Below, piece after piece: positions 1-64,000 of a stretch of DNA of 64,000 nucleotides. The notes beneath the pieces were generated by a model that saw only the letters and a program-made list of their open reading frames with translations, did no database searches and was not told the DNA's origin. The stretch is taken from sequence record NC_027395.1. The stretch is one strand, 5' to 3'. A program made the translations under genes and the position numbers. Source of the DNA: Escherichia phage vB_EcoP_SU10. How positions within the stretch are numbered: position 1 is the first letter of the stretch; every line of letters starts with the position of its first letter.

Positions 1-210
1 AGCCTTTCTCTCACTCTTTAAAGGGGTACTAAATAAACGGGTAGTTAATGAATAGGATGGTATACACGGGGAAATAACTACGGGGAGTAGGCACGGGGAA
101 AGGTGGAACGTTGAAAGGGAAGGTAAAGGCATTGCCAATAACCCTTTTTTAAATGAGGACTCCCCTTTTTTAGGAAACACGCGGGAAGCGGCTAGCCCCA
201 CTCAGTCAAA

Positions 211-238
211 TTGAAATTTTAAACTCTTATATATAAGG
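211..238 (+). promoter_or_regulatory. Candidate sigma70-like promoter (TTGAAA, 16-nt spacer, TATAAG)
   Basis: Hexamers read at 211-216 and 233-238, upstream of the first small ORF; sequence-only guess. Confidence 0.3.
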
Positions 239-252
239 TTGAAAGAGAAATT

Positions 253-417
253 ATGTGGAAAATTAAGTTAATCATTAAGCAATTCAAATGCGATCATGAA
301 TACTATCGGATACGCAAAGCTTACGGGGATGAAAGAGTTCACACCCTTTATAAGTCCACTTGGAGATGTAGTAAATGTGGTAAGCTTAAACACAGCACAT
401 GGATGGATAGGCCTTAA
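253..417 (+). CDS. Small Cys/His-rich protein (54 aa), not in ORF track
   Basis: ATG 253 to TAA 415-417; contains C-x-H and C-x2-C; weak RBS. Confidence 0.3.
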   Translation: MWKIKLIIKQFKCDHEYYRIRKAYGDERVHTLYKSTWRCSKCGKLKHSTWMDRP

Positions 418-548
418 CGTGACATGGCCTTTATGACTAAGCCTTAACATGAAGTCCCCTTTATGACATACCCTTTACTTCAGCGTACACGGGTTGTTGG
501 TATGAGGTGGCCTTTACGGGTAGGTCTTATGATGTACCCTTTATACTC
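411..548. repeat. Degenerate direct-repeat array (27-bp unit x2 plus CCTTTA core x5)
   Basis: GCCTTAACGTGACATGGCCTTTATGAC (411-437) vs GCCTTAACATGAAGTCCCCTTTATGAC (441-467); CCTTTA recurs at 428, 458, 471, 511, 537. Confidence 0.5.
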
Positions 549-568
549 TTATTCAGAGGAGAAGAATT

Positions 569-823
569 ATGAATTTAGTATTAGACTTTTTATCAGAGAT
601 GGTGCCTCGGTTCAGAACAGAGACATACGCTTTCGTAATCAACAGTGACTCTGAAGAAGGGATGGAAGCTATATGCTTAGGTCGTCTTGTTGATTTAGAT
701 GATGAAACAGATTTCGATATTACAATTGATGTAAGTAGTTTTGGTTGGCTCTTCTTCAGAGCATTCCGCACTTACAGAAAAGAAACATACAAAGATTACA
801 GCAAGGGAGATACAAATGAATAA
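569..823 (+). CDS. Hypothetical protein (84 aa)
   Basis: ORF with GAGGAG RBS 7 nt upstream of ATG; overlaps next gene by 8 nt. Confidence 0.45.
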   Translation: MNLVLDFLSEMVPRFRTETYAFVINSDSEEGMEAICLGRLVDLDDETDFDITIDVSSFGWLFFRAFRTYRKETYKDYSKGDTNE

Positions 824-1448
824 TTTAATCCAAGCGATGGACCTTAACGATTACAATTCACAGCTATGTCGCTCTGGTTGTAGTTTACAGCATTTAGAAA
901 CTATGGGAAATGTTTCAGGATTGGCTGTACAAGATTTATATAGTGGAAGTATTCTTAAACCAACTATTACGGAGAAGAAAGATATGATGAGTTTAGTAGA
1001 ACAATACCGTGGACTTCAAGTCGGTACTATTGGTGATAAATATGAGAACTACTACAAAGATCGCTCAAAAGTACTTGAAGAAGTTGCACGGGCTAAGCCT
1101 TCTACTCTAGAAGTAGTTGAATACGAGTCTACTAAACATGACCATCTCCCTGACTATGCTCGTGCAATGATTGAGATGATTGAAGAAGCTGAATATGAAA
1201 TGCTCCATGACTACATTACCTCCAAAGATGAATGGCATCGTGATGTTCGAATCGAAGAAGATGGTACAGAAACAATTACGTGGATTCACAAGAGTGAGTT
1301 AGTAGACGACGCACTGCGAGACTACGAAAAATTTTTGGTCGACGGCTCTATTCTTTTAGAGGAAGAGAAGGGTGCAGAACTTCCGTGGGAAGGTGAGACG
1401 ATTGCTCTAGGTAAGATGTTTAACCTGTCCGTTGGTGATTGTAAGTAA
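816..1448 (+). CDS. Hypothetical protein (210 aa; start moved to ATG 816 with AGGGAGA RBS)
   Basis: Track ORF 741-1448; internal ATG preferred because of RBS and the upstream overlapping gene. Confidence 0.5.
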   Translation: MNNLIQAMDLNDYNSQLCRSGCSLQHLETMGNVSGLAVQDLYSGSILKPTITEKKDMMSLVEQYRGLQVGTIGDKYENYYKDRSKVLEEVARAKPSTLEVVEYESTKHDHLPDYARAMIEMIEEAEYEMLHDYITSKDEWHRDVRIEEDGTETITWIHKSELVDDALRDYEKFLVDGSILLEEEKGAELPWEGETIALGKMFNLSVGDCK

Positions 1449-1453
1449 TATTT

Positions 1454-1480
1454 GCCTCCGTTGGGAGGCTTTTTGTGTTG
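1454..1480 (+). terminator. Rho-independent terminator
   Basis: GCCTCC-gttg-GGAGGC hairpin followed by TTTTTGTGTTG. Confidence 0.6.
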
Positions 1481-1504
1481 TTGATAATGTAGAAGGAGTA
1501 TAAA

Positions 1505-1978
1505 ATGTTTGGAGAAAACGGAGAACTCACGCCTGCACAGGTAGCTGAGATTACAGGAAGATTACCCGGAGTAACGGAAGAACTCGAAAGCCGTGGTATG
1601 AACCCAAGCAATGGGAAGTTTCAAAAGGGAAATAAATTCGGACGACCCAGAGGTAGTAGAGGTAAACTGACACAATTAATGTTGGACCGTGTTGCTGCAA
1701 GTCATTTGTCTCCTGATGAAGTGTTAATTCAAATTTACGAAGATCCTAATATTCCACCTGATCTTAGATTCAAGGCTGCATCAAAAGTTGCAGATCTGGT
1801 ATATCCTAAGGCGGCCTCTGTTGAAGTTAAGATTGAGGAAGAGAATGTAATCAACGAAGAATCATTGAATGCACAAATCAAGGACTTCTTGACTGGAGCA
1901 CTTGGTATCGACGTTATGCCTCCAGAAGAAGACAACTCTGAGGACGCTGAAAAGGGGGAGGAAGCGGACGAGAGTTAA
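1505..1978 (+). CDS. Hypothetical protein with acidic C-terminus; possible small terminase subunit by position
   Basis: GAAGGAG RBS; immediately upstream of terminase large subunit; no motif recognised. Confidence 0.5.
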   Translation: MFGENGELTPAQVAEITGRLPGVTEELESRGMNPSNGKFQKGNKFGRPRGSRGKLTQLMLDRVAASHLSPDEVLIQIYEDPNIPPDLRFKAASKVADLVYPKAASVEVKIEEENVINEESLNAQIKDFLTGALGIDVMPPEEDNSEDAEKGEEADES

Positions 1979-2139
1979 GTAAAGGAAACAGGGAGCTGTC
2001 GAAGATCATCTGATTAACAATCTAAGGATTGTTATAGTTTTATTGCCACGATGTTCTTTTGCAGTGTACCCTTGTAGTGGAGAGGGGAGGTTCTTTGACG
2101 AAGGGACTTTCCCTTTTCTATTTTTAAACTGGAGGAAGT

Positions 2140-3681
2140 ATGTCATTAGATAAACAAATTTATGAAGCTCTAACTGGTAACAACCTTAGTGTAGAGGAAA
2201 AGAAAGCACTATTGAATATGTTGAAAGAGCGTGACCAATGGAGGAAGTATAATAAGATTTTGTCTTTCAAGGCGTATGACTTCCAAAAGAAATTTTATGC
2301 AGCAGGATTGAAGCATCGCTTTAGATTCTTGTGTGCAGCGAACCGTGTTGGTAAATCTTACAGCGAGGCATACGAGTTTGCTTGTCATGTCACAGGTCGC
2401 TACCCAACTTGGTGGACAGGATATAAATTTAAAAGACCTATCTTAGCATGGGCAGTTGGTATTACAGGGGATTCCACAAGGAAAGTATTGCAAAAGGAAT
2501 TGTTTGGTACACCTATCGGAAAGGATACAAATTTATTGGGGACAGGTGTCATTCCTCGTGATGCTATCGTCATTGACACGATAGAACGAGATGGTAACAA
2601 ACTTCAAATCGTACAAATCAAACATCAAAATGAAAGAGGAGAGTTTGACGGTTTAAGTACATTAGAATTCCGTTCAACCCAACAGGGTGAACACACATTG
2701 ATGGGTGCAACAGTTGACTACATTTGGTTAGACGAAGAAGATCCATACGAGTCTATGGCTATATTCGCACAGTGCGTCACACGTACACTCACAACTAAAG
2801 GTCTAGTTACAATTACGGCTACACCAGAGAACGGTTTAACTGAACTGGTAGATAAATTTATGAAAGGTGAAGGGGATGAGAACACAGGTTCTCTATATTT
2901 CCAGAATGCTTCTTGGTGGGATGCTCATGCAGACCTAGGTGGACATATCACTGACCAAGATATAAAAGATATGACTGAAGGTATTCCAGCGTGGCAGTTA
3001 GAGATGCGTTCAAAAGGTATGCCATTGTTAGGAAGTGGTTTGATTTATGATGTATCGGATGACACAATTAAATGTGAACCATTCGAAATTCCTGATACGT
3101 GGAAACGTGTCTGTGCAATTGATATTGGTATTGATCACCCAACTGCTGCTGTTTGGACAGCTTACGATGCAAACACGGATACTATCTATGTTTACGACTC
3201 ATATAAAGAAGGTGGCTTTACTCCAGTGTATCATGCTCCAGCTATTAATGGTCGTGGTCAGTGGATTCCTGTCATCCTACCGCACGATGCGGACAATATT
3301 GAGAAAGGTAGTGGCTCATCTGTTGCTCAATTCTATAAGAATGCAGGAGTTAACGTGCAGAGTGAGACCTTCTACAACAAAATTGGAATGGATGGTAAAA
3401 AGAACTTCTTTGTAGAACCGGGAATCACAGATATCAGAGAAAGAATGATGAGTGGACGCTTTAAAATCTTTAACACAGCCGCTAATGCTAAGCTATTCGA
3501 AGAGAAAGCTAGATATCACCGTAAGGTTGGTAAGATTATTAAAGAACATGATGACTTAATGGATGCAATGCGCTATTCAGCGTGCTCTGTTACACATCGT
3601 GGTCGCTCTAAACATGACGTTAGCTACGGAAGTGCTTCTCTGTATGAGGCAAACGTAAGCAGATGGAATCAGAGTTACTAA
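2140..3681 (+). CDS. terL: Terminase large subunit
   Basis: 513 aa; Walker A-like CAANRVGKS near N-terminus; position ahead of portal. Confidence 0.85.
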   Translation: MSLDKQIYEALTGNNLSVEEKKALLNMLKERDQWRKYNKILSFKAYDFQKKFYAAGLKHRFRFLCAANRVGKSYSEAYEFACHVTGRYPTWWTGYKFKRPILAWAVGITGDSTRKVLQKELFGTPIGKDTNLLGTGVIPRDAIVIDTIERDGNKLQIVQIKHQNERGEFDGLSTLEFRSTQQGEHTLMGATVDYIWLDEEDPYESMAIFAQCVTRTLTTKGLVTITATPENGLTELVDKFMKGEGDENTGSLYFQNASWWDAHADLGGHITDQDIKDMTEGIPAWQLEMRSKGMPLLGSGLIYDVSDDTIKCEPFEIPDTWKRVCAIDIGIDHPTAAVWTAYDANTDTIYVYDSYKEGGFTPVYHAPAINGRGQWIPVILPHDADNIEKGSGSSVAQFYKNAGVNVQSETFYNKIGMDGKKNFFVEPGITDIRERMMSGRFKIFNTAANAKLFEEKARYHRKVGKIIKEHDDLMDAMRYSACSVTHRGRSKHDVSYGSASLYEANVSRWNQSY

Positions 3682-3686
3682 AGTAA

Positions 3687-3716
3687 GGGGGAGGTTTGTC
3701 CTCCCTTCTTTTATTT
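3687..3716 (+). terminator. Hairpin plus T-tract (possible attenuator between terminase and portal)
   Basis: GGGAGG-tttgt-CCTCCC followed by TTCTTTTATTT. Confidence 0.45.
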
Positions 3717-3742
3717 AAGCTATCAACCGAGGGAGAGAATCG

Positions 3743-5986
3743 ATGGCTAAGCAAAAATATAGTGAAGAGGTGTTGGACGAGTTACGTGTTGACCTTCAAC
3801 GTCGTTTTAATTATGCTCAAGGCTACGTGGACATGGCTGTTAAGGGCTATGCTCGTGAAGCTTGGGAATATTTCTATGGTAACTTACCTGCACCAGTAAC
3901 TGCTGGCAGCTCTAGTTGGGTAGATCGTACTGTTTGGGAATCTGTTAACGGTACATTGCAAGATATTATTAACGTATTCTGTTCTGGTGATGAAGCAGTT
4001 ACTTTCGTAGCTGACAACCAACAGGATTCTGATGCTGCTGATGTAGCAACTAAATTAGTTAACCAAATTCTTCTGCGTGACAATCCGGGATACAATATTA
4101 TCTCTTCTGCTGCACAAGAATGTCTGGTTACTCGTAACTCTTTTATCAAGTATTATTGGGATGAACAAACTTCTACTCAAACTGAAGAAGCTGAAGGTGT
4201 ACCACCGGAAGCATTGGCTGCATATGTTCAGGGATTAGAAGCTGGTGGACTCAAGAATCTGGAAGTCTTCACTGAAGAAAATGAAGACGGTACAGTCGAT
4301 GTTAAAGTTACTTACGAACAAACTGTTAAACGTGTGAAAGTTGAATATGTTCCTTCAGAGCAAATCTTTGTTGATGAACATGCTACCTCTTTTGCAGATG
4401 CACAATACTTCTGTCATCGTGTACGTCGTTCTAAAGAAGATCTGGTTGCTATGGGCTTCCCTAAAGATGAGATTGAAGCATTCAACGACTGGACAGACAC
4501 GATGGATACCACTCAATCTACGGTTGCTTGGTCTCGTACTGACTGGCGTCAGGATATTGATGCTGATATTGGTACAGATACCGAAGATATCGCTTCTATG
4601 GTTTGGGTTTATGAGCACTATATTCGTACTGGTGTTCTAGATAAGAATAAAGAGTCTAAACTCTATCAGGTTATTCAAGCTGGTGAGCATATCCTTCACA
4701 CTGAAGAAGTAACTCACATTCCGTTTGTAACCTTCTGTCCGTATCCGATTCCGGGTTCCTTCTATGGTCAATCGGTCTATGACATTACGAAAGATATTCA
4801 AGATTTACGTACCGCGTTAGTTCGTGGTTATATTGATAACGTCAACAATGCTAACTATGGTCGATACAAAGCTCTTGTTGGTGCATACGACCGTCGCTCT
4901 CTGCTTGATAACCGTCCCGGTGGAGTGGTTGAAATGGAACGTCAGGACGCTATTGACCTGTTCCCATACCATAACCTACCTCAAGGTATTGACGGCCTTC
5001 TAGGCATGTCTGAGGAGCTTAAAGAGACACGTACCGGTGTAACCAAACTAGGCATGGGTATCAACCCTGATGTGTTTAAGAATGATAACGCTTATGCAAC
5101 CGTAGGCTTGATGATGAATGCTGCACAGAACCGCCTCCGTATGGTATGTCGTAACATTGCTCACAACGGTATGGTTGAACTGATGCGTGGTATTTACAAT
5201 CTTATCAGAGAAAATGGTGAAGTTCCTATTGAGGTACAAACCCCTCGTGGTATGATTCAGGTAAATCCGAAACAATTACCAGCTCGTCACAATCTTCAAG
5301 TTGTTGTAGCTATCTCTCCTAATGAGAAAGCAGAACGTGCACAGAAACTGATTAGCTTGAAACAGCTGATTGCAGCAGATGCACAGTTAGCACCTCTCTT
5401 TGGTTTGGAGCAAGACCGTTACATGACTGCACAGATCTTTGAGTTGATGGGTATTAAAGATACACATAAATACCTTCTGCCTCTGGAACAGTATCAGCCT
5501 CCAGAACCTTCTCCGATGGAAATCCTCCAGCTCGAGATGACTAAAGCTCAGGTTGAGAACGTACAGGCTTCTTCTCAGAAGATGATTGCTGATGCATTCG
5601 ACCAACGTGAACGTACTACATTCGAACAGCAGAAAGCTGCGGATGAATTAAGTCTGCGTCAGGAAGAGTTGCAGTTCAAGCAAGAAAATGCAGCAGATGC
5701 AATGACTCTGGAAAACCGTAAAGAAGATAACAATGCTACTCTGGAACAAGCTAAGCACAAGTTAGCTCTTATGCAACAGCAGGTCCGTCAGTATGAATCT
5801 GTACTGAAAGAATTGCAGATGGTTATGTCTCATCAGGTAGACCAAGAGAAGATTGTTCAGCAAGCTCGTGTTCAGGACAAAACTTTGGAACTCCAAAAGA
5901 AAGAAGCTAATGTAACTAAGAAAGAGCAACAAGCTTCTCTCAAAGATTCACGGATTCCAGGCAAACGTCTTGGAAGTAAAAAGTAA
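3743..5986 (+). CDS. Portal protein
   Basis: 747 aa; directly downstream of terminase; coiled-coil Q/E-rich C-terminus; synteny-based. Confidence 0.75.
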   Translation: MAKQKYSEEVLDELRVDLQRRFNYAQGYVDMAVKGYAREAWEYFYGNLPAPVTAGSSSWVDRTVWESVNGTLQDIINVFCSGDEAVTFVADNQQDSDAADVATKLVNQILLRDNPGYNIISSAAQECLVTRNSFIKYYWDEQTSTQTEEAEGVPPEALAAYVQGLEAGGLKNLEVFTEENEDGTVDVKVTYEQTVKRVKVEYVPSEQIFVDEHATSFADAQYFCHRVRRSKEDLVAMGFPKDEIEAFNDWTDTMDTTQSTVAWSRTDWRQDIDADIGTDTEDIASMVWVYEHYIRTGVLDKNKESKLYQVIQAGEHILHTEEVTHIPFVTFCPYPIPGSFYGQSVYDITKDIQDLRTALVRGYIDNVNNANYGRYKALVGAYDRRSLLDNRPGGVVEMERQDAIDLFPYHNLPQGIDGLLGMSEELKETRTGVTKLGMGINPDVFKNDNAYATVGLMMNAAQNRLRMVCRNIAHNGMVELMRGIYNLIRENGEVPIEVQTPRGMIQVNPKQLPARHNLQVVVAISPNEKAERAQKLISLKQLIAADAQLAPLFGLEQDRYMTAQIFELMGIKDTHKYLLPLEQYQPPEPSPMEILQLEMTKAQVENVQASSQKMIADAFDQRERTTFEQQKAADELSLRQEELQFKQENAADAMTLENRKEDNNATLEQAKHKLALMQQQVRQYESVLKELQMVMSHQVDQEKIVQQARVQDKTLELQKKEANVTKKEQQASLKDSRIPGKRLGSKK

Positions 5987-5995
5987 GGACGTCGA

Positions 5996-6232
5996 ATGAA
6001 CATTAGGCATCAATTCAATAAAGAGCACGCCGCCGCTTTGGCGGCTCTCAATCTTAACGGCAGTCTTGACGCAGCATTAGAGGCATTGAAAGAAAGACTC
6101 ATGACAGAGATAGTTCAAACCGAACCTCATGAGAATAAGAAACGCGAAGATTGTTATCAAAAGTATAAAATGGTGGGTAGCTTAAAAGAGGTCATAAAAG
6201 CTGCTATCAATAGTGCAGGAGATGTTTCATAA
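5996..6232 (+). CDS. Hypothetical protein (78 aa)
   Basis: AAGGA RBS; stop overlaps scaffold start (TAATG). Confidence 0.45.
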   Translation: MNIRHQFNKEHAAALAALNLNGSLDAALEALKERLMTEIVQTEPHENKKREDCYQKYKMVGSLKEVIKAAINSAGDVS

Positions 6233-7308
6233 TGCCACAAGATAATTATATTGACCCGAACGATTTTAAATCTTTCCTCCAACTGGATGACCTGAAAGGT
6301 TCTTTCAAAGAAGAACTCGGTCGATTAGAATCTGAACAAGAACCAGAAGTGGACATTGACGATGAGTTCCCGGAAAAAGACGGTGACGATTTCGACTTTG
6401 ATACCGACCTTCTCGGTGAAAGCGATGAGCTTAAGTTCGAAGATGAAGATGGTTGGGAAGATCGTGAAGAGGAAGGCGAAGTCGAAGAAGATGAAGATGA
6501 ATCCTCTGAAGCAGAAGAACAAGAGGAAGAAGATTCAAGCGATGCAGAGTATGAAGATGATTCTGCTGACGGTGAAGGTGAAGTCTTTGATGTAGACTAC
6601 GAAACCGTTATCACCCTTCCTGATGGACGTGAGATGACTATTGAAGAACTTTCTAATGGCTATCTTACTGGTGCTGATATGACAGAACGAGAATCAACTC
6701 TTCAGCGTCATATGGAAGCATTCGAGGAACGTGTAGTAGGTTTGAAGGATGTATTAGAACTAGCGTCTTTAGAAGCAGACCGAGTAATTGAAGATTATAA
6801 CGGTTTTGATTGGGACAAGCTTGCAGTAGAAGATCCTCAAGCATATGTTGAAAACAAACGTTTCCTAGAGAAGTACACAGCTCGCCGTCAACAGCTTGAA
6901 CAGGCTCAGGTCCGTATTAAGCAGGAAGCAGCAGCTAAAGAGCAGGAAGCTTTCCAAGCCAAGAGTATTGAATGTGTTAATATTCTGAAACGTGAGATTC
7001 CAAATTGGGATGAAAACTTATATCAAAACTTAATGCAATACGCAATTGACTTAGGTGCTACTGAAGAAGAAGTATTGAAGGAAAACCGTCCGTCTATTTT
7101 CCTAGCTCTCCATAAAGCATACCAATTTGATAAAGGTAAGCAACAGGTGATGGCTAAGATTAAACGTCCCGGTGCTCCACGCAAGGTTGTGAAGTCTGAT
7201 GCTGCAAAGTCTCGCACTTCCAATAAGCCCGACAACGCTAAGGTTGCCAAGGCATTCGCAGAGGGTCGCGTTAGTCACGAAGACGCATTCAAATTCCTCG
7301 TAGATTAA
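6232..7308 (+). CDS. Scaffolding protein (putative)
   Basis: 358 aa, extremely D/E-rich N-terminal half, helical C-terminus; located between portal and capsid. Confidence 0.6.
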   Translation: MPQDNYIDPNDFKSFLQLDDLKGSFKEELGRLESEQEPEVDIDDEFPEKDGDDFDFDTDLLGESDELKFEDEDGWEDREEEGEVEEDEDESSEAEEQEEEDSSDAEYEDDSADGEGEVFDVDYETVITLPDGREMTIEELSNGYLTGADMTERESTLQRHMEAFEERVVGLKDVLELASLEADRVIEDYNGFDWDKLAVEDPQAYVENKRFLEKYTARRQQLEQAQVRIKQEAAAKEQEAFQAKSIECVNILKREIPNWDENLYQNLMQYAIDLGATEEEVLKENRPSIFLALHKAYQFDKGKQQVMAKIKRPGAPRKVVKSDAAKSRTSNKPDNAKVAKAFAEGRVSHEDAFKFLVD

Positions 7309-7349
7309 TCGACAAATTAAATTATTAATAGTATAGGAGCTAACATAAC

Positions 7350-8408
7350 ATGGCTAATCCAACTTTATTTGTATCGTATGACCAGAATGGTAAAAAACTT
7401 TCTTTTGCTAACTGGATTTCTGTTCTGTCCCCTCAGGATACTCCGTTCGTATCTATGACCGGTAAAGAGTCTATCAACCAGACTATCTTTAGCTGGCAGA
7501 CCGATGCACTGGCAAGCGTTGACGGTAATAACGCACACGTCGAAGGCTCTCGTGCTGAAGACGGTGAAATGAAACCGACTGTTATCAAATCTAACGTTAC
7601 TCAGATTCTGCGTAAGGTTGTTCGTGTTTCTGATACTGCTAACACCACCGCTAACTACGGTCGTGGTCGTGAACTGATGTATCAGCTGGAGAAGAAAGGT
7701 AAAGAGATCAAGCGTGACCTCGAGAAAATCCTTCTGTCCGGTCAGGCTCGTACCGATGTTCTGGCTGACCAGTATCTGACTAACTCCGCAGCTGATCCTG
7801 CTGTTGCTGGTCTGAATGACACCCATGCAGCTCGTAAGACTGGTGCATTCCAGTTCCTGTGTGCTCACGGTGGTCTGGCTGGTGGCGTTGTTGACAAGAC
7901 CAAGAATGGTCCTGCTGACCCGGATACTGGTGCAGTAACTGTTAAAGTTGCACAGAATGCTTCTAACCCGACCACTAACATCGGTTTTGATGAAGCTGAT
8001 ATCTTTGATATGACTCTGCAACTGTACACCGCTGGTTCTGAAGCAGATATCATCATGATTAACCCGGCTCATGCTAAGATCTTCGCTGGTCTGCAAGAAA
8101 ATACTCAGGGTTCACGTAAGCGTATCTTTGAGAACACCAAGCAGTTCATCTACGAAGTTAACAGCATCACTGACCCGCTGGGCCAGAGCTACAAAATCAT
8201 CGTTAACCGTTGGATGCCTACCGATGCAGTTTACTTCTTCCGTAGCGCTGACTGGACTCAGATGGTTCTGCGTGCTCCGAAACGTACTGAACTGGCTAAA
8301 GACGGTTCTTACGAGAAGTGGATGATTGAAATGGAAGTTGGTCTGCGTCACCGCAACCCGTATGCTTCTGGCGTACTGTTCACTGCTGCGGGAAAGGCGG
8401 CGGCGTAA
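7350..8408 (+). CDS. Major capsid protein (putative)
   Basis: 352 aa; position after scaffold; followed by a strong terminator; no motif verification possible. Confidence 0.7.
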   Translation: MANPTLFVSYDQNGKKLSFANWISVLSPQDTPFVSMTGKESINQTIFSWQTDALASVDGNNAHVEGSRAEDGEMKPTVIKSNVTQILRKVVRVSDTANTTANYGRGRELMYQLEKKGKEIKRDLEKILLSGQARTDVLADQYLTNSAADPAVAGLNDTHAARKTGAFQFLCAHGGLAGGVVDKTKNGPADPDTGAVTVKVAQNASNPTTNIGFDEADIFDMTLQLYTAGSEADIIMINPAHAKIFAGLQENTQGSRKRIFENTKQFIYEVNSITDPLGQSYKIIVNRWMPTDAVYFFRSADWTQMVLRAPKRTELAKDGSYEKWMIEMEVGLRHRNPYASGVLFTAAGKAAA

Positions 8409-8414
8409 CAGTAG

Positions 8415-8933
8415 ACACTGTCTACTGTTAGCCCTGCGTCTTTAGCAAGCCTAGAGACAGGGGCTACTCGGCAGTTCACTGCAAGCGCGGAGAAAAGTGA
8501 TGGTTCTACCGAAACAACTGGCTTTACTTGGTCAGTGACAGGAGGTGGTTCTATCACTCAGTCGGGTTTGTATACTGCTCCGAGTGCGTCTCAATCCACT
8601 GATGTATCCATTACTGCAACTTTAGAAGGTGTTTCTGGTACAGCAATCATTTCTGAAATTGTTGCTCCTGCTCCTACTATTGTAGCTAAGGGTCCAATTA
8701 CGGGTAAAACTGGTGGTTCTTCCACTAACTTCACTACCATGTTTACTGTAACTAATTCTACTGCTGCGGATTACACGTTTGTTGTAACCCCTACAGAAGC
8801 TGGTACAGTAAGCGCAGCTGGTGCGTTAACCTTAGATGCTGCTGCAAGTGGCGAAGTTACTGTTCAAGCAAGTTTGACAGCTGATCCGTCCATCAATGCA
8901 ACATGCACTTTTACTGGTGTAACACCTGCTTAA
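8415..8933 (+). CDS. Ig-like (Big_2-type) two-domain region lacking a canonical start for its first domain
   Basis: In-frame translation from 8415 gives TVSPASLASLETGATRQFTAS...TGFTWSV...ITATLEGVSGTAII (Big_2-like); first in-frame ATG/GTG/TTG is GTG 8535. Confidence 0.45.
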   Translation, partial: TLSTVSPASLASLETGATRQFTASAEKSDGSTETTGFTWSVTGGGSITQSGLYTAPSASQSTDVSITATLEGVSGTAIISEIVAPAPTIVAKGPITGKTGGSSTNFTTMFTVTNSTAADYTFVVTPTEAGTVSAAGALTLDAAASGEVTVQASLTADPSINATCTFTGVTPA

Positions 8934-8940
8934 AACTAGA

Positions 8941-8970
8941 CCCTGCCTTCGGGCGGGGTTTTTTCGTTTT
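8941..8970 (+). terminator. Rho-independent terminator
   Basis: CCCTGCC-ttcg-GGCGGGG hairpin (UUCG tetraloop) followed by TTTTTTCGTTTT. Confidence 0.7.
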
Positions 8971-8992
8971 AAGACCTATACAAGCAAGTGTG

Positions 8993-9001
8993 TAATGTAT
9001 A
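8993..9001 (+). promoter_or_regulatory. TAATGTATA promoter-like element
   Basis: Exact 9-mer 33 nt upstream of ATG 9035; same 9-mer recurs upstream of other genes. Confidence 0.5.
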
Positions 9002-9034
9002 TTCTTTGTCTACATATAACAAGGAGGACAACCT

Positions 9035-9787
9035 ATGGCAATGCCAGATGTTCAATACCCCATCAATACCTATGGGTGGCTAAAGAAGGCCGTGGCCCTC
9101 TGGGCAGATAGGGACGACGATGAATTTGTTAATCAAATTCCAAACTTTATTAACTTTGCAGAGAAAGAGATTTATCGTAACTTACGTATTCCTCCTCTGG
9201 AAAAAGAAGTGTATTTAGATATTAAAGATGGAGTAGCTTACATTCCTCCTGATTACTTAGAAGCTCAATGGATGATGAGAGCCAAAGATGGCACAATCTT
9301 CCAAGTAACCTCTCCTGAAGAGATTAGCTATCGTAGACAGCATGGAACAATTAACCCATCTCACTGGAATAACCAACCTGTCAACTTTGCTCGTTTCGGT
9401 AGTCGTTTCATTTTCTACCCTAGCATCGAAGCAGATACTCCGTACTACCCTGATGATGGAAGCCCTTTGATTCCAGCAGAAAACTCAGTGATTCTTAGCT
9501 ATTATGCAGACCCACCGGAATTCCATGAAGATACAGATACTAGTACTATTCTTACTATAGCACCAGAACTTCTTCTGTACTTCACCCTACGTCATGCTTG
9601 TCTCTTTGTTCAAGATGATAATGGTGTTCAGAAATGGTCAGCATTAGGAAAAGCTATCCTTGATGAAATGGTAGAACAGAATAAGAAACAAGAGTACTCA
9701 GGTTCACCTATCGCAATTCCGAATAACATGACTCGACTTCAGAGCAGCTTGCCTGATATTTATGGTATTCGTACTTCTCGTGTATAA
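9035..9787 (+). CDS. Hypothetical virion protein (250 aa)
   Basis: First gene after capsid terminator and promoter-like element; GGAGGA RBS. Confidence 0.6.
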   Translation: MAMPDVQYPINTYGWLKKAVALWADRDDDEFVNQIPNFINFAEKEIYRNLRIPPLEKEVYLDIKDGVAYIPPDYLEAQWMMRAKDGTIFQVTSPEEISYRRQHGTINPSHWNNQPVNFARFGSRFIFYPSIEADTPYYPDDGSPLIPAENSVILSYYADPPEFHEDTDTSTILTIAPELLLYFTLRHACLFVQDDNGVQKWSALGKAILDEMVEQNKKQEYSGSPIAIPNNMTRLQSSLPDIYGIRTSRV

Positions 9788-9796
9788 GGAGATAAT

Positions 9797-12157
9797 ATGA
9801 TCGTTTATAATAACCAAGCACCTGATGCAGTGAATAACGTTGGGCAGTTTGGTGCTACTGAAGGCTCTATTGGAGCTTATAAGCAAGCCGCAGAATATGC
9901 AGCTGACTCCAAATATTGGGCACTGTTAGCAGAGTCTAAGTTTGGTACAATTGATGACCTGATCGCTGAAGTAGAACGTTTGTATCAGCAAGGTGTTCTG
10001 ATGAAGCAGGATATCGAAGATCTTAAGCAGGACTTTAAAGATCAAGATGCTCGTCTGATGAGTTTGATTGCTCAAACTAACGCAGCGGTATCAGATGCGA
10101 ATAATGCTGTAGCTCTAATTAATCAGAAACTTATTGAAGTCCAGAACCAGCTTGACGTTCTGTTAGGAATGTCCGTTGATGTAACCACACTTCCTCCGGG
10201 AACTCCGGCTACTGGTTCTTTTAATCCTAACACTGGTGTAATTTCTTTAGGTATCCCAGAAGGCGAACCCGGAAAGGATGGTTCTGTTAAGGATTTAGAC
10301 ACAGCTCCTACTGGTGTTCCAGAGCTAGGTGACTTGGGTTTCTATGTTGATAAAGATGACAATACCGTCCATAAAACTACTCTAGAGAATATTGCTAACT
10401 TAACCCCATCTGTTCGTTCTGTTTCTGTTAATGGGGGACCAGCTCTTGATGGAGAGGTTGCTCTAACAATCAACAAAGAGACAGTAGGTTTAGGAAATGT
10501 TCTGAATGTTGCTCAGTACAGTCGTCAAGAGATTAATGACAAATTTGACAAGACTACCAAGACATACCAATCAAAAGCAGAAGCTTATGCTGATGCTCAG
10601 TATCGTCAAGTAGGTGAGAAAGTTTTAGTTTGGGAAGCTACTAAGTATGAATTCTATACTGTTGCTGCTAACAAAACATTGACTCCAGTTAAAACTGAAG
10701 GTAGAATTCTTACCGTTAACTCCCGTTCTCCAGATTCCAGTGGTAACATTGACATTACCATTCCAACAGGAAACCCTTCTCTGTATCTTGGTGAGATGGT
10801 GATGTTCCCTTACGACCCATCTAAGAATATCTCCTACCCAGGAGTTCTTCCTGCTGATGGTCGTCTGGTATCAAAAGAATCTGCTTCAGATTTAGGCCCA
10901 TCCCTTGTCAGCGGACAGCTCCCTGTTGTTTCAGAAACTGAATGGCAATCGGGGGCTAAACAGTACTTCTCTTGGGGCAAGTTAGCAGACGGTATTACCG
11001 ATGCGGATTCTACTAATTTTATCAACATTCGACTCCCTGATTGGACTGGAGGGGAGGCAATAAGAGCACCAGATTCTGATAAAGACTCTCAGTACAATGG
11101 GTCTGTACAGGCTCAGAAACCTTATGTTGTTACTGTAAATAACCAAGCTCCTGATGAGATTACTGGTAATGTGAACATCTCCAGATCAATTTTAGGTGCT
11201 GCTTCTTCTGGAGCAAACTCTGACATTACATCTTTATCTGGACTCACAACACCGCTATCCATCTCTCAAGGTGGTACTGGAGCTAAAGATGCTGCTAGTG
11301 CCCGATCTAACTTGGGGTTGGGGAGTGTTTCCACTCTAGATAACGTCCCTATCGCTAGTGGTGGGACAGGGGCTGGAGATGCTGCTGGTGCAAGGTTTAA
11401 TCTTGGGTTAGGTAACTCAGCCACAATGAATACCGGAACTAACAGTGATAATGTTCTTAAGGTTGGTGATTTTGGAATTGGAAGACCTGACGGCGCTCTT
11501 GTTTTTGATACTACTTCACAAGACCAACTTCTTGCTGGACTTGACACTTATGGGCTGTGTGTGTTTAGGAATAACCAACAAATAGCAGCACCTTGGGACA
11601 TATGGAACTACTCCTCAAACCTTTTCTTTAGGGCGGGTGACACATACAGTATGATAAGTATTCCGTTTGAGTCTGCTGGTAAGATAAAAGTTTTTGGTGG
11701 TGCATCGGGCAGTGGGTGGAAAACCTCAAGGACGGTATATGATACTGTAAATACAACTGTTGACGTCAATGGCTTTATCAAAGCAGCGTCACCAATAGTT
11801 AAGGTATTCCATGACGGAAGTTTTGAAACAAACGAACAATCTGATGGAGTTAGTGTTAAGAAAATCTCCACCGGGGTTTATTTAATTTCAGGGTGTCTTG
11901 GTCTTAATTCTGATGCAGGATGGGGTGGTGTAGATGGAGGTTTTGAAATCCCAATAGACCGAAACAAACAACCTAGAGTTTGGCTTGACTATGAGGTTAA
12001 AGAGGATGGTTCTCTTTTAATTAAAACTTATCATAGAACCCATTCAACATCCCCAGCTTTTGCTAGAAACGAGTTGGAAGGTTTTTCTGACGGAGACCCT
12101 GTTGACATTCCTAAGGATGCGTTCATTTCGGTTCGTGTTGAAATGCCTTCTAAGTAA
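9797..12157 (+). CDS. Tail fiber protein
   Basis: 786 aa; repeated GGTGA...ARxNLGLG fiber-repeat motifs around residues 480-540. Confidence 0.7.
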   Translation: MIVYNNQAPDAVNNVGQFGATEGSIGAYKQAAEYAADSKYWALLAESKFGTIDDLIAEVERLYQQGVLMKQDIEDLKQDFKDQDARLMSLIAQTNAAVSDANNAVALINQKLIEVQNQLDVLLGMSVDVTTLPPGTPATGSFNPNTGVISLGIPEGEPGKDGSVKDLDTAPTGVPELGDLGFYVDKDDNTVHKTTLENIANLTPSVRSVSVNGGPALDGEVALTINKETVGLGNVLNVAQYSRQEINDKFDKTTKTYQSKAEAYADAQYRQVGEKVLVWEATKYEFYTVAANKTLTPVKTEGRILTVNSRSPDSSGNIDITIPTGNPSLYLGEMVMFPYDPSKNISYPGVLPADGRLVSKESASDLGPSLVSGQLPVVSETEWQSGAKQYFSWGKLADGITDADSTNFINIRLPDWTGGEAIRAPDSDKDSQYNGSVQAQKPYVVTVNNQAPDEITGNVNISRSILGAASSGANSDITSLSGLTTPLSISQGGTGAKDAASARSNLGLGSVSTLDNVPIASGGTGAGDAAGARFNLGLGNSATMNTGTNSDNVLKVGDFGIGRPDGALVFDTTSQDQLLAGLDTYGLCVFRNNQQIAAPWDIWNYSSNLFFRAGDTYSMISIPFESAGKIKVFGGASGSGWKTSRTVYDTVNTTVDVNGFIKAASPIVKVFHDGSFETNEQSDGVSVKKISTGVYLISGCLGLNSDAGWGGVDGGFEIPIDRNKQPRVWLDYEVKEDGSLLIKTYHRTHSTSPAFARNELEGFSDGDPVDIPKDAFISVRVEMPSK

Positions 12158-12185
12158 ATTAACAATGCTCCCTTCGGGGAGCTTT
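12157..12185 (+). terminator. UUCG-tetraloop stem-loop after tail fiber gene (weak terminator or RNA stability element)
   Basis: GCTCCC-ttcg-GGGAGC hairpin at 12167-12182; only a short T-run follows. Confidence 0.3.
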
Positions 12186-12197
12186 AAGGAGATTTAA

Positions 12198-14369
12198 ATG
12201 GCTAGAGAATTAATGCCCAAATCTGGTATAATGATGCCTCATGTGGTTGTAACCAGAGATGCGGCTGTTGTTGGTGTTTCTACCGTAGATGGACAGGCAG
12301 GGGCTATTGACCTCACTGGAAAGTATCTACAGAAAACTGACGCAGCTGCTACCTACCAGACTAAAACAGAAGGCGCATCTAAAGATTTTGTGCTGGATTC
12401 AATTCAACCTATTATGTCTGGTGCTTTGTTCCGAGAAGATCCTTGGGTTGTGAACGACACACCTTTCCGCTCTACTGGAGCTAACGGAGTAGAGTCAGTG
12501 GATATGATGAAGGTCACTCCTGATAACTCAATTAAGATTGGCAGCTATGCTTCCTCGGTTCAAGGCGTAGAAATTCATTCTGCTGGTCGTCTTCAGGTTG
12601 TTGACCAGAATGACAGTGGTGTAGAAACTAAGTATCCAGTTTATTCTAAACGTTATCGTCCCGAGATTGAGGATTTACCTTTCGCTGCGATTGGTTCTTA
12701 TGTTAAAGACTCCAAAGGTCGGACTATCGGTGTTACTCGTACAGGGATTAACTCTGATATCAAACAGCTTACTCAGAAAGTAACTTTTACCCAACCTGTT
12801 ACTGTAGCAGATGCTGTAGGCGATTATGATGCAGTGACACTGAGGCAACTTCGTAACAGTGGTGGCGGTTCTGGTGGTCCTACCATGAGTGGTATCTCAA
12901 ACTTTGGTATCGGTGATTTCCATCTTCGTGACAGTCGTGCTTTCATCCCCGCCTTCGAGGTTGTGTCGGATGGGCAGCTTTTGAATCGTGCTGACTACCC
13001 AGATTTATGGGCTTATGCACAACTGCTATCCCCAATTGAAGACTCTCTTTGGTTGTCTAATATCTATCAGAGGGGTAGGTATTCTACCGGAAACGGTACA
13101 ACAACTTTCCGTGTTCCTGACCGAAATGGCATCCAAGAGGGGTCACTGAGAGCTTTATATGGCCGTGGTGATGGTGGTAATTCTGCTGCAAACGGTCAAG
13201 TGTTTGATTCTGCTGCACCGAACATCACATATGCGTCCCCTCACACAATGGTAACACTAGCCTCCGCTCCTGGGCAGGTGGCGACTAACGGGGCAATTCA
13301 ATCAATCACCTCTACAGACGATGTGGCTCCAGTGGGGGCTGGAGGTAAATACATATCCACAAACTTTGACGCATCGCGTTCCAGTCCTATTTATGGTCGC
13401 TCCACTGATGAGATTCTGACCCGTAACTTTGTTGGTGTTTGGACTATCCGTGCTCATGGTGGTTTTGTAGCAGCTAATACTTCTTGGTCTGTTATCAACA
13501 GGGACAGCGCAGCTCCGGCTTTAAACACTTCTGTAGTTGGTGGTAAGGTGGAATCTAAATACACTAACCCAACCTCCTCTCAATATGCTCGTATGTATAT
13601 TTCCTCTTCTTGGGGGAGTGTTTGTTCTGCCGTGATTGAAGCACAAGGTACAAGTACTCACGCTTATAAGTTTTATGAGGATGGCACTGTTGATTTTAGG
13701 CAGTCTGGTAAGACAAACCCATTCCGCATGTACACACCAACTGGAATTTGGACTGGACTGACGGATGCGGGGCCAAACAATTTAACCACCAATGGAATGG
13801 ATAGGGTGGCGATTTCTAGTGGCTCTGACACAGTGGTGCGTGGGTACTCTATTGGAGGATCTAAACCTAATGGTTATCCAACCAAGGTTGGGCATCATAT
13901 GTATTTGCCGGGAAATGACGCCTTCGGTATCGCCTGTACAACTATTGGAGGAGACAACGGAAGGTTCTGTCGATATTTTTACGACATAGACGGGCAGATG
14001 TATGGCTCAACTGATTATGGAAACTTTAGCTATACAAAGAGTGGTGTCTCGGATGAAAACCTGAAACATAACATTGTTGATATTGATGCAGAAAGAGCTA
14101 TTGAAGTAATAAAAGGACTGAAGTTCAAATCCTTTGTTTACAACGATGATGAGAAGAATCGATCTCGTCGTGGTATCATTGCACAGCAGGCAGAGACGGT
14201 AGAACCTCTGTATGTTAAGACTCGCAAATACCCAGGAATGGAGAAAGGCTCTCCAGAAATTGAGCAGAAAGAGCTAGACACTACTCCAATGCTCCTTGAC
14301 ACTATGCAAGTAGTTCAAGATCTTCTGAAGCGTATTGAAGTTCTGGAATCGAAGTTAGCAGAGAAGTAA
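12198..14369 (+). CDS. Tail fiber/spike with C-terminal intramolecular chaperone (peptidase S74-like) domain
   Basis: 723 aa; C-terminal SDENLKHNIVDID...FVYNDD motif typical of autoproteolytic chaperone domains; collar-like DYPDLWAY segment. Confidence 0.75.
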   Translation: MARELMPKSGIMMPHVVVTRDAAVVGVSTVDGQAGAIDLTGKYLQKTDAAATYQTKTEGASKDFVLDSIQPIMSGALFREDPWVVNDTPFRSTGANGVESVDMMKVTPDNSIKIGSYASSVQGVEIHSAGRLQVVDQNDSGVETKYPVYSKRYRPEIEDLPFAAIGSYVKDSKGRTIGVTRTGINSDIKQLTQKVTFTQPVTVADAVGDYDAVTLRQLRNSGGGSGGPTMSGISNFGIGDFHLRDSRAFIPAFEVVSDGQLLNRADYPDLWAYAQLLSPIEDSLWLSNIYQRGRYSTGNGTTTFRVPDRNGIQEGSLRALYGRGDGGNSAANGQVFDSAAPNITYASPHTMVTLASAPGQVATNGAIQSITSTDDVAPVGAGGKYISTNFDASRSSPIYGRSTDEILTRNFVGVWTIRAHGGFVAANTSWSVINRDSAAPALNTSVVGGKVESKYTNPTSSQYARMYISSSWGSVCSAVIEAQGTSTHAYKFYEDGTVDFRQSGKTNPFRMYTPTGIWTGLTDAGPNNLTTNGMDRVAISSGSDTVVRGYSIGGSKPNGYPTKVGHHMYLPGNDAFGIACTTIGGDNGRFCRYFYDIDGQMYGSTDYGNFSYTKSGVSDENLKHNIVDIDAERAIEVIKGLKFKSFVYNDDEKNRSRRGIIAQQAETVEPLYVKTRKYPGMEKGSPEIEQKELDTTPMLLDTMQVVQDLLKRIEVLESKLAEK

Positions 14370-14373
14370 GATA

Positions 14374-14392
14374 AGCCCCTTCGGGGGCTTTA
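14374..14392 (+). terminator. UUCG-tetraloop stem-loop (weak terminator)
   Basis: AGCCCC-ttcg-GGGGCT hairpin after tail fiber stop; short T-run. Confidence 0.35.
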
Positions 14393-14461
14393 GTAGTAAG
14401 TACCCTTAGTAAGTAATGAAACTAATATATCCCAAGAGGTTAATATATAGGAGACACTCAA

Positions 14462-14680
14462 ATGAAAATGATGAAACAAGCTGCATATGGTTTAATATGT
14501 TTAGGCGCAGGTGTTGTGGTATCCACCGCAGTTCCTGTAGGCGCAGTTCATCCATTAGTAACTGTCCCTGCTCCAGTAGAGAAGCTCAGCTCTCAATGTA
14601 AGCAGAGAACAATTCAAAATAACTTAGTTGTTATTTGCCCTGATGCTGAATCTAACGCTCTGAGAAAGATACTACCTTAA
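14462..14680 (+). CDS. Small single-TM membrane/secreted protein (72 aa); holin candidate
   Basis: AGGAGA RBS; N-terminal hydrophobic segment AAYGLICLGAGVVVSTAVPVGAV; immediately upstream of lysozyme. Confidence 0.45.
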   Translation: MKMMKQAAYGLICLGAGVVVSTAVPVGAVHPLVTVPAPVEKLSSQCKQRTIQNNLVVICPDAESNALRKILP

Positions 14681-14709
14681 TTTAAAGGGACTACAAAAGG
14701 AGGTTAGAA

Positions 14710-15201
14710 ATGGATAACGTCGCATTGCCACCTGTACAACTAAACTTAAGCCCAGCTGGAATGGAATTCATCATGAAGCATGAGGGTATGAGAACAAAGG
14801 CTTATAAAGATTCCGCAGGTATCTGGACGATATGTGTAGGGGCTACGCGCGATATGAATGGTTATCCGGTTAGACAAGGATTAACGTATTCTATAGAGGA
14901 TTGTCTAGCTCTGCTAGATAGAGACACACAAGACTCTGTTCGTGCTACTCAGAAGAACATAAAGGTTCCTTTACTAGTTCATGAGTTTGATGCACTCACT
15001 TCTTTCAACTTCAATGTTGGCAGTGGGGCTTTGAGCACATCTAAGTTAAGGAAGGTTATCAATGGAGAAGTGAAAGGGGATGTTTATTCCGAATTTCTTC
15101 GTTGGGATAAAATAACGGTCAGGGGAGAAAAGCAGAGAAGTCAGGGTCTTCATAACAGAAGGGTTGCAGAAGCTGATCTTTACACTGAAGGTAAATATTA
15201 A
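14710..15201 (+). CDS. Lysozyme (T4-type, GH24 family endolysin)
   Basis: 163 aa; E-x8-D-x5-T catalytic spacing in MKHEGMRTKAYKDSAGIWTICVG; AAGGAGG RBS. Confidence 0.85.
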   Translation: MDNVALPPVQLNLSPAGMEFIMKHEGMRTKAYKDSAGIWTICVGATRDMNGYPVRQGLTYSIEDCLALLDRDTQDSVRATQKNIKVPLLVHEFDALTSFNFNVGSGALSTSKLRKVINGEVKGDVYSEFLRWDKITVRGEKQRSQGLHNRRVAEADLYTEGKY

Positions 15202-15213
15202 TGGAGGTGCCTT

Positions 15214-16017
15214 TTGGCTATCGAAACTAATGCGGTAGTTATTACCGACTTAAACCCGCTCTATCCTAGAGACAGGGATTACATCTACGAAGGGGCGGCT
15301 CAAATCCGCCTCATTAAGCAAACGTTACAGAACACATTCCCCAATGTTACAGAACCGGTTGATATAGATTCTGACACCTTTAAGATTATGTCAGAGAAGC
15401 TCAAGTTTACTGGTGATGCAATGGATGTTGGTGGTCTTATGATCAAGAACGTTACTCCGGGAACTGGTGACAAGGATGTTGTTACTAAAGGCCAGATGGA
15501 AGCGTTCATGAAGAACTGGATGGAGAATAAGCTCTATCGAATTGGTTCTTACTACATCACTGAAGAAGATATTAACCCCGGTGATTCCATCTCCTTAGGG
15601 TTTGGCTCTTGGGCTAAAGTGACTGGTGTTATCATGGGTACTGGTGTAGTAAACCCTGATGGTTCTGTCCCTAATGCTCAGAGAGTTGAGTTCCAAGCAG
15701 GTGGTACTGGTGGTCGTGTCTTCAATACTATTCGAACTGAGAACGTACCTTTGATGACAGTTAATGGCTCCAGCTTCTCTCTATCCAGTAATACTCATAG
15801 TCACAATATGGTGTTTGGTCGTGGAGATGCTAGTGGTCATAACAGCTCACCAAACTGGTATAGTCCGGGTGGTGGTTACAGCCAGAGAACTGATAATGAC
15901 ACACATACTCATACAATCTCTGGTAGTGTAAGTCTTGGTCGTGATGATATTTCTCGTCAACCTATTAACACTTTGCCACCATTCAGAGCAGCTCACATTT
16001 GGAGACGTATTAGCTAA
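15214..16017 (+). CDS. Hypothetical virion/tail protein (267 aa; TTG start)
   Basis: GGAGGTG RBS 4 nt upstream of TTG; Gly/Ser-rich C-terminal half. Confidence 0.55.
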   Translation: MAIETNAVVITDLNPLYPRDRDYIYEGAAQIRLIKQTLQNTFPNVTEPVDIDSDTFKIMSEKLKFTGDAMDVGGLMIKNVTPGTGDKDVVTKGQMEAFMKNWMENKLYRIGSYYITEEDINPGDSISLGFGSWAKVTGVIMGTGVVNPDGSVPNAQRVEFQAGGTGGRVFNTIRTENVPLMTVNGSSFSLSSNTHSHNMVFGRGDASGHNSSPNWYSPGGGYSQRTDNDTHTHTISGSVSLGRDDISRQPINTLPPFRAAHIWRRIS

Positions 16018-16026
16018 GGAGGAATT

Positions 16027-19000
16027 ATGGCGCTGTATCCAATAAAGTCACTAGGTGCTGTAGGCGTTATCGCTGACCAAGCTCCGACAGACTTAGCTCC
16101 TAATGCTTTCACTAATGCTATAAATGCTCGATTTGTTGAGCAGAGAGTATTTAAGACGGGGGGCAATGCCCCTCTTTCTTATGTAGATGAAGATAAGGAT
16201 TTAACCCCTCTGTCTTTCGTTTCTATGCCTTTCGATTATTATAGCGCAGGTAATAGCTTTCTTGTTGTAGGTACTAATAAGAAGTTATATAAACTGACAG
16301 ATGAAAGCTTGACTGATATTAGCCGTAAGGTTGCTACAGTCACTAAGAAGGCTTCTGCCTCAATTAAGATTTATCCAGTTGTTTCTCAGATCGTTCCTAA
16401 AGAATCAACTATCTCAATGAACTTCAATCAGACCAAGAATCTAGAGGTTTCTCTTCTCCCTGCTGATGCTAACAATACCAATCTTATTTGGGAGGTTAGT
16501 AACTCATCCTATGGAAGTATTACGGTAGACCCTAGTGACTCTAAACTTGCTACTCTAACATCTTTTGAGAAAGAGGGTAATCTTGTAGTAACTATCTCTA
16601 CTGCCAATGAATCCGTAGTGGCTCAGATTGCTGTTAATATCATCGATGGTGATTCAGGCATCTTCTTGAGTCAAGATACTGTTACAATTCGTAAAGGAGG
16701 GACTACTACTCTCACGGCTGTTACTGGTAAAACTCCTGTAACTTGGTCCAGCAATAATGCTTCTATTGTATCCGTAACCCCTAACGCCAACTCTTTAACT
16801 GCTGTCATTACAGCGAACGGAGAAGGTAATGTAACAATCACTGCTGATAACGGGACTAAGACTGCTTCTTGTGAGATTGTTTCTATCCCTCAGATTGATA
16901 GTATCTCTTTAAGCCAGTCAGATGTTACTGTGAGTAGAGGTTCTCAGTATATTTTAACTGCCACCCTTTCTCCTGCTAACGCCCCTAATCAAAATATTAC
17001 TTGGACCTCTTCTAACCCAAATATTGCAACAGTATCAGGGACTAGCACACAAGGGACGATCAACGCTCTGCTTGCTGGTTTTACTGAGATTACAGCTACC
17101 ACTGAAGAAGGTAACAGAGTTGCTGTCTGTACTGTACGTGTGGATTTAGCTGGAAGGACAATGAGAACAAGTGCTATGGCATTTGCCGCTCCTGTGTCAG
17201 AGTCAGTAGAAACTCAAGAGGAAGAAGTAGTAACTCCTCCTGAAAGTGAAGAGACGGTTTATTTTGCTGAGCCTACATCCGGTATTGATACGTCAGGGAT
17301 GTATGAAGGTAACAACTTCTATGACTACTCTAACGTGAATGATATTGAAGGTTTTGCAAGAGCTTCTTTACTGGCAACCCCTTTGTCATCTGTAACCTTA
17401 GATATTGTCAGCGCTTCTCTTGATGTTGGTGAAGAGATTGTCATTACAGCCACAGCTTCTCCAGAAGGTGAGTACTCTTATCAGTGGTCTGTTGATAAAA
17501 CTGGTTATGTTTCTACAACTTCAGTTACTGGTAAATCTATCAAACTGGTTGCTCTTCGTAAAGGAGAGATTAACGTAACATGTACTGTCAGTCAGATGAC
17601 TCAGAAAGATTACGATGCTTTTGATGACTATCCTTGGTATCACGCTGTTATCTCTAACTGTGCAGTTGCTACAACTCACTATGAAACTCCTCAGGTAAAA
17701 GAATTCGAATCAGAATACTTTGTAGACCTTCCGGGGTGGGGTGAGCAAACAGTTGTTGATAACGATGGAAACCCTTCAGTCAAGAAGTTTAACTGGAAAT
17801 GTGAAAGAGTAAGATCTTTTAACAACCGTCTTTTTGCTCTGAATATGAGAGAAGCTAATGCTTCTGGTGTTACCACTAACTATCCGCTTCGTCTTCGTTG
17901 GTCTAACTTTGCCAATGAGAACAAGGCTCCTACACTGTGGGATGACTTTGCCTATGATCGAGTTGTGTCTTCGGACTTAGCTTCTAACATCGTAGGGCAG
18001 ACTCAGGCTCTAGAGAATGGGTATGCTGGTTACATTGACTTAGCAGATTCTAATGGTAGCTTGATTGATATCCTACCTCTTAAGGATTACTTGTTCGTTT
18101 ATACAGAGTTTGAAACGTATATTGGTTCTCCGACTAATAACACGTACCAACCTCTAATGTTCAAGAAGCTCTTTAACGACTCTGGTATCCTTGCTCCCGA
18201 GTGTGTGGTTGAAGTAGAAGGTAGTCACTTCGTAGTTACTCAGAACGATGTAATCTTACACAATGGTGCAACCAAGAAATCAATTGCATCTAACCGTGTT
18301 AAGAATATGTTGATTAATGAGGTGTGTCTGGTTAACCCTCTAGCAACTCGAGTACACTTGCATCAGGATAAGAAAGAAGTTTGGGTTCTGTACGTAGGTC
18401 CGGGAGAACCAAAAGAAAGCTTCGCTTGTACTAAAGCTGCTGTATGGAATTATGAGTTTGATACTTGGTCTTTCCGTACTATTCCATATGCTCAGTGTAT
18501 CGGTCTTGTTGATCCTCCTGTTTTAGAAAGAGGTCCAATCTGGTCTGACTTCCAAGAAATCACTTGGGATGACCCATCTATTAAAGAACTCGTTTGGAGA
18601 AAGGATGCAACAAACTTTAGACAGAGGGTTACGATAGTAGGTTCATTCTTGAAGGGATTCTATCAAGTGGATGTAGGTGCTCTTGATTATTTCTATGACA
18701 GGCTAAACGATGTTGTTATAGAGAAGCCTCTGGAAATGAGGTTGGAGAGGACTGGTATAGATTTTGATAATGTGACTAATGAGTGGAATCAGAAGCATAT
18801 TAACAGGTTCCGGCCTCAGACAACCGGTTCAGGTACTTACATATTTGAAGCTGGTGGTAGTCAATTCTCAAATGAATATGGACACCCACACACATCGAAG
18901 ACTTATACAATTGGTGTTGACAGGCATGTCTCGGTGAGACTGAACCATCCATACCTTTTCTATAATGTTATAGATAATGATGTTAACAGTAATGCTGCTA

Positions 19001-19044
19001 TCAATGGTTTAACGATAGAGTTTGCTGTTGGCGGGCGGAGATAA
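16027..19044 (+). CDS. Large structural protein with tandem Ig-like (Big_2-like) domains
   Basis: 1005 aa; at least three Big_2-like segments (e.g. VTWSSNNASIVSVTPNANSLTAVITANGEGNVTITA). Confidence 0.65.
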   Translation: MALYPIKSLGAVGVIADQAPTDLAPNAFTNAINARFVEQRVFKTGGNAPLSYVDEDKDLTPLSFVSMPFDYYSAGNSFLVVGTNKKLYKLTDESLTDISRKVATVTKKASASIKIYPVVSQIVPKESTISMNFNQTKNLEVSLLPADANNTNLIWEVSNSSYGSITVDPSDSKLATLTSFEKEGNLVVTISTANESVVAQIAVNIIDGDSGIFLSQDTVTIRKGGTTTLTAVTGKTPVTWSSNNASIVSVTPNANSLTAVITANGEGNVTITADNGTKTASCEIVSIPQIDSISLSQSDVTVSRGSQYILTATLSPANAPNQNITWTSSNPNIATVSGTSTQGTINALLAGFTEITATTEEGNRVAVCTVRVDLAGRTMRTSAMAFAAPVSESVETQEEEVVTPPESEETVYFAEPTSGIDTSGMYEGNNFYDYSNVNDIEGFARASLLATPLSSVTLDIVSASLDVGEEIVITATASPEGEYSYQWSVDKTGYVSTTSVTGKSIKLVALRKGEINVTCTVSQMTQKDYDAFDDYPWYHAVISNCAVATTHYETPQVKEFESEYFVDLPGWGEQTVVDNDGNPSVKKFNWKCERVRSFNNRLFALNMREANASGVTTNYPLRLRWSNFANENKAPTLWDDFAYDRVVSSDLASNIVGQTQALENGYAGYIDLADSNGSLIDILPLKDYLFVYTEFETYIGSPTNNTYQPLMFKKLFNDSGILAPECVVEVEGSHFVVTQNDVILHNGATKKSIASNRVKNMLINEVCLVNPLATRVHLHQDKKEVWVLYVGPGEPKESFACTKAAVWNYEFDTWSFRTIPYAQCIGLVDPPVLERGPIWSDFQEITWDDPSIKELVWRKDATNFRQRVTIVGSFLKGFYQVDVGALDYFYDRLNDVVIEKPLEMRLERTGIDFDNVTNEWNQKHINRFRPQTTGSGTYIFEAGGSQFSNEYGHPHTSKTYTIGVDRHVSVRLNHPYLFYNVIDNDVNSNAAINGLTIEFAVGGRR

Positions 19045-19050
19045 CAACAA

Positions 19051-19078
19051 GGGGCTTCGTGCCCCTTTTATTGTTTTG
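19051..19078 (+). terminator. Rho-independent terminator
   Basis: GGGGC-ttcgt-GCCCC followed by TTTTATTGTTTT. Confidence 0.6.
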
Positions 19079-19087
19079 GAGGAACTT

Positions 19088-20056
19088 ATGGGTGCAGGTG
19101 GTTTTCGTAAGAATACTGGTCGCAACAACACCACACTCCCGTACAACGTTGGGTTTCTCAATAATGTACAGGACACAGAAACATATAACGTAGCCGTGTA
19201 TGATGAATTACAAAAAGTTAGCACAGCTACTAACCAAATGTTCCAAGCTATAGATGAAATTCACGAAGAGATTGATGTTCGTATTAAAGCTCTTAATGCA
19301 ATGAATCTACAATTTGATGAGCTTGAGAATAGAATTACTACAGAGATAGAAACAGCTATTGCAGATATCCAAACCCAGATGGGGAACCTGTCCACTGAGG
19401 ACATTTGGGATAACTCTGTTCAACCTCCTGTAAAACTAGAAAGCACTGTATCTGGTTTTAAGACTAGCATCGAAGGCAACACAACTAAGATTCAGACAGT
19501 AGAAGGTATTGTTAATGATCAAGGTCAAGAGATTGCTCTTGTTCAGACAGAACTACAAAATATCAACGGAAGCCTCTCTCAGTATATGAAACTCTCTGAG
19601 TATGAAGCTACGTGGGGTGTTAACTCTACAGTCAACGGAAGGTATGCTGGGGTCAAGTTAACTAACAATGGAACAAACAGTCAATTCCAAGTAACAGCTA
19701 ACAAGTTTATTGTTGGTGATGGCAGCTCTGGTAACACACCTTTTGTGTTTGAGGGTGGTAGGGCTAGGATGGAATTCGCTGACATAAAGAACGTCAATAT
19801 CACAACAGCTCAGATTGCTAACGCTAGAATCCAATGGGCACAGATCGATAACGTATCCATCTCCAATGCTCAGATTCAGAACTTGTCAGCGGATAAGATT
19901 ACTGCTGGCTCTATGTGGGGTTCTAACTGGAGACTTACTGTTGGTGGGGACTTTGTTATGGGTGGCACAGGTGGGGCACAATTGTGGATGAATGGTAACA
20001 GAATAGACTTCTACGATGGAAGCGGTGCTCTGAGAATCAGGATAGGGAGTTGGTAA
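19088..20056 (+). CDS. Structural protein (322 aa; start moved to ATG 19088)
   Basis: GGAGGA RBS after terminator; repeated ...AQIxNxxIxxAQI... fiber-like pattern. Confidence 0.55.
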   Translation: MGAGGFRKNTGRNNTTLPYNVGFLNNVQDTETYNVAVYDELQKVSTATNQMFQAIDEIHEEIDVRIKALNAMNLQFDELENRITTEIETAIADIQTQMGNLSTEDIWDNSVQPPVKLESTVSGFKTSIEGNTTKIQTVEGIVNDQGQEIALVQTELQNINGSLSQYMKLSEYEATWGVNSTVNGRYAGVKLTNNGTNSQFQVTANKFIVGDGSSGNTPFVFEGGRARMEFADIKNVNITTAQIANARIQWAQIDNVSISNAQIQNLSADKITAGSMWGSNWRLTVGGDFVMGGTGGAQLWMNGNRIDFYDGSGALRIRIGSW

Positions 20057-20057
20057 T

Positions 20058-21089
20058 ATGGCATACGGAATATGGACACAACCAGTAGGGCCGGGGCCAG
20101 CAATCCCCGCTCCCTTATTTATTGATAGCGGAAGCACTTTCCCTCAGTTCAAGAATAGTATAAGAGGGAGTTTTAACTTTAATGGGGCTGGGAGATCTTT
20201 CCCTATTAGTGGATGGGATGGCAGTGGTCAGATAGTTATTGTTCCTACCGGTTCTTTATGCTGGCAATGGGAAGTCCCTCCTAACCTAGTTCCTGATGTT
20301 TATTGTGTGAATAATATCTACGTAGAAAACAGTTCCTCTTTTAGAGTTACTCTGAATCAGAACCCCGGCAGGAACCCCTTATTTGACTGTGGGTTCAACG
20401 TATATCAAATATGGCCTAGAGCGGATAGGAATTACGGAATTACCTTTTCTAATACAGCAGACTACTTCTCGATATCTGATAGTGGGGTCGTCGGTCAATG
20501 TATTTGGGCTTGGCAGGGGACCATAAACAATGCCCTTCAGATACCAAATATCGGTGGGTTCAATATGACCAATGCTGTTGTGTTTGCTAATTGGTCTGAT
20601 GGAGGGATAGGACTATCTTATACCTCTGATGACAGGGTTATTCGTGTTTATCAGAACAGACCTTACATAAACGGCAACACTAACGAGGGTGGTTCTGTGT
20701 TTGCTAGAGTTGCAGTATTCTGCAATGGAGCAGGAGTTCCGGAACATAATGGAGGTTTGAATATTTATTCTCCGGGTACCACGCAATGTGTCTTCTCTAC
20801 TAACAGAACACCTTTCACTGTGGATACTTTTATAGGCTCAGGAGGTGGTAACACTGGAATGACATACCCTATGATACCTCTTACCTCTGGAATAGGTGCG
20901 ATAAAAGGCCGAGGCAGTGGATGGAGATATCAGCAAATGAGATCTCACACCATGAGTGGTTCTACGATAGGAACGGGCTATGGAAGGTATTTATTTCAGT
21001 GGAATCAGAATTACGACCTAGGAGCTGATACTGTAGTTAATTTATCAGTTCCTGTAATAAATGCAGCTAAGGTTTTTGCTGGACTATAA
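20058..21089 (+). CDS. Structural protein (343 aa, Gly-rich)
   Basis: Tightly coupled to upstream gene; no motif recognised. Confidence 0.55.
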   Translation: MAYGIWTQPVGPGPAIPAPLFIDSGSTFPQFKNSIRGSFNFNGAGRSFPISGWDGSGQIVIVPTGSLCWQWEVPPNLVPDVYCVNNIYVENSSSFRVTLNQNPGRNPLFDCGFNVYQIWPRADRNYGITFSNTADYFSISDSGVVGQCIWAWQGTINNALQIPNIGGFNMTNAVVFANWSDGGIGLSYTSDDRVIRVYQNRPYINGNTNEGGSVFARVAVFCNGAGVPEHNGGLNIYSPGTTQCVFSTNRTPFTVDTFIGSGGGNTGMTYPMIPLTSGIGAIKGRGSGWRYQQMRSHTMSGSTIGTGYGRYLFQWNQNYDLGADTVVNLSVPVINAAKVFAGL

Positions 21090-21101
21090 CAAGGAGATAT
21101 T

Positions 21102-21884
21102 ATGGCAATTAATATGGGTATTGAAGAACTAGACCCAATGGTTCAACAGGCTTCAAAGAAGTATGGGATTCCTGCTGCTTTGATTCATGCTGTAATCCAA
21201 AGAGAGTCTAGTGGTCGTCCTACAGTAGCCTCTGGAACTGGTCCTGTAGGTTTAATGCAGATCAGTAAAGGGTTGGCTAAAGACTACGGTTACAAACTAG
21301 AAGACAGACTTGACCCAGCAAAGAATATTGATATGGGTGCTCGTTATATTCGAGATAACTTAAAGGCTTTTAATGGTGATGTTAAGAAAGCAATGGTTGG
21401 TTATTCAGAAGGTATTGGTGGAGCTAAGCAAATGTTCGCTGGTAAAAAGGGATTTACACCTCAAGCCCTTGACTCAATGAACAACAAACACTTTCTTCCT
21501 TTCTATGGTGATGCAGCTTCTCAGATTGCTAACCCTGTTGGAGCTTTGCAAGCTGTTCAACCAGTCAACCAGTTTAGTTCTGACTTACTAGACAGAGAGA
21601 AAGCCGCACAAGCTCCAACTCAGGCAGAGATTGCTGCTTCTAAGACAGGTGCTTTAGGCGGAAATCCAGTAGAGTTTTACTCTGATGAAGTGCAGGAAGG
21701 CGAAAACCAGAAACCTCAACAGAACTTTGGTAATGCAGTATTAGGGGTAGCTGCTATGCTTGCTGGTAAACCTCCCACTTCTCAAACAGTTCAGAGGGCA
21801 AGTGCACCACATGCAGCAGGTTCTCAGTACAGTCCACAAACACAAGCAGTGCTCAGACGTTTGGCTAGCATTGGTGTAAAGTAA
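21102..21884 (+). CDS. Lytic transglycosylase (SLT domain) virion protein
   Basis: 260 aa; ALIHAVIQRESSGRP...GLMQI resembles SLT catalytic region. Confidence 0.8.
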   Translation: MAINMGIEELDPMVQQASKKYGIPAALIHAVIQRESSGRPTVASGTGPVGLMQISKGLAKDYGYKLEDRLDPAKNIDMGARYIRDNLKAFNGDVKKAMVGYSEGIGGAKQMFAGKKGFTPQALDSMNNKHFLPFYGDAASQIANPVGALQAVQPVNQFSSDLLDREKAAQAPTQAEIAASKTGALGGNPVEFYSDEVQEGENQKPQQNFGNAVLGVAAMLAGKPPTSQTVQRASAPHAAGSQYSPQTQAVLRRLASIGVK

Positions 21885-21903
21885 TAATCTTTAAGGAGGA
21901 CTT

Positions 21904-22956
21904 ATGTCTTTATTTGGAAAATCAGCTTCTAGCAAAACCACAGTGGCCCCTTCCTCTCAGGTTGATGCCCTGCTGAAGCAGATTGTTGCTAATGCTCAGA
22001 ATATGCAGAACAACGATCCGGGATTCATCTCCCAACAGCTGGCTGGGTTTAATGGCAACCAACAAGGTGCTCTGAACAACTTAGCAGCTTCTACTACTCA
22101 GAAGAAACTAGATGATATGTATACACCACGTACACAGCAAGGGTTGGACCAATTAAACGCTCTTGCCCAGCAGTATCAGAATATTGTTAATGGTGGTGGA
22201 GTAACAGCTGAAGGGGTTAATAACTTTAGTAAAGGTTTGAATAACTCAGCCCTTGCACAAGCTACTATCAAAGCAGCTTCTAACATCTCTCTTGGCAATG
22301 GTTCTGACTCTGGCTCTCTCCGTAGGGCTGCGGCTCAAGGGGCTGCTTTGAATGGCGCTAACACTAACCTGTCTCGTACTATCAGTGGTAAGAATATGGG
22401 TGTAAGTGCTCTGCAACAAGATCAGAACTTCCAGAGAGGGTTGCTTGGTGCTCAGTCTGGTTTAGCTGGACAGAACCTCAATCTTGGTGCTCAAGGCGTT
22501 CAGGCAACTCAACAAGCTATTCAGAATCAGCTGATGGCTGGTAATCTGCAACAGCAACAAGCTCAAGCTCAAGCTGATATTAATTGGCAGAACGCTATTG
22601 GCTCTCAGCAGTATGGGTGGAATCAGCTTAACAACCAACTTAATGTATTAAATAGTGTAAGCCCAATGGCTGGGTATACAATTAAGAATGCTGCTCCGGG
22701 GGTTAATACTGGACAACAGCTCCTAGGTGCTGGTATCACTGGTTTAGGTATTGCAGGTCGTATGGGTGCTTTCTCTCCTAACCAACAGACTCAGAATGCT
22801 TGGAGTTCCTATAACAACTCAGGTGGGCAATCTGGAATGGCTGGTCCTATGATTGGAGGTTCTAATCTTTCTCAACAGAGAGGTCAGTCTAACTGGTTAT
22901 CCACAGCAGGTAGTAATATCTTAGGTGGTGTCTTAGGGGCATTTGGAGCAAACTAA
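21904..22956 (+). CDS. Q/N/G-rich putative internal virion protein (350 aa)
   Basis: AGGAGGA RBS; low-complexity Q/N-rich; paralogous to next gene. Confidence 0.55.
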   Translation: MSLFGKSASSKTTVAPSSQVDALLKQIVANAQNMQNNDPGFISQQLAGFNGNQQGALNNLAASTTQKKLDDMYTPRTQQGLDQLNALAQQYQNIVNGGGVTAEGVNNFSKGLNNSALAQATIKAASNISLGNGSDSGSLRRAAAQGAALNGANTNLSRTISGKNMGVSALQQDQNFQRGLLGAQSGLAGQNLNLGAQGVQATQQAIQNQLMAGNLQQQQAQAQADINWQNAIGSQQYGWNQLNNQLNVLNSVSPMAGYTIKNAAPGVNTGQQLLGAGITGLGIAGRMGAFSPNQQTQNAWSSYNNSGGQSGMAGPMIGGSNLSQQRGQSNWLSTAGSNILGGVLGAFGAN

Positions 22957-22968
22957 AGGAGATTTGAT

Positions 22969-23937
22969 ATGGGACTTTTCGGAGGCGGGGGTAGTAAAAC
23001 TACTTCCCAAATGATTCGCCCTGAATACATTCAACAGTATATTGACCAGCTTAACCAACAGATTGGTAATACTAGTTCAGGAGATTATGTCTATCGTGAC
23101 AATGTAGGGTTTAATAATAATCAGACAGAGGCACTTAATAACCTAGCACAATCTGGCGCTTTGGGCACTCTCTCACAGCAATACATGGATGCAGCAGGTC
23201 AAGGGTTAGGGTATCTGGATAATGCCTATAAAGGCTATCAGAGCCTTTCTGGACAAGGTGGGATTACTGGAGAACAGATTGGTGCTCTCGCTGGTCAACT
23301 GTATGATGATGACGCTGTGCAAGCAGCCATTACAGCTAATAATGAACAGGTTCAACAGAACTTGGCACGTAATGCTCTTCCTCAGTTAGCTCAACAGTTT
23401 GCTGGTCAACAAGGTTCAGGTGCTCGTATGGCTAAGTCTTTTGCCCAAGGCGATGCTCTGAATCAGATGCAGGGCCAAGCAACAGATATCACCAATAGTG
23501 CCTATAACTCGGCTATTAGCCAAGCTGAAAGCATCCTCTCTGGTAATAGACAGAATCAGGCAGCTGCTCTCTCTGGTCTTTCTAATATTGGTTCTAACCT
23601 TTCTAACCTAGGTCAGCAGGGTGCTAATTTGTCTCAACAGCAAATAATGAATCAATGGAATGCAGGGTTGCAGCAACAACAGCAACAACAGAATGAATAT
23701 GATAATGCCTACCAGAATGCTCAGAACGCAGCTAATTGGGGATGGCAAGATATCAATAACCAACTCGGTGCAGCAGGTGTACTTAACGGTGCTCTCGGAC
23801 AAACTACAACTACTAAAACATCTGGTGGCAAAGGTGGTTTCCTTGGTGGAGCTATGAGTGGTGCAGCAGCTGGCTCTTCCTTTGGACCTTGGGGTGCATT
23901 AGCTGGGGGTGTAATCGGTGGGTTGGCTAGTACTTAA
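22969..23937 (+). CDS. Q/N/G-rich putative internal virion protein (322 aa), paralog of preceding gene
   Basis: Shares FNxNQ..ALNNLA.S segment with 21904-22956. Confidence 0.55.
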   Translation: MGLFGGGGSKTTSQMIRPEYIQQYIDQLNQQIGNTSSGDYVYRDNVGFNNNQTEALNNLAQSGALGTLSQQYMDAAGQGLGYLDNAYKGYQSLSGQGGITGEQIGALAGQLYDDDAVQAAITANNEQVQQNLARNALPQLAQQFAGQQGSGARMAKSFAQGDALNQMQGQATDITNSAYNSAISQAESILSGNRQNQAAALSGLSNIGSNLSNLGQQGANLSQQQIMNQWNAGLQQQQQQQNEYDNAYQNAQNAANWGWQDINNQLGAAGVLNGALGQTTTTKTSGGKGGFLGGAMSGAAAGSSFGPWGALAGGVIGGLAST

Positions 23938-23950
23938 TTAGGAGATAAAT

Positions 23951-25606
23951 ATGCAACAGACAACTTACGCTCAGGTCAGAAGTCGTGACCCGAGAAATAC
24001 TTTCTATGGTGTTAATCCGGGAGCGGCTTCGGCCTCTCCTTATATGGCTAGACCAACTCAGACAGCAGATATTTCTATGTATCAACGTCCTGCTGTACCT
24101 TCATCTCTTGCGGGTCTTGTCTCTCAGGCAGAAGAAGATCAGAATGCTATGATTAATCCGGGATTCCAGCAACGTCTTATGGAACAGCAGAATCAAGGAA
24201 CTCCTACCAGTCTTCAGGGTATTGATATTGGAGCACCGGCCCCTGTATCAGCTAATCCTAACCTATCCACTGATCAAGGTTTACAGGATGCTGGGCTTAT
24301 GCCTAGTGACCCTCTTCCGGTAACACCTCCTCCTAAACCACTAGAAGCTGGTCCTATGGAGTTTACTCCTTCTCAGGTGGAACAGGCACAAGGTGTGATT
24401 AATACTCTTGCTCAAGGACAAGACGCTGGTGATGGAATGACTGCTGCTACTCGTGCTAAAGATCAGGAACGCGTCAACAACGATATCTTGCAAGTTGCGA
24501 AAGCTAAAGACCCTTCGGAAGCTTGGAACAAACTACAGAAAGAACCATTCTATCAGAACTCTAGTTTCTACACAGGTTTGATGGGTGTAGGTCTTTCCAT
24601 TATGTCAGGTAAGTCTCCTATTGAAGCTTTCCAGATTGGTCAGGGAATGGCTAATCAAGATGAGACTAAGAAGCAACTGGAAGCTAACCGTGATGCTCTG
24701 ATTGAACAAGGCTTCTCTCAAGACTCGATCGCAGCTGCTATTGCTAACGGAGACCCATCTCTTCTGAAGATGAAAGCTGTAGACCCTGCTCAGAAAGAAG
24801 CTCTGTATGCTGCTCGTGAAGAACGTCAGAATGCTGAATGGGATAGACGTCAACAGATTCAAGAGCAGGCTATGCGTGAACGTGCCGAGGAAACTCGTCG
24901 TGCTGCTGAAAAAAGAACTGATATGAACTTTGAACGTCAGAAAGAGTTGATTGGCTATCGTGATAAAATTAAGGCTGAACGTGCTGAACAAGTTGCTCAA
25001 AGTTTCAACTTCCCCACGAAAGAAATTCGTAACGCTCAGAATACAGCTGAAGGTACTATCGCTAAGCAGTGGGCAGAGAAAGGTGGCCTGTTTAATCAGT
25101 CTAATAAAGACTTGGACTTGGCTGATAAAGCTGTTAAGGACAAAGACTATCAGACGGCCCGTTCTGCTTACATGCAGGCTATCATGAACTCCGCAAGGGC
25201 TGAAATTGGTTCTACTCGTTCTCTCACTGAAGAAGATTTGGGGCATTTTGCAGAAGACCCATCAATCATTATCCGTGTAGGTAACAAGTTTGCTCTGAAG
25301 TCTGGATGGCGTCCTACTGATGCTGCTCTTGCTTATGCTCGTAAACAGGCTAACGTCGGTCACACCTCTGCTATGAAAGGTGTTGCTGATGCTAAGAGAG
25401 ATACTATCAACGCTTATATTGGTTCTGGTATGGATAAGAAGAGAGCTACTGCATTGGTTAACCGTGCAATTCCTTCTGGTGGTTTCTATGACCCTCTTGG
25501 TGCTTTCTCTGAAGAAGCAGAGGAGGCAGTTGGTGGTGCAGCAACTAATCCTAAACTGAACGGTGCTTTATCGGCTGTCGAAGACACTAGCTGGTTCACG
25601 CAATAA
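23951..25606 (+). CDS. Hypothetical virion protein (551 aa)
   Basis: Within structural module; charged helical C-terminal half. Confidence 0.55.
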   Translation: MQQTTYAQVRSRDPRNTFYGVNPGAASASPYMARPTQTADISMYQRPAVPSSLAGLVSQAEEDQNAMINPGFQQRLMEQQNQGTPTSLQGIDIGAPAPVSANPNLSTDQGLQDAGLMPSDPLPVTPPPKPLEAGPMEFTPSQVEQAQGVINTLAQGQDAGDGMTAATRAKDQERVNNDILQVAKAKDPSEAWNKLQKEPFYQNSSFYTGLMGVGLSIMSGKSPIEAFQIGQGMANQDETKKQLEANRDALIEQGFSQDSIAAAIANGDPSLLKMKAVDPAQKEALYAAREERQNAEWDRRQQIQEQAMRERAEETRRAAEKRTDMNFERQKELIGYRDKIKAERAEQVAQSFNFPTKEIRNAQNTAEGTIAKQWAEKGGLFNQSNKDLDLADKAVKDKDYQTARSAYMQAIMNSARAEIGSTRSLTEEDLGHFAEDPSIIIRVGNKFALKSGWRPTDAALAYARKQANVGHTSAMKGVADAKRDTINAYIGSGMDKKRATALVNRAIPSGGFYDPLGAFSEEAEEAVGGAATNPKLNGALSAVEDTSWFTQ

Positions 25607-25626
25607 GACCTAAGTCCTGCCTTCTA

Positions 25627-25635
25627 TAATGTATA
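25627..25635 (+). promoter_or_regulatory. TAATGTATA promoter-like element
   Basis: Exact 9-mer 38 nt upstream of ATG 25674. Confidence 0.5.
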
Positions 25636-25673
25636 TAGGGGGTAGGACATTTTTATTTATAAAAGGAGACGTT

Positions 25674-28600
25674 ATGGCTAACATTAAACCGTGGGAAGAA
25701 GCTTCCAAAGCTCCTGCGTATCTGAATGCCTCTCCGGAGCAACAAGCTCAAATGAGAGAACAATATAAGGCAGCAGGTGGCTCTATTCCTGAGGAACAAC
25801 CAGTAGCACAACCACAACAAGAAGAACGTGGTGCTATAGGCGAGTTTGCTCAAGGTGTGTCAAATGCTCTTCAATCTGGTGGTGCAAATATTGCAGCTAG
25901 TGCTGCTAAAGGTATTGGTGGTTTAGTTGAGATTGGTGAGAATCTAGCTGGAGCACAGACTAGTTATGGTAAGCGTATCCAAGAGAACTCTCAGAACCTT
26001 CTGAAAGAACGTATGGATAAGATTGAGGATGGGATTGGCAAAACTGTTGGTCAGTATGCTGGCGTTGCTGGTGATATTGGTATGACTGTTGCTAACCCAT
26101 TGGCTGCTGCTGCTATCATCGCAGGTCGTGAGACGGGTCGTGCATATGCAGACCAAACCCCTGAAGAGGGAGAAGATAAGTCTATTCTAGATGCAGCCTT
26201 AGTTGGTGGTGCTAACTATGCGGCCCAGAGAATCCTTCCGGGTGCTGTCGGCACAGCTGAGTCCACACTTGGACGTATTGGTCAGAACGTTGCCAGTAAC
26301 GCAGTGGCTGGTGCTAAAGGTGGTGCTCTTGTTGGTGCTGCTGAAGTTCAGAACAAGTATGGGGATGACAATGATCTAGCTAAGACATTGGAAGGTGTTA
26401 TCGAAGAGGGGGCTATGGGTGCTGCATTTGGTGGTGCAGTTGGTGGGGTTCATGGTTTGATTAGCCGTCCGGATTCTGTTGTTTTCAAGAATACTCCAGA
26501 GTATGCGAAGACTGATATTGCTGCTGATGACGAACTGATTCGTAGTGCTAAGAATGTTGATGAACTGAAAGAGGCTTACTCTAAAGCTGAAACTGCTAAC
26601 GCTGCTTCTGCTCTGAACCTCCTCGATGAGAATGGGTTCCGTATTACAGATGCTGTTGCTGTAGATTCTCCTGCTGCTCAGCGTATTCTTAACACTGACC
26701 AAGCTCGTGCTGAGAAAGCTGCTTCTGTTCAGAAAGAACACTCCAACATTCCGGGCCTTAATCCTTTAGCTTCTCCTGCTAAGACTCGTGGTAAAGCTTT
26801 CGCTGATAACGAGCACAACCAGAAACAGGCTGTTGCTATGAAGGATGCGATGGCTGACTATACCAAGGATAACACTAAAGCTCTTACAGATGTTTTAGAT
26901 AACCTAGACCGTGAATTAACCTCTCTCCGAGCTTCTGGTGATTTTACTGGTAGTCCGATTGATATTAAGAATCGCACACAAGCTGACCGTGACTTCATTG
27001 ATGCTTACAAGACTTTCTACAATGAAGCAAATCGATTCAAAGCTCGTGAAGGTGAAGACTTCAATAACTTTGTAGAGAAAGCTGCTGAACTACAGAAGAT
27101 GGCTGATAATGTTTCTCCAGAGATGAAGAAAGCTATTGGCGGGTTGAAGAAACTGAAGGGTATGCCTGAAGGTTTTAATCCTATCCAAGATGCTTACACT
27201 CTGAACAATACAGCTAAATTTATGAGTAACCAAGATCGCGGTTGGACTTCCCTGACTGATGATGGTTTCCGTGAAGCTTCTTCTCCTAGCCTGGTAATGA
27301 ACACTCTCGGTGCTGCTAAGTATGCTCTGAATCGCTTCTCTTCTCAGCGTGCTCGTTCTCAACGTGTTAAGCAACAAGAGTCTAACAGTGAAGCTATCCG
27401 CTCTCTGGCTCGTGGTGATTTGGAAGTTGCTCGTGCTAAATCTACTGCTAATGAAGCTCGTGCTAAGATGGAAGAAGAACCAGCTGTTGATGACATTAAA
27501 TTTAAGACGCAAAATGATGTAGAAACCGAACCGGTTCGGGAGCCTTCTTCTAGTACTGTGACGGAAGAAAATCTTCCTTCTTCTGCTCCTCAAGAAACCC
27601 CTCTTACAGCTCGTGATTTAGTTGCGCAAAGACGTGCTATCCGTCAGGCTGAACAGCGTCGCGCTGAAGAAGAGGCAGCTGCTGCTCAAGAAGTTCCGGT
27701 TGAACAAGCTCCACAGGCTGAACCTCTCCCTGCTCGTAATCCTTTAGAGGAACGTCGTGCAATGGAACAGCAACGTGCTCAAGAAGAGGCCTCACAAGCT
27801 CCAGAACCAACCGTAGAGGAACCAACGGTCAAAGCTGAGCCATTACCTGCCCGTGCTCCTAAAGCTCCTAAGGAAGCTGTACAGGACGTTAAACCGGCAA
27901 GTGGTGTAGAACGTTTAGCTGCTATGTCTAGTGCTGCTCGTCAGGCTACTAAAGATCGTGCAGAACGCTTTGCTCGTTCTCTGTATTCTAAGGCTGCTAA
28001 GGCTAAAGCTACTGCTGAAAACTTCTTGGCTTATAAGGGCGATCCTAAGGAATTGATGCGTCGTATTCGTCAGGAAGATAATGCTATCAACACTGAACGT
28101 CATGAAGAAATGGCTCGTAACCAGCTGGCTTCTCAGCAAGGTATTGCTACTGCTAAGAACAACACTGTACGAACTAGTTTTGCTGAATGGGTTAAGGAAC
28201 GTGGTCTGCCAGAAGACATTGCTACTAAGGCATTACGTGCTGAAGAGAAAGGTTTAGGTGGGAACGTAACTAACTTGGATAGTCTGAAACGTCGTGCTGA
28301 AAGGTTGTATCAGAAGCAGCGTGAGGATGAGTTTGATAGATTATATCAACAAGCTCTAGAAGAGAACAAAGCTTTCGATAAGAAGGATGCTCCTAAACTG
28401 GTTGACCAGAAGAAAGAGCTTCAGTCTGAGATTGATGCTTTGATTGATTCAGAACCTTTACGTCCTGCTCAGAAAGATGCTATGCGTAAGCTGATGAATG
28501 ATTTTGTAGATGGGAAGTTTAAATCTTCAGAGAAGGCTGGTAGGGAAGAGGCTTTGGAAGTTGGTCAGATGAAGGATATTTGGGATGGGTTTATTAACAC

Positions 28601-30095
28601 CTATAACAGAGAAGTAAATGCCTTCAACAAAGCTAACAAGAACTCTCAGTACGAAGCTGCTGCTAAGCATTTACAGGCTCGTGAAGAACGTCTTGCTACC
28701 CTCAGGAAAAAGGCTCAGGCTCGTTCGGATGCTAAGGCTGCTGTTGAGAATGAACGTAAAACTCTAGAGGCTATTGCAGCTCAGAAGAGTGAGATTGAGA
28801 AGATGATGGAAGGTTTACCTAAACCTGTTCGTGAGGCTCAGGAATCTCGTACTCTGAAACAGTTGGCTGCTCACCACGATAAGAACTCTCCAGTTCCTCC
28901 AGAGAAGTTCCGTAGTTATATTGAACGTATCCACAATGCCGAGTCAGATTACCTTGATCGTCAGCGTCGTTTAACTGATGCAGAGGAAGATGCTCGTCAG
29001 GCTAAGTGGAACAAGATGTATGAGCAAGCGGAAGAGATGAACCGTAAGTTTGATGTGGACAAGAGAGTTAAGCGCAGTGAAGAGCTTAAAGCGGCCCAAG
29101 AGCGTGAGAATGATCTTATGGCAGTACAACGTCAACGTGATGACATTCATCGCCGCCTGATGCGTACTATGGAAGATAAGGGCATATCTAGAGAGGATGC
29201 TGAAGCGTTTGCCGGCTCCTATATGGATAACCGTTATGCACTTCTTGAGAAACCTATGACTCCGACTGAACATCAGAATGCTCGTTCTCGTATCGAAGCT
29301 GATGTTGAGAAATTCGCTAAGAAGTATGAATCAATGACTCCTATTGAGAAAGAGATTGTTAAGGTTACTGGAGATACTGAAGGTAAGCTTGATAACTTGG
29401 ATGCGGATACTAGGAAGGCTATTGAGGAGGCTCAGAAGGTTGACTCTGATATTAAGAAACTGCAAGAGGAAGAATTGGAGATGGAGAAGATTCGTTCTGC
29501 TCTGCCTGATGATGAAAAATCTCAAGCAAATTCTGATATCTTGGAAAGCATTAAACAACAGGAAGAGGTCTTTGCTGATAAAGTAGAGAAAGCTTTCTTG
29601 AGTGGGAAAAGCTTGGATGAGTTGGCTAGTGTGGCTGAAGTTTTAGACAGGGTTCATGGTGCAGATAAGGCTGGTAACAACCGTCGCTTTGTACGTGCAT
29701 TGCAGACTGCTGCTGAAAACAAGAAGAAGTATGGTGATAATCCAGTAGCTTGGTTTAGTGCTGATGATTACTCTGCCATTGCTAAACTTGGTGCTTCTTC
29801 CGCAGGTGGTAACAAATCCAGAGCACTGGAGAAGATCTTTGGTTCTACAGCTGAACAGGCTAAGAGTAAGTTGCTTGGTAGGGATGATGTAGCGAAGATG
29901 AGACGTGTGATTGAAGAGAACCCTGATATTAAGATTCCTTCTTACAAGACAACGAATCGTACTGAGTACTTGCAATTCTTGGAGAAGTTTAATGACGAAG
30001 GGAAGCCGAAGATTAAACGTGGCTCATTGTCAGAGAAGCTTGAACGAAGTAAGCGTCAATCGAGACTCCGTGTAAGAGTTCGACCTAAGGAGTGA
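25674..30095 (+). CDS. Very large virion protein (1473 aa), candidate internal/ejection protein
   Basis: AAGGAG RBS before ATG 25674; A/E/K/R-rich with long helical segments; last gene of + module. Confidence 0.6.
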   Translation: MANIKPWEEASKAPAYLNASPEQQAQMREQYKAAGGSIPEEQPVAQPQQEERGAIGEFAQGVSNALQSGGANIAASAAKGIGGLVEIGENLAGAQTSYGKRIQENSQNLLKERMDKIEDGIGKTVGQYAGVAGDIGMTVANPLAAAAIIAGRETGRAYADQTPEEGEDKSILDAALVGGANYAAQRILPGAVGTAESTLGRIGQNVASNAVAGAKGGALVGAAEVQNKYGDDNDLAKTLEGVIEEGAMGAAFGGAVGGVHGLISRPDSVVFKNTPEYAKTDIAADDELIRSAKNVDELKEAYSKAETANAASALNLLDENGFRITDAVAVDSPAAQRILNTDQARAEKAASVQKEHSNIPGLNPLASPAKTRGKAFADNEHNQKQAVAMKDAMADYTKDNTKALTDVLDNLDRELTSLRASGDFTGSPIDIKNRTQADRDFIDAYKTFYNEANRFKAREGEDFNNFVEKAAELQKMADNVSPEMKKAIGGLKKLKGMPEGFNPIQDAYTLNNTAKFMSNQDRGWTSLTDDGFREASSPSLVMNTLGAAKYALNRFSSQRARSQRVKQQESNSEAIRSLARGDLEVARAKSTANEARAKMEEEPAVDDIKFKTQNDVETEPVREPSSSTVTEENLPSSAPQETPLTARDLVAQRRAIRQAEQRRAEEEAAAAQEVPVEQAPQAEPLPARNPLEERRAMEQQRAQEEASQAPEPTVEEPTVKAEPLPARAPKAPKEAVQDVKPASGVERLAAMSSAARQATKDRAERFARSLYSKAAKAKATAENFLAYKGDPKELMRRIRQEDNAINTERHEEMARNQLASQQGIATAKNNTVRTSFAEWVKERGLPEDIATKALRAEEKGLGGNVTNLDSLKRRAERLYQKQREDEFDRLYQQALEENKAFDKKDAPKLVDQKKELQSEIDALIDSEPLRPAQKDAMRKLMNDFVDGKFKSSEKAGREEALEVGQMKDIWDGFINTYNREVNAFNKANKNSQYEAAAKHLQAREERLATLRKKAQARSDAKAAVENERKTLEAIAAQKSEIEKMMEGLPKPVREAQESRTLKQLAAHHDKNSPVPPEKFRSYIERIHNAESDYLDRQRRLTDAEEDARQAKWNKMYEQAEEMNRKFDVDKRVKRSEELKAAQERENDLMAVQRQRDDIHRRLMRTMEDKGISREDAEAFAGSYMDNRYALLEKPMTPTEHQNARSRIEADVEKFAKKYESMTPIEKEIVKVTGDTEGKLDNLDADTRKAIEEAQKVDSDIKKLQEEELEMEKIRSALPDDEKSQANSDILESIKQQEEVFADKVEKAFLSGKSLDELASVAEVLDRVHGADKAGNNRRFVRALQTAAENKKKYGDNPVAWFSADDYSAIAKLGASSAGGNKSRALEKIFGSTAEQAKSKLLGRDDVAKMRRVIEENPDIKIPSYKTTNRTEYLQFLEKFNDEGKPKIKRGSLSEKLERSKRQSRLRVRVRPKE

Positions 30096-30103
30096 TAAAA
30101 GAA

Positions 30104-30142
30104 AAGCCCTCGAGGAGAAATCCAAGAGGGCTTTATTTGTTT
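30104..30142. terminator. Bidirectional Rho-independent terminator between convergent modules
   Basis: AAGCCCTC...GAGGGCTT hairpin flanked by T-runs on both strands. Confidence 0.65.
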
Positions 30143-30187
30143 CTAAGTTTTAAAAACCATCAAATTCGTCATACATCCCAATTTTCT

Positions 30188-30280
30188 TCAGAAGTCTGGA
30201 TGTTCATCTTCAAAACATCCTGAGATGCCTCCGTAGAACCAATCTGATTTACTGCCAAGAATAACAACTTCTTCATTCAT
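30188..30280 (-). CDS. Small ORF (30 aa)
   Basis: AGGAG RBS 5 nt upstream of ATG; below track threshold. Confidence 0.3.
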   Translation of the reverse strand: MNEEVVILGSKSDWFYGGISGCFEDEHPDF

Positions 30281-30288
30281 ATAATCTC

Positions 30289-30450
30289 CTAGATTGTGTT
30301 TATAAAATTAATAAGTTTCTCTTCACTTTCATCAAAAGCTTTTCCAGCTGCTTCCATCTCCCAAGTATTGGCATTGTCAATAAAGCTCTGAGCTTCTAAT
30401 AGATCGTGGATTAAGTCGAAGAGTTTATTTTTATCTGTTTGTGTGATCAT
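30289..30450 (-). CDS. Small ORF (53 aa)
   Basis: AGGAA RBS; acidic helical peptide. Confidence 0.3.
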   Translation of the reverse strand: MITQTDKNKLFDLIHDLLEAQSFIDNANTWEMEAAGKAFDESEEKLINFINTI

Positions 30451-30458
30451 ATCAGTTC

Positions 30459-30716
30459 CTAGATTAAATCGTAATACTGAATAATGTCAGAGAGTTTGAA
30501 CTCTCGAATCTCATCTTTCTCTATATCTATCGCTGTCATAATCCAACAAGGTTTGCCACCGTTATGAAAACGGGAGCTAGCAACGGAGGTTCGGAGTGGA
30601 ATAACGGACCGGTCAGCAATCTCGCCTCTCCAATTGCGATAGCGAAAGCGAAGCACTTGTTGCGTAGATTTTTGATCATCACTCATTTCCTTTTTTGAAT
30701 TGTTTTCTTGCATCAT
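30459..30716 (-). CDS. Small WYL-like domain protein (start uncertain)
   Basis: LRFRYRNWRGEIADRSVIP...CWIMTAIDIEKDEIREFKLSDI resembles WYL-domain pattern; longer track ORF overlaps HNH gene. Confidence 0.4.
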   Translation of the reverse strand: MMQENNSKKEMSDDQKSTQQVLRFRYRNWRGEIADRSVIPLRTSVASSRFHNGGKPCWIMTAIDIEKDEIREFKLSDIIQYYDLI

Positions 30717-31080
30717 TCTCTTCTTTTGTTTTAATCTTATGACAAGGGTCTTTACACAGAACCTGAAACCCTTCTTTCTCACACAGGGCACGAGAGATGA
30801 TTTCATCCCAAGTTGCTTCATGGTCAAGAGGAACTATAGGCTCTATGTGGTCAATAGCCATATCCTTTATAGGGTGGTCAGAACCACACATGGCACACTT
30901 AAAGTGCATTGCCAGTCTACCTGTCTTTGGATTAATCTTCTGCTCTGTCTTGGCGTCTGCTAGTGCATCGAACATGGGCTTCCACTTTCTAGTCAGAGAA
31001 CGAATCCCTGACTTGATGAAAGAGTTGTAACGAGCTTCAGTCCACATTCCACTACAGCGAGTCTTCTCAGACTTCGCCAT
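30679..31080 (-). CDS. HNH endonuclease
   Basis: CAMCGSDHPIKDMAIDHIEPI and CKDPCH motifs. Confidence 0.75.
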   Translation of the reverse strand: MAKSEKTRCSGMWTEARYNSFIKSGIRSLTRKWKPMFDALADAKTEQKINPKTGRLAMHFKCAMCGSDHPIKDMAIDHIEPIVPLDHEATWDEIISRALCEKEGFQVLCKDPCHKIKTKEENDARKQFKKGNE

Positions 31081-31246
31081 AATCAGCTTCTTCCCAAACT
31101 CGTTTGTTTACACGATGACTCACTTTACCCTCACGAGGAATACGACCAGTTCGCTGATCAAACAGTTGATGTTTAATCTTTTGGTCTTTACGAGATTCAC
31201 GATTGGAGGAGTTTTCATCATATGAACGATAATCAAATTTACCCAT
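31067..31246 (-). CDS. Small basic protein (59 aa)
   Basis: AAGGA RBS; stop overlaps HNH start; below track threshold. Confidence 0.35.
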   Translation of the reverse strand: MGKFDYRSYDENSSNRESRKDQKIKHQLFDQRTGRIPREGKVSHRVNKRVWEEADYGEV

Positions 31247-31259
31247 TATAATATCCTTA

Positions 31260-32102
31260 TTACCAAGATTTATCTAACCATGTCCAGTCGAACAGGTCTT
31301 CCGGAGTCTGACCAACAAAGAGAAGCCGAGCATTCTCAAGCATCTTCTCTTCATCTTCAGTATCGAACTTCTTATAATATTCCATTCGTACTATATGATA
31401 CATGGTCCACTTGTCTGTAACACCAGCCAACAACTTAGCTGCTGCTTTCTTCCCTATTCCTTGACGTCGAAGCTGAAGCTTACCTCCCCACATAACTTCT
31501 TTACGTTCTCCACATCCGGGGATATTATCTGTACCATCTCCAACCAACATCTGATAGAAGAAGTTTTGCCATGAAACTAAATCAGATACGTAGTGAGGAG
31601 GAACCTCTTTTTGTCTTTCTCCACAAGCCCAACGGTAATGCCATCCGGGAGTTATCAACAAATCCTTGTCTCTCGTACAGATGATAGTGTTCTTATCTCT
31701 ACGTTGCCTTTCAGCTAATGCATCATCAGCCTCTCTCCCAAATACATCTATGTATTCATATTTACCTTTAATATAATCACCAACATTTTGCCAGTGAAAA
31801 GGTCTTTCTCCGGGAGGTCTATTTGCTTTGTAGTCTTGCTGTTTAGCAACATCAAAACGGAAGTTACCACCTTCGCTGAAGTAGAACACAACCTTGCTAC
31901 AACCCGAGCGAGCTATGATTGTATCGATCTTGTACTGAAGTCGTTCAATCATGAAATTGTAATCAACTGGAACACGTCCTGTGTCAAGGAAGGGATGCTC
32001 CTGAGTAAGAGCACCTACTTCATACCGAAGAACGTCAGCGTCCACTATAGCAACTTCAGGGAGCTTAACCTCTTCCATAAATATCATCCTGAGCTTGAGC
32101 AA
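31260..32102 (-). CDS. 5'-3' exonuclease / flap endonuclease
   Basis: VAIVDADVL, ICTRDKDLL and GIGKKAAAKLL (H3TH-like) motifs. Confidence 0.75.
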   Translation of the reverse strand: MLKLRMIFMEEVKLPEVAIVDADVLRYEVGALTQEHPFLDTGRVPVDYNFMIERLQYKIDTIIARSGCSKVVFYFSEGGNFRFDVAKQQDYKANRPPGERPFHWQNVGDYIKGKYEYIDVFGREADDALAERQRRDKNTIICTRDKDLLITPGWHYRWACGERQKEVPPHYVSDLVSWQNFFYQMLVGDGTDNIPGCGERKEVMWGGKLQLRRQGIGKKAAAKLLAGVTDKWTMYHIVRMEYYKKFDTEDEEKMLENARLLFVGQTPEDLFDWTWLDKSW

Positions 32103-32954
32103 TAATCCAATCTAGATCTGATACTGCTGATTCAATAGTTGAGTCATTAAATAGTAGATATGTTTTTCTCTGCTCTCCTTCAATATATGAGCGAGAGTCT
32201 CCATCAAAAGAGCAACCATCTCTAAGAACTTGGACAACTTGGACATGGAAATTCTTTTCTAGTTCTCGTACCTCTGCATCAAAACCTCCGTCAGTAAACA
32301 TGACAATATCATCCTGACCTAACCCTTCTTGTTTGATGCTTTTTACAGCAAGATTCCCCATATGGTTGTTGCCAAACATAGGTTTTAAGAAGTCTTCACT
32401 TGTAGAAATCATCAAATCTCTTACAGACTTCCCTCCCCATTCTGGTCTAGGTTTTTCTTTCCATTCACGGTCTTCATAGCGTGCTAGAAAGTTTTCTAGA
32501 GGTATGCCTAGTGCAGCAGCAGCTACCTTGTACATTGGCTCCTTGAAGGATTTGGTTGAATAATTGTGATGGTATGAATGGGCATTGACCCAAGCATTGG
32601 CTATCGTATCTTTACCACAACCCGGAGGCCCATTAAGAATTACTACTAAAGGCTTATAATGGGAATCTACCACCATGTTGGTCAGTGCTGGATTGCCTTG
32701 AGATTCCATTTCTAATTGCTCCGTGTGGTCATGTGAGTAGTCTACTGGAGAAGTTTTGTTACCAGTAACTTTAGGTAAAATCGCTCTAGTTGTTTCTACG
32801 TATTTACCGCCATCAATATTGATTTGAAACTCTACAAGCTCATTCTGTAACTCATATCCTGATAAGTTGGATAGCTCCTCCAACTCATCTCTGATGAAAT
32901 TTAAATGTTTGATTTTAATTGCAAGAGCTTTCTTTAAAGCTTTTACCTCTTCAC

Positions 32955-32964
<10 letters not shown>
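32065..32964 (-). CDS. P-loop kinase-like protein
   Basis: Walker A VVILNGPPGCGKDT; substrate unknown. Confidence 0.55.
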
Positions 32965-34450
<1,486 letters not shown>

Positions 34451-34451
<1 letters not shown>

Positions 34452-34711
34452 TATTCTATTCCACGTTCTTTCAGAGCTTCTAACAATCCGTTGTGATTGG
34501 CAGCACATTCTGTGTACTGGTCCTGATACCACTCCAACGTAGTGGCTAGTGCTTTTCCTTGAGCACTCTCTAAAAGAGGTAGGTCAACCCTACATTCAGC
34601 TTTTAGGTTTGTTGGTAAGGGCATTGATTGCCTGCTGTTGTCGCTCGTTGAACAAGCTGACATACTCATCACTAGCGCAGACATTATAAAAAACTGGTTT
34701 AGTTTTCTCAT
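34451..34711 (-). CDS. o-spanin (Rz1-like outer-membrane lipoprotein)
   Basis: Signal peptide with lipobox-like MSAC, Pro-containing mature part with 3 Cys; starts inside Rz-like ORF in another frame. Confidence 0.5.
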
Positions 34712-34970
34712 AATGCATCTCTTTATAAACGGTTTCCGTGTTCTTCTTCCAGTTAGATAAACCGGTAAGAACTCTCTGAGCAACTTCATCAGCTGCTCTA
34801 TTTCTTTCAATCTCTAACTCTTGCTGGTGCTTCTCTTTGTCCAGATTACTGCTGTCTGTTTGATATTCGTTAAACTTCATACCACCAAAGAATACAAGAG
34901 CTGAGAAAACGATAAACCCTAAGTTATCACTTAACGTGTTTTGCATGTTGTCTCCAACGAAAAAAGCCAC
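34596..34970 (-). CDS. i-spanin (Rz-like)
   Basis: N-terminal TM (LGFIVFSALVFFGG) then charged coiled-coil; contains Rz1-like start. Confidence 0.5.
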   Translation of the reverse strand: MAFFVGDNMQNTLSDNLGFIVFSALVFFGGMKFNEYQTDSSNLDKEKHQQELEIERNRAADEVAQRVLTGLSNWKKNTETVYKEMHYEKTKPVFYNVCASDEYVSLFNERQQQAINALTNKPKS

Positions 34971-35004
34971 CCGGAGGTGGCTAAGCTATAACAAGGAGAG
35001 TTAT

Positions 35005-35418
35005 TTATATGAATTTCTGCATACCTTTGATACGAGGGTTATCATCACCAACTCTCGATTTACAGTAAGCGATAAAAGATTCAGTATTGAGGTTATCTTT
35101 TTGGGAACCCCACTGAAGGTTGTCTGCTCTATTGTTGCTCGGATTATCATCCAGATGCATAACAACAGCGTTAGGAAAAGGTTTCTCACCGTGAAAAGTC
35201 TCACACACTAAGATATGAATCCTTTTCTTAAACTTTCTTTTCTTGTTTACAAACACCATTCTTCCATCTTTCTCTCTATATCCGCTATATGGTTTTCCTA
35301 CGAAAAGCCTAACTCCACCATTATTCATTATGGCTGTGAAAGGCTTAATCTTAACTCTACCAAAAGATGATACGGAAAGGAAATCATAATAGGGGTGATC
35401 TTTCCAGACTTCTTCCAC
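35005..35418 (-). CDS. HNH homing endonuclease
   Basis: SSFGRV...HILVCETFHG...VVMHLDDNPSNNRADNLQWG motifs. Confidence 0.75.
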   Translation of the reverse strand: MEEVWKDHPYYDFLSVSSFGRVKIKPFTAIMNNGGVRLFVGKPYSGYREKDGRMVFVNKKRKFKKRIHILVCETFHGEKPFPNAVVMHLDDNPSNNRADNLQWGSQKDNLNTESFIAYCKSRVGDDNPRIKGMQKFI

Positions 35419-35427
35419 TATTTATCC

Positions 35428-36174
35428 TCAAAATGGGCTATCGTTGTCGTCTTCGTAAGTAGAAGCAGGCTCTTTATCAATCGTAGGGATTGAAGGGGTA
35501 GCTTCTTTCTGTTCTGTTTCAGAAGCACGAGTAATTTCACGACCAGCCAGAGGCATGTTCTTAGCGTCATTAGCTTGAGTAAGCAGGTTGCGCTGGAACG
35601 GGAACATCAGTTGATAGGATGCTACGTTCTCATCGGTTTCAGCATATGGTTCGAAGAATACCATAGGACTACGAGCTTCACCAACTGCTGCACGATATTT
35701 GGTTGGGATTGGAGAAATGGTCTTGATGGAGTTTTTAACTTCACCAGCTTTGTTAGTGTAAGAGTTAACCAGAATGTTAACAGGCTGACCTAACAGCACA
35801 TCCTTGAACCAAGACAGATCACCTTTCAGTGCTTGAATACTTGGGTCAATCATCTTGCAAAGATCAAGAATACCAGAGTTCTTAGCTCGTGGGTTTACAT
35901 CATAACTCTTGAACTGGCAAGCCGGACGTGGTTCTAATGCCTTACCATCGGAATCTTTACCAGTAGCATCAACACCAATCAGCTCGAAAGCTAAATCCAT
36001 ACGGAAAGTCGGATTCTTAGGAGTTACTGCTTTGGTCTTCGGGTCAATCCAAGGGTCACGATTGTGAACACCCAAACCTACTACACGAACGATACGTGCT
36101 TCGTACTCACCATCAGGGATTACATCGTAGTTGGATTTACGGGAAGCAGTTGCGATAGTTGGAATCATAGACAT
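35428..36174 (-). CDS. Single-stranded DNA-binding protein (putative)
   Basis: 248 aa with acidic C-terminal tail ending DDNDSPF, like SSB tails; in replication module. Confidence 0.55.
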   Translation of the reverse strand: MSMIPTIATASRKSNYDVIPDGEYEARIVRVVGLGVHNRDPWIDPKTKAVTPKNPTFRMDLAFELIGVDATGKDSDGKALEPRPACQFKSYDVNPRAKNSGILDLCKMIDPSIQALKGDLSWFKDVLLGQPVNILVNSYTNKAGEVKNSIKTISPIPTKYRAAVGEARSPMVFFEPYAETDENVASYQLMFPFQRNLLTQANDAKNMPLAGREITRASETEQKEATPSIPTIDKEPASTYEDDNDSPF

Positions 36175-36233
36175 ATTTTAATTTCCTTATTTAATTTGAA
36201 AGATTGTTGCTCTCTTTGAGCGGTTATGTATAG

Positions 36234-36242
36234 TATACATTA
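36234..36242 (-). promoter_or_regulatory. TAATGTATA promoter-like element (minus strand) upstream of SSB gene
   Basis: Exact 9-mer on minus strand about 59 nt upstream of ATG 36174. Confidence 0.5.
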
Positions 36243-36305
36243 CGCTTATACCGATAAGAGTACTATATAATATAAGTATCTTTGGTAGTAGATATAACAC
36301 ACTAG

Positions 36306-36314
36306 TAATGTATA
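36306..36314 (+). promoter_or_regulatory. TAATGTATA element on + strand inside minus-strand intergenic region
   Basis: Exact 9-mer; no + strand ORF downstream. Confidence 0.4.
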
Positions 36315-36411
36315 TATTGTATAGCTGATAAAGTTATTGCAGGCTTGTATATTGGGCAATTCACAGAATCCCTTGCAAGTACCGAAGGGCAGGAGACACC
36401 TGCGAGATAAA

Positions 36412-36475
36412 AATAGAGAATTAAGGAATCCTTGATTTAGGTTGTAGGGACTCCTAGGGACTTTGATTCTCTATT
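36412..36475. repeat. Inverted repeat enclosing tandem TAGGGACT direct repeats
   Basis: AATAGAGAAT (36412-36421) pairs with ATTCTCTATT (36466-36475); TAGGGACT at 36445 and 36455. Confidence 0.5.
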
Positions 36476-36720
36476 TAAAAGAATATTAATTACTTATTAC
36501 CTAAATAATTAACTAACTTACTTAAACCAAATTCAATAAGAATAGATAAAAAGATTATTCCTAAGAAAGCTAAGAAGTAAACAATATAAGTTACCATTCA
36601 AGTAAACCTTTAAAGTTAGATTGTTCTACTATCCTCTGATAACGAAGATTAGAATCAGCTTGTTTCTTTAACATCTCATTATATTGATCTCTGATAGAGT
36701 CTTTATGTACTACAGGTTCT

Positions 36721-37224
36721 TTAAATAACGAGATCTTGTTCTTTTCTTCTTTCATCAAAGACCTTCCTAATCTCTTGCAGAGAAACAGCTTTATAGTTAA
36801 TTTGCTCCATTGATGTACAGAAATATCTCCAATCATCAATTACATGGTTGTGTGTATGAGCATAAATGTTAAACTTTCCTCTCATCTCATCAGTGTGAAT
36901 AGGGATATGAGTTACCCAAAACTCTTTATATTTATAATCACCAGAGATTCTACGGAAGACTTTCATCATATCAGGGAGAAGTTCTAACCTGTCATGGTTC
37001 CCTAAGACTAGATGCTTCTCTCCTTTTACTTCAGCGATGATATCAAGGGCATACTTTTCAAACACCCAATCACCGGTAAAGAAGATTTTGTCTCGCTTAG
37101 TTACATGATCAAATGCAGCTAGAATTGCTTTGTCATGTTCTTCGATGGTTTTAAATTGCTTACGAAAACTACAGATGTTGCGATGACCTAAGTGACCATC
37201 TCCTGCAAAATAAACTTCAGCCAT
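36721..37224 (-). CDS. Calcineurin-like metallophosphoesterase
   Basis: GDGHLG, FFTGDWV and GNHD motifs. Confidence 0.75.
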   Translation of the reverse strand: MAEVYFAGDGHLGHRNICSFRKQFKTIEEHDKAILAAFDHVTKRDKIFFTGDWVFEKYALDIIAEVKGEKHLVLGNHDRLELLPDMMKVFRRISGDYKYKEFWVTHIPIHTDEMRGKFNIYAHTHNHVIDDWRYFCTSMEQINYKAVSLQEIRKVFDERRKEQDLVI

Positions 37225-37233
37225 AAAGACCTC

Positions 37234-37449
37234 TTAGATAGTACACCCATCACAAGTTAAGTCACCTAGCAGGGACAGGGAAAGTAATCTGGATTGCTCA
37301 TCGCTGTATAGTTGATCAATCTCTTCTTTAAGTTTTGCCAACTCCATAAAGTTAATGAGCTGACCATGTTCGAGGCAGTCTGTTTTTAGTACGAACAAAA
37401 CTTCAGCGTCTGTTGAATCTTCACTTGAATATTTATCAATGTATTCCAT
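37234..37449 (-). CDS. Hypothetical protein (71 aa)
   Basis: ORF only. Confidence 0.4.
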   Translation of the reverse strand: MEYIDKYSSEDSTDAEVLFVLKTDCLEHGQLINFMELAKLKEEIDQLYSDEQSRLLSLSLLGDLTCDGCTI

Positions 37450-37604
37450 TTTTACTCCTATTAATTATGACCAAGATTTAACTTTTACTTCGACGTATGT
37501 TTTAACTTCACCTTTCAAGACTTCCTGAGAAGCATTTGCACTTTCCTCAGAGTGGTGTACAACGGTGATCTCTTTCTTTCCAATCTTATAAGTGTGAATC
37601 CAAA

Positions 37605-37805
37605 TCATACTTCTTCCTCATATTCCCAATTTCTTTCATAATATCCAGAGTTATAGTTTAGGGCGCACTTCTCGGCCTCTTCTATGTCGTCAGTGTTTAG
37701 GATATTTACCCATCCTCCAACTTCATCAAAACCTTCTTCTACTTCGTTAAACCATACACTATACTTTTTCATCGAGAGGTTCTTCCCCAATCTTTTACAT
37801 AGCAT
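37605..37805 (-). CDS. Hypothetical protein (66 aa)
   Basis: ORF only. Confidence 0.4.
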   Translation of the reverse strand: MLCKRLGKNLSMKKYSVWFNEVEEGFDEVGGWVNILNTDDIEEAEKCALNYNSGYYERNWEYEEEV

Positions 37806-37941
37806 CGACCGTTAACCCACTTCGTCTCTGATTTAAACTCTTGAGACAATCTCATTTCACAGTCTTCTCTACTGGCATCTCCTCCGATATCAATCAGATA
37901 TAGGAATAGAGCTATACCTAAAGCCCAAAGAATTATCTTCT

Positions 37942-38334
37942 TCATCGAATCACCAAAGGCTCTTCAGAGTACACAGGAGCGGCTATTTCTACAGGAGGTG
38001 CTGCCCTAAGGTCATTAAGTCTTACACCCTTCAGCATCCCATCTAGGTGGTCTTTCTTAGGGATTCCAACAGGGAAGTCGTCAATCCAGATATCTACAAA
38101 GAAACCTAACTGGCGACATACGTCATCTTTCTGAACACCATTACAAAAGATGACAGGGATTTGCAGAGTCTCTGCATCATAGAGGATATCCACGTTATCA
38201 TAACCATTAGGCTCTGAGAAACGGAAAGTCACGAATCTTACATCATGTCCATACCCTTTCATCAAACCTATCACATCTCTCCACAGTCGTCTGTCTGCTG
38301 TGTAAGTGTCATCATAATCTAAACCAATATTCAT
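37942..38334 (-). CDS. HAD-like phosphatase/nucleotidase (start moved to ATG 38334)
   Basis: IGLDYDDT (DxDxT) and WIDD motifs; AAGGA RBS; track TTG start lies in terminator T-tract. Confidence 0.5.
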   Translation of the reverse strand: MNIGLDYDDTYTADRRLWRDVIGLMKGYGHDVRFVTFRFSEPNGYDNVDILYDAETLQIPVIFCNGVQKDDVCRQLGFFVDIWIDDFPVGIPKKDHLDGMLKGVRLNDLRAAPPVEIAAPVYSEEPLVIR

Positions 38335-38349
38335 GTCAAATCCTTTAGA

Positions 38350-38373
38350 CAAGAAAAGCCGCCCGAAGGCAGC
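38350..38373 (-). terminator. Rho-independent terminator (minus strand)
   Basis: Minus-strand GCUGCC-uucg-GGCGGC hairpin followed by UUUUCUUG. Confidence 0.55.
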
Positions 38374-38380
38374 TTCTTAT

Positions 38381-38557
38381 TTAACTATTTACTTTAGCTT
38401 CAAGTGTTTCGTTTTCAATACTCAAGTCAATCACTACACCAGTAAGCCCAACGACTGCTTGGCGAAGGGCGTCTTTACCCATAGAGTGTACTTGAGATAA
38501 GAAGAAAGCTTTACCTTCTTCAGTGGATAGGGTTTCTTTTAATTCAGAAGCAGTCAT
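38381..38557 (-). CDS. Small hypothetical protein (58 aa), not in ORF track
   Basis: AAGGAA RBS 5 nt upstream of ATG; ends just before terminator. Confidence 0.4.
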   Translation of the reverse strand: MTASELKETLSTEEGKAFFLSQVHSMGKDALRQAVVGLTGVVIDLSIENETLEAKVNS

Positions 38558-38566
38558 TGATATTCC

Positions 38567-38761
38567 TTATGTTATGTTATAAATTCGCATGATTGTACCA
38601 CCATTGGCTTCAATAGCAGCAACCATTTGGTTTCGTTCTTCATCCGTGTAAACTAACACACTTCTAAACTCGCCTGTTGCATCAGTATAAAGGATGTTAT
38701 ATTTTGGAGGCGGTTTACGGTAAATACCTTCCATCACTCTTTCTCCTCTCGTTCTTTCCAC
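38567..38761 (-). CDS. Hypothetical protein (64 aa)
   Basis: ORF only. Confidence 0.4.
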   Translation of the reverse strand: MERTRGERVMEGIYRKPPPKYNILYTDATGEFRSVLVYTDEERNQMVAAIEANGGTIMRIYNIT

Positions 38762-38917
38762 AGTTCGGCTAGCTCTAGATAGAACTCAGCCTCATCAGGA
38801 CGACCTTGTTCATTACAGATGGCGCTCTGACGATAACACCAATCCGATGGCATCTCTTCCACTTCAATCTCCTTGTTACGAACCAATCAATAAGAATAGT
38901 TCATTCGTCTTATTTAT

Positions 38918-39112
38918 TCACTCTACCAATGCAGGTACTTCTATCCGTTTAACTGTGAATGTCTTGTTTGGAAACTTTCGAACTAGCTCTGCTGCTTTGG
39001 TTATTGCTAAGTTCTCTGTCTCAAAGATACACAGTTGACCATTTAATGCTACGAGAGTGGAGCCACCACTGAAGACGGCCCAAGATTCATAATAACCACG
39101 AACACTCATCAC
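38918..39112 (-). CDS. Hypothetical protein (64 aa)
   Basis: ORF only. Confidence 0.4.
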   Translation of the reverse strand: MMSVRGYYESWAVFSGGSTLVALNGQLCIFETENLAITKAAELVRKFPNKTFTVKRIEVPALVE

Positions 39113-39477
39113 TCAACCTCAATACTATATAGAGTTTTCAGTGTATCTTTAATCCAAGCCCGTCGTTTTGGATTCTTATGATGTGCCCCGTTTTCCCTAT
39201 CTCTAAAATATTGATCACATCCGAATGGGTATGTTGGGTCCAAAAACTTTTCTTGATTAAACATATTCTTCATGTCGTCAATATCTAAATGCTTTGTGAA
39301 ATAGTAATACCTCTTATAACAGCGAAAGTTGAAGCATAATCCGTGATCTTCACTAAACCATTTTGGATAAATTCCAGTCTTAGTTATTTCATAATATTGG
39401 AGGAGGAAATCCTCCATCCCCCTCTCTTTAGCTAAACATCTCAATGTTCTGTAGATGATATTGGTTTCTTTCATCAC
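39109..39477 (-). CDS. Hypothetical protein (122 aa)
   Basis: ORF coupled to polymerase gene. Confidence 0.5.
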   Translation of the reverse strand: MMKETNIIYRTLRCLAKERGMEDFLLQYYEITKTGIYPKWFSEDHGLCFNFRCYKRYYYFTKHLDIDDMKNMFNQEKFLDPTYPFGCDQYFRDRENGAHHKNPKRRAWIKDTLKTLYSIEVE

Positions 39478-39482
39478 TCACC

Positions 39483-41327
39483 TTAGTGTGTATGCATCCA
39501 GTTAAGTCCAATCTGACAATCAGATGCCAGAGGACATTCCATGTTCAGATACTCGCCAGCTTTCTTAACACAAAGCTCAGTGTGCTCTTTGAGTTTCTGT
39601 ACATCATTACGGTTTACTGAGAATTGACCTTCATCGTGCATATCAATTACCTTAGCACAACGAACCTTATCTTTCTCAATCCACTTGTTAAGGAACATCA
39701 TAGCATATTTCATAACAACAGCACCAGCACATTGCAGGAGTGTGTTAAGGGCTTTATGAACCATAACCTTACCAGTGGCATCCCGTCTCATTGTAATCTT
39801 ACGACCATCAACTCCAATCAAGTATCCTTGAGCAGCTTTCTCTGTCATACGATCAATGAGGATTGCAATACATGGGTTCTCTGCTAAGAAACGTGCTCGC
39901 ATCACTGAACCTTCGTCAGCCCCACCACCTACAATTGAACCAAGCTTAGCATCGCCAGCACCGTAGTTGAATGCATAGATAAACGTTTTAGCGTTGTCAC
40001 GAGTAGGAAGACCAGCAAGTTTCTGGTTATGGGAGTGGATATCACCTTCAAGGAGAATATCACGATACATAATAGCAGAAGCTAAACCACGTTCTGCCAG
40101 AGCTTTCTTAGCTGGGTTGTTCTCTTCTATTGCCTCAGCAAGCATATCCCTACACTCTTTAATGAGGTAGTGAGCTAGCATACGAAGTTCAAGTCCAGAA
40201 CCATCATACCCTAAGAACACTTCTTTACCAGCGGGTATGTAATATTTGTAAGCACCTATAGGTTTGTCTTTCTTCCCCGGCTTACCTTTCTCGTAAATTA
40301 CGTTAGTACCTTTTCGTATATAACAACCATCAGGAACAACGTTAGTAATAACGAAAGGACGAGAGTGATCACTGTCTGAGTTATAGTCAGACTCAAACAA
40401 ACTGCGACACTCGTGACCAAACAGACCACGGGAGGGAATATTAACCACGATACGATGTTTGAATCGAAAAGTCGGCGTAGCGCAGCTGTTAGCTTCTGCC
40501 GAAAGTTTACCATCTTCGCGTTCCTTTGCTATAAGTCCACTGATAAGACCTAGCCTGTGAGCCGCTACAACGCGTCTCTTAAGCAAACTTCCGACACTCC
40601 CTAGCTCACCCCCTAACCCTTCTTCAAGAGTCTCCTCGAGGTTTGTAGGAGCTGTAGGCCACTTGTTTGATGTGGCTAGTGCTTTCTTAATCTCATCAAA
40701 CGTTACAGGATTACGGCGATTAGGGTTCAACCCCAAACCAAATACGTAAGCCTTCATGTAATTCTTAGTCTTAAACCTGAAATGCTTTTCTAAGAACTTC
40801 TTAATATCAGCGTCAACCATCTCGGCTGTCTGCTTCTGCTTAGCATTGCCTCGCATCCAAGCAGTATACCATGCTTGGTATGTTCCATACTTTCTCATAT
40901 CTTTCTTAATTTCGAAAGTATTCCAAGGCTTCTTAGACACGTTAAACTCTGGAGGAAGAAAGCCCTCATCCATAAGAGCTTCTTTAACTCGTGCATCTTT
41001 CGATGGGTCAAAGTCTACGTATTCAACACAGGTGAAAGCTCCACCAATATCTTCTCTCTTCAGCCCAACCCTATCACAATAGGCTTGAGGCCACTTCTGT
41101 AAAGCTCCAGACTTCTTAAACGGCTTCATGTAAGTAGAGCCGTCTAATCTCATCTTAGGTAAGAGAGGAATCAACTCTCTGTCAATATTAACAATAATCT
41201 CTTTAAGGAGGTGAACATACCACCGAGCATTTCTTCGGTTGAAACTCACTCCGTGCTTTGCTTGCTTAGAGATTATATCAGCGACAGTCATCTCTGTCAA
41301 AAATGGAAGAGCGTCCGGGTTGCTCAC
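39483..41327 (-). CDS. DNA polymerase, family A (polymerase domain only)
   Basis: Motif A LGYDGSGLELR, motif B RDNAKTFIYAFNYGAG, motif C MHDEGQ. Confidence 0.85.
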   Translation of the reverse strand: MSNPDALPFLTEMTVADIISKQAKHGVSFNRRNARWYVHLLKEIIVNIDRELIPLLPKMRLDGSTYMKPFKKSGALQKWPQAYCDRVGLKREDIGGAFTCVEYVDFDPSKDARVKEALMDEGFLPPEFNVSKKPWNTFEIKKDMRKYGTYQAWYTAWMRGNAKQKQTAEMVDADIKKFLEKHFRFKTKNYMKAYVFGLGLNPNRRNPVTFDEIKKALATSNKWPTAPTNLEETLEEGLGGELGSVGSLLKRRVVAAHRLGLISGLIAKEREDGKLSAEANSCATPTFRFKHRIVVNIPSRGLFGHECRSLFESDYNSDSDHSRPFVITNVVPDGCYIRKGTNVIYEKGKPGKKDKPIGAYKYYIPAGKEVFLGYDGSGLELRMLAHYLIKECRDMLAEAIEENNPAKKALAERGLASAIMYRDILLEGDIHSHNQKLAGLPTRDNAKTFIYAFNYGAGDAKLGSIVGGGADEGSVMRARFLAENPCIAILIDRMTEKAAQGYLIGVDGRKITMRRDATGKVMVHKALNTLLQCAGAVVMKYAMMFLNKWIEKDKVRCAKVIDMHDEGQFSVNRNDVQKLKEHTELCVKKAGEYLNMECPLASDCQIGLNWMHTH

Positions 41328-41343
41328 TTTATACTCCTTTAAA

Positions 41344-41757
41344 TTATTGGTAAAGTAAATCTGTAAATGCTTGGTTATCTTCTACTACATCCAATGATGT
41401 GGAATCAACAGCATATGACCTCATTGCTGCATTTGTTTGTGCCCAAGTAGATGGAGAATAAGAAGACCTAATCTCACGAGGCTGCTCTCGTACCAGATGG
41501 GCCACAACCCTCTGATTAGCAACTTCTTCTCTTTCTCTGATAGCTCTCTGAATGTAGGCCAGCTTCATGCCCCAAGCTTCTTCAAACTCTTGAGGGTGTT
41601 TATCACTGATAACCACATATTGACGTTCAGGAATACCAGAGCGAATTTCTGACAATAATTCATGGAACAAATCCAGTTCGTGCTCAGTGAGATTCATTTC
41701 GATATCATCCCACTTGAGAACTAAGAAACGGTTTTGGTGTCTAGCTGGTAATGGCAT
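41344..41757 (-). CDS. Hypothetical protein (137 aa)
   Basis: ORF only. Confidence 0.5.
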   Translation of the reverse strand: MPLPARHQNRFLVLKWDDIEMNLTEHELDLFHELLSEIRSGIPERQYVVISDKHPQEFEEAWGMKLAYIQRAIREREEVANQRVVAHLVREQPREIRSSYSPSTWAQTNAAMRSYAVDSTSLDVVEDNQAFTDLLYQ

Positions 41758-41760
41758 AAC

Positions 41761-42045
41761 TCAACCTCTTGGGAATGGCATCAAAAATTCCACAGCAGAT
41801 TTAATTTCATTATTGATTCTTGAATCACGATAAGAGATAAACTTACCTTTGCTATCACGTAACATCACATTAGTTCTGGCTGTTTTGTGAGGGAGTAATG
41901 TGACACTAGTTGGAATAGCATCAACCCCTACAGCGTATTTGTCAATAGTCTTACTTTCAGCCAACAGATAAGACCAAGTACGCGGTTTCTGCTCCGGGCG
42001 GTTAGGGTATGTGTCCCGAATCTGAACCATAGCTAACTTATTCAT
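41761..42045 (-). CDS. Small protein, tandem paralog A (94 aa)
   Basis: Shares TARTNV.LR..GKFISY...AVE.L.PFP.G with the adjacent gene. Confidence 0.5.
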   Translation of the reverse strand: MNKLAMVQIRDTYPNRPEQKPRTWSYLLAESKTIDKYAVGVDAIPTSVTLLPHKTARTNVMLRDSKGKFISYRDSRINNEIKSAVEFLMPFPRG

Positions 42046-42046
42046 A

Positions 42047-42301
42047 TTAAACTCCTTTAGGGAATGGGATGAGATTTTCTACTGCAACACGGAAAGATTT
42101 TTCTACGTTCTTATTCTTATAAGAGATAAATTTTCCATCAGCTCCTCGAAGGAGTACGTTAGTGCGAGCTGTATTTGGGGTTTGTTGAATCATAGAACGA
42201 ATGATGTTCTCTGAACCTCTATGCTTATTGGTGAATTTCCAACTGATAGTTTTACCGGTACGAGATACATCAATAATATTTACAATTTTTACAATAGACA
42301 T
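42047..42301 (-). CDS. Small protein, tandem paralog B (84 aa)
   Basis: See paralog A. Confidence 0.5.
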   Translation of the reverse strand: MSIVKIVNIIDVSRTGKTISWKFTNKHRGSENIIRSMIQQTPNTARTNVLLRGADGKFISYKNKNVEKSFRVAVENLIPFPKGV

Positions 42302-42342
42302 ATTTATTACCTAAGAAATTTAATTTGGTTTATATAAAAGAA

Positions 42343-42366
42343 AAGGCCACCTGATTAGGCAGCCTT
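42343..42366 (-). terminator. Candidate terminator (minus strand)
   Basis: Imperfect hairpin AAGGC..CCT/AGG..GCCTT followed on minus strand by TTCTTTTAT. Confidence 0.4.
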
Positions 42367-42370
42367 TGTT

Positions 42371-42664
42371 CTAGAGACGAAGCCAAGTTTGATAGTCAGC
42401 TTCAGTGTAATGGTTGTTTCGAGAGTTGTTTTTCATTTCCTTGAGAGTAGCTCTCAGGTCAATGTTATGCTCTCTCCTTGTTCTATTCGGGTCTGTATCT
42501 TCTAATAGATGTGAGTGATCACTACAAGAGTAGTGCTTATAGTGGTCCCTGTATCCTCTACTTGGAGAATACTTGGTCATTAAAGTTGCAACTCTTTTTA
42601 CACCCTCTGCTTTACAGAATTTACAATAAGTGTGAATTGTACATCTTTTTGTTTCTGCTGACAC
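42371..42664 (-). CDS. Cys/His-rich small protein (97 aa), possible zinc-binding
   Basis: CTIHTYCKFC and HYKHYSCSDHSH clusters. Confidence 0.5.
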   Translation of the reverse strand: MSAETKRCTIHTYCKFCKAEGVKRVATLMTKYSPSRGYRDHYKHYSCSDHSHLLEDTDPNRTRREHNIDLRATLKEMKNNSRNNHYTEADYQTWLRL

Positions 42665-42674
42665 TATAACCTCT

Positions 42675-42989
42675 TTATGAGCTTAAAGCTCCTTTGCGTG
42701 CTCCAGCTGCTTTTCCAGCTCGATCACCACTTTTGCCGCCGTTTGAACGGTTTGAGCTGACTGATTCAACACGTAAGTTGCTTGACGCATTAGAGCCTCC
42801 AGACTTGACAGCTCGTTTGTGTCCAACGTCTTTACCTCTGACAGCAGCTTTTCCATCGCGCTTTTCAACGATGCGACGTGCACGGTGGCGCTGAGCATCT
42901 CCGCTCTTGCTCCCAACGCCTGTCTCACCACGGGCAATTGCGGTACGTCTTTCTTGTGCATAATCTCTCTTTCCTACATGATCTGCCAT
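42675..42989 (-). CDS. Basic G/S/K/R-rich low-complexity protein (104 aa); alternative overlapping frame exists
   Basis: AGGAG RBS 6 nt upstream of ATG and TAATGTATA element 37 nt upstream; overlaps a 92-aa coiled-coil ORF (42683-42961) in another frame. Confidence 0.45.
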   Translation of the reverse strand: MADHVGKRDYAQERRTAIARGETGVGSKSGDAQRHRARRIVEKRDGKAAVRGKDVGHKRAVKSGGSNASSNLRVESVSSNRSNGGKSGDRAGKAAGARKGALSS

Positions 42990-43025
42990 TTAAAACTCCT
43001 TAATATATCAGTGTACACTAAGGAG

Positions 43026-43034
43026 TATACATTA
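43026..43034 (-). promoter_or_regulatory. TAATGTATA promoter-like element (minus strand)
   Basis: Exact 9-mer 37 nt upstream of ATG 42989; inverted repeat TCCTTA...TAAGGA in the leader. Confidence 0.5.
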
Positions 43035-43045
43035 TAAGTTACTGT

Positions 43046-43783
43046 TTAAGCTTTCTTTTCCATTGCTTTAACAATCGCCTTACAGAAACCAGAACGAACA
43101 ATGTCATCCGATTCTCCGTCTACAATCTCAGCGAACTCATACAGATCATGTTCATCAATAAAGTTAGTAGCCCAAGTAAGACCACTCTCACGACCACGCA
43201 TATCATGCTGGTTTGTATCACCCATACAGAACAATTGAGAGGTTTCTCCCAATCGAGTCATGATGGAGAAGGCTTCATCCTTAGTTGTGTTCTGGAACTC
43301 ATCTACGATAACAATGGCATCATTGAAAGAGCGACCACGGAGATATTCCAGAGGTACAAATTCAATGTTACCATTTCCGATTTGGCATTCATAGAATCCC
43401 TTACCATATCGCTGAGTAATAACATCAATGATAGGCATCAGGTAAGGTTCAAACTTCTCACGCATTCCTCCCGGAAGTAACCCAAGAGAGTTTCCCATGC
43501 CAACCGAAGGGCGACTCAGAATGATCTTCTGAATCTTACCACTTTTCAGTGCATCGATAACCGTGGAAGTGATTACAAAGGTCTTACCACAGCCCGCAGG
43601 AGCGTCTGTGAACACAACTTGTTTAGTCTTAATAGCATTGAGTAGCTCAGACTGAAACTGGTTCTGAGGGACTACAGGCTTTGCTAAAACCACCTCTTCA
43701 TACTCTCGCTTACCCTTACGAGTAACAAGTGCTTCCCGACGAAGGTCTTTCCGTGATTCTTTCCGTGATTGACGACGACTCAT
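43046..43783 (-). CDS. phoH: PhoH-like ATPase
   Basis: Walker A VFTDAPAGCGKT; typical PhoH length and layout. Confidence 0.85.
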   Translation of the reverse strand: MSRRQSRKESRKDLRREALVTRKGKREYEEVVLAKPVVPQNQFQSELLNAIKTKQVVFTDAPAGCGKTFVITSTVIDALKSGKIQKIILSRPSVGMGNSLGLLPGGMREKFEPYLMPIIDVITQRYGKGFYECQIGNGNIEFVPLEYLRGRSFNDAIVIVDEFQNTTKDEAFSIMTRLGETSQLFCMGDTNQHDMRGRESGLTWATNFIDEHDLYEFAEIVDGESDDIVRSGFCKAIVKAMEKKA

Positions 43784-43965
43784 TTACGCTCTCCAATTTC
43801 TTCGTAATGACACTCAGTAGTTAAACAGTCTTTACAGATTGCTGTATAAACCCTGACGTTAGTAAATCGTTTGTTCTTCCCTTTGGTTGGAGAGCCTTTG
43901 GCAAGCTCTCTGATAATCTTGTTACTTAAATGAAGGTTTGTTCCTTCGCATTTAGAGCACTTCAT
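43780..43965 (-). CDS. Zinc-ribbon small protein (61 aa)
   Basis: CSKCEG ... CKDCLTTEC. Confidence 0.5.
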   Translation of the reverse strand: MKCSKCEGTNLHLSNKIIRELAKGSPTKGKNKRFTNVRVYTAICKDCLTTECHYEEIGERK

Positions 43966-44281
43966 GGTTCATATCTTTATGAATCCTGTAAACAGCTGTC
44001 GCCATACAAGCAACAGCCTCATTGTGTGGGAGATGCATTCCTGTAGAACCATCCCAATCTTTGAACTCATTGTCAAAGACTCCGGTAGGCTCTGGATACA
44101 GAGCTTGCAGCTCCACTAGATCATTAGCAACTTGTTGCCATTTATCATCAGACCAGATAGGGTCATCCAACCAGTAATACAAATAGGAATGGATGATCAA
44201 TTGCCTTCTATGCCGATTGATTACTTCAGCGGGACTTATTTCACTTCCATTTGAAGTCCTAAATGTATTACTGTCAATCAT
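43952..44281 (-). CDS. Hypothetical protein with NAD-ligase domain Ia-like motif (109 aa)
   Basis: HSYLYYWLDDPIWSDDKW...LVELQALYPEP resembles LigA N-terminal pattern (weak, motif-level). Confidence 0.45.
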   Translation of the reverse strand: MIDSNTFRTSNGSEISPAEVINRHRRQLIIHSYLYYWLDDPIWSDDKWQQVANDLVELQALYPEPTGVFDNEFKDWDGSTGMHLPHNEAVACMATAVYRIHKDMNHEVL

Positions 44282-44526
44282 TTCACAACCTTAAATTTGA
44301 ATGTTGTTGGGTGATAATAATGCAATCTATTGATAGTGTGTTTTGTTTCAAGATATATCCTGCAAGAGTGGCACATGACATGGGTCAGACCAGTTACAGG
44401 ATTAGGTTTAAAGTTGGCGACAGTCTTCTCTTTATTACAGAAGCTACAGACTTTCTTTTCCATCTTTTCTCCAGTGGTCAACGAATTGCTGAAACACTTT
44501 ACGATCAAATGTGAAATTACGAGCAA
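44278..44526 (-). CDS. Zinc-ribbon small protein (82 aa; TTG start in track, ATG start possible at MEKK)
   Basis: CSFCNKE ... CHSCRIY. Confidence 0.45.
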   Translation of the reverse strand: MLVISHLIVKCFSNSLTTGEKMEKKVCSFCNKEKTVANFKPNPVTGLTHVMCHSCRIYLETKHTINRLHYYHPTTFKFKVVK

Positions 44527-44677
44527 TTCCGCATTCTCTAAAAGTGGCAGGCATATAATCTACATCACCTTCAGATGTATGACCATAGACTTGAATAAGC
44601 TTCTTAATCTTATCTTTCTCTCTTCGAGGAAGCATTCTAAATGCCTCCTGAATATCTGTAATATGTTTTATCTTCAT
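44444..44677 (-). CDS. Hypothetical protein (77 aa)
   Basis: ORF only. Confidence 0.4.
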   Translation of the reverse strand: MKIKHITDIQEAFRMLPRREKDKIKKLIQVYGHTSEGDVDYMPATFRECGIARNFTFDRKVFQQFVDHWRKDGKESL

Positions 44678-44689
44678 AAGGAATTCCTG

Positions 44690-44824
44690 CTAATCCTCTG
44701 AGTTGTGGGAACAGCAATATTCACATACTCCGCAACATGGACAAATTTCTACACTTGGGTCATATGCATCATCAACTGTCATCCCACACTTGGTGCAGAA
44801 CACATCGTCATCTTCTTCCAACAT
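44690..44824 (-). CDS. Cys-rich small protein (44 aa), not in ORF track
   Basis: 9 Cys in 44 aa (CTKCG, CPCCGVCEYCC); ATG overlaps upstream stop (TAATG). Confidence 0.4.
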   Translation of the reverse strand: MLEEDDDVFCTKCGMTVDDAYDPSVEICPCCGVCEYCCSHNSED

Positions 44825-45072
44825 TAATTCTCCAAACAAGAATCATTCATCAGTAGCTCCAAACTATCAAGTGTGTAGTAATAACCAAAGAATGGGGCTG
44901 TTGACTTGGAAACCTTTTTATCAAAAAGAGATTGAGAAAGATTTATTTCTACTCCAGCATCTTCAAGCTGTTGTTTTGTGGGGTATGTAATGAAAGAGCA
45001 AAGCACTTCTGTGTACTCCCCTCTGTCTGTCTCTTCAACACGACTCAGAATCCAAATACTTTTACTAGCCAT
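44824..45072 (-). CDS. Hypothetical protein (82 aa)
   Basis: ORF coupled to ThyX gene (1-nt spacer). Confidence 0.45.
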   Translation of the reverse strand: MASKSIWILSRVEETDRGEYTEVLCSFITYPTKQQLEDAGVEINLSQSLFDKKVSKSTAPFFGYYYTLDSLELLMNDSCLEN

Positions 45073-45073
45073 T

Positions 45074-45730
45074 TTAACTCTCCAAAGTTTTCTTCAGAGC
45101 TGCCCACGAGATTGGGTAGAGTTTAGCCATCTCTTCATCTAGAGATTTAGCAAACACTCGAACTTCATATTGAGCGTGAGAGGAGAGTCGCTGACGGCAC
45201 AACTCAAACCAGCCATACAAAGAACCAGTCCACACCCACTCAGTGATCATCCCCTGAGGAAGAACAAATCGAGCTTGCTCTGGTGCAATAAATTCAATCA
45301 ACTTGTCATATGCTGCTAGAGAAGCTTCATATGCATCGTTAATCAGCATTAATGCTTCAGCTCGCTCTCCGTCGATGAGTTGAATCCCTGAACCTGCATG
45401 GAGGTCCGAAGGTCTCGCAAAAATCTCTTTAGGGATGAAGACTTCAACTGCTCCATCTTTATACCGCCGGGACATTTCGTTCCACGAGAATCCAACCTGA
45501 TGCTTGCCCAGCTGTCTCGCAATTGCGATAGGTGCTTTGCATCGGAAACTGACTTGCGGGTGTCGGAATGGGGTAACATGCCTCTCTCTTGCGAGGAAGT
45601 TGATGAGACGTTCATCACGTTCATTTAAATCACCTTCACGGGTTACGCCAAAGGAAACTCGAGCTGCGTTTACTACGCTACGATCACTTCCCATAGCTTC
45701 GATTAATGTTGCTTGTAGTTGTTCATTCAT
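45074..45730 (-). CDS. thyX: Flavin-dependent thymidylate synthase (ThyX family)
   Basis: RQLGKHQVGFSWNEMSRRY matches the ThyX RHR...S..E.S.RY signature region (as KHQ variant). Confidence 0.75.
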   Translation of the reverse strand: MNEQLQATLIEAMGSDRSVVNAARVSFGVTREGDLNERDERLINFLARERHVTPFRHPQVSFRCKAPIAIARQLGKHQVGFSWNEMSRRYKDGAVEVFIPKEIFARPSDLHAGSGIQLIDGERAEALMLINDAYEASLAAYDKLIEFIAPEQARFVLPQGMITEWVWTGSLYGWFELCRQRLSSHAQYEVRVFAKSLDEEMAKLYPISWAALKKTLES

Positions 45731-45745
45731 CCGTGAATATCCTTA

Positions 45746-46021
45746 TTACTTATTTCTCAGGGCTGTGTCCAAAAATGCTTTCAGGTTTGCTTCAGTCTGC
45801 ATACCGGAGAGGCTGTAGTGTGCACCACTGTTACGGTCAGGCACAACAAAAGCAGGGATGCTTCGTACACCATACTTAACAGCTTGTTCACGACCATCAC
45901 CTACAAGGATGTTAATCTCTTCCACTTCTACATCAAACTCCTTAACAACCTTCTCAAAGGTAGGAGCCATTGCTTTACATGGAGCACACTGATCACTATA
46001 AAACTTAATTACTTTAGACAT
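45746..46021 (-). CDS. Thioredoxin-like protein
   Basis: CAPC active-site motif in a 91-aa thioredoxin-sized protein. Confidence 0.8.
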   Translation of the reverse strand: MSKVIKFYSDQCAPCKAMAPTFEKVVKEFDVEVEEINILVGDGREQAVKYGVRSIPAFVVPDRNSGAHYSLSGMQTEANLKAFLDTALRNK

Positions 46022-46029
46022 GTAAATCC

Positions 46030-46209
46030 TTATGCAGTCAGGAGGTGAAGCAGGAATGGGATAACAACAGCTACGATAACCATGATAGTTGATGCTGTTT
46101 GAATCTCACCTTTCTTATCAGGAGTTTCTTCAATAAGCTTACCAGAAGCCCAATAAATACCACCACCAATAAAGATAGCCCAAATACCCCATACGATTGC
46201 TGATAACAT
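46030..46209 (-). CDS. Small two-TM membrane protein (59 aa), not in ORF track
   Basis: AAGGA RBS; two hydrophobic helices (LSAIVWGIWAIFIGGGIYWA and MVIVAVVIPFLLHLL). Confidence 0.4.
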   Translation of the reverse strand: MLSAIVWGIWAIFIGGGIYWASGKLIEETPDKKGEIQTASTIMVIVAVVIPFLLHLLTA

Positions 46210-46269
46210 ATATCTATATCCTTATAAATAAGTTCGCCCCACCTCGGGTTAGGAGACAGGGCGGAGGTT

Positions 46270-46881
46270 TTAGTAAGACACATCACCACTTGAATGGGAC
46301 ATGTTGCTCTTGACGAAGTAGCAATACTTGCCAAGACCTTCATTAATTTCTTGAAGCATACTCTGATCGACAGGGTAAGTGGCTAAATCGCCATCAAACT
46401 CATCCATCTTCTCAATAATACACATCAAGGTCATGCACATATCAGAGAGCATACCGTCCATGTCTAGATCAGCATTACCCTCTGAGAACCAAGCATGAGA
46501 GAGGTAGTTAGCTGCTGTAGCATCCACTTTAACACAGTGATAACGCATACGTTCAGCAATACGATCTCCTACTTGTCGTGCGTAATTTTCCAACTCATCA
46601 AACATACCATGAACACCCTGAAATCCTGCACCAGAGACATTCCAGTGGTAGTTTTTAGCTTTGATATGCAAGAGTTCCATATTAGCTTGTAAGCAGCTCA
46701 GGATGTGTTCTAGGCTGTTTCCGCTAATCATACCCTGCATCGTTTCAAGGCGAGAGATTGAAAGCTCTGACCGATCTAACATATTATAGTCGGCACGACC
46801 AATATCAGGTAAATCAAAGACATTCTTATGCATTTGGGTTTTCTCCATCAAGTTCAACTGAGTTAGCAACGTTACGTGCAA
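46270..46881 (-). CDS. Dps/ferritin-like protein (start probably internal)
   Basis: KNYHWNVSGAGFQGVHGMFDEL...DRIAER matches the Dps HWNV.G..F..VH...D...AER signature. Confidence 0.65.
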   Translation of the reverse strand: MHVTLLTQLNLMEKTQMHKNVFDLPDIGRADYNMLDRSELSISRLETMQGMISGNSLEHILSCLQANMELLHIKAKNYHWNVSGAGFQGVHGMFDELENYARQVGDRIAERMRYHCVKVDATAANYLSHAWFSEGNADLDMDGMLSDMCMTLMCIIEKMDEFDGDLATYPVDQSMLQEINEGLGKYCYFVKSNMSHSSGDVSY

Positions 46882-47155
46882 TATTATCCATTACCTGCTG
46901 GGTAATTACGATGCAGTTCTGTGGGTCTACTGACTTAGAACGCCCCATTTCAGGGTCATACACCTTAACTCGCTTAGCAGTTGAACCTGTAACCTGAAGA
47001 ACCTTCAACAGATATCCCTGATTACCAATAGACCAAGCAACAACATCACGATTCTTGATAAAGCGACCAAGCATATCACGATGATAAAACTGTTGCATCA
47101 CCTTGGATTTTGTAATCTCTTCAGTGGGCGGGGCCACTTTACTCAAATCTAACAT
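46826..47155 (-). CDS. Hypothetical protein (109 aa)
   Basis: Near-consensus AAATGTATA element about 40 nt upstream. Confidence 0.45.
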   Translation of the reverse strand: MLDLSKVAPPTEEITKSKVMQQFYHRDMLGRFIKNRDVVAWSIGNQGYLLKVLQVTGSTAKRVKVYDPEMGRSKSVDPQNCIVITQQVMDNIARNVANSVELDGENPNA

Positions 47156-47227
47156 AACTCTCTCCTGTAAAATACAAATTCTTATTGTACTCTATATACA
47201 TTTGAGAGTTATCATATCTACTACCAA

Positions 47228-47437
47228 TCAGTAGTAAATTACTTTAGACATAAAAGAACCAGTGTTAGGGTCTTCATACCAGCGATGTATGTCAGCGCTT
47301 TTTACTATTGTGCCCAGAGTCTTCAACTGTTTCTTAGCAATACGAGCCTCTTTGCGAGTGTCAAACAATTTGATGTTATCTTTTCTCATGTGTTGCTCAA
47401 GATCCCAAACAACATGAATAGTCCACATCTTTTTCAT
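47228..47437 (-). CDS. Small protein, tandem paralog 3 of 3 (69 aa)
   Basis: Shares the W.V.V.D...TR..AR..KK...G...SKV.YY pattern; start overlaps upstream stop. Confidence 0.5.
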   Translation of the reverse strand: MKKMWTIHVVWDLEQHMRKDNIKLFDTRKEARIAKKQLKTLGTIVKSADIHRWYEDPNTGSFMSKVIYY

Positions 47438-47646
47438 TAGTAATGTACCTTTCCGCTAATATAAACACGACCAGAGGAATACTCTCTGGCCTTATGAATA
47501 CTGATGCTCTTGATCATATCCATATTAAACATAGATTTTTTAAAATCTCGAGCCTGTTGACGAGTGGGTAGTGCAGTCATAGTCATACCACCTGATGCCC
47601 ACTTAATCTTCGCTAACCAGAACTGTCTCATGGTGATTGGTCTCAT
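47437..47646 (-). CDS. Small protein, tandem paralog 2 of 3 (69 aa)
   Basis: See paralog 3. Confidence 0.5.
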   Translation of the reverse strand: MRPITMRQFWLAKIKWASGGMTMTALPTRQQARDFKKSMFNMDMIKSISIHKAREYSSGRVYISGKVHY

Positions 47647-47843
47647 TAGTAATAAACCTTACTGTTGGCAAGAAAAGCACCTTCGCTATTCACAATAGCT
47701 TTTCCAATAGTGATCTTACCTGACAGACCTATCCCCTTAAAAGTTTTCTTAATTCGACGAGCGTGCTCTCGAGTATTAACAAAATCTACAGAGTTTATGT
47801 CACCTGTCTTGTTGTCATGTACACGAACAATCCACTTTTTCAT
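47646..47843 (-). CDS. Small protein, tandem paralog 1 of 3 (65 aa)
   Basis: See paralog 3. Confidence 0.5.
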   Translation of the reverse strand: MKKWIVRVHDNKTGDINSVDFVNTREHARRIKKTFKGIGLSGKITIGKAIVNSEGAFLANSKVYY

Positions 47844-48046
47844 TTTACTAAACCCTTCATGTAATCATAAAGATCATTAGAAGCTTTACCCCATTCAAGG
47901 TGCTTCTTATCCATATAACGCTTACAGACTTCTTTATCACCTTCATCACAAGTATCAAATCGATGACACGCCCGACCAAATACCATTGCTTTTAACTGAG
48001 CATCGGTAGTTAAATATTTAAGTTCTTGAAACTCTTCTTTATTCAT
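47840..48046 (-). CDS. Hypothetical protein (68 aa)
   Basis: ORF coupled to neighbours. Confidence 0.45.
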   Translation of the reverse strand: MNKEEFQELKYLTTDAQLKAMVFGRACHRFDTCDEGDKEVCKRYMDKKHLEWGKASNDLYDYMKGLVK

Positions 48047-48580
48047 TTACACACCCTTAGATGCAACTACACCTTCAGAGTTATTATAACGACCTTTCAC
48101 TGCATAGGAGTGTTCCCCTGCATGAGAGTGCTCAAACATGACCATCTGACCAACACGCATACCAGCACGAACTCGTAAGCTGTGGTGCTTGGTTACGTTA
48201 TGGAATTCAAATGTCAGCTTACTGCTATTAAATCCTGCATCTGCCCAACCTGCGTGAAGGTGGTTCAAACCACAACGAGCCATAGATGAACGCAGAACAA
48301 ACAGACTTGATATGTTGTCTGGAAGATTAAACTCCTCCATAGAGTGAGCCAAGAAGAACTGACCCGGAGTGATAACCAAACCCTCTTCAGGAATCTTTAC
48401 TTCCTTCCACTGAAGATTCTCTTTCGCATCAATATCAACGATGCCATCAGCCTGTTCTTCAACAAGGATAGTATCACCAATACGGATATCCACACTAGCA
48501 GCGTTAACATACTTATGCTCCGCATCCAGATAGCCATTGTCAATTACATCATGCAGTTCAATACTTCCTAGTAAACTCAT
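48047..48580 (-). CDS. dcd: dCTP deaminase / dUTPase-family protein
   Basis: RSSMARCGL...AGWADAGF...TFEFHN pattern typical of dCTP deaminase family. Confidence 0.8.
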   Translation of the reverse strand: MSLLGSIELHDVIDNGYLDAEHKYVNAASVDIRIGDTILVEEQADGIVDIDAKENLQWKEVKIPEEGLVITPGQFFLAHSMEEFNLPDNISSLFVLRSSMARCGLNHLHAGWADAGFNSSKLTFEFHNVTKHHSLRVRAGMRVGQMVMFEHSHAGEHSYAVKGRYNNSEGVVASKGV

Positions 48581-48589
48581 TCTTATTCC

Positions 48590-49960
48590 TTAGTTATTTG
48601 TTTCTACGTCAAAAGAGATTCCACGACCCGCTTCATCAGCAAACCGAACTGTACGGGTTTGAGGTTCTAATACTTCAGGGTTGTTAGTAATAAAGCGATC
48701 AGCGAGACTGCGGCTGACAGCCTCAGCGAGTTCCTCATGAGAAGGAGTATCAAGATCGGAGAGACTGCCTACCACATCTTGGGCCACACCTTCATCAGTC
48801 CACACAGCCCTAACAGGTGCGTTGATATCACCAACAGCGAAACCCTGACCAGAGAACTGACGTGCACTAACGTTGAAGCCGTTTGGTCTACCACGAGAAG
48901 GACTAGCCATCCATCTCTCCATAGAATCACTTGTAATACCAAGAGCTTCTTCAAAAGATGTTCTACGAGTAGGGCTTACTCTTCGTGACTCTTGTGCTCG
49001 ACGCATTGCAGGGGCTACAAACACCCCTTCAATTGCATTGTGTCGGTTAGGTTCCTCTTCTCGACCAAGCAGATCACCACCCGTGTTAGTCGTTAAATTT
49101 GTCAACCCCTCAGACCAATACGCATGAATCTGACCAGAACCGTGAAGACTAGACATAATCTGAATCTCTTCATAAGGGATTCCAAAGAATCGACTCATGT
49201 CTCGGTTGACACAATATAGAGCACTTGTTGTATCTTCAATAAGAGAAACCTGACCTAATCCATTGACTAGATGACTAACTGGCTGAGGTGTGGGAAGATA
49301 TCGAGTTTGGGCCATGTATTGATGTGCAACTGCTGGAGAGGAAAATCTCAACACTTGTGAGTTAGGCCACTTCTTGTGAACATACCTGATTTCACGACTA
49401 GAGACAACCACTGGACAAGGGGAAGTCATAGCCAAATATCCGTGAGAAGTCATGAATAAGTTGTCAAGAGTCATCGCACCACGGCACATCATAGGAAAAT
49501 TATCCAATACCTCTTCAATAGAAGTAGGATAATTAAACATGAATTGGATACGAACCCCATTCCACTGAAACTCAATAATATCAGTGAATGTTAATTGAGA
49601 ACCCCCAGCATAGGATTCGTTTGTAGCTTCAGCAAGAAGTGATGCATATTCAATATCTTGTGACTCTAGCCATTCCTTCACATTACTTTCAATCTCCCGT
49701 CCAAGCTCTTGCCAACGATCAGTTGGGATGAAAGTGTTTTGAGTTCTTGGTGTTTGTCCTCTGACAATAAAGATATCAATGTCATGTGGAGCTATGTTAT
49801 TAAGGACAGCATCACGAACAGCCCCACCAGTAATGATGGGACAGATACCATCTGGAATCAAGTTGTTGTTAATCAACTGTTCAATGAAGTGACGACCAAC
49901 AGTGATATCAGGTTGTTGAGCAACCTTATCTTCAATTTGGTTAATCGGGATAACAATCAT
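48590..49960 (-). CDS. Nucleotidyltransferase of CCA-adding/poly(A) polymerase type (start at MIVIPINQ)
   Basis: N-terminal ITGGAVRDAVLNNIAPHDIDIFIV (GGxVRD...DxD head-domain signature). Confidence 0.65.
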   Translation of the reverse strand: MIVIPINQIEDKVAQQPDITVGRHFIEQLINNNLIPDGICPIITGGAVRDAVLNNIAPHDIDIFIVRGQTPRTQNTFIPTDRWQELGREIESNVKEWLESQDIEYASLLAEATNESYAGGSQLTFTDIIEFQWNGVRIQFMFNYPTSIEEVLDNFPMMCRGAMTLDNLFMTSHGYLAMTSPCPVVVSSREIRYVHKKWPNSQVLRFSSPAVAHQYMAQTRYLPTPQPVSHLVNGLGQVSLIEDTTSALYCVNRDMSRFFGIPYEEIQIMSSLHGSGQIHAYWSEGLTNLTTNTGGDLLGREEEPNRHNAIEGVFVAPAMRRAQESRRVSPTRRTSFEEALGITSDSMERWMASPSRGRPNGFNVSARQFSGQGFAVGDINAPVRAVWTDEGVAQDVVGSLSDLDTPSHEELAEAVSRSLADRFITNNPEVLEPQTRTVRFADEAGRGISFDVETNN

Positions 49961-49961
49961 T

Positions 49962-59933: not shown

Positions 59934-60897
59934 TGTAATACTCCACTAGTTCAGAAAAGAGAGATGAGATTGTGTTACCAACTTCTTCAAGAGTAAGACC
60001 GGAATCTGCTCCAGTTCTTTGAATCAGTCGGGCTGTAAAGTTTTGTACTGTAATGTTTCCCAACTTGTCGTCTATTGCTTCACGTTTGTGACCATAACAG
60101 TTGGACCAGAGTCTTAACCACTCTGACATTGTTTCATACTCGTCCGGGTCTTGATCTTTAGCACGAGCAAATCTTCGTAAGGCACCTTGGTTATGGTTAC
60201 GAACATAACCATTCTCGTTGTCGCCAACACCGAAGGGGTTTTGAACCCATACTTGCTTCGTGTATTCATCAGAGTCTACAACCAAAGGAAGGAATGCTGC
60301 TGCTGACATATTGTTGTTAATAACAATAGAGGTGCTCTCACTACTCCCATTGGCTCTTCCTCGTTGAGACCATCCACCGAAGAAGTCACGACCCAACCCA
60401 GCTAACACTAGAGCGATTCCGATGCGTTTACGCTTCAGCCACTCTTCCCTGTCTTCAATTCCTTCTGCTAGGAAATCCATTCCACGATATTGCCCTTCCA
60501 GAATACTACGAAAGAGCATAAGTCCTGTGAAGATCTGATCTGCTGGATGCTCACGAAGGTTGACAGCAACACTATTCGCTGAAGTGATCGTAAATACGTC
60601 ACGATAGCAAGACATGGAGTTCATAATGTCTGCTGTTTCAACCAAGTTCTTTTCAATATCAGATGCAACATGACCATGAAAAGAGTGAGTCCAGTAATTC
60701 AACATCTCCAGTTGCAAGTTGATATCACGGTTGAAGCGACGATAGCGCCCCTCTTCCGTGATAACTTCACCATTAATGTCATTTACACACTGGCCTTGCA
60801 TGTAGTTGTGGATACCGAAGCACCCACGACCTAAGAACTTCTGTTCCCCTAAATCCTGTTGAAGATTAAGAGGTACGATCGTTGTGGAGATTGACAT
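59926..60897 (-). CDS. Hypothetical protein (323 aa) in ligase cluster
   Basis: Overlaps neighbours; no motif recognised. Confidence 0.5.
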   Translation of the reverse strand: MSISTTIVPLNLQQDLGEQKFLGRGCFGIHNYMQGQCVNDINGEVITEEGRYRRFNRDINLQLEMLNYWTHSFHGHVASDIEKNLVETADIMNSMSCYRDVFTITSANSVAVNLREHPADQIFTGLMLFRSILEGQYRGMDFLAEGIEDREEWLKRKRIGIALVLAGLGRDFFGGWSQRGRANGSSESTSIVINNNMSAAAFLPLVVDSDEYTKQVWVQNPFGVGDNENGYVRNHNQGALRRFARAKDQDPDEYETMSEWLRLWSNCYGHKREAIDDKLGNITVQNFTARLIQRTGADSGLTLEEVGNTISSLFSELVEYYND

Positions 60898-60907
60898 AAC
60901 TAACCTT

Positions 60908-62107
60908 TTATTTTCCTAAAAACAATCCGCTCATAATACCATCCCACTCAGAGGATGGAATCACTGAATACTCCGAACTTTGGTCCAGAGTCCCACTACT
61001 GAATCGCTGAACAATATTATAAATATTGAAAAAATCCTTAGTCTCAGCGCGATAAGCGTAGACTAATTTGTCAGCCGTTCTTTCATCTTTAGAAACTCGA
61101 CGAGCAAAGGTAACCAGAAGATTGTCACCTTTGAGCATTTCTGACCCATCTTTTACTAAATCAGGGTGCATCACTGGCAAGAACATTGAGTTGTTCACTC
61201 GTAATTCTGCTGTTTCATCATTCTCATAATGAATCCACTTAAAATCTTCATCACGAAAGTGACCGCACCCATCTCTGTATGACTGTTGACGCCAAGGCAC
61301 TTGAAATGCTTCAGCGTATTTATCAGCCATGCCGACTGTAAATAGCGACGCTGGAAAGATACAAGCATCCCAATCATTACCAACCAGAGTTGCTTTCGTT
61401 TCGCCCAAGAGGTTAGTGTAAGTGCTAACCATTCGTGAGTAAACATAAGCCTGAAGGATTGTCCAGCCTTCAACCAACCATTTATGGAGGAAGGTTTCAA
61501 CTTGACTCTCTTCATCTTCATAATAGAAGGTTCGGTCTAACATCAAATAGAACAGACAACGATCAGCAGGGATATTCTCAGTTGCTACCCCCATAAAACC
61601 TTTATCGTGCCAGCGTAAACAGGAGGGACGATCTTTGTCCACAAATGCTTCCATAGCTTCCAGTACAGCACGAGGTGTGGTTCGATGTTCAGGGTTTTTG
61701 TCGTTCCAACGTTCGATGTTATTCTTGGGAGGTGTGTCTTCATCTTCATACGAACACCAACTTAAAGCTTCAGCTACATGCTTTTCATCACGCCAACGTC
61801 TAAAACCTAACATCTTCATATGAGTTCCGGAGTTCCAGATATGCTTGATTTTACACATATCCATCTCTCGGCTTAACAAGAATTCTTCCCCGTCAGCACT
61901 ACGAACGTTGGCTTCTTCATGCCACACTCGAACGTGCATATTCCATCCATGAGTTGCCTCATACATGTTAGGGTCGAAGTAGTCATCATCTTCATCGTCG
62001 TTTTCATCAACGCCGCCATTATAGTTGCGAAGTTGAAGGAACCCATAACAAGGGGGGTTGACCGTTAAAACATTACCTTCAGTATCTTCTAATGTTACTG
62101 GAAACAT
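60908..62107 (-). CDS. Hypothetical protein (399 aa) in ligase cluster
   Basis: Acidic N-terminal stretch; no motif recognised. Confidence 0.5.
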   Translation of the reverse strand: MFPVTLEDTEGNVLTVNPPCYGFLQLRNYNGGVDENDDEDDDYFDPNMYEATHGWNMHVRVWHEEANVRSADGEEFLLSREMDMCKIKHIWNSGTHMKMLGFRRWRDEKHVAEALSWCSYEDEDTPPKNNIERWNDKNPEHRTTPRAVLEAMEAFVDKDRPSCLRWHDKGFMGVATENIPADRCLFYLMLDRTFYYEDEESQVETFLHKWLVEGWTILQAYVYSRMVSTYTNLLGETKATLVGNDWDACIFPASLFTVGMADKYAEAFQVPWRQQSYRDGCGHFRDEDFKWIHYENDETAELRVNNSMFLPVMHPDLVKDGSEMLKGDNLLVTFARRVSKDERTADKLVYAYRAETKDFFNIYNIVQRFSSGTLDQSSEYSVIPSSEWDGIMSGLFLGK

Positions 62108-62118
62108 TATACCAACCT

Positions 62119-62481
62119 CTATTGGTTTTTAATCAACTCAATCGATTTACGAATATAAAGAATATCTCGGAAGTTTCGATAGTTGTTCATAAATTGATGC
62201 TTCTGGAAAGTAGCTTCTTCCAGAGCTTTCTTTGCGTCTGCGTAGCTTTTACGGGCAAGATGTACAACCCGTTCTGGTAACATGTTTGCATGACGGATGA
62301 CATACTTGTGAGCTTTCATGTTGCTTTGCTCACGAGCAATCTTACCTTTAGCAACTTTGATACCATTTGCAATCCAAGCAAGTTCTTGCTCAAGCTCATC
62401 GTTGGACATTCCACCGAGGTTTGATGCAACCTTGTTCAGAGTTTCAATATTAACGTTGCCCTTGATGGGACGTGTATTCAT
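62119..62481 (-). CDS. Hypothetical protein (120 aa)
   Basis: ORF only. Confidence 0.5.
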   Translation of the reverse strand: MNTRPIKGNVNIETLNKVASNLGGMSNDELEQELAWIANGIKVAKGKIAREQSNMKAHKYVIRHANMLPERVVHLARKSYADAKKALEEATFQKHQFMNNYRNFRDILYIRKSIELIKNQ

Positions 62482-62483
62482 AC

Positions 62484-62636
62484 TTACTCCTGTTGTTTAC
62501 ACTCGTCAATAACCCACTGATAAGTGGATTGCCCAGAAAAGAAACACTGAATAAATCCAGATGTTCTCTGCGTTACTAGTGCTAGTGAACAAATCACTAC
62601 CGCTGCTGCTAGCAGTTTTAAATCTAATTTAGACAT
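62484..62636 (-). CDS. Small protein with N-terminal signal/TM segment (50 aa), not in ORF track
   Basis: GAGG RBS; LLAAAVVICSLALV hydrophobic segment; 2-nt spacer to next ATG. Confidence 0.35.
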   Translation of the reverse strand: MSKLDLKLLAAAVVICSLALVTQRTSGFIQCFFSGQSTYQWVIDECKQQE

Positions 62637-62654
62637 ATTTCCTCTCTTTGAATT

Positions 62655-62680
62655 TAAAAAAGGACTCTCCGAAAAGAGTC
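62655..62680 (-). terminator. Rho-independent terminator (minus strand)
   Basis: Minus-strand GACUCU-uuucgg-AGAGUC hairpin followed by CUUUUUU. Confidence 0.5.
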
Positions 62681-62862
62681 AAGCTTTAAATACAAAAAGA
62701 TATTACCCAATATCTGTGGATAACCTGCTCTTAAAATATCTATCCGACGGATGTTCGAGGAATATTCCTCTCCCTAGCATCGGCCCCATACGGGAAATAT
62801 ATTAAGATTAGGTTAGTTGAGTCAGAATAACTCACATAGCCCTCCGAAGAAGGCTATAGATG

Positions 62863-63330
62863 TTACTCTATCTTAACTGAAGGACAATACTTCTCTTTCT
62901 TGCTGCGATACATAACAACAATCCAGTTTGAATCACGACGCTCTTTCTTACGTCGTTTCTTTTCAGCACGAGTTTCATATGTGCTAGTTCGGTGGTCACG
63001 ATATATTCCACGAAGTTCATAAAATGCCCAACCACCACCAAACACTACACCAGCCAAAGCAGCCAAAGATGAGGCACCAAGAGCAGGGGCAGCGAACCAT
63101 GTCCACCAGTAAAAGGTTGACACGTCGTTGTGCCCGAGAAGTGTCCCACCTACTCCAGTAAGTGCCGCACATATAACAGATAAGAATCCAGACAGTATAA
63201 CAAAACGCAAAACTGTTCGCCAGAAGTATTCACAAAAGTTAGTCATGTTGTCCCAATAGGAATCAGAGAGACTTGACGTAGCTTTGTTGAATCTGTGCAA
63301 CCATCCGTTCTTATTAACCTTAATCATCAT
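62863..63330 (-). CDS. Membrane protein with two TM helices and a highly basic C-terminal tail (155 aa)
   Basis: Hydrophobic segments VLRFVILSGFLSVICAALTGVGG and WTWFAAPALGASSLAALAGVVFGGGWAF; tail KKRRKKERRD. Confidence 0.55.
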   Translation of the reverse strand: MMIKVNKNGWLHRFNKATSSLSDSYWDNMTNFCEYFWRTVLRFVILSGFLSVICAALTGVGGTLLGHNDVSTFYWWTWFAAPALGASSLAALAGVVFGGGWAFYELRGIYRDHRTSTYETRAEKKRRKKERRDSNWIVVMYRSKKEKYCPSVKIE

Positions 63331-63560
63331 TCGCCTTTCTTAGCACGATCTTTGGCAGTTTTACCGGTGCGAATGCGATGGGAAACGTTAACCAGAGTGC
63401 CACCATCAACTACGGTAACGCTCTTGTTTTTAGCCAGATCGAACACAGTTTTCTCCGTGCCACCCAAGCGAATTTGCTTAGGCTCACTGAAGGTTTGGGT
63501 TGATTTGGATTGGAACTGGAACGGTTGACGGATTGCATCAATTGCACTTACTTTAGACAT
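63327..63560 (-). CDS. Hypothetical protein (77 aa)
   Basis: Imperfect palindrome GCGTAGAGGGAATTCCCTACGC in its upstream region. Confidence 0.45.
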   Translation of the reverse strand: MSKVSAIDAIRQPFQFQSKSTQTFSEPKQIRLGGTEKTVFDLAKNKSVTVVDGGTLVNVSHRIRTGKTAKDRAKKGE

Positions 63561-63779
63561 AGGGGAAATTCCTTAAAAAGTCATGGCTGCGTAGAGGGAA
63601 TTCCCTACGCAAATTGGGCCGCCCACAGAGAGGCGTCATAGTACTAAAAGGAGGAGAGAAGAGGGCTTATTTAGCTACCTTTTTCTGTCCGTTTACGAAC
63701 CAGATAATTGAACCGTCAGGCTGTCGTTGACCGAAGCCTTTCTGGTTAATCATATCGTCATAAGAATATGCTTTACGTC

Positions 63780-63974
63780 TCATTTGTTTTCCTGTGGAGT
63801 TAAGATAATTTCAGCTTTACTAAACTTCTCACCAACAACCATATCACCAGAGATGACACGCAGTTCTCCAGTGCCTAAGTTAACAGCTCCAGCAGGTTGA
63901 CAGCCCCTGCTCTTAGCTGTAAGCATATAAATCTTTTGATCCTTACATTCTTGGAGTGTGAATACGTCAGCCAT
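63780..63974 (-). CDS. Hypothetical protein (64 aa; start near window edge)
   Basis: ORF only. Confidence 0.35.
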   Translation of the reverse strand: MADVFTLQECKDQKIYMLTAKSRGCQPAGAVNLGTGELRVISGDMVVGEKFSKAEIILTPQENK

Positions 63975-64000
63975 GCTTAGGTCTTTAACATGGAGGATTA

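Follow-up and report, generated by a model that had tools for sequence, protein, structure and literature searches.

A predicted seventh gp36 promoter and a probable four-hairpin RNA gene in the spacer between genes 40 and 41 of a phiEco32-like phage

Locus and extent of the non-coding spacer

The window (the whole stretch of DNA that was analysed, 64,000 nucleotides in length) was identified as a phiEco32-like coliphage belonging to Kuravirus, the phiEco32 relatives of the subfamily Gordonclarkvirinae. A 1.9-kb query taken around the spacer matched 57 GenBank phage records at 95-99% identity, the majority of which are Kuravirus phages. Gene orientation in the window flips at approximately 30 kb, with genes on the plus strand to the left of this point and on the minus strand to the right, and the spacer described here lies within the minus-strand part, flanked by homologues of phiEco32 genes 40 and 41 (Table 1).

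An earlier reading of the sequence alone, made without database searches (hereafter the sequence-only reading), had described a non-coding span of 415 bp at this position. This span is too long, because its right-hand portion encodes the conserved 35-aa gene 41 homologue, whose product matches phrog_24970 (E 2.9e-26) and whose start codon overlaps the stop codon of the preceding gene; the non-coding gap is thus 315 bp (36175-36489). The gene 41 homologue is missing from Paul, XT18, Bas86/87, EK010 and ECBP2, and the RNA described below is retained in all of these. The gap had also been characterized as AT-rich, which applies to its flanks (26% and 20% GC) but not to the interval 36321-36477, which has a GC content of 40% and an excess of G over C on the plus strand (skew +0.21), opposite to its surroundings.

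Table 1. Coordinates of genes, promoter elements and predicted RNA hairpins at the gene 40-41 locus (window numbering).
Feature	Coordinates	Strand	Basis or remark
Gene 40 homologue, 248 aa, probable OB-fold ssDNA-binding protein	35428..36174	-	ORF; phi32_40
Small hairpin GCUC-loop-GAGC near 5' end of gene 40 leader	36209..36221	-	Invariant in 19 close relatives
P40 -10-like element TAATGTATA	36234..36242	-	Exact motif; predicted start ~36227
Rightward promoter (predicted), -35 block TTGGTAGTAGATAT	36282..36295	+	14-mer identical to P68 block
Rightward promoter (predicted), -10-like element TAATGTATA	36306..36314	+	Exact motif
P1, 5' hairpin AUAGCU-GAUAA-AGUUAU	36321..36337	+	Begins at predicted first nucleotide; covaries
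Linker UGCA	36338..36341	+	Invariant in 24/24 distinct homologues
Variable hairpin domain P2, type A here	36342..36383	+	Four unrelated sequence types A-D, 33-68 nt
Linker GAAGG and hairpin P3 (GCAGG-AGACA-CCUGC, 36389-36403)	36384..36403	+	100% paired, 15 distinct cores
Linker GAGAUAA and long 3' hairpin P4 (36411-36476)	36404..36476	+	MFE fold; both TAGGGACT copies inside
Gene 41 homologue	36490..36597	-	ORF, 35-aa hydrophobic protein; phi32_41; outside non-coding element

Gene 40, its promoter and its leader

The left neighbour of the gap had been labelled an SSB gene. Its product, gp40, had no Pfam match and no PDB match by sequence or by profile, and a homologue is annotated as an ssDNA-binding protein in one GenBank record (PQ863255). 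Foldseek searches with an AF2 model of gp40 (pLDDT 81.7) returned top matches that were mostly OB-fold proteins of the SSB, PriB, RPA and PrgE kinds, all of them weak (E 1e-3 to 0.1). The C-terminus of gp40 is an acidic tail whose last residue is Phe (...YEDDNDSPF). From these weak structural matches, the tail and the single annotated record, the assignment of gp40 as an SSB is plausible.

The minus-strand copy of TAATGTATA, which had been read as a promoter aimed at this gene, belongs to a promoter that is already known: a published gp36 promoter, P40, lies upstream of gene 40 (PMC4331800), and the copy occupies the equivalent position here. It is invariant in 19 aligned GenBank relatives and reads TAATGTATT or TAATGTACT in three more distant homologues from Logan. 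The -35 region of P40 is unlike the P68 type described below, having A at -37. The small hairpin near the 5' end of the gene 40 leader has complementary arms in distant relatives as well (GUUC/GAAC, GUCC/GGAC, GUUCA/UGAAC and UGUCCA/UGGACA, as compared by eye with no formal count).

The palindrome ATGTATA-G-TATACAT was found, as the sequence-only reading had it, at 36226-36240, and one half of it corresponds to a plus-strand TTATGTATA (36224-36232). Relatives including SU7 and TH34 do not retain the TTATGTATA half, so the palindromic arrangement itself looks incidental.

A predicted rightward gp36 promoter

E. coli RNA polymerase with the phage sigma factor gp36 recognizes promoters whose published consensus is TAATGTATA and from which transcription starts 6-8 nt downstream of the motif (PMC4281155, PMC4331800, PMC8948821), and six such promoters have been published, upstream of genes 6, 13, 26, 40, 58 and 68 (PMC4331800, PMC8948821). 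Exact copies were tenfold enriched in the window (5 against 0.49 expected; none of 100 shuffles reached 5), and one-mismatch copies were at background (18 against 18.3 expected). Copies fitting the five published promoters other than P40 were located at 1485 (one mismatch), 8993, 25627, 43026 and 47195 (one mismatch). In the cryo-EM structure of the P68 open complex, in whose numbering AATGTA starts at -14, gp36 reads A-14, A-13, T-12 and G-11 and its C-terminal domain contacts G-37 and A-34; mutation of the contacted bases abolished or strongly reduced transcription (PMC12276001).

The plus-strand copy of TAATGTATA pointed out in the sequence-only reading was confirmed, and it is preceded by a -35 block, TTGGTAGTAGATAT, of which only one other exact copy exists in 64 kb, in the -35 region of P68 (47214-47227). 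The distance from TTGGTAGTAGATAT to AATGTA is identical at the two sites, with 10 nt separating the 14-mer from the -10 block at each, and all six bases contacted by gp36 (-37G, -34A, -14A, -13A, -12T and -11G) are present at the rightward site in the P68 register. The late promoters P13 and P26 have in common a different -35 block, AAGACCTA, in the same register, whereas the rightward site shares TTGGTAGTAGATAT with P68 and was therefore assigned to the P68 class. It differs from P68 in opposing every surrounding gene and in having no ORF downstream, and it is absent from the six gp36 promoters counted in the later phiEco32 papers (PMC4331800, PMC8948821). On this anatomy, the site is predicted to be a seventh gp36 promoter, and one that is apparently undescribed.

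Of 25 distinct homologues, 24 retain both blocks, and the sequence between the blocks varies. The 19 GenBank relatives, which span three genera, show no variation in the -10 block; the five more distant Logan homologues carry the one-mismatch variants AATGTATT or AATGAATA, and the block is altered in one of seven metagenome contigs (L046, with TAATATATA, a G-to-A change by which -11G is lost). At -35, the GenBank relatives have TGGTAGTAGATA (17 of 19) or TGGTAGTATATC (ES17 and EcM-vB1). Across the 24 tabulated distinct homologues, TGGTAGTA is kept in 20 and replaced by TGGTAGTG in three more, and TGGTAG is found in every one except the truncated contig L032 (TGGAAG). Among the GenBank relatives, the 11-nt spacer between the blocks exists in at least six versions, all equally long, and in the distant Logan homologues it is one nucleotide shorter. 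Because the blocks are conserved while the spacer has been rewritten at fixed length, the two-part promoter appears to be under selection.

Extent, distribution and non-coding nature of the downstream element

By P68 numbering, transcription from this promoter is predicted to begin at 36321, and the resulting RNA would be approximately 155 nt in length with four hairpins, designated P1 to P4. A short non-coding RNA running rightward from 36306 and ending near 36476 was one of two alternatives put forward in the sequence-only reading, and it is backed by the promoter anatomy given above and by the conservation and base-pair covariation given below.

The plus strand lacks AUG throughout the predicted RNA (36321-36477) and over the approximately 120 nt beyond. 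The sole ORF in this stretch, of 32 aa with a TTG start (36337-36435), was considered as coding sequence and rejected: relatives carry indels of 1, 2 and 3 nt inside the conserved block, which break its frame, and a domain swap that makes the RNA 24-28 nt longer. The region is thus non-coding. It is also well conserved, the interval 36350-36500 being 94-98% identical to KBNP1711 compared with 70-90% for the flanking coding sequence. In phages lacking genes 41-42, where a phosphoesterase gene is next door, homology ends just past 36479, after P4. As homology halts at this point whatever gene follows, the conserved unit was taken to be the promoter plus approximately 155 nt.

The RNA is carried by every E. 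coli Gordonclarkvirinae genome examined. In a search guided by gp40, the element was kept in contigs whose gp40 is 70-81% identical (L033, L034 and L037-L040) and was absent, both by eye and by covariance model, from contigs whose gp40 is at or below 69% identity (L024-26 and L043-45). The covariance model of the core, which matched the window at 36384-36480 with 121.6 bits, confirmed this division. A pattern scan of metagenomes added only near-identical copies and two chance matches, and a search of IMG/VR for further homologues yielded nothing new.

Structure of the predicted RNA

The structure model was built on 24 distinct sequences drawn from GenBank relatives and distant contigs. P1 is a helix of 5-7 bp that occurs in nine sequence variants with 97.8% of cells paired; four of its six pairs change on both sides, and its score was reached in none of 500 shuffles and approached by no slid register, in a set whose members are closely related and thus represent few independent events. 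Three P1 variants, including that of the window, contain a G-U pair, which on the minus strand would be a C.A mismatch. G-U pairs of this kind fit only the plus strand, which on this reading is the strand of the RNA.

P2 is replaceable as a unit. Its first and last nucleotides always pair (G-C in 14, C-G in 5 and U-A in 4), and the P2 domains of contigs L034 and L037 differ solely at the two positions of this closing pair. Compensatory changes are also seen in its inner helices (UCGUC/GGCGA and UCCUU/AGGGA; CUG/CAG and CCG/CGG). A further palindrome listed in the sequence-only reading, CTTGCAAG, is present at 36363-36370, within P2, but is restricted to one of the four versions of this domain.

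P3 carries A or C at the third position of its loop and shows a single compensatory change, in L033, where GCUGG/CCAGC replaces an A-U pair by U-A with both sides altered. Some minimum free energy folds instead closed P2 with a long-range helix, UUGCAGG/CCUGCGA. This helix was rejected, because the change in the 3' strand of L033 preserves the local P3 and disrupts the long-range pairs.

P4 is built on the inverted repeat that the sequence-only reading had given as 10 bp, which was found and in fact extends over 14 nt (36411-36424 and 36463-36476, 93% complementary). Its outer helix, AGAGAAUU.../...GAUUCUCU, is invariant, its indels are confined to a bulge and the apical loop, and distant copies do not preserve the three basal A-U pairs. 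P4 lacks covariation because it has almost no variation. Its inner part may be drawn with a small AAGG/CCUU hairpin or as a continuous irregular stem, which fit all variants equally. Folding z-scores for the region were modest (-2.1 on the plus strand and -1.7 on the minus strand).

The two direct repeats of TAGGGACT reported in the sequence-only reading are present inside P4 at 36445-36452 and 36455-36462. Two copies are about what is expected in the window (1.9), and none lies elsewhere in the 64 kb, so that their adjacency alone is notable. The copies change together across 27 distinct homologue sequences, occurring either as TAGGGACT twice at a spacing of 10 or as [G/U]AGGACT twice at a spacing of 9 (GGG/GGG or GG/GG), with no mixed forms. 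These coupled states could mean that the copies pair alternatively with one UCC(U/C) strand of P4, or they could simply represent two old lineages.

The absence of mixed forms is also what would be expected if the repeats, which lie one helical turn apart, together with the inverted repeat formed a site in the DNA bound by a phage protein as an operator or initiator. This is considered extremely improbable: there are only the two copies, the two states resemble old lineages shuffled by recombination more than many independent events, the coupled change is equally explained by the pairing of both copies with one strand of P4, and the rest of the conserved block is under constraints of the RNA type.

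RNA ends and search for relatives and targets

A pattern scan of 35900-36900 called no canonical terminator on either strand, and the 3' end of the RNA is for this reason a guess. The stem of P4 is long and AU-rich at its base, and its loop is too large for the scan. A U-run follows P4 on the plus strand and is short and variable (UAUUU in the window, UUUU in L034 and L037). The likeliest end of the RNA is at P4 or immediately beyond it, near 36477.

On the minus strand, P4 is followed by UUUUU, and the A5 run encoding it (36406-36410) is invariant. The conserved element might accordingly act on that strand only, with P4 (36476 to ~36404) terminating or insulating leftward transcription from P58 and P68 and with the plus-strand promoter site unused; gene 40 would then depend on P40. 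Such an arrangement, with its consequence for gene 40, is judged decidedly improbable. It would account for a hairpin followed by AUUUUUAUCU whose A5 run shows no change in any homologue, in contrast to the variable plus-strand tail, for the placing of mosaic breakpoints at the hairpin, and for an element that P58 and P68 do not have upstream of them. It leaves unexplained the P68-type -35 and -10 blocks held at fixed spacing across a rewritten spacer, as well as a covarying P1 located exactly at the predicted plus-strand start; it turns G-U pairs into C.A mismatches; it gives no need for an invariant interior of 44 nt, which a terminator does not require; and no terminator was called by the scan, given the AU-rich stem and oversized loop. 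Compatible with an RNA gene on the plus strand is a narrower form of the same idea, in which P4, given the invariant U5 run at the end of the minus-strand reading, may also stop leftward transcription and so be a bidirectional terminator.

No match to Rfam 15 at the gathering score was obtained in the 64 kb; a permissive search (E<=10) of 36150-36650 returned noise alone (E 2.7 and 6.1), and ARAGORN called no tRNA or tmRNA. The RNA had no blastn match in 5,426 E. coli genomes. Complementarity to phage messages was not in excess, with 11 ten-mers against 9.8 expected and, at k=11, one against 2.9. A literature search that took in the later phiEco32 papers turned up no account of a transcriptome or of a non-coding RNA for Kuravirus. 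An RNA gene at this locus would probably be new to description.

Interpretation and the question of a replication origin

The reading preferred here is that an undescribed seventh gp36 promoter drives a non-coding RNA gene of approximately 155 nt with four hairpins, and this is considered probably real. Under this model, the gene 40-41 spacer would hold two promoters placed back to back, both used by E. coli RNA polymerase with gp36. The leftward one, the known middle promoter P40, drives gene 40 together with the genes that lie beyond it. The rightward one, a near copy of P68, would initiate at approximately 36321 in the middle phase of infection, P68 of phiEco32 having reportedly been described by Pavlova et al. 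in 2012 as a gp36-dependent middle promoter. Its product would be a non-coding RNA with P1 at its 5' end, a replaceable P2, then P3, and the near-invariant hairpin P4 at its 3' end. Termination on the minus strand and an operator in the DNA explain less than does such a gene.

With regard to function, the near-invariance of the 3' half (P3, linker and P4) across genera, together with the lack of evident base-pairing targets, tentatively favours a folded RNA whose 3' half is recognized by a protein or other conserved partner over a plain antisense or base-pairing regulator, although recognition of this kind is itself rated at somewhat below even probability.

The other alternative in the sequence-only reading was an iteron-type replication origin. 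This is not supported, as there are only two copies of an 8-nt repeat, both within P4, and the pattern of conservation is that of an RNA: compensatory changes, G-U pairs and indels in loops, unlike that of repeated protein-binding sites. No other repeat families were found in 36100-36700 beyond pairs of chance size. An origin of a different kind can be envisaged, in which the rightward transcript, hybridized or processed in AT-rich DNA, would prime leading-strand synthesis, and the conserved RNA structure would serve primer formation, as in T4 ori(uvsY) and ori(34), the T7 primary origin and ColE1 RNA II. A transcription-primed origin and a primer-forming role for the structure are both regarded as unlikely. 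Consistent with them are a middle-class promoter that opposes all neighbouring genes within a block of DNA metabolism, the adjoining probable SSB gene, the G-richness of the RNA sense strand (the skew given above, with several GGG runs) and a stretch of 80% AT that follows (36478-36600). Against them, the AT-rich DNA on the right is not a conserved element, since here it encodes gene 41 and in Paul-type phages its place is taken by other sequence with another gene; there are no iterons, the two 8-nt copies not being above chance; the skew has no local inflection and switches near 30 kb, where gene orientation flips; and a near-invariant RNA core of 90 nt exceeds what origins of the T4 and T7 types need. 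Doubtful to a similar degree is a role of the RNA as a primer or regulator of phage DNA replication in which a switch would be formed by the alternative TAGGGACT pairings in P4. Equal standing is given to a decoy role, in which the RNA would target a host factor by sequestering protein.

Significance

phiEco32 serves as a model for phages that redirect host RNA polymerase through a sigma factor of their own, gp36, and the dual regulator gp79, and its transcription map has been taken to comprise six gp36 promoters, each ahead of a protein gene. Were the probable RNA gene borne out, a seventh promoter, oriented against its neighbours, would extend the gp36 programme to a non-coding product and would make a second natural P68-class template available for structural and kinetic studies. 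In this neighbourhood the RNA is better conserved than the protein genes on either side, and so it probably matters for infection. Many of the E. coli Gordonclarkvirinae phages are under development for therapy. It is a candidate for a replication origin or for an RNA of host interaction; if the replication reading proved true, it would be the first mapped origin of the phiEco32 group, with a structured and sigma-dependent transcript.

Comparison with known systems

As a short non-coding RNA made from a phage promoter (here a predicted one), the function of which would reside in its hairpins, the element resembles lambda OOP, the P4 CI RNA, the T4 species 1 and 2 RNAs and phi29 pRNA, with none of which it has a sequence or Rfam relationship. 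Unlike lambda OOP, it has no antisense overlap with a target gene. phiEco32-like phages are prolate podoviruses, as is phi29, but nothing ties the RNA described here to packaging. In T4 and T7, an origin is a phage-specific promoter with an AT-rich unwinding element downstream, and ColE1 RNA II depends on a defined fold. The locus shares with T4 ori(uvsY) and ori(34) and with the T7 primary origin the succession of a phage-specific promoter (predicted here) and non-coding and AT-rich DNA within a replication block, and it shares with the ColE1 RNA II primer a structured RNA. It is unlike all of these origins in having no conserved unwinding element and in an RNA core that is far more conserved.

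Promoter elements for the phage sigma factor gp36

The late promoters at 8993 and 25627 (+), identified by their position as P13 and P26, have AAGACCTA in common in the -35 region (about -37 to -30), whereas GGTAGTAGATAT is the -35 element common to P68 and the predicted rightward promoter of the gene 40-41 spacer (-35 block at 36282-36295). This division of the sequences suggests that gp36 -35 elements are class-specific, with a P13/P26 type and a P68/rightward-promoter type. In the metagenome contig ERZ1034915 NODE-75 (L046), the -10 block of the rightward promoter, which precedes the predicted four-hairpin RNA, reads TAATATATA in place of TAATGTATA, and the change removes the -11 G, a base contacted by gp36. 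The RNA sequence 3' of the altered promoter is intact in this contig, and either an assembly error or a natural down-mutation could account for the variant.

Between the rightward promoter and the divergent gene 40 promoter P40, ES17 (L016, 482-625) and EcM-vB1 (L017, 486-629) carry a 146-nt insertion bearing an annotated 47-aa ORF. Adjacency of the two promoters is therefore not required.

Neighbouring genes and signals

Coordinates of the features are collected in the table. The HNH endonuclease gene lies between the homologues of genes 39 and 40, immediately upstream of the terminator-like hairpin; it is missing in ECBP2 and KBNP1711 (0% aligned) and is therefore a mobile insertion. The sigma-70 consensus match falls within the 55 nt at the start of the DNA polymerase ORF (39483-41327) and is co-oriented with that gene.

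Features of the gene 40 region and its surroundings (L024 coordinates refer to that sequence, all others to the window)
Feature	Position	Strand	Description
Terminator-like hairpin	34965-34982	-	Canonical; AGCCACC-TCCG-GGTGGCT, then TTTTTT
HNH endonuclease gene	35005-35418	-	Domains HNH_3 and NUMOD4
Gene 40 leader hairpin	36209-36221	-	Small, at start of leader; arms complementary across relatives
Perfect sigma-70 consensus promoter	41272-41300	-	TTGACA, 17 nt, TATAAT, with TG; 12/12
GGAAGCATCTAGCAAAGCTAGCATATCAAAGCTAAGCTAAGCTATATGCTT element	L024 ~2380-2450		Upstream of gene 40 homologue; same place in L025, L026, L044 and L045

Conserved elements upstream of gene 40

Relatives without the RNA have a different conserved element in this spacer, GGAAGCATCTAGCAAAGCTAGCATATCAAAGCTAAGCTAAGCTATATGCTT, which has AAGCTA as a repeat in four copies and AAGCAT/ATGCTT as an inverted repeat. 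The gene 40 leader hairpin is also found at the same place in L024-L026, L032-L034, L037 and L040, its arms varying with complementarity kept (GCUC/GAGC, GUUC/GAAC, GUCC/GGAC and UGUCCA/UGGACA). For the SSB-like gene this hairpin may act as a stabiliser or, much as with T4 gene 32, as an operator for autoregulation.

Follow-up and report, generated by a model that had tools for sequence, protein, structure and literature searches.

The window, by which we mean the whole 64,000-nt stretch of DNA that was analysed, represents a SU10-like Kuravirus. Its minus strand carries an operon in the order promoter, HNH-like basic protein, 97-aa ORF, terminator, 84-aa ORF, 94-aa ORF, 137-aa ORF and a DNA polymerase (PolA) without exonuclease domains (Table 1). 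The 84-aa and 94-aa ORFs correspond to SU10_54 and SU10_53, that is, to phiEco32 gp57 and gp56. The 94-aa product was 100% identical to SU10_053, and the 84-aa product was 96% identical to a kuravirus protein.

Table 1. Features of the operon that carries the paralog pair, in window coordinates.
Feature	Coordinates	Strand	Basis or remark
Family A DNA polymerase without exonuclease domains (SU10_51 / phi32_53)	39483..41327	-	homology, synteny
137-aa ORF (SU10_52 / phi32_54, phrog_11427)	41344..41757	-	start codon 3 nt past the 94-aa stop
Downstream paralog, 94 aa (SU10_053 / phiEco32 gp56 type)	41761..42045	-	phrog_6814 match, E = 2e-36 (1.6e-36)
Conserved C-terminal P-F-P of the 94-aa protein	41770..41778	-	family alignments, model
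Core motif TARTNVMLRDSKGKFISY, residues 55-72 of the 94-aa protein	41830..41883	-	same family alignments
Upstream paralog, 84 aa (SU10_54 / phiEco32 gp57 type)	42047..42301	-	phrog_6814 match, E = 3e-38 (3.1e-38)
Conserved C-terminal P-F-P of the 84-aa protein	42059..42067	-	F and P invariant within the family
Core motif TARTNVLLRGADGKFISY, residues 44-61 of the 84-aa protein	42119..42172	-	alignments; predicted loop, then beta3-turn-beta4 hairpin
Intrinsic terminator hairpin and U-tract; the 84-aa start codon comes about 40 nt later	42342..42367	-	scan, folding
97-aa ORF (SU10_55, phrog_9585), an insert after the HNH-like gene and before the terminator that varies among lineages	42371..42664	-	mass spectrometry
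First operon gene, 104 aa, very basic, HNH-like (SU10_56, phrog_4590)	42675..42989	-	PHROG match; mass spectrometry
gp36-type phage-sigma promoter element, exact TAATGTATA, at the operon head	43026..43034	-	exact match; equals published P56 (SU10) and P58 (phiEco32)

The two ORFs are genuine protein-coding genes and old tandem paralogs, and they belong to an orphan family restricted to phages. The first-pass annotation had described adjacent ORFs of 94 and 84 aa; both are present on the minus strand at exactly its coordinates, and the peptides it quoted are correct. The common C-terminal core that it noticed is similar far above chance: pairwise BLASTP of the 84-aa against the 94-aa protein gave 22 identities in 40 positions over the C-terminal 40 residues (E = 2e-15). 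The N-terminal halves, which it had called divergent, have indeed diverged but can still be aligned (about 36% identity from end to end), and both contain the pattern M-x-x-V/L-x-x-V-x-I-x-D...W. The proposed duplicated small-protein family was thus borne out as full-length paralogs within one PHROG, phrog_6814, whose 86-position profile was covered completely by residues 1-84 and 1-94, respectively; none of the tools gave a function. No difference was found between the two window proteins and phrog_6814, to which both belong. Genes of the SU10_53/54 type are described in the literature covered as core or hypothetical and nothing more, and a literature search for functional data on the two genes returned nothing relevant. 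The pair is already catalogued as hypothetical proteins, and the finding is solid but modest.

The paralogs are separated by a single nucleotide (TAA-N-ATG; junction CCTAAAGGAGTTTAATATG). The K-G-V codons that follow P-F-P in the 84-aa gene (AAAGGAGTT) double as the Shine-Dalgarno sequence of the 94-aa gene. The spacing to the 137-aa ORF and on to the PolA gene is tight as well.

The pair belongs to a middle operon for replication and nucleotide metabolism that is driven by the phage sigma factor. A gp36-type promoter has been placed before SU10 gene 56 and phiEco32 gene 58 (PMC8948821 Table S3), and SU10 CDS 25-68 are middle genes (PMC4281155). The protein encoded by the first gene, SU10_56, is kept out to Salmonella phage 7-11 and Cronobacter phage GAP52, with the motif D-H...GG.N..SNL, and its 7-11 homolog matches HNH PHROGs (E = 1e-4 to 5e-2). 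The next ORF, SU10_55, is missing from phiEco32 and SU7. At the level of sequence, the candidate terminator that had been placed upstream of the pair at 42343-42366 is genuine. An 11-bp stem, 5 of whose pairs are G-C, encloses a loop of 4 nt, TCTTTTAT comes after the hairpin, and the fold has -16.3 kcal/mol; a terminator is annotated at the same place in WFI101126 and SU7. Between it and the 84-aa start, no promoter resembling TAATGTATA or a sigma70 site was found. Downstream of the pair, the 137-aa ORF may be MazG-like, as suggested by a weak match to a pyrophosphohydrolase PHROG (E = 0.02) and by the gene at the equivalent position in 7-11, which is annotated as MazG-like.

Both proteins carry the phrog_6814 signature T-A-R-T-N-V-x-[LIF]-[RK]-x3-G-[KR]-F-[IV]-S-[YF] ... 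L-x-P-F-P near the C-terminus, the columns of which are invariant or at least 90% conserved among 85 sequences. In the core, the columns T, A, R, T, N, V, R, G, F, S and Y are nearly or fully invariant across these 85 family members. The 94-aa and 84-aa proteins have a pI of 10.0 and 10.8, respectively, and the C-terminal half carries a median charge of +3.4 across the family. A nucleic-acid- or protein-binding role, as raised in the first-pass annotation, would fit this strong positive charge. A basic net charge does not hold for every member, as 19% of the family are acidic overall.

An AlphaFold2 model of the 94-aa protein (pLDDT 83, pTM 0.75) has the topology of a beta-beta-alpha-beta-beta-alpha sandwich. 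Residues 61-80 are its best-modelled part (pLDDT about 92); the C-terminal tail is conserved and has low pLDDT. Searched against PDB structures, the model gave no significant match. We considered an internal duplication, in which two beta-beta-alpha halves would carry V-x-I-x-D...W-S-Y and V-x-L-R-D...F-I-S-Y. It is without sequence support, since hhalign of the N-terminal half against the C-terminal half aligned 5 columns at 0.85% probability. Swapped-hairpin DNA binders of the AbrB/MazE/MraZ superfamily have the motif D-x-x-G-R-[IV]-x-[IV]-P. The likeness of D-E-L-G-R-V-V-I-P in AbrB/SpoVT to R-D-S-K-G-K-F-I-S-Y here is one that we take to be superficial, and membership in this superfamily was rejected, as we found neither a SpoVT_AbrB/MraZ profile match nor a swapped-hairpin fold.

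Whole-gene omega values of 0.08-0.39 indicated purifying selection on both genes, with 0.03-0.26 in the C-terminal halves. In the 84-aa gene, the N-terminal half evolved fast (0.17-1.2) and the C-terminal half slowly (0.03-0.23). The 94-aa gene was constrained over its entire length, with values of about 0.04-0.3 in both halves. Absence of detectable expression was one of the conditions under which the first-pass annotation would have given up its proposal. In the only proteome available, that of an SU10 lysate, gp53 and gp54 are absent from the 34 detected proteins, which include gp55 and gp56, encoded before the terminator, and PolA (gp51) (PMC4281155 Table 2). Their absence is weak negative evidence because that proteome covered 28% of the predicted proteins (PMC4281155), and it is outweighed by the purifying selection on both genes.

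Members of phrog_6814 turned up in 97 phage records, a number equal to that of the records with a PolA 80% or more identical to the one in the window, so that the family has the look of a strict core gene. A profile search of 1.84 billion representatives gave 30 matches, among which only about 26 were clusters of small stand-alone proteins. Three long matches (572, 1106 and 554 aa) were judged spurious, having scored through 5-8 repeated short stretches; one of them had kinesin-like repeats with 'GKEFISYRDS'. When 185,579 genomes were scanned for cellular homologs with the degenerate pattern TARTNV-6-G[KR]F, 25 stretches were returned and none was confirmed as a family member. Most were in acyl-CoA carboxyltransferase-like proteins ('QRTARTNVEDLCDxGSF') and the others were chance matches; the best HMM value (E = 3e-4) belonged to a chance ORF. 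A motif scan of metagenomes returned 16 stretches, several of which were contigs already seen, and a scan of IMG/VR recovered nothing besides 7-11. Profile searches of Pfam, NCBIfam, PADLOC and PDB sequences gave nothing meaningful, whether for the two paralogs or for 32 members of the family.

The same gene order was found in phiEco32, ES17, SU7 and WFI101126. In six further metagenomic lineages (7 loci), a homolog with only 30-45% identity lies downstream of a 104-aa HNH-like gene, and 0-5 small ORFs separate it from a PolA of about 610 aa further downstream. Copy number was called with a family HMM; two-copy phages and single-copy relatives both occur. In all loci seen, the phrog_6814 genes are upstream of the PolA gene. 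This synteny may reflect nothing more than a gene order inherited within one phage clade.

Salmonella phage 7-11 gp065 and Cronobacter phage GAP52_053 (phrog_23896) occupy an equivalent position in the module, with the order HNH-like gene, terminator, ..., this gene, MazG-like gene and PolA. Both carry the hairpin motif RTNV-x-[VI]-RD-x-K-T-G-R-F, as phrog_6814 does. The family HMM ranked the RTNV ORFs of 7-11 and GAP52 first in their loci (E = 8e-4 to 1e-2), Foldseek gave a weak match to the GAP52 protein (E = 0.07), and hhalign of phrog_6814 against phrog_23896 gave 90% probability (E = 1.5e-6) over 23 columns only. In contrast to phrog_6814, phrog_23896 has the motif at its extreme C-terminus, without a subsequent helix or P-F-P tail, and is a separate PHROG. 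With only about 23 residues aligning and a differing C-terminus, homology of phrog_6814 and phrog_23896 can be called probable for the RTNV motif, less so for the whole protein.

In these Grimontviridae, the terminator comes after the HNH-like gene. Before the RTNV-motif gene is reached, there are 1-2 other ORFs past the terminator in 7-11 and PKM.Lu.22.1, and about 130 nt of unannotated sequence in GAP52 and ECO319P1. This arrangement suggests that the terminator is tied to the HNH-like gene and not to the phrog_6814 family. In the LUZ24-like bruynogheviruses, whose PolA is 39% identical, no family member was detectable near PolA; the protein is therefore not an obligate partner of such a polymerase.

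The best explanation, which we put forward tentatively, is that the two proteins work as an oligomer and assist phage DNA replication, or the products of the operon, as an accessory factor. The products would be small basic two-layer alpha/beta proteins (beta-beta-alpha-beta-beta-alpha), as the model predicts. The conserved, positively charged C-terminal half, made up of the TARTNV loop, the beta-hairpin, a helix and the flexible L-x-P-F-P tail, would serve as a constant module for binding and would contact nucleic acid, a conserved component of the replication machinery, or both; the variable module would be the N-terminal half. Where a phage has both copies, translational coupling would most likely yield near-equal amounts of the paralogs, and these would work together as a hetero-oligomer; the one protein of single-copy relatives would form a homo-oligomer instead. 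Low-level production would come from transcription that reads through the terminator ahead of the pair. The idea of a hetero-oligomer comes solely from the tandem arrangement and the coupling.

A host-directed inhibitor, that is, a takeover or counter-defence protein that blocks a host protein and whose variable N-terminal half tracks host variation, seems to us unlikely. Characterised proteins with which it might be compared are the small phage inhibitors phi29 p56 (a Ung inhibitor), T4 Dmd and T7 Gp2, which have a beta-sheet-plus-helix fold, and Acr proteins. Between kuraviruses, the upstream copy changes quickly in its N-terminal half (omega up to 0.6-1.2), as such an inhibitor might. Kuraviruses do not form one group in the downstream copy, which is polyphyletic: the KBNP1711 allele clusters with a metagenomic lineage, a pattern suggestive of exchange of alleles. 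The narrow, phage-only range of the family is also in favour. However, counter-defence genes are usually patchy and early-expressed, and this pair is in the middle class and core-like, its 97 records equalling the number with a close PolA. The position in the replication module is kept at 30-45% identity, probably out to Grimontviridae, and the motif is nearly invariant across metagenome phages from gut, sewage and rhizosphere, whose hosts are presumably different.

The position of the terminator raises the possibility of an RNA-binding regulator of its own operon, acting as an antiterminator or translational regulator at the upstream terminator and setting transcription into the MazG-like and PolA genes; we regard this as improbable. 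A strong hairpin with a U-tract lay directly 5' of the family gene in all nine lineages folded, so that the family gene is the first after the terminator in 9/9 phrog_6814 lineages examined. Lineage-specific extra ORFs were inserted always before the terminator and never after it in these lineages. The proteins are basic, as a regulator of this kind could be. The SU10 lysate is consistent with an effective terminator: gp55 and gp56, encoded before it, were detected by mass spectrometry, and gp52-54, encoded past it, were not (PMC4281155). On the other hand, the hairpin stems are unrelated and lack a common sequence that could serve as a protein-binding site, and in Grimontviridae the terminator is separated from the RTNV-motif gene. 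The only Rfam hit in the region was a sub-threshold Phe_leader match (E = 0.31), taken as chance. A protein antiterminator of the lambda N or BglG/LicT type was rejected on the same stem and Rfam results together with the Pfam search, which revealed no likeness to known antiterminator families and no ARM or CAT domain match.

The conserved, poorly modelled tail and the linkage to a PolA without an obvious processivity factor might also be explained by a clamp adaptor, the globular domain of which would sit on PolA or DNA while L-x-P-F-P docks on the host sliding clamp or another hub to give processivity. Bacterial clamp-binding motifs are of the type QL[SD]LF or QLxLxL and lie in a flexible terminus, and L-x-P-F resembles the L-x-L-F spacing of the former. 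Set beside this motif, the tail reads [x]-L-x-P-F-P, with the conserved Gln absent and Pro where the second Leu would be. Packing on the fold may be all that the motif does, and the overlapping Shine-Dalgarno sequence explains part of the tail conservation in kuraviruses. We regard a clamp adaptor as very unlikely.

That the ORFs are nonfunctional, as chance ORFs or decaying duplicates, or are 'autotransporter adhesins', the label on a gp57 homolog in some GenBank records, is for practical purposes refuted by selection and conservation, despite the failure to detect either protein in the SU10 proteome: omega is well below 1, 97 phage records and the distant lineages retain intact ORFs, searches of Pfam and NCBIfam gave no match to an adhesin or autotransporter domain even at E<=1, and a protein of 84 aa with a pI of 10.8 is too small for a passenger domain and a beta-barrel.

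A broader proposal goes beyond the accessory factor favoured above. The TARTNV/RTNV-hairpin proteins of Gordonclarkvirinae- and Grimontviridae-like phages could be an unrecognised phage-specific replication subunit, for instance an adaptor or a processivity or primer-handling factor for a family A polymerase that lacks proofreading, with the L-x-P-F-P tail docking on a hub such as the host sliding clamp. They could instead be a self-regulating factor for terminator read-through. In either form, the fold would be one without a solved relative. We consider this proposal unlikely as it stands.

ES17, SU10 and BASEL Bas86-93 are among the kuraviruses in use or under consideration for therapy, and sigma factors encoded by phages have a model in phiEco32. 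To our knowledge, little is understood of the kuravirus replication machinery, which is built on an exonuclease-less polymerase. The two small basic proteins encoded immediately upstream of PolA, strictly conserved and translationally coupled, are a reasonable candidate for a missing accessory factor. The practical gains are limited, and current understanding is not overturned. The analysis corrects the misleading database label 'autotransporter adhesin', makes the paralogy explicit and links phrog_6814 to phrog_23896. It also defines a conserved module consisting of promoter, HNH-like gene, terminator, RTNV-protein gene, MazG-like gene and PolA.

Two adjacent minus-strand ORFs of 84 and 94 aa were found exactly where the first-pass annotation had placed them. 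Its proposal of a duplicated small-protein family with a common C-terminal core also stood: 22 of 40 core residues were identical (BLASTP, E=2e-15), and both proteins fitted a single PHROG family, phrog_6814 (labeled 'unknown function'), over their full length. Full-length alignment gave ~36% identity, and these sequence comparisons confirmed that the resemblance is not chance. The spacing between the paralogs was 1 nt, with the junction ...AAA GGA GTT TAA T ATG...; the final sense codons of the 84-aa gene read AAAGGAG and therefore provide the Shine-Dalgarno sequence for the 94-aa gene. The 137-aa ORF had its start codon 3 nt past the 94-aa stop codon and was followed, after 16 nt, by the gene for PolA, a 614-aa family A DNA polymerase.

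Features of the polymerase operon and related elements
Feature	Coordinates	Strand	Remarks
TAATGTATA element, exact	43034..43026	minus	just after phoH, just before 104-aa ORF
104-aa ORF (SU10_56, phrog_4590)	42675-42989	minus	very basic; first gene of operon
Alternative +1 frame inside 104-aa gene	42683-42961	minus	open 92-aa ORF, helical-looking
Terminator	42367..42342	minus	11-bp stem, U-tract, folding energy -16 kcal/mol
84-aa ORF (SU10_54)	42047..42301	minus	phrog_6814 match end to end, E=3e-38
94-aa ORF (SU10_53)	41761..42045	minus	phrog_6814 match end to end, E=2e-36
137-aa ORF (SU10_52, phrog_11427)	41344..41757	minus	between pair and PolA
PolA ORF (SU10_51)	39483..41327	minus
Sigma70 consensus	41272-41300	minus (coding strand)	within first 55 nt of PolA ORF
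Post-stem U-tract sequence, relative loci	L022 2150-2170; L012 about 5975-5990; L018 about 5690-5700; L024 about 2250-2262

Both ORFs are real genes, and the alternative of non-functional ORFs was rejected. In Nei-Gojobori comparisons between kuraviruses, dN/dS was 0.27-0.39 for the upstream (84-aa) copy and, in most comparisons, 0.08-0.12 for the downstream (94-aa) copy (0.32 in the least diverged pair). When each gene was split at the TARTNV motif, constraint (omega about 0.03-0.3) was seen in both C-terminal halves and also in the N-terminal half of the 94-aa type. In the 84-aa type, the N-terminal half evolved far faster (omega 0.17-0.7, with 1.2 in one pair).

Identity of the region was 97% with Escherichia phages EcP-vB and ES17 and about 88% with phiEco32; all three belong to Kuravirus, subfamily Gordonclarkvirinae. 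The 94-aa protein was 100% identical to SU10_053 of phage vB_EcoP_SU10, and the pair corresponds to SU10_54/SU10_53 and to phiEco32 gp57/gp56. Compared with phiEco32, identity is 89% for SU10 CDS53 and 66% for CDS54, and SU10 CDS 25-68 are assigned to the middle class (PMC4281155). Both phi32_56 and phi32_57 are listed as common to all phiEco32-subgroup phages, with no BLASTP counterpart found in Salmonella phage 7-11 or in GAP52 (PMC8948821 Table S2). The pair and its family are already public as hypothetical proteins (SU10_053/054, phi32_56/57, phrog_6814). Added here are the paralogy, stated explicitly, with its age, the unequal constraint on the copies, a distribution that is narrow and phage-only, a module architecture kept across lineages (terminator included), a probable link between phrog_6814 and phrog_23896, the rejection of misleading labels, and a confident fold model without solved relatives. 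Overall, the result is a useful tidying-up and a fair lead for experiments, but would not surprise a specialist.

Two such labels were unsupported by any domain search: 'autotransporter adhesin' on 84-aa homologs, in records that include ES17 (L001 2408-2662), EC.W2-6, 172-1, XT32 and others, and 'Cas8 protein' on the 104-aa protein in one GenBank record (Ptacy1479, L003 2885-3199). In ES17, phiEco32 and WFI101126, an extra 52-aa ORF (phi32_55 / ES17_50) lies between the gp56 and gp54 homologs. The window lacks this ORF (about 41757-41761, compared with 1960-2118 in both L001 and the relative locus L002), which explains a 160-bp gap in the megablast alignments.

By tblastn, 97 phage records carried the family, mostly as two copies per genome, and every one of these records was from an Escherichia or Shigella phage; records with a PolA of 80% or higher identity to that of the window likewise numbered 97. 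We take these equal counts, matched by number alone, to mean that no Gordonclarkvirinae genome of the collection lacks the family. With either paralog as query, word-indexed searches yielded kuravirus-like proteins only, and when 1.84 billion cluster representatives were searched exhaustively with an HMMER profile, just 30 hits came back. About 26 of these were stand-alone proteins of 79-103 aa with the phrog_6814 signature, T-A-R-T-N-V-x-[LIF]-[RK]-x3-G-[KR]-F-[IV]-S-[YF], a helix, and L-x-P-F-P near the C-terminus. No domain fusions of phrog_6814 proteins were seen; three long repeat proteins among the hits were spurious. A degenerate-codon scan of 185,579 bacterial and archaeal species (one genome each) for cellular homologs returned only unrelated carboxyltransferases and chance matches. 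The family thus appears to be phage-only.

More distant relatives, with homologs 30-45% identical to the window proteins, came from 53-108 kb contigs of unrelated metagenomes, in single-copy or two-copy form. On every such contig, the family gene lay 0-5 small ORFs upstream of a ~610-aa DNA_pol_A gene, and a 103-105-aa ORF lay shortly upstream of the family gene. An HMM scan of all fetched loci found two tandem copies in Kuravirus, Suseptimavirus and the metagenomic lineage L018, and one elsewhere; in SU7 and L018, the copies were 1 nt apart, as in the window. In a neighbor-joining tree, built on short proteins and with deep nodes unresolved, the upstream copies of Kuravirus and Suseptimavirus clustered (77% bootstrap), and the downstream copies did not form one clade, the KBNP1711 allele grouping with a metagenomic lineage. 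From this topology, the duplication is old, and phages have probably swapped the downstream copy. In another metagenomic lineage (L016 6259-9475), the PolA region was called as ORFs of 269, 457, 160 and 95 aa with HNH_3 genes nearby, which suggests that the polymerase gene is split by homing-endonuclease or intron-like insertions.

The TAATGTATA element is a single-element promoter for RNA polymerase with the phage sigma factor gp36, namely P56 of SU10 and P58 of phiEco32 (PMC8948821 Table S3). From its position, the order of transcription is therefore promoter, 104-aa gene (SU10_56), 97-aa gene (SU10_55), terminator, 84-aa gene, 94-aa gene, 137-aa gene and PolA. The candidate terminator that the first-pass annotation had noted upstream of the pair was borne out, as a sequence feature, by its stem, U-tract and folding energy. 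In each of the nine phrog_6814 lineages checked, an equally strong hairpin with a U-tract preceded the first family gene by 30-40 nt. The stem sequences were unrelated, so position rather than sequence is conserved. Lineage-specific extra ORFs preceded the terminator and never separated it from the family gene. No promoter-like element was found between the terminator and the 84-aa start codon; expression of the pair therefore presumably depends on read-through. In agreement with this, gp56, gp55 and PolA (gp51) were detected in the SU10 lysate proteome and gp52-54 were not, in a sample with 34 of 125 proteins seen; small Lys/Arg-rich proteins give few tryptic peptides.

A shared U-tract and similar following sequence occurred right after the stem in several very divergent lineages: UUUCUUGUCUCU or a close variant in 7-11, L012 and L018, and UUUUUUGUCUCU in L024. 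Possible explanations are a conserved context for processing or ribosome loading and a chance likeness of U-rich tails.

Both proteins are strongly basic (pI 10.0 and 10.8; net charges +6.6 and +9.6). Family-wide, the C-terminal half carries positive charge (median +3.4), the charge of the N-terminal half varies between -6 and +6, and about 19% of members have an acidic protein overall. A confident model of the 94-aa protein (pLDDT 83, pTM 0.75) came from AlphaFold2 with an alignment of 85 sequences; its topology is beta1-beta2-alpha1-beta3-(beta4)-alpha2, with the TARTN segment running into beta3, the return strand made up of G-K-F-I-S-Y, and low confidence in the P-F-P tail. The 84-aa model had the same topology (pLDDT 74). 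Pfam, NCBIfam, PADLOC and PDB-sequence profile searches were empty. An internal beta-beta-alpha duplication had no sequence support.

The pair are old paralogs behind a conserved terminator in a sigma-gp36 middle operon, where a gene that may be MazG-like and the gene for the exonuclease-less PolA are packed closely with them. We tentatively favor an accessory factor that would bind nucleic acid or the replisome as a homo- or hetero-oligomer, because position and motif are conserved at the family level, the polar and basic motif residues are near-invariant, the C-terminal half is positive, the timing is middle-class, and cellular homologs are absent. These features are more readily reconciled with binding to a conserved partner (nucleic acid or a component of replication) than with a weapon against a particular host. 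Inhibition of a host factor is a less likely rival, kept in play by one copy's rapidly changing N-terminal half and by the apparent exchange of alleles. A regulator of the operon or an antiterminator is improbable, and a clamp adaptor acting through the P-F-P tail very improbable.

A probable distant relative of the family was found in Grimontviridae. In 7-11, the corresponding stretch reads gp068 (HNH-like, phrog_4590), terminator, gp067, gp066, gp065, gp064 (MazG-like) and PolA. The 89-aa gp065 ends in ...F-R-T-N-V-S-V-R-D-T-K-T-G-R-F-V-K-W, and its RTNV motif is kept in relatives from GAP52, PKM.Lu.22.1 and ECO319P1. Profile-profile comparison of phrog_6814 with phrog_23896 gave 90% probability (E=1.5e-6, 23 columns), the four gp065-type ORFs ranked first among all ORFs of their loci with the phrog_6814 HMM, and the GAP52 protein was a weak Foldseek match. 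The hairpin motif is likely homologous; whole-protein homology is unproven, since the gp065-type proteins form a separate PHROG (phrog_23896) and have neither the terminal helix nor the P-F-P tail of phrog_6814 members. The terminator and the RTNV gene are separated by other ORFs in 7-11 and PKM.Lu.22.1 and by ~130 nt of unannotated sequence in GAP52 and ECO319P1, so that the terminator seems to go with the HNH-like gene and not with the phrog_6814 family. In Bruynogheviruses (PolA 39% identical), no family member was detected near the polymerase.

The 104-aa protein is probably a minimal HNH-like protein; it carries a D-H...GG-x-N...S-N-L motif and is conserved as far as 7-11 and GAP52. The 7-11 homolog weakly matched several HNH-endonuclease PHROGs (E=1e-4 to 5e-2). 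The alternative frame of the 104-aa gene is largely open in most non-Grimontviridae relatives too, probably as a composition artifact, since T is rare at the second codon position of the main frame. The 137-aa ORF weakly matched a nucleotide pyrophosphohydrolase PHROG (E=0.02) and occupies the position of the MazG-like gene in 7-11 and GAP52, which suggests that it may be a divergent MazG-like enzyme. Inside the PolA ORF, we observed a perfect extended sigma70 consensus (TTGACA, a 17-nt spacer ending in TG, TATAAT). Possible readings are an internal promoter, a site for RNA polymerase binding or origin priming, and a coding coincidence; the identical 29-mer was absent from KBNP1711, ECBP2 and SU7 and present in ES17, phiEco32, Ptacy1479, NJ01, L007 and WFI101126.

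Follow-up and report, generated by a model that had tools for sequence, protein, structure and literature searches.

What a run of small Cys-rich genes packed around a phoH gene does for a phage is the question raised by this locus. An earlier note had proposed that four such ORFs encode zinc-binding proteins acting as transcription or host-takeover factors. Small zinc-ribbon ORFans are abundant in phage genomes, and these four are routine, ordinary content. The window, i.e. the whole 64,000-nucleotide stretch of Escherichia phage vB_EcoP_SU10 (NC_027395.1) that was analysed, belongs to a Kuravirus (phiEco32-like) E. coli podophage, with DNA ∼96% identical to SkaterBoy_Bas90 and 97 related records. 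We consider it reasonably likely that the four are genuine, independently evolving metal-site modules, expressed in the middle phase and located in a mosaic hot spot, and that they are not one system.

Gene models, conservation, and motif density

The four genes, referred to as A, B, C, and D, are as follows.

42371–42664, minus strand: gene A, 97 aa, GTG start with an AGAGG ribosome-binding site; phrog_9585 (E = 5.5e-46)
43780–43965, minus strand: gene B, 61-aa basic zinc ribbon (C3, C6, C44, C47); phi32_61 homologue, phrog_14369
44278–44463, minus strand: gene C, 61-aa basic zinc ribbon (C6, C9, C31, C34); phi32_63 homologue, phrog_15951
44690–44824, minus strand: gene D, 44 aa, pI 4.05, eight invariant Cys

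Each of the four ORFs in which the earlier note had seen Cys/His clusters is open on the minus strand, and the present analysis yields corrected gene models and ligand sets for them. Gene C had been delimited as 44278–44526, which is the longest ORF (82 aa, TTG start at 44526), but the extension runs into the preceding gene, and the true start, as in every relative, is the ATG at 44463 with a GGAG 6 nt upstream. Gene D had been credited with nine Cys and called unannotated. The count is eight (C10, C13, C28, C30, C31, C34, C37, and C38), and D is omitted in WFI101126 and PGN6866 but annotated in SkaterBoy, NJ01, KBNP1711, and others. Its start conserved in relatives is the TTG at 44819–44821.

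The earlier note had named absence from relatives as the finding that speaks against these genes; all four are conserved. Homologues occur in 49–105 phage records per gene, dozens of them Kuravirus records in which they are deposited as hypothetical proteins. The K-12-infecting SkaterBoy_Bas90 has all four at 95–100% identity, its A and D proteins being identical to those analysed here. B occurs in virtually every phiEco32-like phage and, beyond these, in 7-11-like phages (105 records), C in ∼90% of Gordonclarkvirinae (89 records), and D in about half of them (49 records). The A family comprises 96 records spread over four phage groups, only ∼21 of which are Kuravirus-like, and occurs in ∼20% of Gordonclarkvirinae. 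Purifying selection is strong, with dN/dS values of 0.04–0.25 overall (A, 0.09; B, 0.07–0.25; C, 0.04–0.11; D, 0.05–0.12).

The density of Cys motifs that had been pointed out is statistically real. In the 70-gene minus-strand cluster, the only four small genes with zinc motifs fall inside eight consecutive genes, which has a P of ∼0.004 when tested as four of 39 small genes landing in eight consecutive genes. Zn-like pair motifs are found in 4–5 of the 39 small coding ORFs and in one of 116 size-matched ORFs from the non-coding strand (Fisher P = 0.014 / 0.004). When each protein is shuffled, CxxC pairs are as numerous as observed, or more so, with a probability of 0.03 for B, 0.008 for C, 0.012 for D, and 0.12 for A. 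A fifth candidate (37234–37449) was dropped because its CDGC motif is not conserved, being absent from all 81 relatives.

These results bear on the notion that the genes are chance ORFs or Cys-rich reading-frame artefacts, for which D is the obvious case, being 44 aa long, frequently unannotated, and read from a non-ATG start in relatives. The selection analysis refutes it: D accumulates up to 19 synonymous changes while 8/8 Cys stay unchanged, the upstream GGAG is conserved, and a comparable motif is found in just one of the 116 non-coding-strand ORFs. We regard the probability of such an artefact as practically negligible.

Similarity searches place the genes in families of their own. A PHROG family was found for each, clearly for A, B, and C (full-length, E = 1e-45 to 1e-46) and with E = 4.5e-16 for D. 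These families (9585 for A, 14369/34669 for B, 15951 for C, and 16989 for D) are sequence clusters without function, or carry labels that fail scrutiny, and are thus uninformative. No member of A–D reaches a Pfam or NCBIfam cut-off, PDB profile searches gave nothing below E = 0.29, and significant similarity to any characterised protein was not found in Pfam, NCBIfam, PHROG, or PDB. Word-indexed protein searches were uninformative, with only two near-identical matches for B and one for D, and scans of IMG/VR with B, C, and D gained only a few 7-11-like B homologues. Common ancestry of the four was dropped after profile comparison, hhalign probabilities among them being just 0.3–3%. A–D are genuine, conserved genes, which fall, as judged by their sequences, into mutually unrelated predicted zinc-binding families.

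Ligand sets and family assignments

All four proteins display two knuckles with a spacer the size of a beta-hairpin (A, C14xxC17...C47xxH50; B, C3xxC6...C44xxC47; C, C6xxC9...C31xxC34; D, C10xxC13...C28xxC31), the ligands of which are conserved in alignments, whereas C8/H52 in A and C52/H53 in B vary. The small zinc-binding proteins proposed in the earlier note are, in structural terms, consistent with these paired CxxC/CxxH knuckles, conserved ligands, and strong purifying selection, and each protein would fold round a tetrahedral Cys4 or Cys3His metal site. Compared to rubredoxin-type CxxCG/CPxCG knuckles (Pfam Zn_Ribbon_1, Zn_ribbon_3), A, B, and C carry two knuckles with a spacing of 21–37 residues, and matches are all sub-threshold (E = 0.012–0.13, rubredoxin itself E = 4.8). 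A, B, and C are basic (pI 9.3–9.7), whereas D is acidic. The three basic proteins may serve replication and nucleotide metabolism as adaptors that bind nucleic acid or protein.

Gene A contains C8, C14, C17, and C47, plus seven His. In alignments including distant members, C14, C17, C47, and H/C50 are conserved, H44 is kept just in closer members, and C8 and H52 vary. The protein (pI 9.3) combines a predicted N-terminal CxxC...CxxH zinc ribbon and an EDTDP motif with a helical linker that varies and a C-terminal motif, [ST]EADYQTWx[RK]L, that is invariant; its C-terminal peptide is HYTEADYQTWLRL. The AF2 model (pLDDT 79.8) has a zinc-ribbon-like N-terminal domain, with short strands and helices round the knuckles, followed by two helices. 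Foldseek searches with this model gave no significant PDB match, the sole BFVD match being the same uncharacterised family, and an exhaustive HMMER profile search found 16 representatives, all small and stand-alone, with no fused domains. The family recurs outside Gordonclarkvirinae in N4-like, Guernseyvirinae, and Vequintavirinae phages, where its neighbours vary by phage group (PolA, N4-type RNAP2 small subunit, or runs of small ORFs); in Guernseyvirinae-type siphophages, A lies between the SSB and PolA genes. A beta-clamp-binding C terminus was also considered. In the beta-clamp-binding motif, QLxLF or QLxLxL, the hydrophobic positions are conserved (PMC4564189). Proteins of the A family close with QTW-x-[RK]-L, in which position 2 is Thr and position 4 is Leu, Gly, Met, Tyr, Trp, His, or Glu, and the idea was rejected on account of the variable position 4. 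A may be pictured as a horizontally mobile adaptor with a DNA-facing zinc ribbon, a variable linker, and an invariant amphipathic C-terminal helix (EADYQTWxRL) that would dock onto a conserved partner. This motif, common to unrelated phage groups, is a testable lead.

In gene B, which also contains C52, only the four CxxC cysteines are conserved. One loop, ELxKGSPxxGKNK, is invariant throughout the family and reads RELAKGSPTKGKNK in this phage. The AF2 model of B is all-beta with four strands and, at a low-confidence pLDDT of 62, too uncertain as a structure-search query. The NJ01 homologue is labelled isoleucyl-tRNA synthetase (IleRS). This label was rejected for a 61-aa protein with no tRNA-synthetase match and no class I catalytic domain, and is one of three misleading labels removed here, together with NAD+ diphosphatase and membrane protein (see D).

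Gene C has four invariant Cys and a conserved C terminus (INxLHY...KV). Nine of nine members match Lar_restr_allev (PF14354) weakly (best E = 0.0019), but with 18.9 bits they do not reach the Pfam gathering threshold of 28.6 bits, and membership was rejected. In hhalign comparison with Rac prophage RalR/Lar, the two knuckles align (E = 0.0017, probability 15%). C is likewise ∼60 aa long and its K-x-C-x-F-C...C-x-x-C knuckles align to the Lar zinc ribbon in 9/9 members, but RalR lacks anything corresponding to the C-terminal half of C (YLETKHTINRLHYYHPTTFKFKVVK), the likeness being limited to generic zinc knuckles. C may be described, with this limit, as a Lar-like zinc ribbon. Weak matches to Elf1-type zinc ribbons, also below cut-off, are seen in six of nine members (best E = 6e-4). 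Assignment to an HNH homing endonuclease family (phrog_2340) was rejected, since only 43 N-terminal positions of the 171-position profile match (E = 8.4e-4) and C stops at 61 aa.

Gene D has two rubredoxin-type knuckles, FCTKCG and ICPCCG, followed by C34, C37, and C38. It differs from rubredoxin-type proteins by four extra invariant Cys (C30, C34, C37, and C38) and an acidic 44-aa chain. Its annotations in relatives, "membrane protein" and "putative NAD+ diphosphatase", are both unsupported. The latter (a NudC label in NJ01, SGF2, and O18-011) is at odds with a 44-aa protein lacking NUDIX or zf-NADH-PPase matches, for which only sub-threshold Zn_Ribbon_1/Zn_ribbon_3 matches were found. The former derives from phrog_16989, of which D covers only positions 2–38 of 122, and the longest hydrophobic/small run in D is five residues, with 12/44 residues acidic. 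A SCIFF-like, radical-SAM RiPP reading was rejected because the maturase motif is absent: no CxxxCxxC is found in any ORF of at least 100 aa in the 64-kb window (∼13 kb of the genome lie outside). D could be an acidic Cys8 mini-metalloprotein, eight Cys being sufficient for two sites or one cluster.

Neighbouring genes in a mosaic interval

The following genes lie next to or between A–D.

42675–42989, minus strand: gp58 homologue (P104), 104-aa basic core protein, phrog_4590, 100% identical to phi32_58
43046–43783, minus strand: PhoH-like ATPase, PF02562 (E = 1.7e-56)
43952–44281, minus strand: stand-alone Nlig-Ia NAD+-binding domain, phi32_62 homologue, PF22745 (E = 2.1e-35)
44444–44677, minus strand: accessory gene N77, 77 aa, phrog_4452 labelled "anti-restriction nuclease", not Cys-rich
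44824–45072, minus strand: accessory gene P82, 82 aa, the stop of which overlaps the ATG of D

P104 has no PDB match. The gene between C and B, which is not Cys-rich, is no zinc protein and belongs to the solo Nlig-Ia phage proteins described by Iyer et al. 2022, of which ECBP2_0056 from the Kuravirus group is a published example (PMC9503650). The stop of C overlaps its start. Nieuwekanaalvirus genomes without Nlig-Ia still keep C and B, so no obligate link of these two genes to Nlig-Ia is shown.

B is coupled to PhoH in a similar manner, its stop overlapping the PhoH start (ATGA), and it ends at the PhoH start in 11/11 Gordonclarkvirinae loci examined. B would be the core member, co-translated with the PhoH ATPase and most likely offering its invariant basic loop to nucleic acid as a PhoH partner, and the conserved translational coupling is a testable lead. 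A general linkage between zinc ribbons and PhoH was rejected: no zinc ribbon was found upstream of other phage phoH genes, Vequintavirinae and one Vibrio phage having other genes there, and the B–PhoH adjacency is absent in 7-11-like phages. A PhoH partnership is therefore lineage-specific at best.

Each of the relatives examined has a different set of genes between ThyX and PolA, and HNH endonuclease genes are inserted at several points of the interval in relatives. The latter, with the match of C to the N terminus of the phrog_2340 "endonuclease", could suggest that the ribbons are remnants of homing endonucleases, i.e. DNA-binding modules orphaned by HNH decay in an insertion hot spot. This is very improbable considering the strong purifying selection, fixed lengths, and near-core distribution; moreover, HNH catalytic residues and flanking pseudogene fragments are absent, and no comparable CxxC module is present at the N terminus of the local HNH genes examined. 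Because the four families are unrelated and their distributions differ, the "run" is a mosaic interval in which independent accessory genes have accumulated, rather than a coordinated set. We propose that A–D owe their proximity to a mosaic hot spot, the ThyX-to-PolA stretch of the middle operon, in which small accessory genes would be inserted and lost at translationally coupled junctions.

The same neighbourhood invites a counter-defence explanation, in which the zinc proteins, all or only some of them, inhibit host immunity alongside the Nlig-Ia protein and the phrog_4452 gene by binding and blocking restriction or NAD+-depleting effectors, e.g. in restriction alleviation. It would account for the Lar-type matches of all nine C members and the alignment of their knuckles to RalR/Lar, the hypervariability of the interval, the label of N77, and the patchy cross-family spread of A, which is typical of accessory counter-defence genes. 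[quoted passage not shown] On the other hand, the Lar score of C is below cut-off with likeness only in generic knuckles, B and C are near-core rather than variable, expression from middle promoters would be late for an anti-restriction role, and Pfam and PHROG searches link none of A, B, and D to known anti-defence families. In addition, the BASEL authors prefer DNA modification by a dCTP deaminase and a nucleotidyltransferase (PMC11990801). We consider counter-defence unlikely. Two more specific ideas are long shots: that a near-core ribbon, C being the likeliest with its Lar-like knuckles, is behind the pan-RM resistance of Gordonclarkvirinae, or that the mobile A family is a new class of adaptor, its EADYQTWxRL helix commandeering a conserved enterobacterial protein in four phage lineages that are unrelated to one another. 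If one gene did explain the RM resistance of the subfamily, or partner PhoH, it would matter for phage–host biology.

Proposed transcription units

Returning to the reading of independent middle-phase modules, three elements would delimit the transcription of these genes.

43026–43034, minus strand: gp36-sigma promoter element (P58 homologue), exact match TAATGTATA, in the PhoH-to-gp58 spacer
47195–47203, minus strand: gp36-type promoter element AAATGTATA, one mismatch, upstream of the phi32_68 homologue (46826–47155)
42342–42367, minus strand: intrinsic terminator immediately following A (11-bp stem, then a T-run); WFI101126 has a terminator annotated at this position

Both promoter elements correspond in position to phiEco32 promoters before genes 58 and 68, which were mapped experimentally as gp36 promoters (PMC8948821). 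The operon with D, C, and B probably begins at the 47195–47203 element. The polymerase and nucleotide-metabolism cluster of phiEco32 is of the middle class, and its early cluster is described as the likely host-takeover region (PMC8948821). With this class assignment carried over from phiEco32, A–D are placed by analogy in phage-sigma, middle-class replication/nucleotide-metabolism operons, outside the early host-takeover cluster.

The transcription or host-takeover function originally proposed is without support, given the middle cluster location and the lack of any match to a characterised factor at cut-off. Small basic zinc ribbons are a frequent architecture for such factors, which could bind RNA polymerase or host DNA like small phage zinc-finger activators. 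The Elf1-type matches in six of nine C members fit that explanation, as does the A homologue of an N4-like Klebsiella phage, which lies immediately upstream of the gene for the RNAP2 small subunit. It is nevertheless improbable, since all matches to transcription-factor families are below cut-off, A–D lie in the middle and not in the early, likely takeover cluster, and the regulators of phiEco32 are already known, namely gp36 and gp79 (PMC8948821).

A–D would instead be made in the middle phase from two gp36-type transcription units. The first may run from the P68-like promoter through the gp68 homologue, Dps, Trx, ThyX, P82, D, N77, C, Nlig-Ia, B, and PhoH. The second may run from the P58-like promoter through the gp58 homologue and A to the terminator, A being co-transcribed with the gp58 homologue. 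Where the window has A and the terminator, phiEco32 and Paul have only a 68-nt intergenic gap after the gp58 homologue.

Four small Cys-rich genes around PhoH

By comparison with annotated relatives, we place the phage in the Gordonclarkvirinae, genus Kuravirus (phiEco32-like C3 podophages). The 4.8 kb containing the four small Cys/His genes, named A to D here, shares 96% identity with Escherichia phage SkaterBoy_Bas90; 97 phage records match it, nearly all from Escherichia or Shigella. GC skew and ORF layout show minus-strand genes from ~30 kb to 64 kb.

Local gene map in the direction of transcription (gp numbers are those of phiEco32)
46826-47155, minus: gp68 homologue, first in local order
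46270-46881, minus: Dps-like
between Dps-like and thioredoxin, minus: 59-aa membrane protein
45746-46021, minus: thioredoxin
45074-45730, minus: ThyX
44824-45072, minus: 82-aa ORF between ThyX and D
44690-44824, minus: D, 44 aa
44444-44677, minus: 77-aa ORF between D and C
44278-44463, minus: C, 61 aa
43952-44281, minus: solo Nlig-Ia (NAD+-binding) domain between C and B
43780-43965, minus: B, 61 aa
43046-43783, minus: PhoH
42675-42989, minus: gp58 homologue
42371-42664, minus: A, 97 aa; a terminator comes next, then three small ORFs
39483-41327, minus: PolA, beyond the three small ORFs

Each of the four ORFs is open over the span given in the earlier note, and two needed correction. C had been given as 44278-44526, but this 82-aa TTG-start version is merely the longest possible frame and would run into the preceding gene; all relatives start at the equivalent of the ATG at 44463, which has GGAG 6 nt upstream and yields 61 aa. 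D contains eight Cys rather than nine, and its description as unannotated applies to some relatives only, many others having it annotated. The start used in relatives is a TTG, codon 2 of the window ORF, preceded by a conserved GGAG.

Conservation in relatives was borne out for all four genes, with homologues in 49-105 phage records. Each also matches a PHROG family (E ~1e-45 for A, B, and C; 4.5e-16 for D), and the eight Cys of D are all retained despite up to 19 synonymous changes. As conserved phage ORFans that PHROG entries and hypothetical-protein records already cover, A to D are ordinary. That they are chance ORFs is the reading we rank lowest, below an origin as homing-endonuclease remnants.

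Selection and spread of the four genes (dN/dS by Nei-Gojobori, window genes against relatives; homologues by tblastn against 50,697 phage records)
A: dN/dS 0.09; 96 records, ~21 Kuravirus-like at >=90%, the remainder from other phage groups
B: dN/dS 0.07-0.25; 105 records, ~98 Gordonclarkvirinae-type and 7 Salmonella 7-11-like phages
C: dN/dS 0.04-0.11; 89 records, Gordonclarkvirinae-type only
D: dN/dS 0.05-0.12; 49 records, identity >=84% throughout

In homologue alignments, the ligand sets outlast divergence, whereas extra Cys and His get lost. In A, C14, C17, and C47 are invariant and position 50 is H or C without exception; H44 is invariant among closer members only, and C8 and H52 vary. 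The only invariant Cys of B are C3, C6, C44, and C47, with C52 and H53 missing in Nieuwekanaalvirus and Suseptimavirus, while C (4/4) and D (8/8) keep every Cys. CxxC pairing is seldom regained when each sequence is shuffled (P = 0.03 for B, 0.008 for C, 0.012 for D, and 0.12 for A). Two-knuckle motifs occur in 4-5 of 39 small coding genes, and a comparable motif in one of 116 non-coding-strand ORFs of 40-110 aa from the same 34 kb (Fisher P = 0.014 / 0.004). The density of such genes had been called notable, and A to D are indeed confined to eight consecutive genes of a 70-gene cluster (P ~0.004 for random placement among small genes). Ligand conservation, shuffling, and the motif and clustering statistics therefore confirm the observation apart from the corrections; the Cys-rich run is real, if slightly mis-described at first.

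A fifth zinc candidate, the 71-aa ORF at 37234-37449 (minus; CLEH...CDGC), was dropped. Its CDGC is not conserved because none of 81 related records aligns past residue 54, and the unmatched C-terminal 17 residues, which include CDGC, may be a window-specific variant or a frameshift.

Individual families and their neighbors

A, B, C, and D are four different things; profile-profile comparison found no kinship among the A, B, and C families (probabilities 0.3-3%). A is a mobile accessory gene. In phiEco32 and phage Paul, the gp58 homologue is followed by just a 68-nt intergenic gap, where the window has A and a terminator. A homologues (45-60% identity) directly precede the RNAP2 small subunit in N4-like Schitoviridae. 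They also occur in Guernseyvirinae and Kagunavirus siphophages, where they lie between DUF2815/Enc34 SSB and PolA and adjoin or overlap the start of PolA, and in Vequintavirinae. When 1.84 billion representatives were searched exhaustively with HMMER, no more than 16 clusters came back, all of them stand-alone proteins 60-136 aa long. Full-length members all terminate in [ST]EADYQTWx[RK]L, an ending missing from two fragmentary or frameshifted representatives. In the AF2 model (pLDDT 79.8), the N-terminal domain is zinc-ribbon-like and is followed by a long helix at 63-82 and a terminal one at 88-95; Foldseek matched this model only to its own uncharacterised family. A beta-clamp-binding motif at the C terminus (QTWLRL, compared with QLxLxL; PMC4564189) was rejected because position 4 varies freely.

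B is essentially core. Its central loop, RELAKGSPTKGKNK in the window, is invariant (residues E, L, K, G, S, P, G, K, N, and K, 7-11-like phages included), and its stop falls exactly at the PhoH start in 11/11 Gordonclarkvirinae loci examined. The low-confidence AF2 model (pLDDT 62) is all-beta, with four strands and a disordered loop. Other phage PhoH loci gave no support for a general PhoH/zinc-ribbon partnership beyond Gordonclarkvirinae. An 'isoleucyl-tRNA synthetase' label on a B homologue is contradicted by sequence. Suseptimavirus B homologues (EK010, L004 4079-4261; likewise L005 and L013), whose annotation is absent or truncated, keep the first CxxC with no ATG, GTG, or TTG upstream of it. 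In these homologues the alignment begins with a CTG codon that overlaps the Nlig-Ia TGA stop (CTGA), pointing to non-canonical or coupled initiation. The Nlig-Ia domain itself (PF22745, E = 2e-35) stands alone without the ligase catalytic module; such solo domains were already described for this phage group and proposed to be NAD+ sensors or shields (Iyer et al. 2022).

A further family, MKVALVI.D.GDG... (L002 3595-3780, L003 3124-3309, L007 2807-3016, and L027 2671-2895), is located a little 3' of PhoH in some Kuraviruses and, in 7-11-like phages, directly follows the B homologue. The two Kuravirus members have four Cys, phage 7-11 only two, and the window has no member.

C is near-core, and its final ~45 nt (44278-44325) are almost invariant in DNA across Kuravirus, Nieuwekanaalvirus, and EK010 (alignment A6), while the downstream gene varies, being Nlig-Ia in some and an ORF of 56, 67, or 81 aa in others. 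This 3' end, AAGG-N8-ATGA (a ribosome-binding site plus an ATGA coupling site), looks like a conserved mosaic junction, apparently built for translational coupling and probably also for recombination. In PHROG, the accessory 77-aa gene between D and C is labelled 'anti-restriction nuclease' (phrog_4452); against the PDB it gave nothing beyond a weak anti-CRISPR match (9wa8, E = 0.033), and it was found in 3/15 related loci searched locally and not in phiEco32.

D is acidic (12 D/E vs 1 K/R, pI 4.05) and consists of two rubredoxin-type knuckles (FCTKCG and ICPCCG) plus four further Cys. Its 44 aa contain no hydrophobic segment, contradicting a 'membrane protein' label; the 'putative NAD+ diphosphatase' label on homologues is likewise contradicted by sequence.

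Transcription units and possible functions

In phiEco32, promoters for the gp36 sigma factor (consensus tAATGTAtA) were mapped before genes 6, 13, 26, 40, 58, and 68, and the polymerase/nucleotide-metabolism/sigma cluster is of the middle class, with host takeover likely to fall to the early cluster (PMC8948821). In the window, the exact element TAATGTATA is found at 43026-43034 (minus), within the 56 nt that separate PhoH from the gp58 homologue, and AAATGTATA at 47195-47203, in the spacer ahead of the gp68 homologue. Genome-wide, the 9-mer is no more frequent than chance, and the evidence is therefore its positions, not its count. A strong terminator hairpin (42342-42367), annotated likewise in WFI101126, lies directly 3' of A. 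Together, promoter positions, terminator, and the classes carried over from phiEco32 would put D, C, and B in the distal part of a middle operon and make A second in a two-gene middle unit.

The best explanation would be four independent metal-stabilised mini-proteins, gathered in a mosaic stretch of accessory genes within the middle operon, where small genes and HNH endonucleases are gained and lost in every relative examined. We infer the individual roles: nucleic acid or replication/nucleotide-metabolism partners are the most plausible targets of the basic A, B, and C, B and PhoH are probably produced in a fixed ratio, A resembles an adaptor that docks through a helix, and D would be an acidic Cys8 metal binder. 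The earlier note's reading, that small zinc-binding proteins in phages often serve as transcription or host-takeover factors, is only generically right. Searches of Pfam, NCBIfam, and PDB with A to D returned nothing at a curated or significant threshold. As a specific role, we rank it above homing-endonuclease remnants and below counter-defence.

Counter-defence is the most interesting alternative. The BASEL study found Gordonclarkvirinae remarkably RM-resistant with no known inhibitor, although its authors themselves prefer a DNA modification (PMC11990801). A is patchy across lineages, as accessory genes are, and C has Lar-like knuckles, the only recurrent weak functional signal among the four; however, although 9/9 C members match Lar_restr_allev, the best score (18.9 bits) is below the cut-off of 28.6, and Rac RalR/Lar aligned with C through the knuckles alone (hhalign probability 15%). 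We regard this as resemblance rather than membership. Assignment of A to D to the middle phase also speaks against counter-defence, and it is quite improbable that one of the four hides a counter-defence or host-hijacking function.

Around these units, three further features were seen. The gp58 homologue (104 aa, very basic, core, with its own phage-sigma promoter) is conserved out to Salmonella phage 7-11 and has an HNH-like string, HKRAVKSGGSNASSNLRV; the protein has no Pfam or PDB match. Two adjacent minus-strand genes (41761-42045 and 42047-42301) are tandem paralogues, both phrog_6814 (E ~1e-37), with the common motif KTARTNV.LR...GKF.SY. The PolA CDS carries, on its coding strand and inside its opening 55 nt, a perfect extended sigma-70 consensus promoter (41272-41300, minus): TTGACA and TATAAT (12/12 matches), separated by a 17-nt spacer that ends in TG.

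Follow-up and report, generated by a model that had tools for sequence, protein, structure and literature searches.

Two overlapping reading frames in a phiEco32-like coliphage very probably contain one gene, for a predicted zinc-less HNH-type protein

A single protein-coding gene very probably accounts for the two overlapping reading frames at this locus of a phiEco32-like coliphage. This gene is the 104-aa ORF on the minus strand, which is served by the gp36 promoter P58 and would encode a zinc-less protein of the HNH type. The stretch of DNA that was analyzed (the window, 64,000 nucleotides) does contain both of the long ORFs that a preliminary description had placed here, at 42675-42989 (104 aa) and 42683-42961 (92 aa), and the second lies on the same strand in the +1 frame relative to the first. 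That description left it ambiguous which frame is translated, a question that is now settled for the 104-aa frame alone by its family match, substitution pattern, codon usage and published proteomics. The two same-strand ORFs and the expression cassette ahead of the longer one stand as first described, but the portrayal of the product as a low-complexity, KGG-like protein does not. The observation is ordinary and already known, and the dual frame establishes nothing new. The two frames are:

42675-42989, minus strand: coding sequence of 104 aa (10.83 kDa, pI 11.5), assigned from phrog_4590, homologues, codon usage and mass spectrometry
42683-42961, minus strand: 92-aa ORF in the +1 frame, most likely a compositional by-product, judged from the lack of a family match, recoding nulls and divergence

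The locus was correctly noted as relatively GC-rich (0.51-0.53, versus about 0.38-0.43 in the flanks). Codon positions 1 and 2 have elevated GC (0.63 and 0.58, versus 0.54 and 0.40), whereas position 3 does not (0.32 versus 0.36), so the GC-rich stretch reflects the amino-acid composition of the protein. A foreign origin for this stretch was considered and rejected because GC at codon position 3 is not raised.

The 104-aa protein has exactly the sequence of SU10 gp056 (a 122-member cluster), and from sequence comparison its gene is the orthologue of phiEco32 gene 58. The phiEco32 gp58 protein is 100% identical over the aligned part, and phiEco32 gene 58 and SU10 gp056 share with the window gene both a TAATGTATA-hairpin-AAGGAG cassette and a location between the PhoH and DNA polymerase genes. 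One difference is that phiEco32 has an additional small gene (59) between PhoH and gene 58, whereas the window resembles SU10 in having PhoH immediately upstream and a further 97-aa gene downstream. The profile of phrog_4590 matches the protein over its full length (E = 7.4e-41), and 200 homologues from several phage families are found at E <= 1e-3. A tblastn search with the main frame recovers 245 phage records with 50-100% identity, which come from Escherichia, Pseudomonas, Aeromonas, Salmonella, Cronobacter, Proteus and Vibrio phages.

Codon usage and substitution patterns, both of which had been proposed as checks, agree on this frame. The main frame has a codon-usage score of +0.60 and the 92-aa frame has a score of -0.14, where real genes score 0.52 +/- 0.19 and +1 readings score -0.66 +/- 0.18. 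Changes relative to related phages pile up at main-frame third positions (for example, 9/4/26 and 12/9/30 by codon position). The suggested proteomics check is answered by published mass spectrometry of SU10, in which CDS56 (10.8 kDa), the identical gp056 protein, was detected by 2 peptides with 18.3% coverage (PMC4281155). By prediction, the main product should weigh 10.83 kDa and the 92-aa product 10.14 kDa. Of the two, the SU10 list includes the main product alone, which also argues against translation of the second frame.

The 92-aa ORF is most likely not a gene, but rather a by-product of the composition of the main protein. Stops in the +1 frame need a preceding Leu, Ile, Val or Met codon, and this frame stays open because such codons are few in a protein that is rich in Gly, Ala, Arg, Ser and Lys. 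Leu, Ile, Val and Met together make up 12.4% of the 104-aa protein versus 21.6% in long genes, and there are 1.9 +1 stops per 100 codons in the gene versus 5.1 in long genes. When the synonymous codons of the gene are permuted, 23% of trials give a +1 open stretch that equals or exceeds the actual one in length (P = 0.23). Sampling codons from genome-wide usage gives an equally long +1 open stretch in 8.9% of trials (P = 0.089) and predicts 2.6 +1 stops in the gene, compared with the 2 that occur. The open stretch in the window is consequently no longer than its composition would lead one to expect. Across 55 homologues, the open-frame P-values range from 0.03 to 1.0.

True dual coding, in which the 92-aa ORF is an overprinted gene for a helical protein translated beside the 104-aa protein, is a reading to which we give almost no credence. 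In its favor, every member of the Gordonclarkvirinae that was examined, along with several Pseudomonas phages, keeps the +1 ORF open (92-97 aa), and the frame is open more generally in many homologues with a GC content of at least 0.48, including Pseudomonas phages. The +1 frame has even been annotated in PaP3 (orf38), Ka1 ('putative membrane protein') and phiEc_1, and its codon-usage score of -0.14 falls at the top end of what +1 frames score. However, 3-7 stops close the frame in homologues from Aeromonas, Salmonella, Cronobacter and Proteus phages and from ECO319P1, and the +1 products that can be translated differ in character, being helical and polar in Escherichia phages and hydrophobic in Pseudomonas phages. 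Purifying selection is not evident in the second frame, as third-position changes are plentiful in the 5' and 3' parts of the gene. Outside of one 69-nt stretch, the +1 translation varies freely, with 64-72% identity where the main protein has 85-93%, and 11-36% where the main protein has 49-70%. A family search of the 92-aa translation against Pfam and phrogs returns no match. The ORF has only 2 near-identical clusters among 5.8 billion, and no homologue is found beyond near-identical kuravirus loci.

The nested Rz/Rz1 spanin genes of lambda offer a useful comparison, since there too one ORF is located wholly within another on the same strand in the +1 frame. Unlike that pair, the 92-aa frame lacks purifying selection, independent homologues and a conserved start. 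These phages also have an embedded o-spanin gene of their own that is consistently annotated, in contrast to the 92-aa frame.

One argument for a second coding function is a block of unusual conservation inside the overlap:

42840-42908, minus strand: 69-nt near-invariant stretch (codons 28-50), defined by nucleotide identity across Gordonclarkvirinae

Identity of at least 99% is reached by this stretch in 91 of 97 records, but by the 69-nt segments on either side in 22 of 97 and 19 of 95 records. Across three genera (7 sequences) it has zero synonymous changes, the pattern expected of an overlapping function. Nevertheless, distant homologues (L019-L021) do not conserve its nucleotides, which is a further point against dual coding. 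Relationships between phages differ depending on whether the 5' or the 3' part of the gene is compared. The stretch behaves like an intragenic recombination junction, and recombination explains its invariance better than selection on a second frame does. There is no signal of RNA structure within the 69 nt (z = -0.04).

Analysis of the protein family predicts that the 104-aa product is a small, very basic, zinc-less member of the HNH superfamily:

42732-42842, minus strand: HNH-like (beta-beta-alpha-metal) core, residues ~50-86, with G56-H57, N67, N71 and N80, and Ser at the canonical Cys positions

All 34 of the diverse family members that were compared keep three residues that would correspond to the catalytic His (H57), the structural Asn (N71) and a metal ligand of the helix (N80). 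In the structure model, strands at residues 53-57 and 72-76 are followed by a helix at 77-82, which is the strand-strand-helix order of this fold. Model confidence is low in the C-terminal 20-25 residues and in part of the N-terminal region. The N-terminal segment RGETG..S.D..RHRARR is conserved and helical.

Database searches are mixed, and the matches to HNH models come mostly from the relatives of the protein. Among the 34 family members, 27 match PF01844 (best E = 5e-4) and 11 match PF13392 (best E = 7.5e-5), and all of these matches are weak, below or near threshold. The family profile reaches two proteins, P0209 (E = 7e-8) and P0237 (E = 9e-7), that are both above the Pfam gathering scores for HNH/HNH_3. 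Thus, relatives of the family exceed the thresholds of PF01844/PF13392 and the window protein itself is below them, with no HNH match and no other match at E <= 1 when searched against Pfam. One relative has a faint match to the IscB HNH entry in NCBIfam (E = 0.004), and the window protein has no match there. A Foldseek search finds HNH nucleases in 22 of 22 PDB matches, with non-significant E-values of 3-9. The family profile finds 0 sequences at E <= 10 among all PDB chains. A low-power hhalign comparison between the family alignment and two HNH proteins annotated in related phages aligned the Asp-His motif alone, with a non-significant score.

The best structural matches to the 104-aa protein are small HNH endonucleases such as the Gme HNH nicking enzyme (4H9D), the phage GVE2 enzyme (5H0O) and the McrA nuclease domain (6GHC). 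It resembles them in its length of about 100 residues, its strand-strand-helix order, and its catalytic His and two Asn at canonical spacing. It differs in that it has no Cys4 zinc site, with Ser at two of the Cys positions, and in that its family has its own highly conserved N-terminal RGETG...RHRARR segment. Its gene is also situated in a replication/nucleotide-metabolism module and not beside terminase.

These similarities bear on the proposal that the product is a disordered basic polypeptide, resembling KGG-type stress proteins or histones and lacking an enzyme fold, which we now regard as highly improbable. Its composition is indeed dominated by small and basic residues, as first noted (G16, A15, R15, S13 and K10; pI 11.5), and the low model confidence near both ends and the absence of a Pfam match for the window protein are compatible with disorder. 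However, the family has 26 invariant columns across its 34 diverse members, including the spaced H...N...N pattern, which does not fit the low-complexity label, and both the sequence and structure matches are to HNH proteins. KGG-repeat stress proteins (PF10685; YciG, GsiB type) are similarly small, hydrophilic and rich in Gly and Lys. Unlike them, the window product is a member of a phage family that is conserved and carries a nuclease motif, and the KGG-type repeats attributed to it do not exist, as there are neither tandem nor direct repeats and no Pfam KGG match at E <= 1.

The product would bind DNA and nick or cut it. The position before the catalytic His complicates this prediction. In HNH enzymes of the Asp-His type, the Asp at this position has an established role in binding metal (D839 in Cas9 and D74 in I-HmuI, for example). 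Residue 56 is Asp in at least 90% of the family and Gly in the window protein, a departure from Asp-His HNH enzymes that is common to the Gordonclarkvirinae sequences examined (the window, P0003, L003-L006, L014 and L015). Nuclease activity is uncertain because Gly replaces this metal-binding Asp, and the product may only bind. A tentative alternative, which is possible although not our favored view, is that the HNH fold was kept and catalysis was lost with the change of Asp56 to Gly, leaving a sequence- or structure-specific DNA-binding factor for replication, recombination or packaging. The conservation of Asp56 in the rest of the family, its role in the known enzymes and the very high positive charge of the protein are all consistent with such a factor. 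Against it, the catalytic His and both Asn residues are still invariant, and the nearby Asp54 could stand in for the missing ligand. An unrelated member (P0174) likewise has Gly-His, which suggests that the Asp-to-Gly change is tolerated.

A more specific role can be imagined for a catalytically active product. The gp58 family is found in Kuravirus-like, 7-11-like, Aeromonas, Vibrio, Bruynoghevirus and tf-like Pseudomonas phages, and it might be the site-specific nickase that produces localized single-strand nicks in virion DNA from tf-/LUZ24-like Pseudomonas phages, with an equivalent activity in phiEco32-like phages. We consider this assignment unlikely. The closest solved folds do include HNH nicking enzymes, but the co-occurrence of gene and nicks is confounded by phylogeny. 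The tf nick motif TACTRTGMC is not enriched in the window (2 occurrences versus 2.25 expected), and a scan for enriched 8-10-mers finds codon-driven words only and no strand-specific over-represented k-mer. The papers on these nicks do not name a nickase, and within the terms searched an HNH gene is not mentioned in them either (PMC3517423, PMC11780129).

A compact set of expression signals precedes the 104-aa gene:

43026-43034, minus strand: TAATGTATA, single-element promoter for the phage sigma factor gp36 on host RNA polymerase, counterpart of phiEco32 P58
43019, minus strand: probable transcription start of the P58 transcript (+1 = A) with a 30-nt leader, placed from the phiEco32 literature
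42995-43026, minus strand: leader inverted repeat forming a 13-bp hairpin whose 3' arm includes the Shine-Dalgarno sequence
42996-43001, minus strand: Shine-Dalgarno AAGGAG, 6 nt before the ATG, seen in the sequence and conserved in relatives

The TAATGTATA element is present upstream of the ORF as reported, with its last base 37 nt from the A of the ATG. It is an exact match to the consensus tAATGTAtA of phiEco32-type middle/late promoters, in front of a gene-58 orthologue, and gene 58 is one of six phiEco32 genes that are downstream of experimentally found gp36 promoters (PMC8948821, PMC4331800). The window contains 5 exact copies of TAATGTATA versus 0.49 expected, a number that was reached in 0 of 100 shuffles. 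The entire cassette of TAATGTATA, hairpin and AAGGAG is conserved in phiEco32, Paul, WFI101126, TH43, ECBP2 and KBNP1711, irrespective of the upstream gene. The center of the AATGTA element is at -11.5 (PMC12276001), and transcription in phiEco32 starts 6-8 nt downstream of the element (PMC8948821). In mid-infection, gp36, aided by gp79, would bring host RNA polymerase to TAATGTATA at 43026-43034.

The arms of the inverted repeat (42995-43007 and 43014-43026) are 13 nt long and 85% complementary around a 6-nt loop, and the ribosome-binding site given earlier as AGGAG is contained in the AAGGAG sequence. The hairpin has a free energy of about -14.7 kcal/mol and is kept in relatives. Most of its 5' arm (CUCCUU, 43020-43025) lies upstream of the predicted transcription start. 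In a read-through RNA, the hairpin is present in both the minimum-energy and centroid folds (z = -2.29), whereas an RNA that begins at 43020 has a weak fold (-3.4 kcal/mol, z = +1.1) in which the Shine-Dalgarno sequence is free. If transcription starts at ~43019, then the 30-nt leader would expose AAGGAG, and the hairpin would mask the ribosome-binding site only in transcripts that read through from the upstream gene. Translation would in this case depend on the gene's own promoter, a logic that rests on the start site taken from the phiEco32 literature. A role for the leader hairpin as a terminator was rejected, because relatives do not preserve the U-run that follows the stem and a terminator scan makes no call there. 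No relevant Rfam family is found in 42300-43200; one faint match to a Phe leader (E = 0.12) occurs outside of this region.

Two features downstream of the 104-aa gene suggest the extent of its transcript:

42371-42664, minus strand: 97-aa Cys/His-rich gene, SU10 CDS55-like (phrog_9585, E = 5.5e-46)
42342-42367, minus strand: hairpin followed by a T-run, resembling an intrinsic terminator (11 pairs, 5 of them G-C, and a T-rich tail in a consensus scan)

The 97-aa gene begins 10 nt past the stop codon of the 104-aa gene and is probably co-transcribed from P58. Its 11.59-kDa product agrees with SU10 CDS55 (11.6 kDa), which has been detected by mass spectrometry (PMC4281155). The hairpin probably ends the P58 transcription unit, and a terminator is annotated at the corresponding place in WFI101126. 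The P58 transcript would then span the 104-aa and 97-aa genes, up to the terminator at ~42342-42367.

This locus is a clear case of a protein rich in Gly, Ala, Arg and Ser that leaves its +1 frame open, and it has misled annotators. The annotations of PaP3 orf38, the Ka1 'putative membrane protein' and phiEc_1 BEH83364.1 are calls in the +1 frame that should probably be removed, and about 100 'hypothetical protein' entries could take an HNH-family name. Three leads emerge for the biology of these phages: an uncharacterized family of small HNH proteins that is widely conserved in phage replication modules, a 69-nt intragenic recombination junction that is ultra-conserved, and an anti-Shine-Dalgarno sequence embedded in a promoter that could couple translation to the gene's own promoter.

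The window comes from an E. coli podophage of the phiEco32 type (Gordonclarkvirinae), and many Kuravirus records match an 801-nt query around the locus at 99-100% identity. Around the locus, genes are encoded on the minus strand, with the following features:

42371-42664, minus strand: 97-aa Cys/His-rich gene (SU10 CDS55-like; phrog_9585), directly downstream of the 104-aa ORF
42675-42989, minus strand: 104-aa ORF, the gene 58 orthologue
42683-42961, minus strand: 92-aa ORF, shifted by +1 relative to the 104-aa ORF
42840-42908, minus strand: 69-nt stretch (codons 28-50 of the 104-aa gene) without synonymous variation
42995-43007 and 43014-43026, minus strand: leader inverted repeat with 13-nt arms and a 6-nt loop

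Both overlapping ORFs are present in the ORF listing, and the stretch is relatively GC-rich as first described (local GC 0.51-0.53 versus approximately 0.38-0.43 in the flanks). The preliminary description left undecided which ORF is translated, or whether both are. This ambiguity is resolved in favor of the 104-aa frame by family membership, substitution pattern, codon usage and proteomics, and the case for the 92-aa frame does not stand. The 104-aa product matches phrog_4590 over its whole length (E = 7.4e-41), and the 92-aa product has no match in the same family searches (Pfam, phrog). By tblastn, 245 phage records contain the 104-aa frame, among them Pseudomonas (Bruynoghevirus), Aeromonas, Salmonella, Cronobacter and Proteus phages at 50-67% identity. 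Its product has 200 homologues (E ≤ 1e-3) in a large protein database; the 92-aa product retrieves two near-identical clusters only, with five sequences in total, among 5.8 billion.

Of the checks proposed at the outset, substitution pattern, codon usage and proteomics point the same way. Substitutions relative to other phages fall mostly on third positions of the main frame, equivalent to second positions of the +1 frame (for example, 1/0/8, 9/4/26 and 12/9/30 differences at codon positions 1/2/3 in close relatives), and the +1 translation diverges faster. Main-protein identity is 85-99% in close relatives and 49-70% in distant homologues, with +1-translation identities of 64-98% and 11-36%, respectively. 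Codon usage favors the 104-aa frame, which scores +0.60 (real genes in frame, 0.52 +/- 0.19) versus -0.14 for the 92-aa ORF (+1 readings of real genes, -0.66 +/- 0.18). The 104-aa product has the same sequence as SU10 gp056 (AIF71809.1); it falls in a 122-member cluster and occurs on 65 contigs. Published mass spectrometry of SU10 recovered 2 peptides of it, covering 18.3% of the sequence, and lists it as CDS56, a hypothetical protein of 10.8 kDa (PMC4281155, Table 2). Its neighbors CDS57 (PhoH, 27.6 kDa) and CDS55 (11.6 kDa) were likewise found in SU10 (PMC4281155). Masses predicted from the window are 10.83 kDa (104-aa), 27.63 kDa (PhoH) and 11.59 kDa (97-aa), and that of the alternative product is 10.14 kDa. 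The gene, promoter and protein product of the 104-aa ORF are already on record.

The 92-aa ORF is a compositional by-product. Stops arise in the +1 frame only where a main-frame codon has TA or TG as its last two bases, and the amino acids so encoded are restricted to Leu, Ile, Val and Met. These residues make up 12.4% of the 104-aa gene and 21.6% of the long genes of the window, with 1.9 and 5.1 +1 stops per 100 codons, respectively. GC content at codon positions 1/2/3 is 0.63/0.58/0.32 in this gene and 0.54/0.40/0.36 in the long genes; since it is elevated at the first two positions and not at the third, amino-acid composition accounts for the GC-rich stretch. When the gene was recoded with its protein sequence fixed and the +1 open stretch was scored, permuting its own synonymous codons left at least 96 codons open in 23% of trials. 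Drawing codons from genome-wide usage gave an equally long opening in 8.9% of trials, with 2.6 +1 stops expected versus 2 observed. Among 55 homologous loci, most with GC of at least 0.48 have an open +1 frame (per-locus P-values from 0.03 to 1.0), and 3-7 stops close it in the Aeromonas, Salmonella, Cronobacter, Proteus and ECO319P1 homologues. Public records include the +1 frame of this family as PaP3 orf38 ("ORF.38"; locus L009, 414-683), as phiEc_1 BEH83364.1 ("hypothetical protein") and in the Ka1 record, where both frames are annotated ("NHN endonuclease Cas9-like protein" and, for the +1 frame at L060 314-583, "putative membrane protein"). These +1 entries are probably mis-annotations arising from the same compositional effect.

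Codons 28-50 have zero synonymous changes in seq­uences from three genera (seven sequences in all), and flanking codons vary freely. Among 97 Gordonclarkvirinae records, 91 have this 69-nt stretch at 99% identity or above; for the neighboring segments of equal length within the gene, the figures are 22 of 97 and 19 of 95. Against 40 kb of SU7 (78% identity overall), it is the only perfect 69-nt block with flanks at or below 83%. The 77-nt perfect run that includes it ranks ninth in the SU7 comparison, and a 47-nt run ranks fourth once KBNP1711 is added, so its conservation is marked but not unique. Dual coding gains no support from it, because the +1 translation is unconstrained outside the stretch, and because homologues L019-L021, which are more distant, do show synonymous variation inside it. 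No signal of RNA structure was detected within it. SU7 and Paul are alike in the 5' part (0.95) and not the 3' part (0.84), whereas SU7 and TH43 (0.99 versus 0.75), like the window and Paul (0.99 versus 0.77), are alike in the 3' part and not the 5' part. These discordant relationships imply crossovers at or near the stretch, which from such comparisons looks like a mosaic or recombination junction; the identity may be either cause or result of the recombination.

The signals described in front of the 104-aa ORF (ribosome-binding site, TAATGTATA at 37 nt upstream, inverted repeat) are all present, and the minus strand reads TAATGTATA-CTCCTTAGTGTACACTGATATATTAAGGAG-TTTTAA-ATG. In the literature, TAATGTATA is a single-element promoter used by RNA polymerase with the phiEco32 sigma factor gp36; experiments located six of these promoters, preceding genes 6, 13, 26, 40, 58 and 68 (PMC8948821, PMC4331800). 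The window contains five exact copies (0.49 expected). The promoter-leader cassette is near-identical in phiEco32, Paul, WFI101126, TH43, ECBP2 and KBNP1711 despite differing upstream genes. Similar elements cluster on both strands at 36224-36323 (36234 minus, 36306 plus, near-copies at 36224 and 36315), which is probably a divergent middle/late promoter region; beside it, 36370-36445 is the longest run (76 nt) perfectly conserved in both SU7 and KBNP1711.

Because AATGTA is centered at -11.5 relative to the start (PMC12276001), transcription from this promoter should begin at about 43019. In the leader, CUCCUUAGUGUA can pair with UAUAUUAAGGAG as a 13-bp hairpin (about -14.7 kcal/mol), thereby burying the Shine-Dalgarno sequence. 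The CUCCUU arm lies upstream of the predicted +1. When the RNA starts at 43020, folding is weak (-3.4 kcal/mol, z = +1.1), and the read-through RNA has the hairpin in its minimum-energy and centroid folds (z = -2.29). Transcripts from the gene's own promoter would then be favored for translation. At two of the five TAATGTATA promoters, a stem comes immediately after the element, at 42995-43026 (minus; CTCCTTA...TAAGGAG) and 8993-9035 (plus; TTCTTTGT...ACAAGGAG); its 5' arm, located at or upstream of the predicted start, is anti-Shine-Dalgarno in sequence. At both, the ribosome-binding site would be masked in read-through transcripts and free in promoter-initiated ones. The transcription unit probably includes the 97-aa gene and probably ends at a terminator-like hairpin (42342-42367), where the WFI101126 record annotates a terminator. 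Farther on, the adjacent 94-aa (41761-42045, minus) and 84-aa (42047-42301, minus) genes both match phrog_6814 (E = 1.6e-36 and 3.1e-38) and are a tandem paralogue pair with no assigned function.

The 104-aa product was described as low-complexity with KGG-like repeats, but it has neither tandem or direct repeats nor a KGG Pfam match. An alignment of 34 diverse family members (A1) has 26 invariant columns and the consensus ...RDYxQERxTAIARGETGVGSKSGDAxRHRARRxVEK...VDHKKxxKxGGSNxxSNLRVRSxSxNxSDGGK..., the second half of which is, as judged from sequence, an HNH motif with His57 ending a strand, Asn71 and Asn80. Ser takes the place of the Cys pair known from canonical HNH proteins. Pfam HNH is matched by 27 of the 34 members (best 5e-4) and HNH_3 by 11 (best 7.5e-5); the window protein is below every Pfam threshold. 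An AlphaFold2 model (pLDDT 69) places strands at 53-57 and 72-76 and then a helix at 77-82, and all 22 Foldseek matches in the PDB are HNH nucleases, though at E-values of 3-9. A PDB sequence search with the family profile gave no hits, and hhalign of the family against single proteins was negative. A profile search of 1.8 billion representatives found 338 relatives, mostly of 80-110 aa, including P0209 (E = 7e-8; EIDHIKPLAEGGSNDPSNW) and P0237 (E = 9e-7), both of which score above the Pfam gathering cutoffs of HNH and HNH_3. Some family members already carry HNH or McrA labels in databases.

The Asp before the catalytic His is a metal ligand in Asp-His type HNH enzymes (Cas9, I-HmuI). At least 90% of the family has Asp here, and the window protein (42822-42824, minus) and the other Gordonclarkvirinae sequences examined have Gly56, which may mean that metal binding is lost or altered. 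Because Gly56 replaces this ligand, catalysis in this subfamily is in question, and nuclease activity there is conceivable but somewhat doubtful. An unrelated member, P0174, likewise has Gly-His.

The gene-58 family is invariably located in the module for replication and nucleotide metabolism, here between PhoH and DNA polymerase and in Bruynogheviruses next to the polymerase exonuclease subunit. The 97-aa phrog_9585 protein is unlikely to be an obligatory partner, since its gene occurs in some kuraviruses only. The tf- and LUZ24-like phages, which have localized nicks at TACTRTGMC (PMC3517423, PMC11780129), also contain the family, making it a candidate for the nickase. The nickase goes unnamed in these papers, and within the terms searched no HNH gene comes up in them (PMC3517423, PMC11780129). 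In the window, TACTRTGMC is not enriched and no strand-specific over-represented word stands out. We consider it very improbable that this family produces those nicks. Its likeliest function is to bind DNA and to nick or cleave it in the course of replication or recombination. The family profile also matches a few large proteins at their C termini, and one protein among the matches has 4-6 tandem HNH_3 repeats (together P0218, 786 aa; P0253, 450 aa; P0257, 958 aa; P0263, 573 aa; and P0237, 414 aa). The domain thus occurs in some cases as part of a larger architecture, and such fusions could hint at its function.

Follow-up and report, generated by a model that had tools for sequence, protein, structure and literature searches.

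Introduction

Gad2, a 400-amino-acid anti-Gabija protein encoded by Bacillus phage SPbetaL7 (ORF_159), is a predicted nucleotidyltransferase (NTase). Deletion of gad2 sensitises the phage to Gabija, and a Gad2 homologue suffices to block Gabija (bioRxiv 10.1101/2023.05.01.538930). Gabija itself is now thought to act at DNA ends lacking RecBCD activity (PMC12904381). Related small NTases recur, with no explanation so far, in the replication modules of hundreds of podoviruses, phiKMV-like and gh-1-like phages among them. The Emajogi homologue, gp22, adjoins the primase/helicase gene, is toxic on overexpression and carries a Gad2 family annotation in some relatives (bioRxiv 10.64898/2026.09.15.751885). 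The Gordonclarkvirinae, for their part, are therapeutically used coliphages whose restriction resistance is unexplained. Because these phages resist restriction-modification (RM) systems, the authors of the BASEL study proposed a role in DNA modification, and the only two candidate genes that they named were the NTase gene considered here and the adjacent dCTP deaminase gene (PMC11990801).

Here we analyse this NTase in a window of 64,000 nucleotides from Escherichia phage vB_EcoP_SU10 (NC_027395.1). A preliminary description of the same DNA, made from the letters and a list of open reading frames, had taken the protein for a nucleotidyltransferase of the CCA-adding or poly(A) polymerase type and had suggested tRNA 3'-end repair as one of its possible functions. 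We find that the CCA-repair reading is not supported. Sequence comparison and structure prediction point instead to a minimal Gad2-like NTase with a conserved domain and a predicted disordered tail of 174 amino acids.

Results

The NTase coding sequence (48590..49960, minus strand; 456 amino acids plus stop) is real, as the preliminary description had it: in the open reading frame list it runs on the minus strand from an ATG at 49960 to a stop codon at 48590-48592, and it is the orthologue of phiEco32 gp73 (phi32_73). A GTG-extended start, reaching to 50017, overlaps the upstream gene, and annotated homologues use the other start. Amino acid identity is 97% to the 'nucleotidyltransferase' of Bas91 and of CHD5UKE1 and 85% to phiEco32 gp73, and phrog_12715 matches the entire protein (E 9e-265). 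At the DNA level, 4 kb surrounding the gene matched 98 phage records, nearly all from Escherichia phages, at 90-97% identity. The window is that of a phiEco32-like coliphage of the genus Kuravirus, subfamily Gordonclarkvirinae, and the NTase gene is already in public records, annotated generically as "nucleotidyltransferase".

The NTase gene is the third of a conserved block of four, all on the minus strand. The block begins with a T7 gp4-like primase/helicase gene (50513..52303), recognised by DnaB_C and Toprim matches, and continues with a gene for a PolA 3'-5' exonuclease subunit (49962..50519; PF01612, E 1.3e-8; phrog_38876 and phrog_403). Downstream of the NTase gene lies a dCTP deaminase gene (48047..48580; PF22769, E 3.6e-34). 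A single base separates the exonuclease stop codon from the NTase ATG (junction ...TGG AAA ATG TAA A ATG...), and the dCTP deaminase gene starts 9 bases past the NTase stop. Such head-to-tail packing in one orientation is consistent with co-transcription of the four genes. Their order is the same in every relative for which flanking sequence is available, a comparison that took in every one of the three named genera as well as metagenomic relatives with as little as ~25% identity. PolA is split in this phage, with the polymerase encoded separately from the exonuclease subunit, at 39483-41291; the presence of that gene eliminates the NTase as a candidate for the phage's missing DNA polymerase. 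A thymidylate synthase (ThyX) gene lies near the four-gene block, and there are no tRNA genes in the window.

An AlphaFold2 model built on 26 family sequences predicts, with pLDDT mostly between 75 and 93 up to about residue 282, that residues 1-282 are one folded domain, and the domain is conserved in an alignment of 26 family members, some of which are down to 19% identical. In the model, the folded part consists of an N-terminal helical segment, a Pol-beta-type head with strands at residues 39-44, 61-67, 125-133 and 136-146, and a small helical subdomain. This subdomain, delimited by the predicted secondary structure and pLDDT, follows the head at residues 147-282 (49115..49522, minus strand) and is less confidently modelled between residues 220 and 250. 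Profile alignment (hhalign) to small NTases spans residues 37-221 and reaches into it. The statement in the preliminary description that about 350 residues without recognisable motifs follow the head is wrong: some 220 of them belong to the conserved fold, and the tail accounts only for the last 174.

Motif A, ITGGAVRDAVLNNIAPHDIDIF, is the very peptide that the preliminary description had quoted, and positions 49769-49834 of the minus strand encode it exactly. Within it lie the NTP-binding turn (G45-G46), R49, D50 and two metal carboxylates, D60 and D62, and all six residues are invariant in 26 of 26 family members. F64, Y117, I128, Q139, P156, Y193 and K197 are likewise invariant, and positions 127 and 190 are each always Asp or Glu. 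A six-frame translation of the window contains the pattern GG.[VI]RD.{5,12}D[IVLMF]D a single time, and none of 300 second-order Markov simulations of the window contains it. Two further beta strands, FTDIIEFQWNGVRIQFM (49538..49588, minus strand), carry the invariant Q139 together with D127, which, on the basis of its conservation and its position on the strand rather than of coordinates, is likely the third metal ligand. Glu130 was also considered as the third carboxylate and was discarded, since that position varies (E/S/D/Q/N) and D127 fits instead.

Where Gad2 and the small phage NTases have their F-D-x-x-x-C motif, and class II enzymes their motif B (RRDFTINA), the NTase has the segment LDNFPMMCRGAMTL (49466..49507, minus strand), with the invariant P156 in place of the Asp. 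The segment REIRYVHKKWP (49364..49396, minus strand), which contains R189, the acidic residue at 190 and the invariant Y193 and K197, is the counterpart of the R..K[FY] motif seen in Gad2 and the small NTases. An active site of the Pol-beta superfamily is recognised by an hG[GS] turn and three carboxylates on adjacent strands, and these are found here, with D127 as the putative third carboxylate. The catalytic carboxylates, whose absence on alignment the preliminary description had named as grounds for giving up its assignment, are present (D60 and D62, with Asp or Glu at 127, in 26/26). Judging from these residues, the Pol-beta active site is apparently intact and the NTase apparently catalytically competent.

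Class II tRNA nucleotidyltransferases recognise ribose through motif B, an RRD sequence that stands directly before F-T-I-N-A, and use motif D, EDxxR, for base templating; their neck, body and tail domains bind tRNA or RNA. The NTase shares the class II head. Its motif A, GGxVRD and then DxD, can be aligned with that of solved CCA enzymes. At the motif B position, its sequence is LDNFPMMCRG, with the invariant P156 and no Arg-Arg-Asp, and both the EDxxR motif and the tRNA- or RNA-binding body and tail domains are absent from the protein. The Pfam model PolyA_pol (PF01743) gives 18.9 bits against a cut-off of 23 bits; orthologues score 20.1-20.9, and members from other genera 13.5 or nothing. 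No NCBIfam family matched the NTase, CCA and PcnB models included, and a single-sequence phmmer search of the PDB returned nothing relevant. With the family profile as the query, solved CCA enzymes in the PDB were matched over motif A only, at a non-significant E of ~0.3. Structural superposition with class II tRNA nucleotidyltransferases and poly(A) polymerase I (1miv, 3aql, 3h37) extends over 150-170 residues only. The closest solved structures all act on RNA 3' ends, not DNA, and fold matches to CD-NTase and OAS-type enzymes are clearly weaker than the class II matches. Given the subthreshold PolyA_pol score and the missing motifs B and D and RNA-binding domains, we do not class the protein with the CCA-adding enzymes or the poly(A) polymerases. 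The preliminary description was right about the class II head at the level of the fold, whereas its CCA-repair interpretation finds no support.

The NTase family is very small. A word-indexed search with the single protein recovered only relatives of at least 79% identity; an alignment query and an exhaustive profile search reached further, the latter covering 1.84 billion representatives and yielding only 31 family clusters at E <1e-10. Below the family, the exhaustive profile search returned a fringe of proteins of about 200 amino acids at E 1e-7 to 1e-3, two of which (P0111 and P0115) bridge to Gad2 through hits to its Pfam family, PF26128, that are not marked weak. Precomputed PF26128 hits also exist for many Kuravirus orthologues, where they are graded weak; several of the closest orthologues have none, and the exact protein of the window is not on record. 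We took the Gad2 sequence from the supplement of bioRxiv 10.1101/2023.05.01.538930, in which the segment FNTFDFTVCMGA stands at the F-D-x-x-x-C position, and we built a profile from collected Gad2 homologues, all of which carry PF26128.

In profile-profile comparison, the window family matches the fringe proteins at a probability of 99.4% (hhalign; E 1.2e-21, residues 37-221), a value that is partly circular, as the fringe was chosen by its similarity to the family. The independent comparison of the fringe proteins with bona fide Gad2 gives 98.6% (E 7.9e-16, 134 aligned columns), and the direct comparison of the window family with Gad2 gives 61% (E 8e-5, 112 aligned columns). By this transitive route through the fringe proteins, the profile evidence supports homology between the NTase domain and that of Gad2. 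The alignments to Gad2 end within the NTase domain, and the C-terminal region of Gad2 (~residues 200-400) has no counterpart in the NTase.

The small podovirus proteins are reached in other ways as well. phrog_1614 matches the NTase at E 1.7e-7, and among predicted viral structures (BFVD) the nearest outside the family are Autographiviridae NTases of 167-215 amino acids, with target-normalised TM-scores of 0.45-0.66. Relatives were found in 225 phage records, mostly of phiKMV-like and gh-1-like phages, and in LKD16 the gene sits between those for helicase and ligase.

Residues 283-456 (48593..49114, minus strand) form a predicted disordered tail of 174 amino acids, with AlphaFold2 pLDDT below 50. 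The unique C-terminal region of the preliminary description therefore exists, at about 175 residues rather than 350. Lys, Tyr and Cys are missing from the tail, which has 18 Arg and 27 acidic residues (Asp plus Glu). Among Kuravirus isolates, it carries block deletions of ~19-24 residues and both of its ends are conserved; dN/dS is 0.22-0.57 in the tail and 0.08-0.17 in the enzyme domain, and the tail is under purifying selection. Across genera, no tail similarity is detectable, the tails of sister genera differing in length and sequence, and more distant relatives of 278-321 amino acids have no tail. Taken together, the purifying selection, the conserved ends and the missing tail of distant relatives argue that the tail is functional within the genus and dispensable for the core activity. 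By eye, no motifs of the clamp-binding or SSB-tail type could be made out in the tail, only a recurrent R-R-x-S-[FWM] segment and hydrophobic C-termini. An antisense frame in the tail is open for 74-84 codons in six phages; an overlapping gene was considered as a possible source of the low dS there.

The protein as a whole is depleted in lysine. Four of its 456 residues are Lys (0.9%), which ties for the lowest content in the window (median of 6.5% over 60 ORFs). The genome in the window is AT-rich, a setting in which Lys codons should be cheap. Lys content is 0.4-3.1% across the whole NTase family, 3-7% in the small Gad2-type NTases and 10-11% in Gad2. Of the Lys residues that are kept, K197 is invariant, and K196 is Lys in 19 of 26 members and Arg in 4 more. 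Several proteins of an upstream amidoligase/ATP-grasp cluster are also Lys-poor (2.0-2.5%). Avoidance of lysine-directed modification is one possibility for the origin of this depletion.

Discussion

By analogy with Gad2, we tentatively propose that the NTase is a template-independent enzyme acting on nucleic-acid ends, serving replication-linked counter-defence or end maintenance, with its tail as a docking arm; we regard this reading as possible rather than probable. Residues 1-282 would be the enzyme, a minimal class-II-type Pol-beta NTase of the Gad2-like clade. The G45-G46 turn, R49 and K197 would hold the incoming (d)NTP, and D60, D62 and D127 would coordinate a pair of metal ions for catalysis, in which the acceptor hydroxyl attacks without a template. 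The acceptor is most likely the 3'-OH of a nucleic-acid end, to which NMP or dNMP would be transferred, the loss of RRD leaving the sugar specificity open. Following the Gad2 analogy, the targets of the enzyme would be phage DNA ends, with RNA ends less likely. Through the Lys-free disordered tail (283-456), a flexible arm, the enzyme may dock onto a partner protein.

We favour an end-directed role because Gad2 counters Gabija, Gabija probably acts at DNA ends and the small relatives lie among helicase, ligase and polymerase genes. Co-expression with the replication genes is suggested by the one-base distance from the stop codon of the exonuclease subunit. CCA addition, by comparison, is unlikely, as the RRD ribose sensor and all tRNA-measuring parts have been lost. 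Several observations weigh against the end-directed proposal. The analogy transfers a phenotype, not a mechanism, and the mechanism of Gad2 was listed as unknown in February 2026 (PMC12904381). Gad2 is matched only weakly when the profiles are compared directly, the strong link goes through intermediates chosen for their likeness to the query family, and the C-terminal domain of Gad2 is unmatched. Anti-defence genes are usually accessory and variable, whereas the NTase gene is fixed and core. Action on DNA ends also sits uneasily with the closest solved structures, all of them RNA 3'-end enzymes. A literature search for Kuravirus together with Gabija found nothing.

These same fold neighbours are what speaks for an RNA 3'-end enzyme, a minimal tRNA nucleotidyltransferase or poly(A)-type polymerase that would repair tRNA 3' ends trimmed by nucleases of the host or would tail host RNAs, hastening their decay and freeing nucleotides for phage DNA synthesis. 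We consider this unlikely: the structural alignment stops at 150-170 residues, PolyA_pol stays below its Pfam cut-off, the RRD of motif B is replaced, neither EDxxR nor an RNA-binding domain is present, the window has no tRNA genes, and the context in every relative is one of DNA replication. A more far-reaching reading is a tail-docked terminal transferase tethered to the replisome. By untemplated addition of nucleotides, either at the termini of the linear, terminally redundant genome or on replication intermediates, it would keep end-sensing host systems such as RecBCD and Gabija-like OLD nucleases from engaging, and its Lys depletion would guard it against lysine-directed modification. This elaborate version strikes us as distinctly unlikely. 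If true, it would be one source of the unusually broad defence resistance seen in the Gordonclarkvirinae and reveal the mechanism of Gad2, and the lysine-directed modification, if real, would come from host immunity or from the amidoligase/ATP-grasp/GGACT cluster of the phage itself. The protein could also be a non-catalytic accessory of the replisome, in which the NTase fold is a scaffold and the tail bridges the separate exonuclease and polymerase subunits. The one-base spacer to the exonuclease gene, the split PolA and the long tail conserved at both ends fit such a bridge, which is nonetheless extremely unlikely: NTP- and metal-binding residues are invariant across the family, which is unexpected for a pseudoenzyme, relatives of 278-321 amino acids lack the tail, and phiKMV-like phages with an unsplit polymerase also carry a small NTase.

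The DNA-modification role proposed by the BASEL authors would have the NTase act with the adjacent dCTP deaminase to produce a non-canonical or covalently modified base and thereby the restriction resistance of the Gordonclarkvirinae. The adjacency of the two genes is invariant, and the window keeps 13 EcoRI, 36 EcoRV, 11 EcoKI and 101 EcoP1 sites, so that site loss does not explain resistance to these four systems and is dismissed as its cause there; elsewhere, palindrome avoidance is strong. That avoidance (5 CCWGG sites against ~100 expected, and 15 of 64 hexamer palindromes absent) indicates that the DNA has been exposed to restriction. ThyX next to the block argues for an ordinary dTTP-supply role of the deaminase and makes dU-DNA unlikely, and homologous small NTases occur in phiKMV-like phages without a dCTP deaminase. 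We know of no base-hypermodification pathway with a Pol-beta-fold NTase, and we judge this role very unlikely. A nucleotide-level enzyme, which would make or destroy a small nucleotide serving as a signal or decoy, or would nucleotidylate a small molecule or protein, is to our minds very improbable too: CD-NTase and OAS-type matches are clearly weaker than those to class II, and neither a cGAS/DncV-type second lobe nor an acceptor pocket is recognisable.

The NTase bears on the mechanism of Gad2, a validated anti-Gabija protein. The gene is fixed and single-copy and, from its conserved residues, probably encodes an active enzyme. Since these phages grow on E. coli K-12 (Bas86-93), it offers a tractable entry point to the enzyme clade.

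Judged by its sequence relationships, the NTase is a divergent, lineage-restricted, Lys-depleted and tailed branch of the Gad2-like minimal NTases that has become fixed in a replication operon. It lacks motifs B and D and the body and tail domains, all of which class II tRNA nucleotidyltransferases and bacterial poly(A) polymerase I possess. In having no accessory RNA-binding domains, the NTase resembles the minimal NTase toxins of the MenT/AbiEii type, which are also small Pol-beta-fold enzymes, and the likeness extends to the toxicity of NTase relatives when overexpressed. Its strongest remote homology is to the small (~170-290 amino acids) podovirus NTases (ORF16 of phiKMV and LKD16, the gh-1 protein and Emajogi gp22; PHROG 1614), with which it shares GGAVRD...DxD and whose genes adjoin those for helicase, primase or ligase. 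The small enzymes, in contrast to the tailed and Lys-poor NTase, have no disordered tail and a normal Lys content, keep the Asp of F-D-x-x-x-C/N where the NTase has Pro, and show no link to a split exonuclease subunit or a dCTP deaminase.

With Gad2, which is also phage-encoded, the NTase has in common the order of its motifs: the GG turn, DxD, the Q-containing strand, F-[D/P]-x-x-x-C and R..K[FY]. The two differ in that Gad2 reads AGGAITS where the NTase family reads GGAVRD, and in that Gad2 keeps the Asp of F-D-F-T-V-C where the family has its invariant Pro. Past the NTase domain, Gad2 continues for a further ~200 amino acids, whereas the NTase ends in an unrelated tail that is predicted to be disordered; the Lys content of Gad2 is 10-11%, against 0.9%. 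Finally, Gad2 is encoded in a variable anti-defence locus, whereas the NTase gene is fixed in a replication operon.

Lysine depletion of the nucleotidyltransferase

The nucleotidyltransferase (NTase; 48590-49960, minus strand) is extremely depleted in lysine, with only 4 lysines in 456 residues (0.9%) against a median of 6.5% across 60 ORFs of the window, and its 174-residue, predicted disordered tail contains none. Arginine makes up 7% of the protein. Low lysine content extends throughout the NTase family (0.4-3.1%). Further lysine-poor, non-structural proteins (2.0-2.5% lysine, 7-9% arginine) are encoded on the minus strand at 53644-54846, 57400-58503, 59926-60897 and 41344-41757. It is possible that the scarcity of lysine in the NTase and in these other proteins has a common selective cause.

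Synonymous divergence in the tail-coding region

Among six Kuravirus NTase genes, compared in all 15 pairs, synonymous divergence is lower in the tail-coding part (48593-49114, minus strand) than in the part encoding the enzyme domain in 14 of the pairs, and is typically about half as great. The sole exception is the near-identical pair formed by the window and the isolate Bas91. Recombination, an RNA or DNA element and an overlapping gene are all candidate causes of this reduction. In each of the six genes, an antisense frame across the tail-coding part runs for 74-84 codons without a stop.

Genomic setting

The phage's family A DNA polymerase comes in two pieces, a stand-alone 3'-5' exonuclease subunit (49962-50519) and a polymerase-only protein (39483-41291), encoded by minus-strand genes approximately 8.7 kb apart. 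Immediately upstream of the replication block lies a minus-strand cluster (52523-60897) encoding GGACT-like cyclotransferase, RimK-like ATP-grasp, GATase, Amidoligase_2 and COOH-NH2 ligase proteins, which is kept in all examined relatives, including distant metagenomic ones; its RimK-like and Amidoligase_2 proteins are among the lysine-poor set. Three abutting tandem ORFs of 65-69 residues (47228-47437, 47437-47646 and 47646-47843, minus strand) are paralogues of approximately 25% identity that have in common T-R..A-R..K-K and a C-terminal [VI]-[YH]-Y, and their counterparts, gp69-71, are conserved in phiEco32. A ferritin/Dps-like gene (46270-46848, minus strand; PF00210, E 5e-7) sits in a nucleotide-metabolism operon, adjoining thioredoxin and ThyX, and is kept among those relatives whose contigs reach that far.

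Palindromes are strongly avoided across the whole window (1-64000): CCWGG occurs 5 times versus ~100 expected and GATC 134 times versus ~293, and sites for PstI, SacI and BamHI, along with 12 more hexamer palindromes, are absent. Resistance to RM systems has been reported for relatives (PMC11990801), in contrast with the sites kept in the window for EcoRI (13), EcoRV (36), EcoKI (11) and EcoP1 (101).

Comparison with Gad2 and its relatives

Unlike the NTase family, the small Gad2-type NTases are not depleted in lysine, and neither is the anti-Gabija protein Gad2 itself, at 10-11% lysine versus 0.9% in the window's NTase. On metagenomic contig L014 (1-6651), the relative P0111, a small Gad2-family NTase, shares its locus with genes for NAMPT, a NUDIX/NMNAT-like protein and an Rnl2 RNA ligase. 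Because this gene context is unlike that of podovirus replication modules, the Gad2-like clade may have more than one role rather than a single common one.
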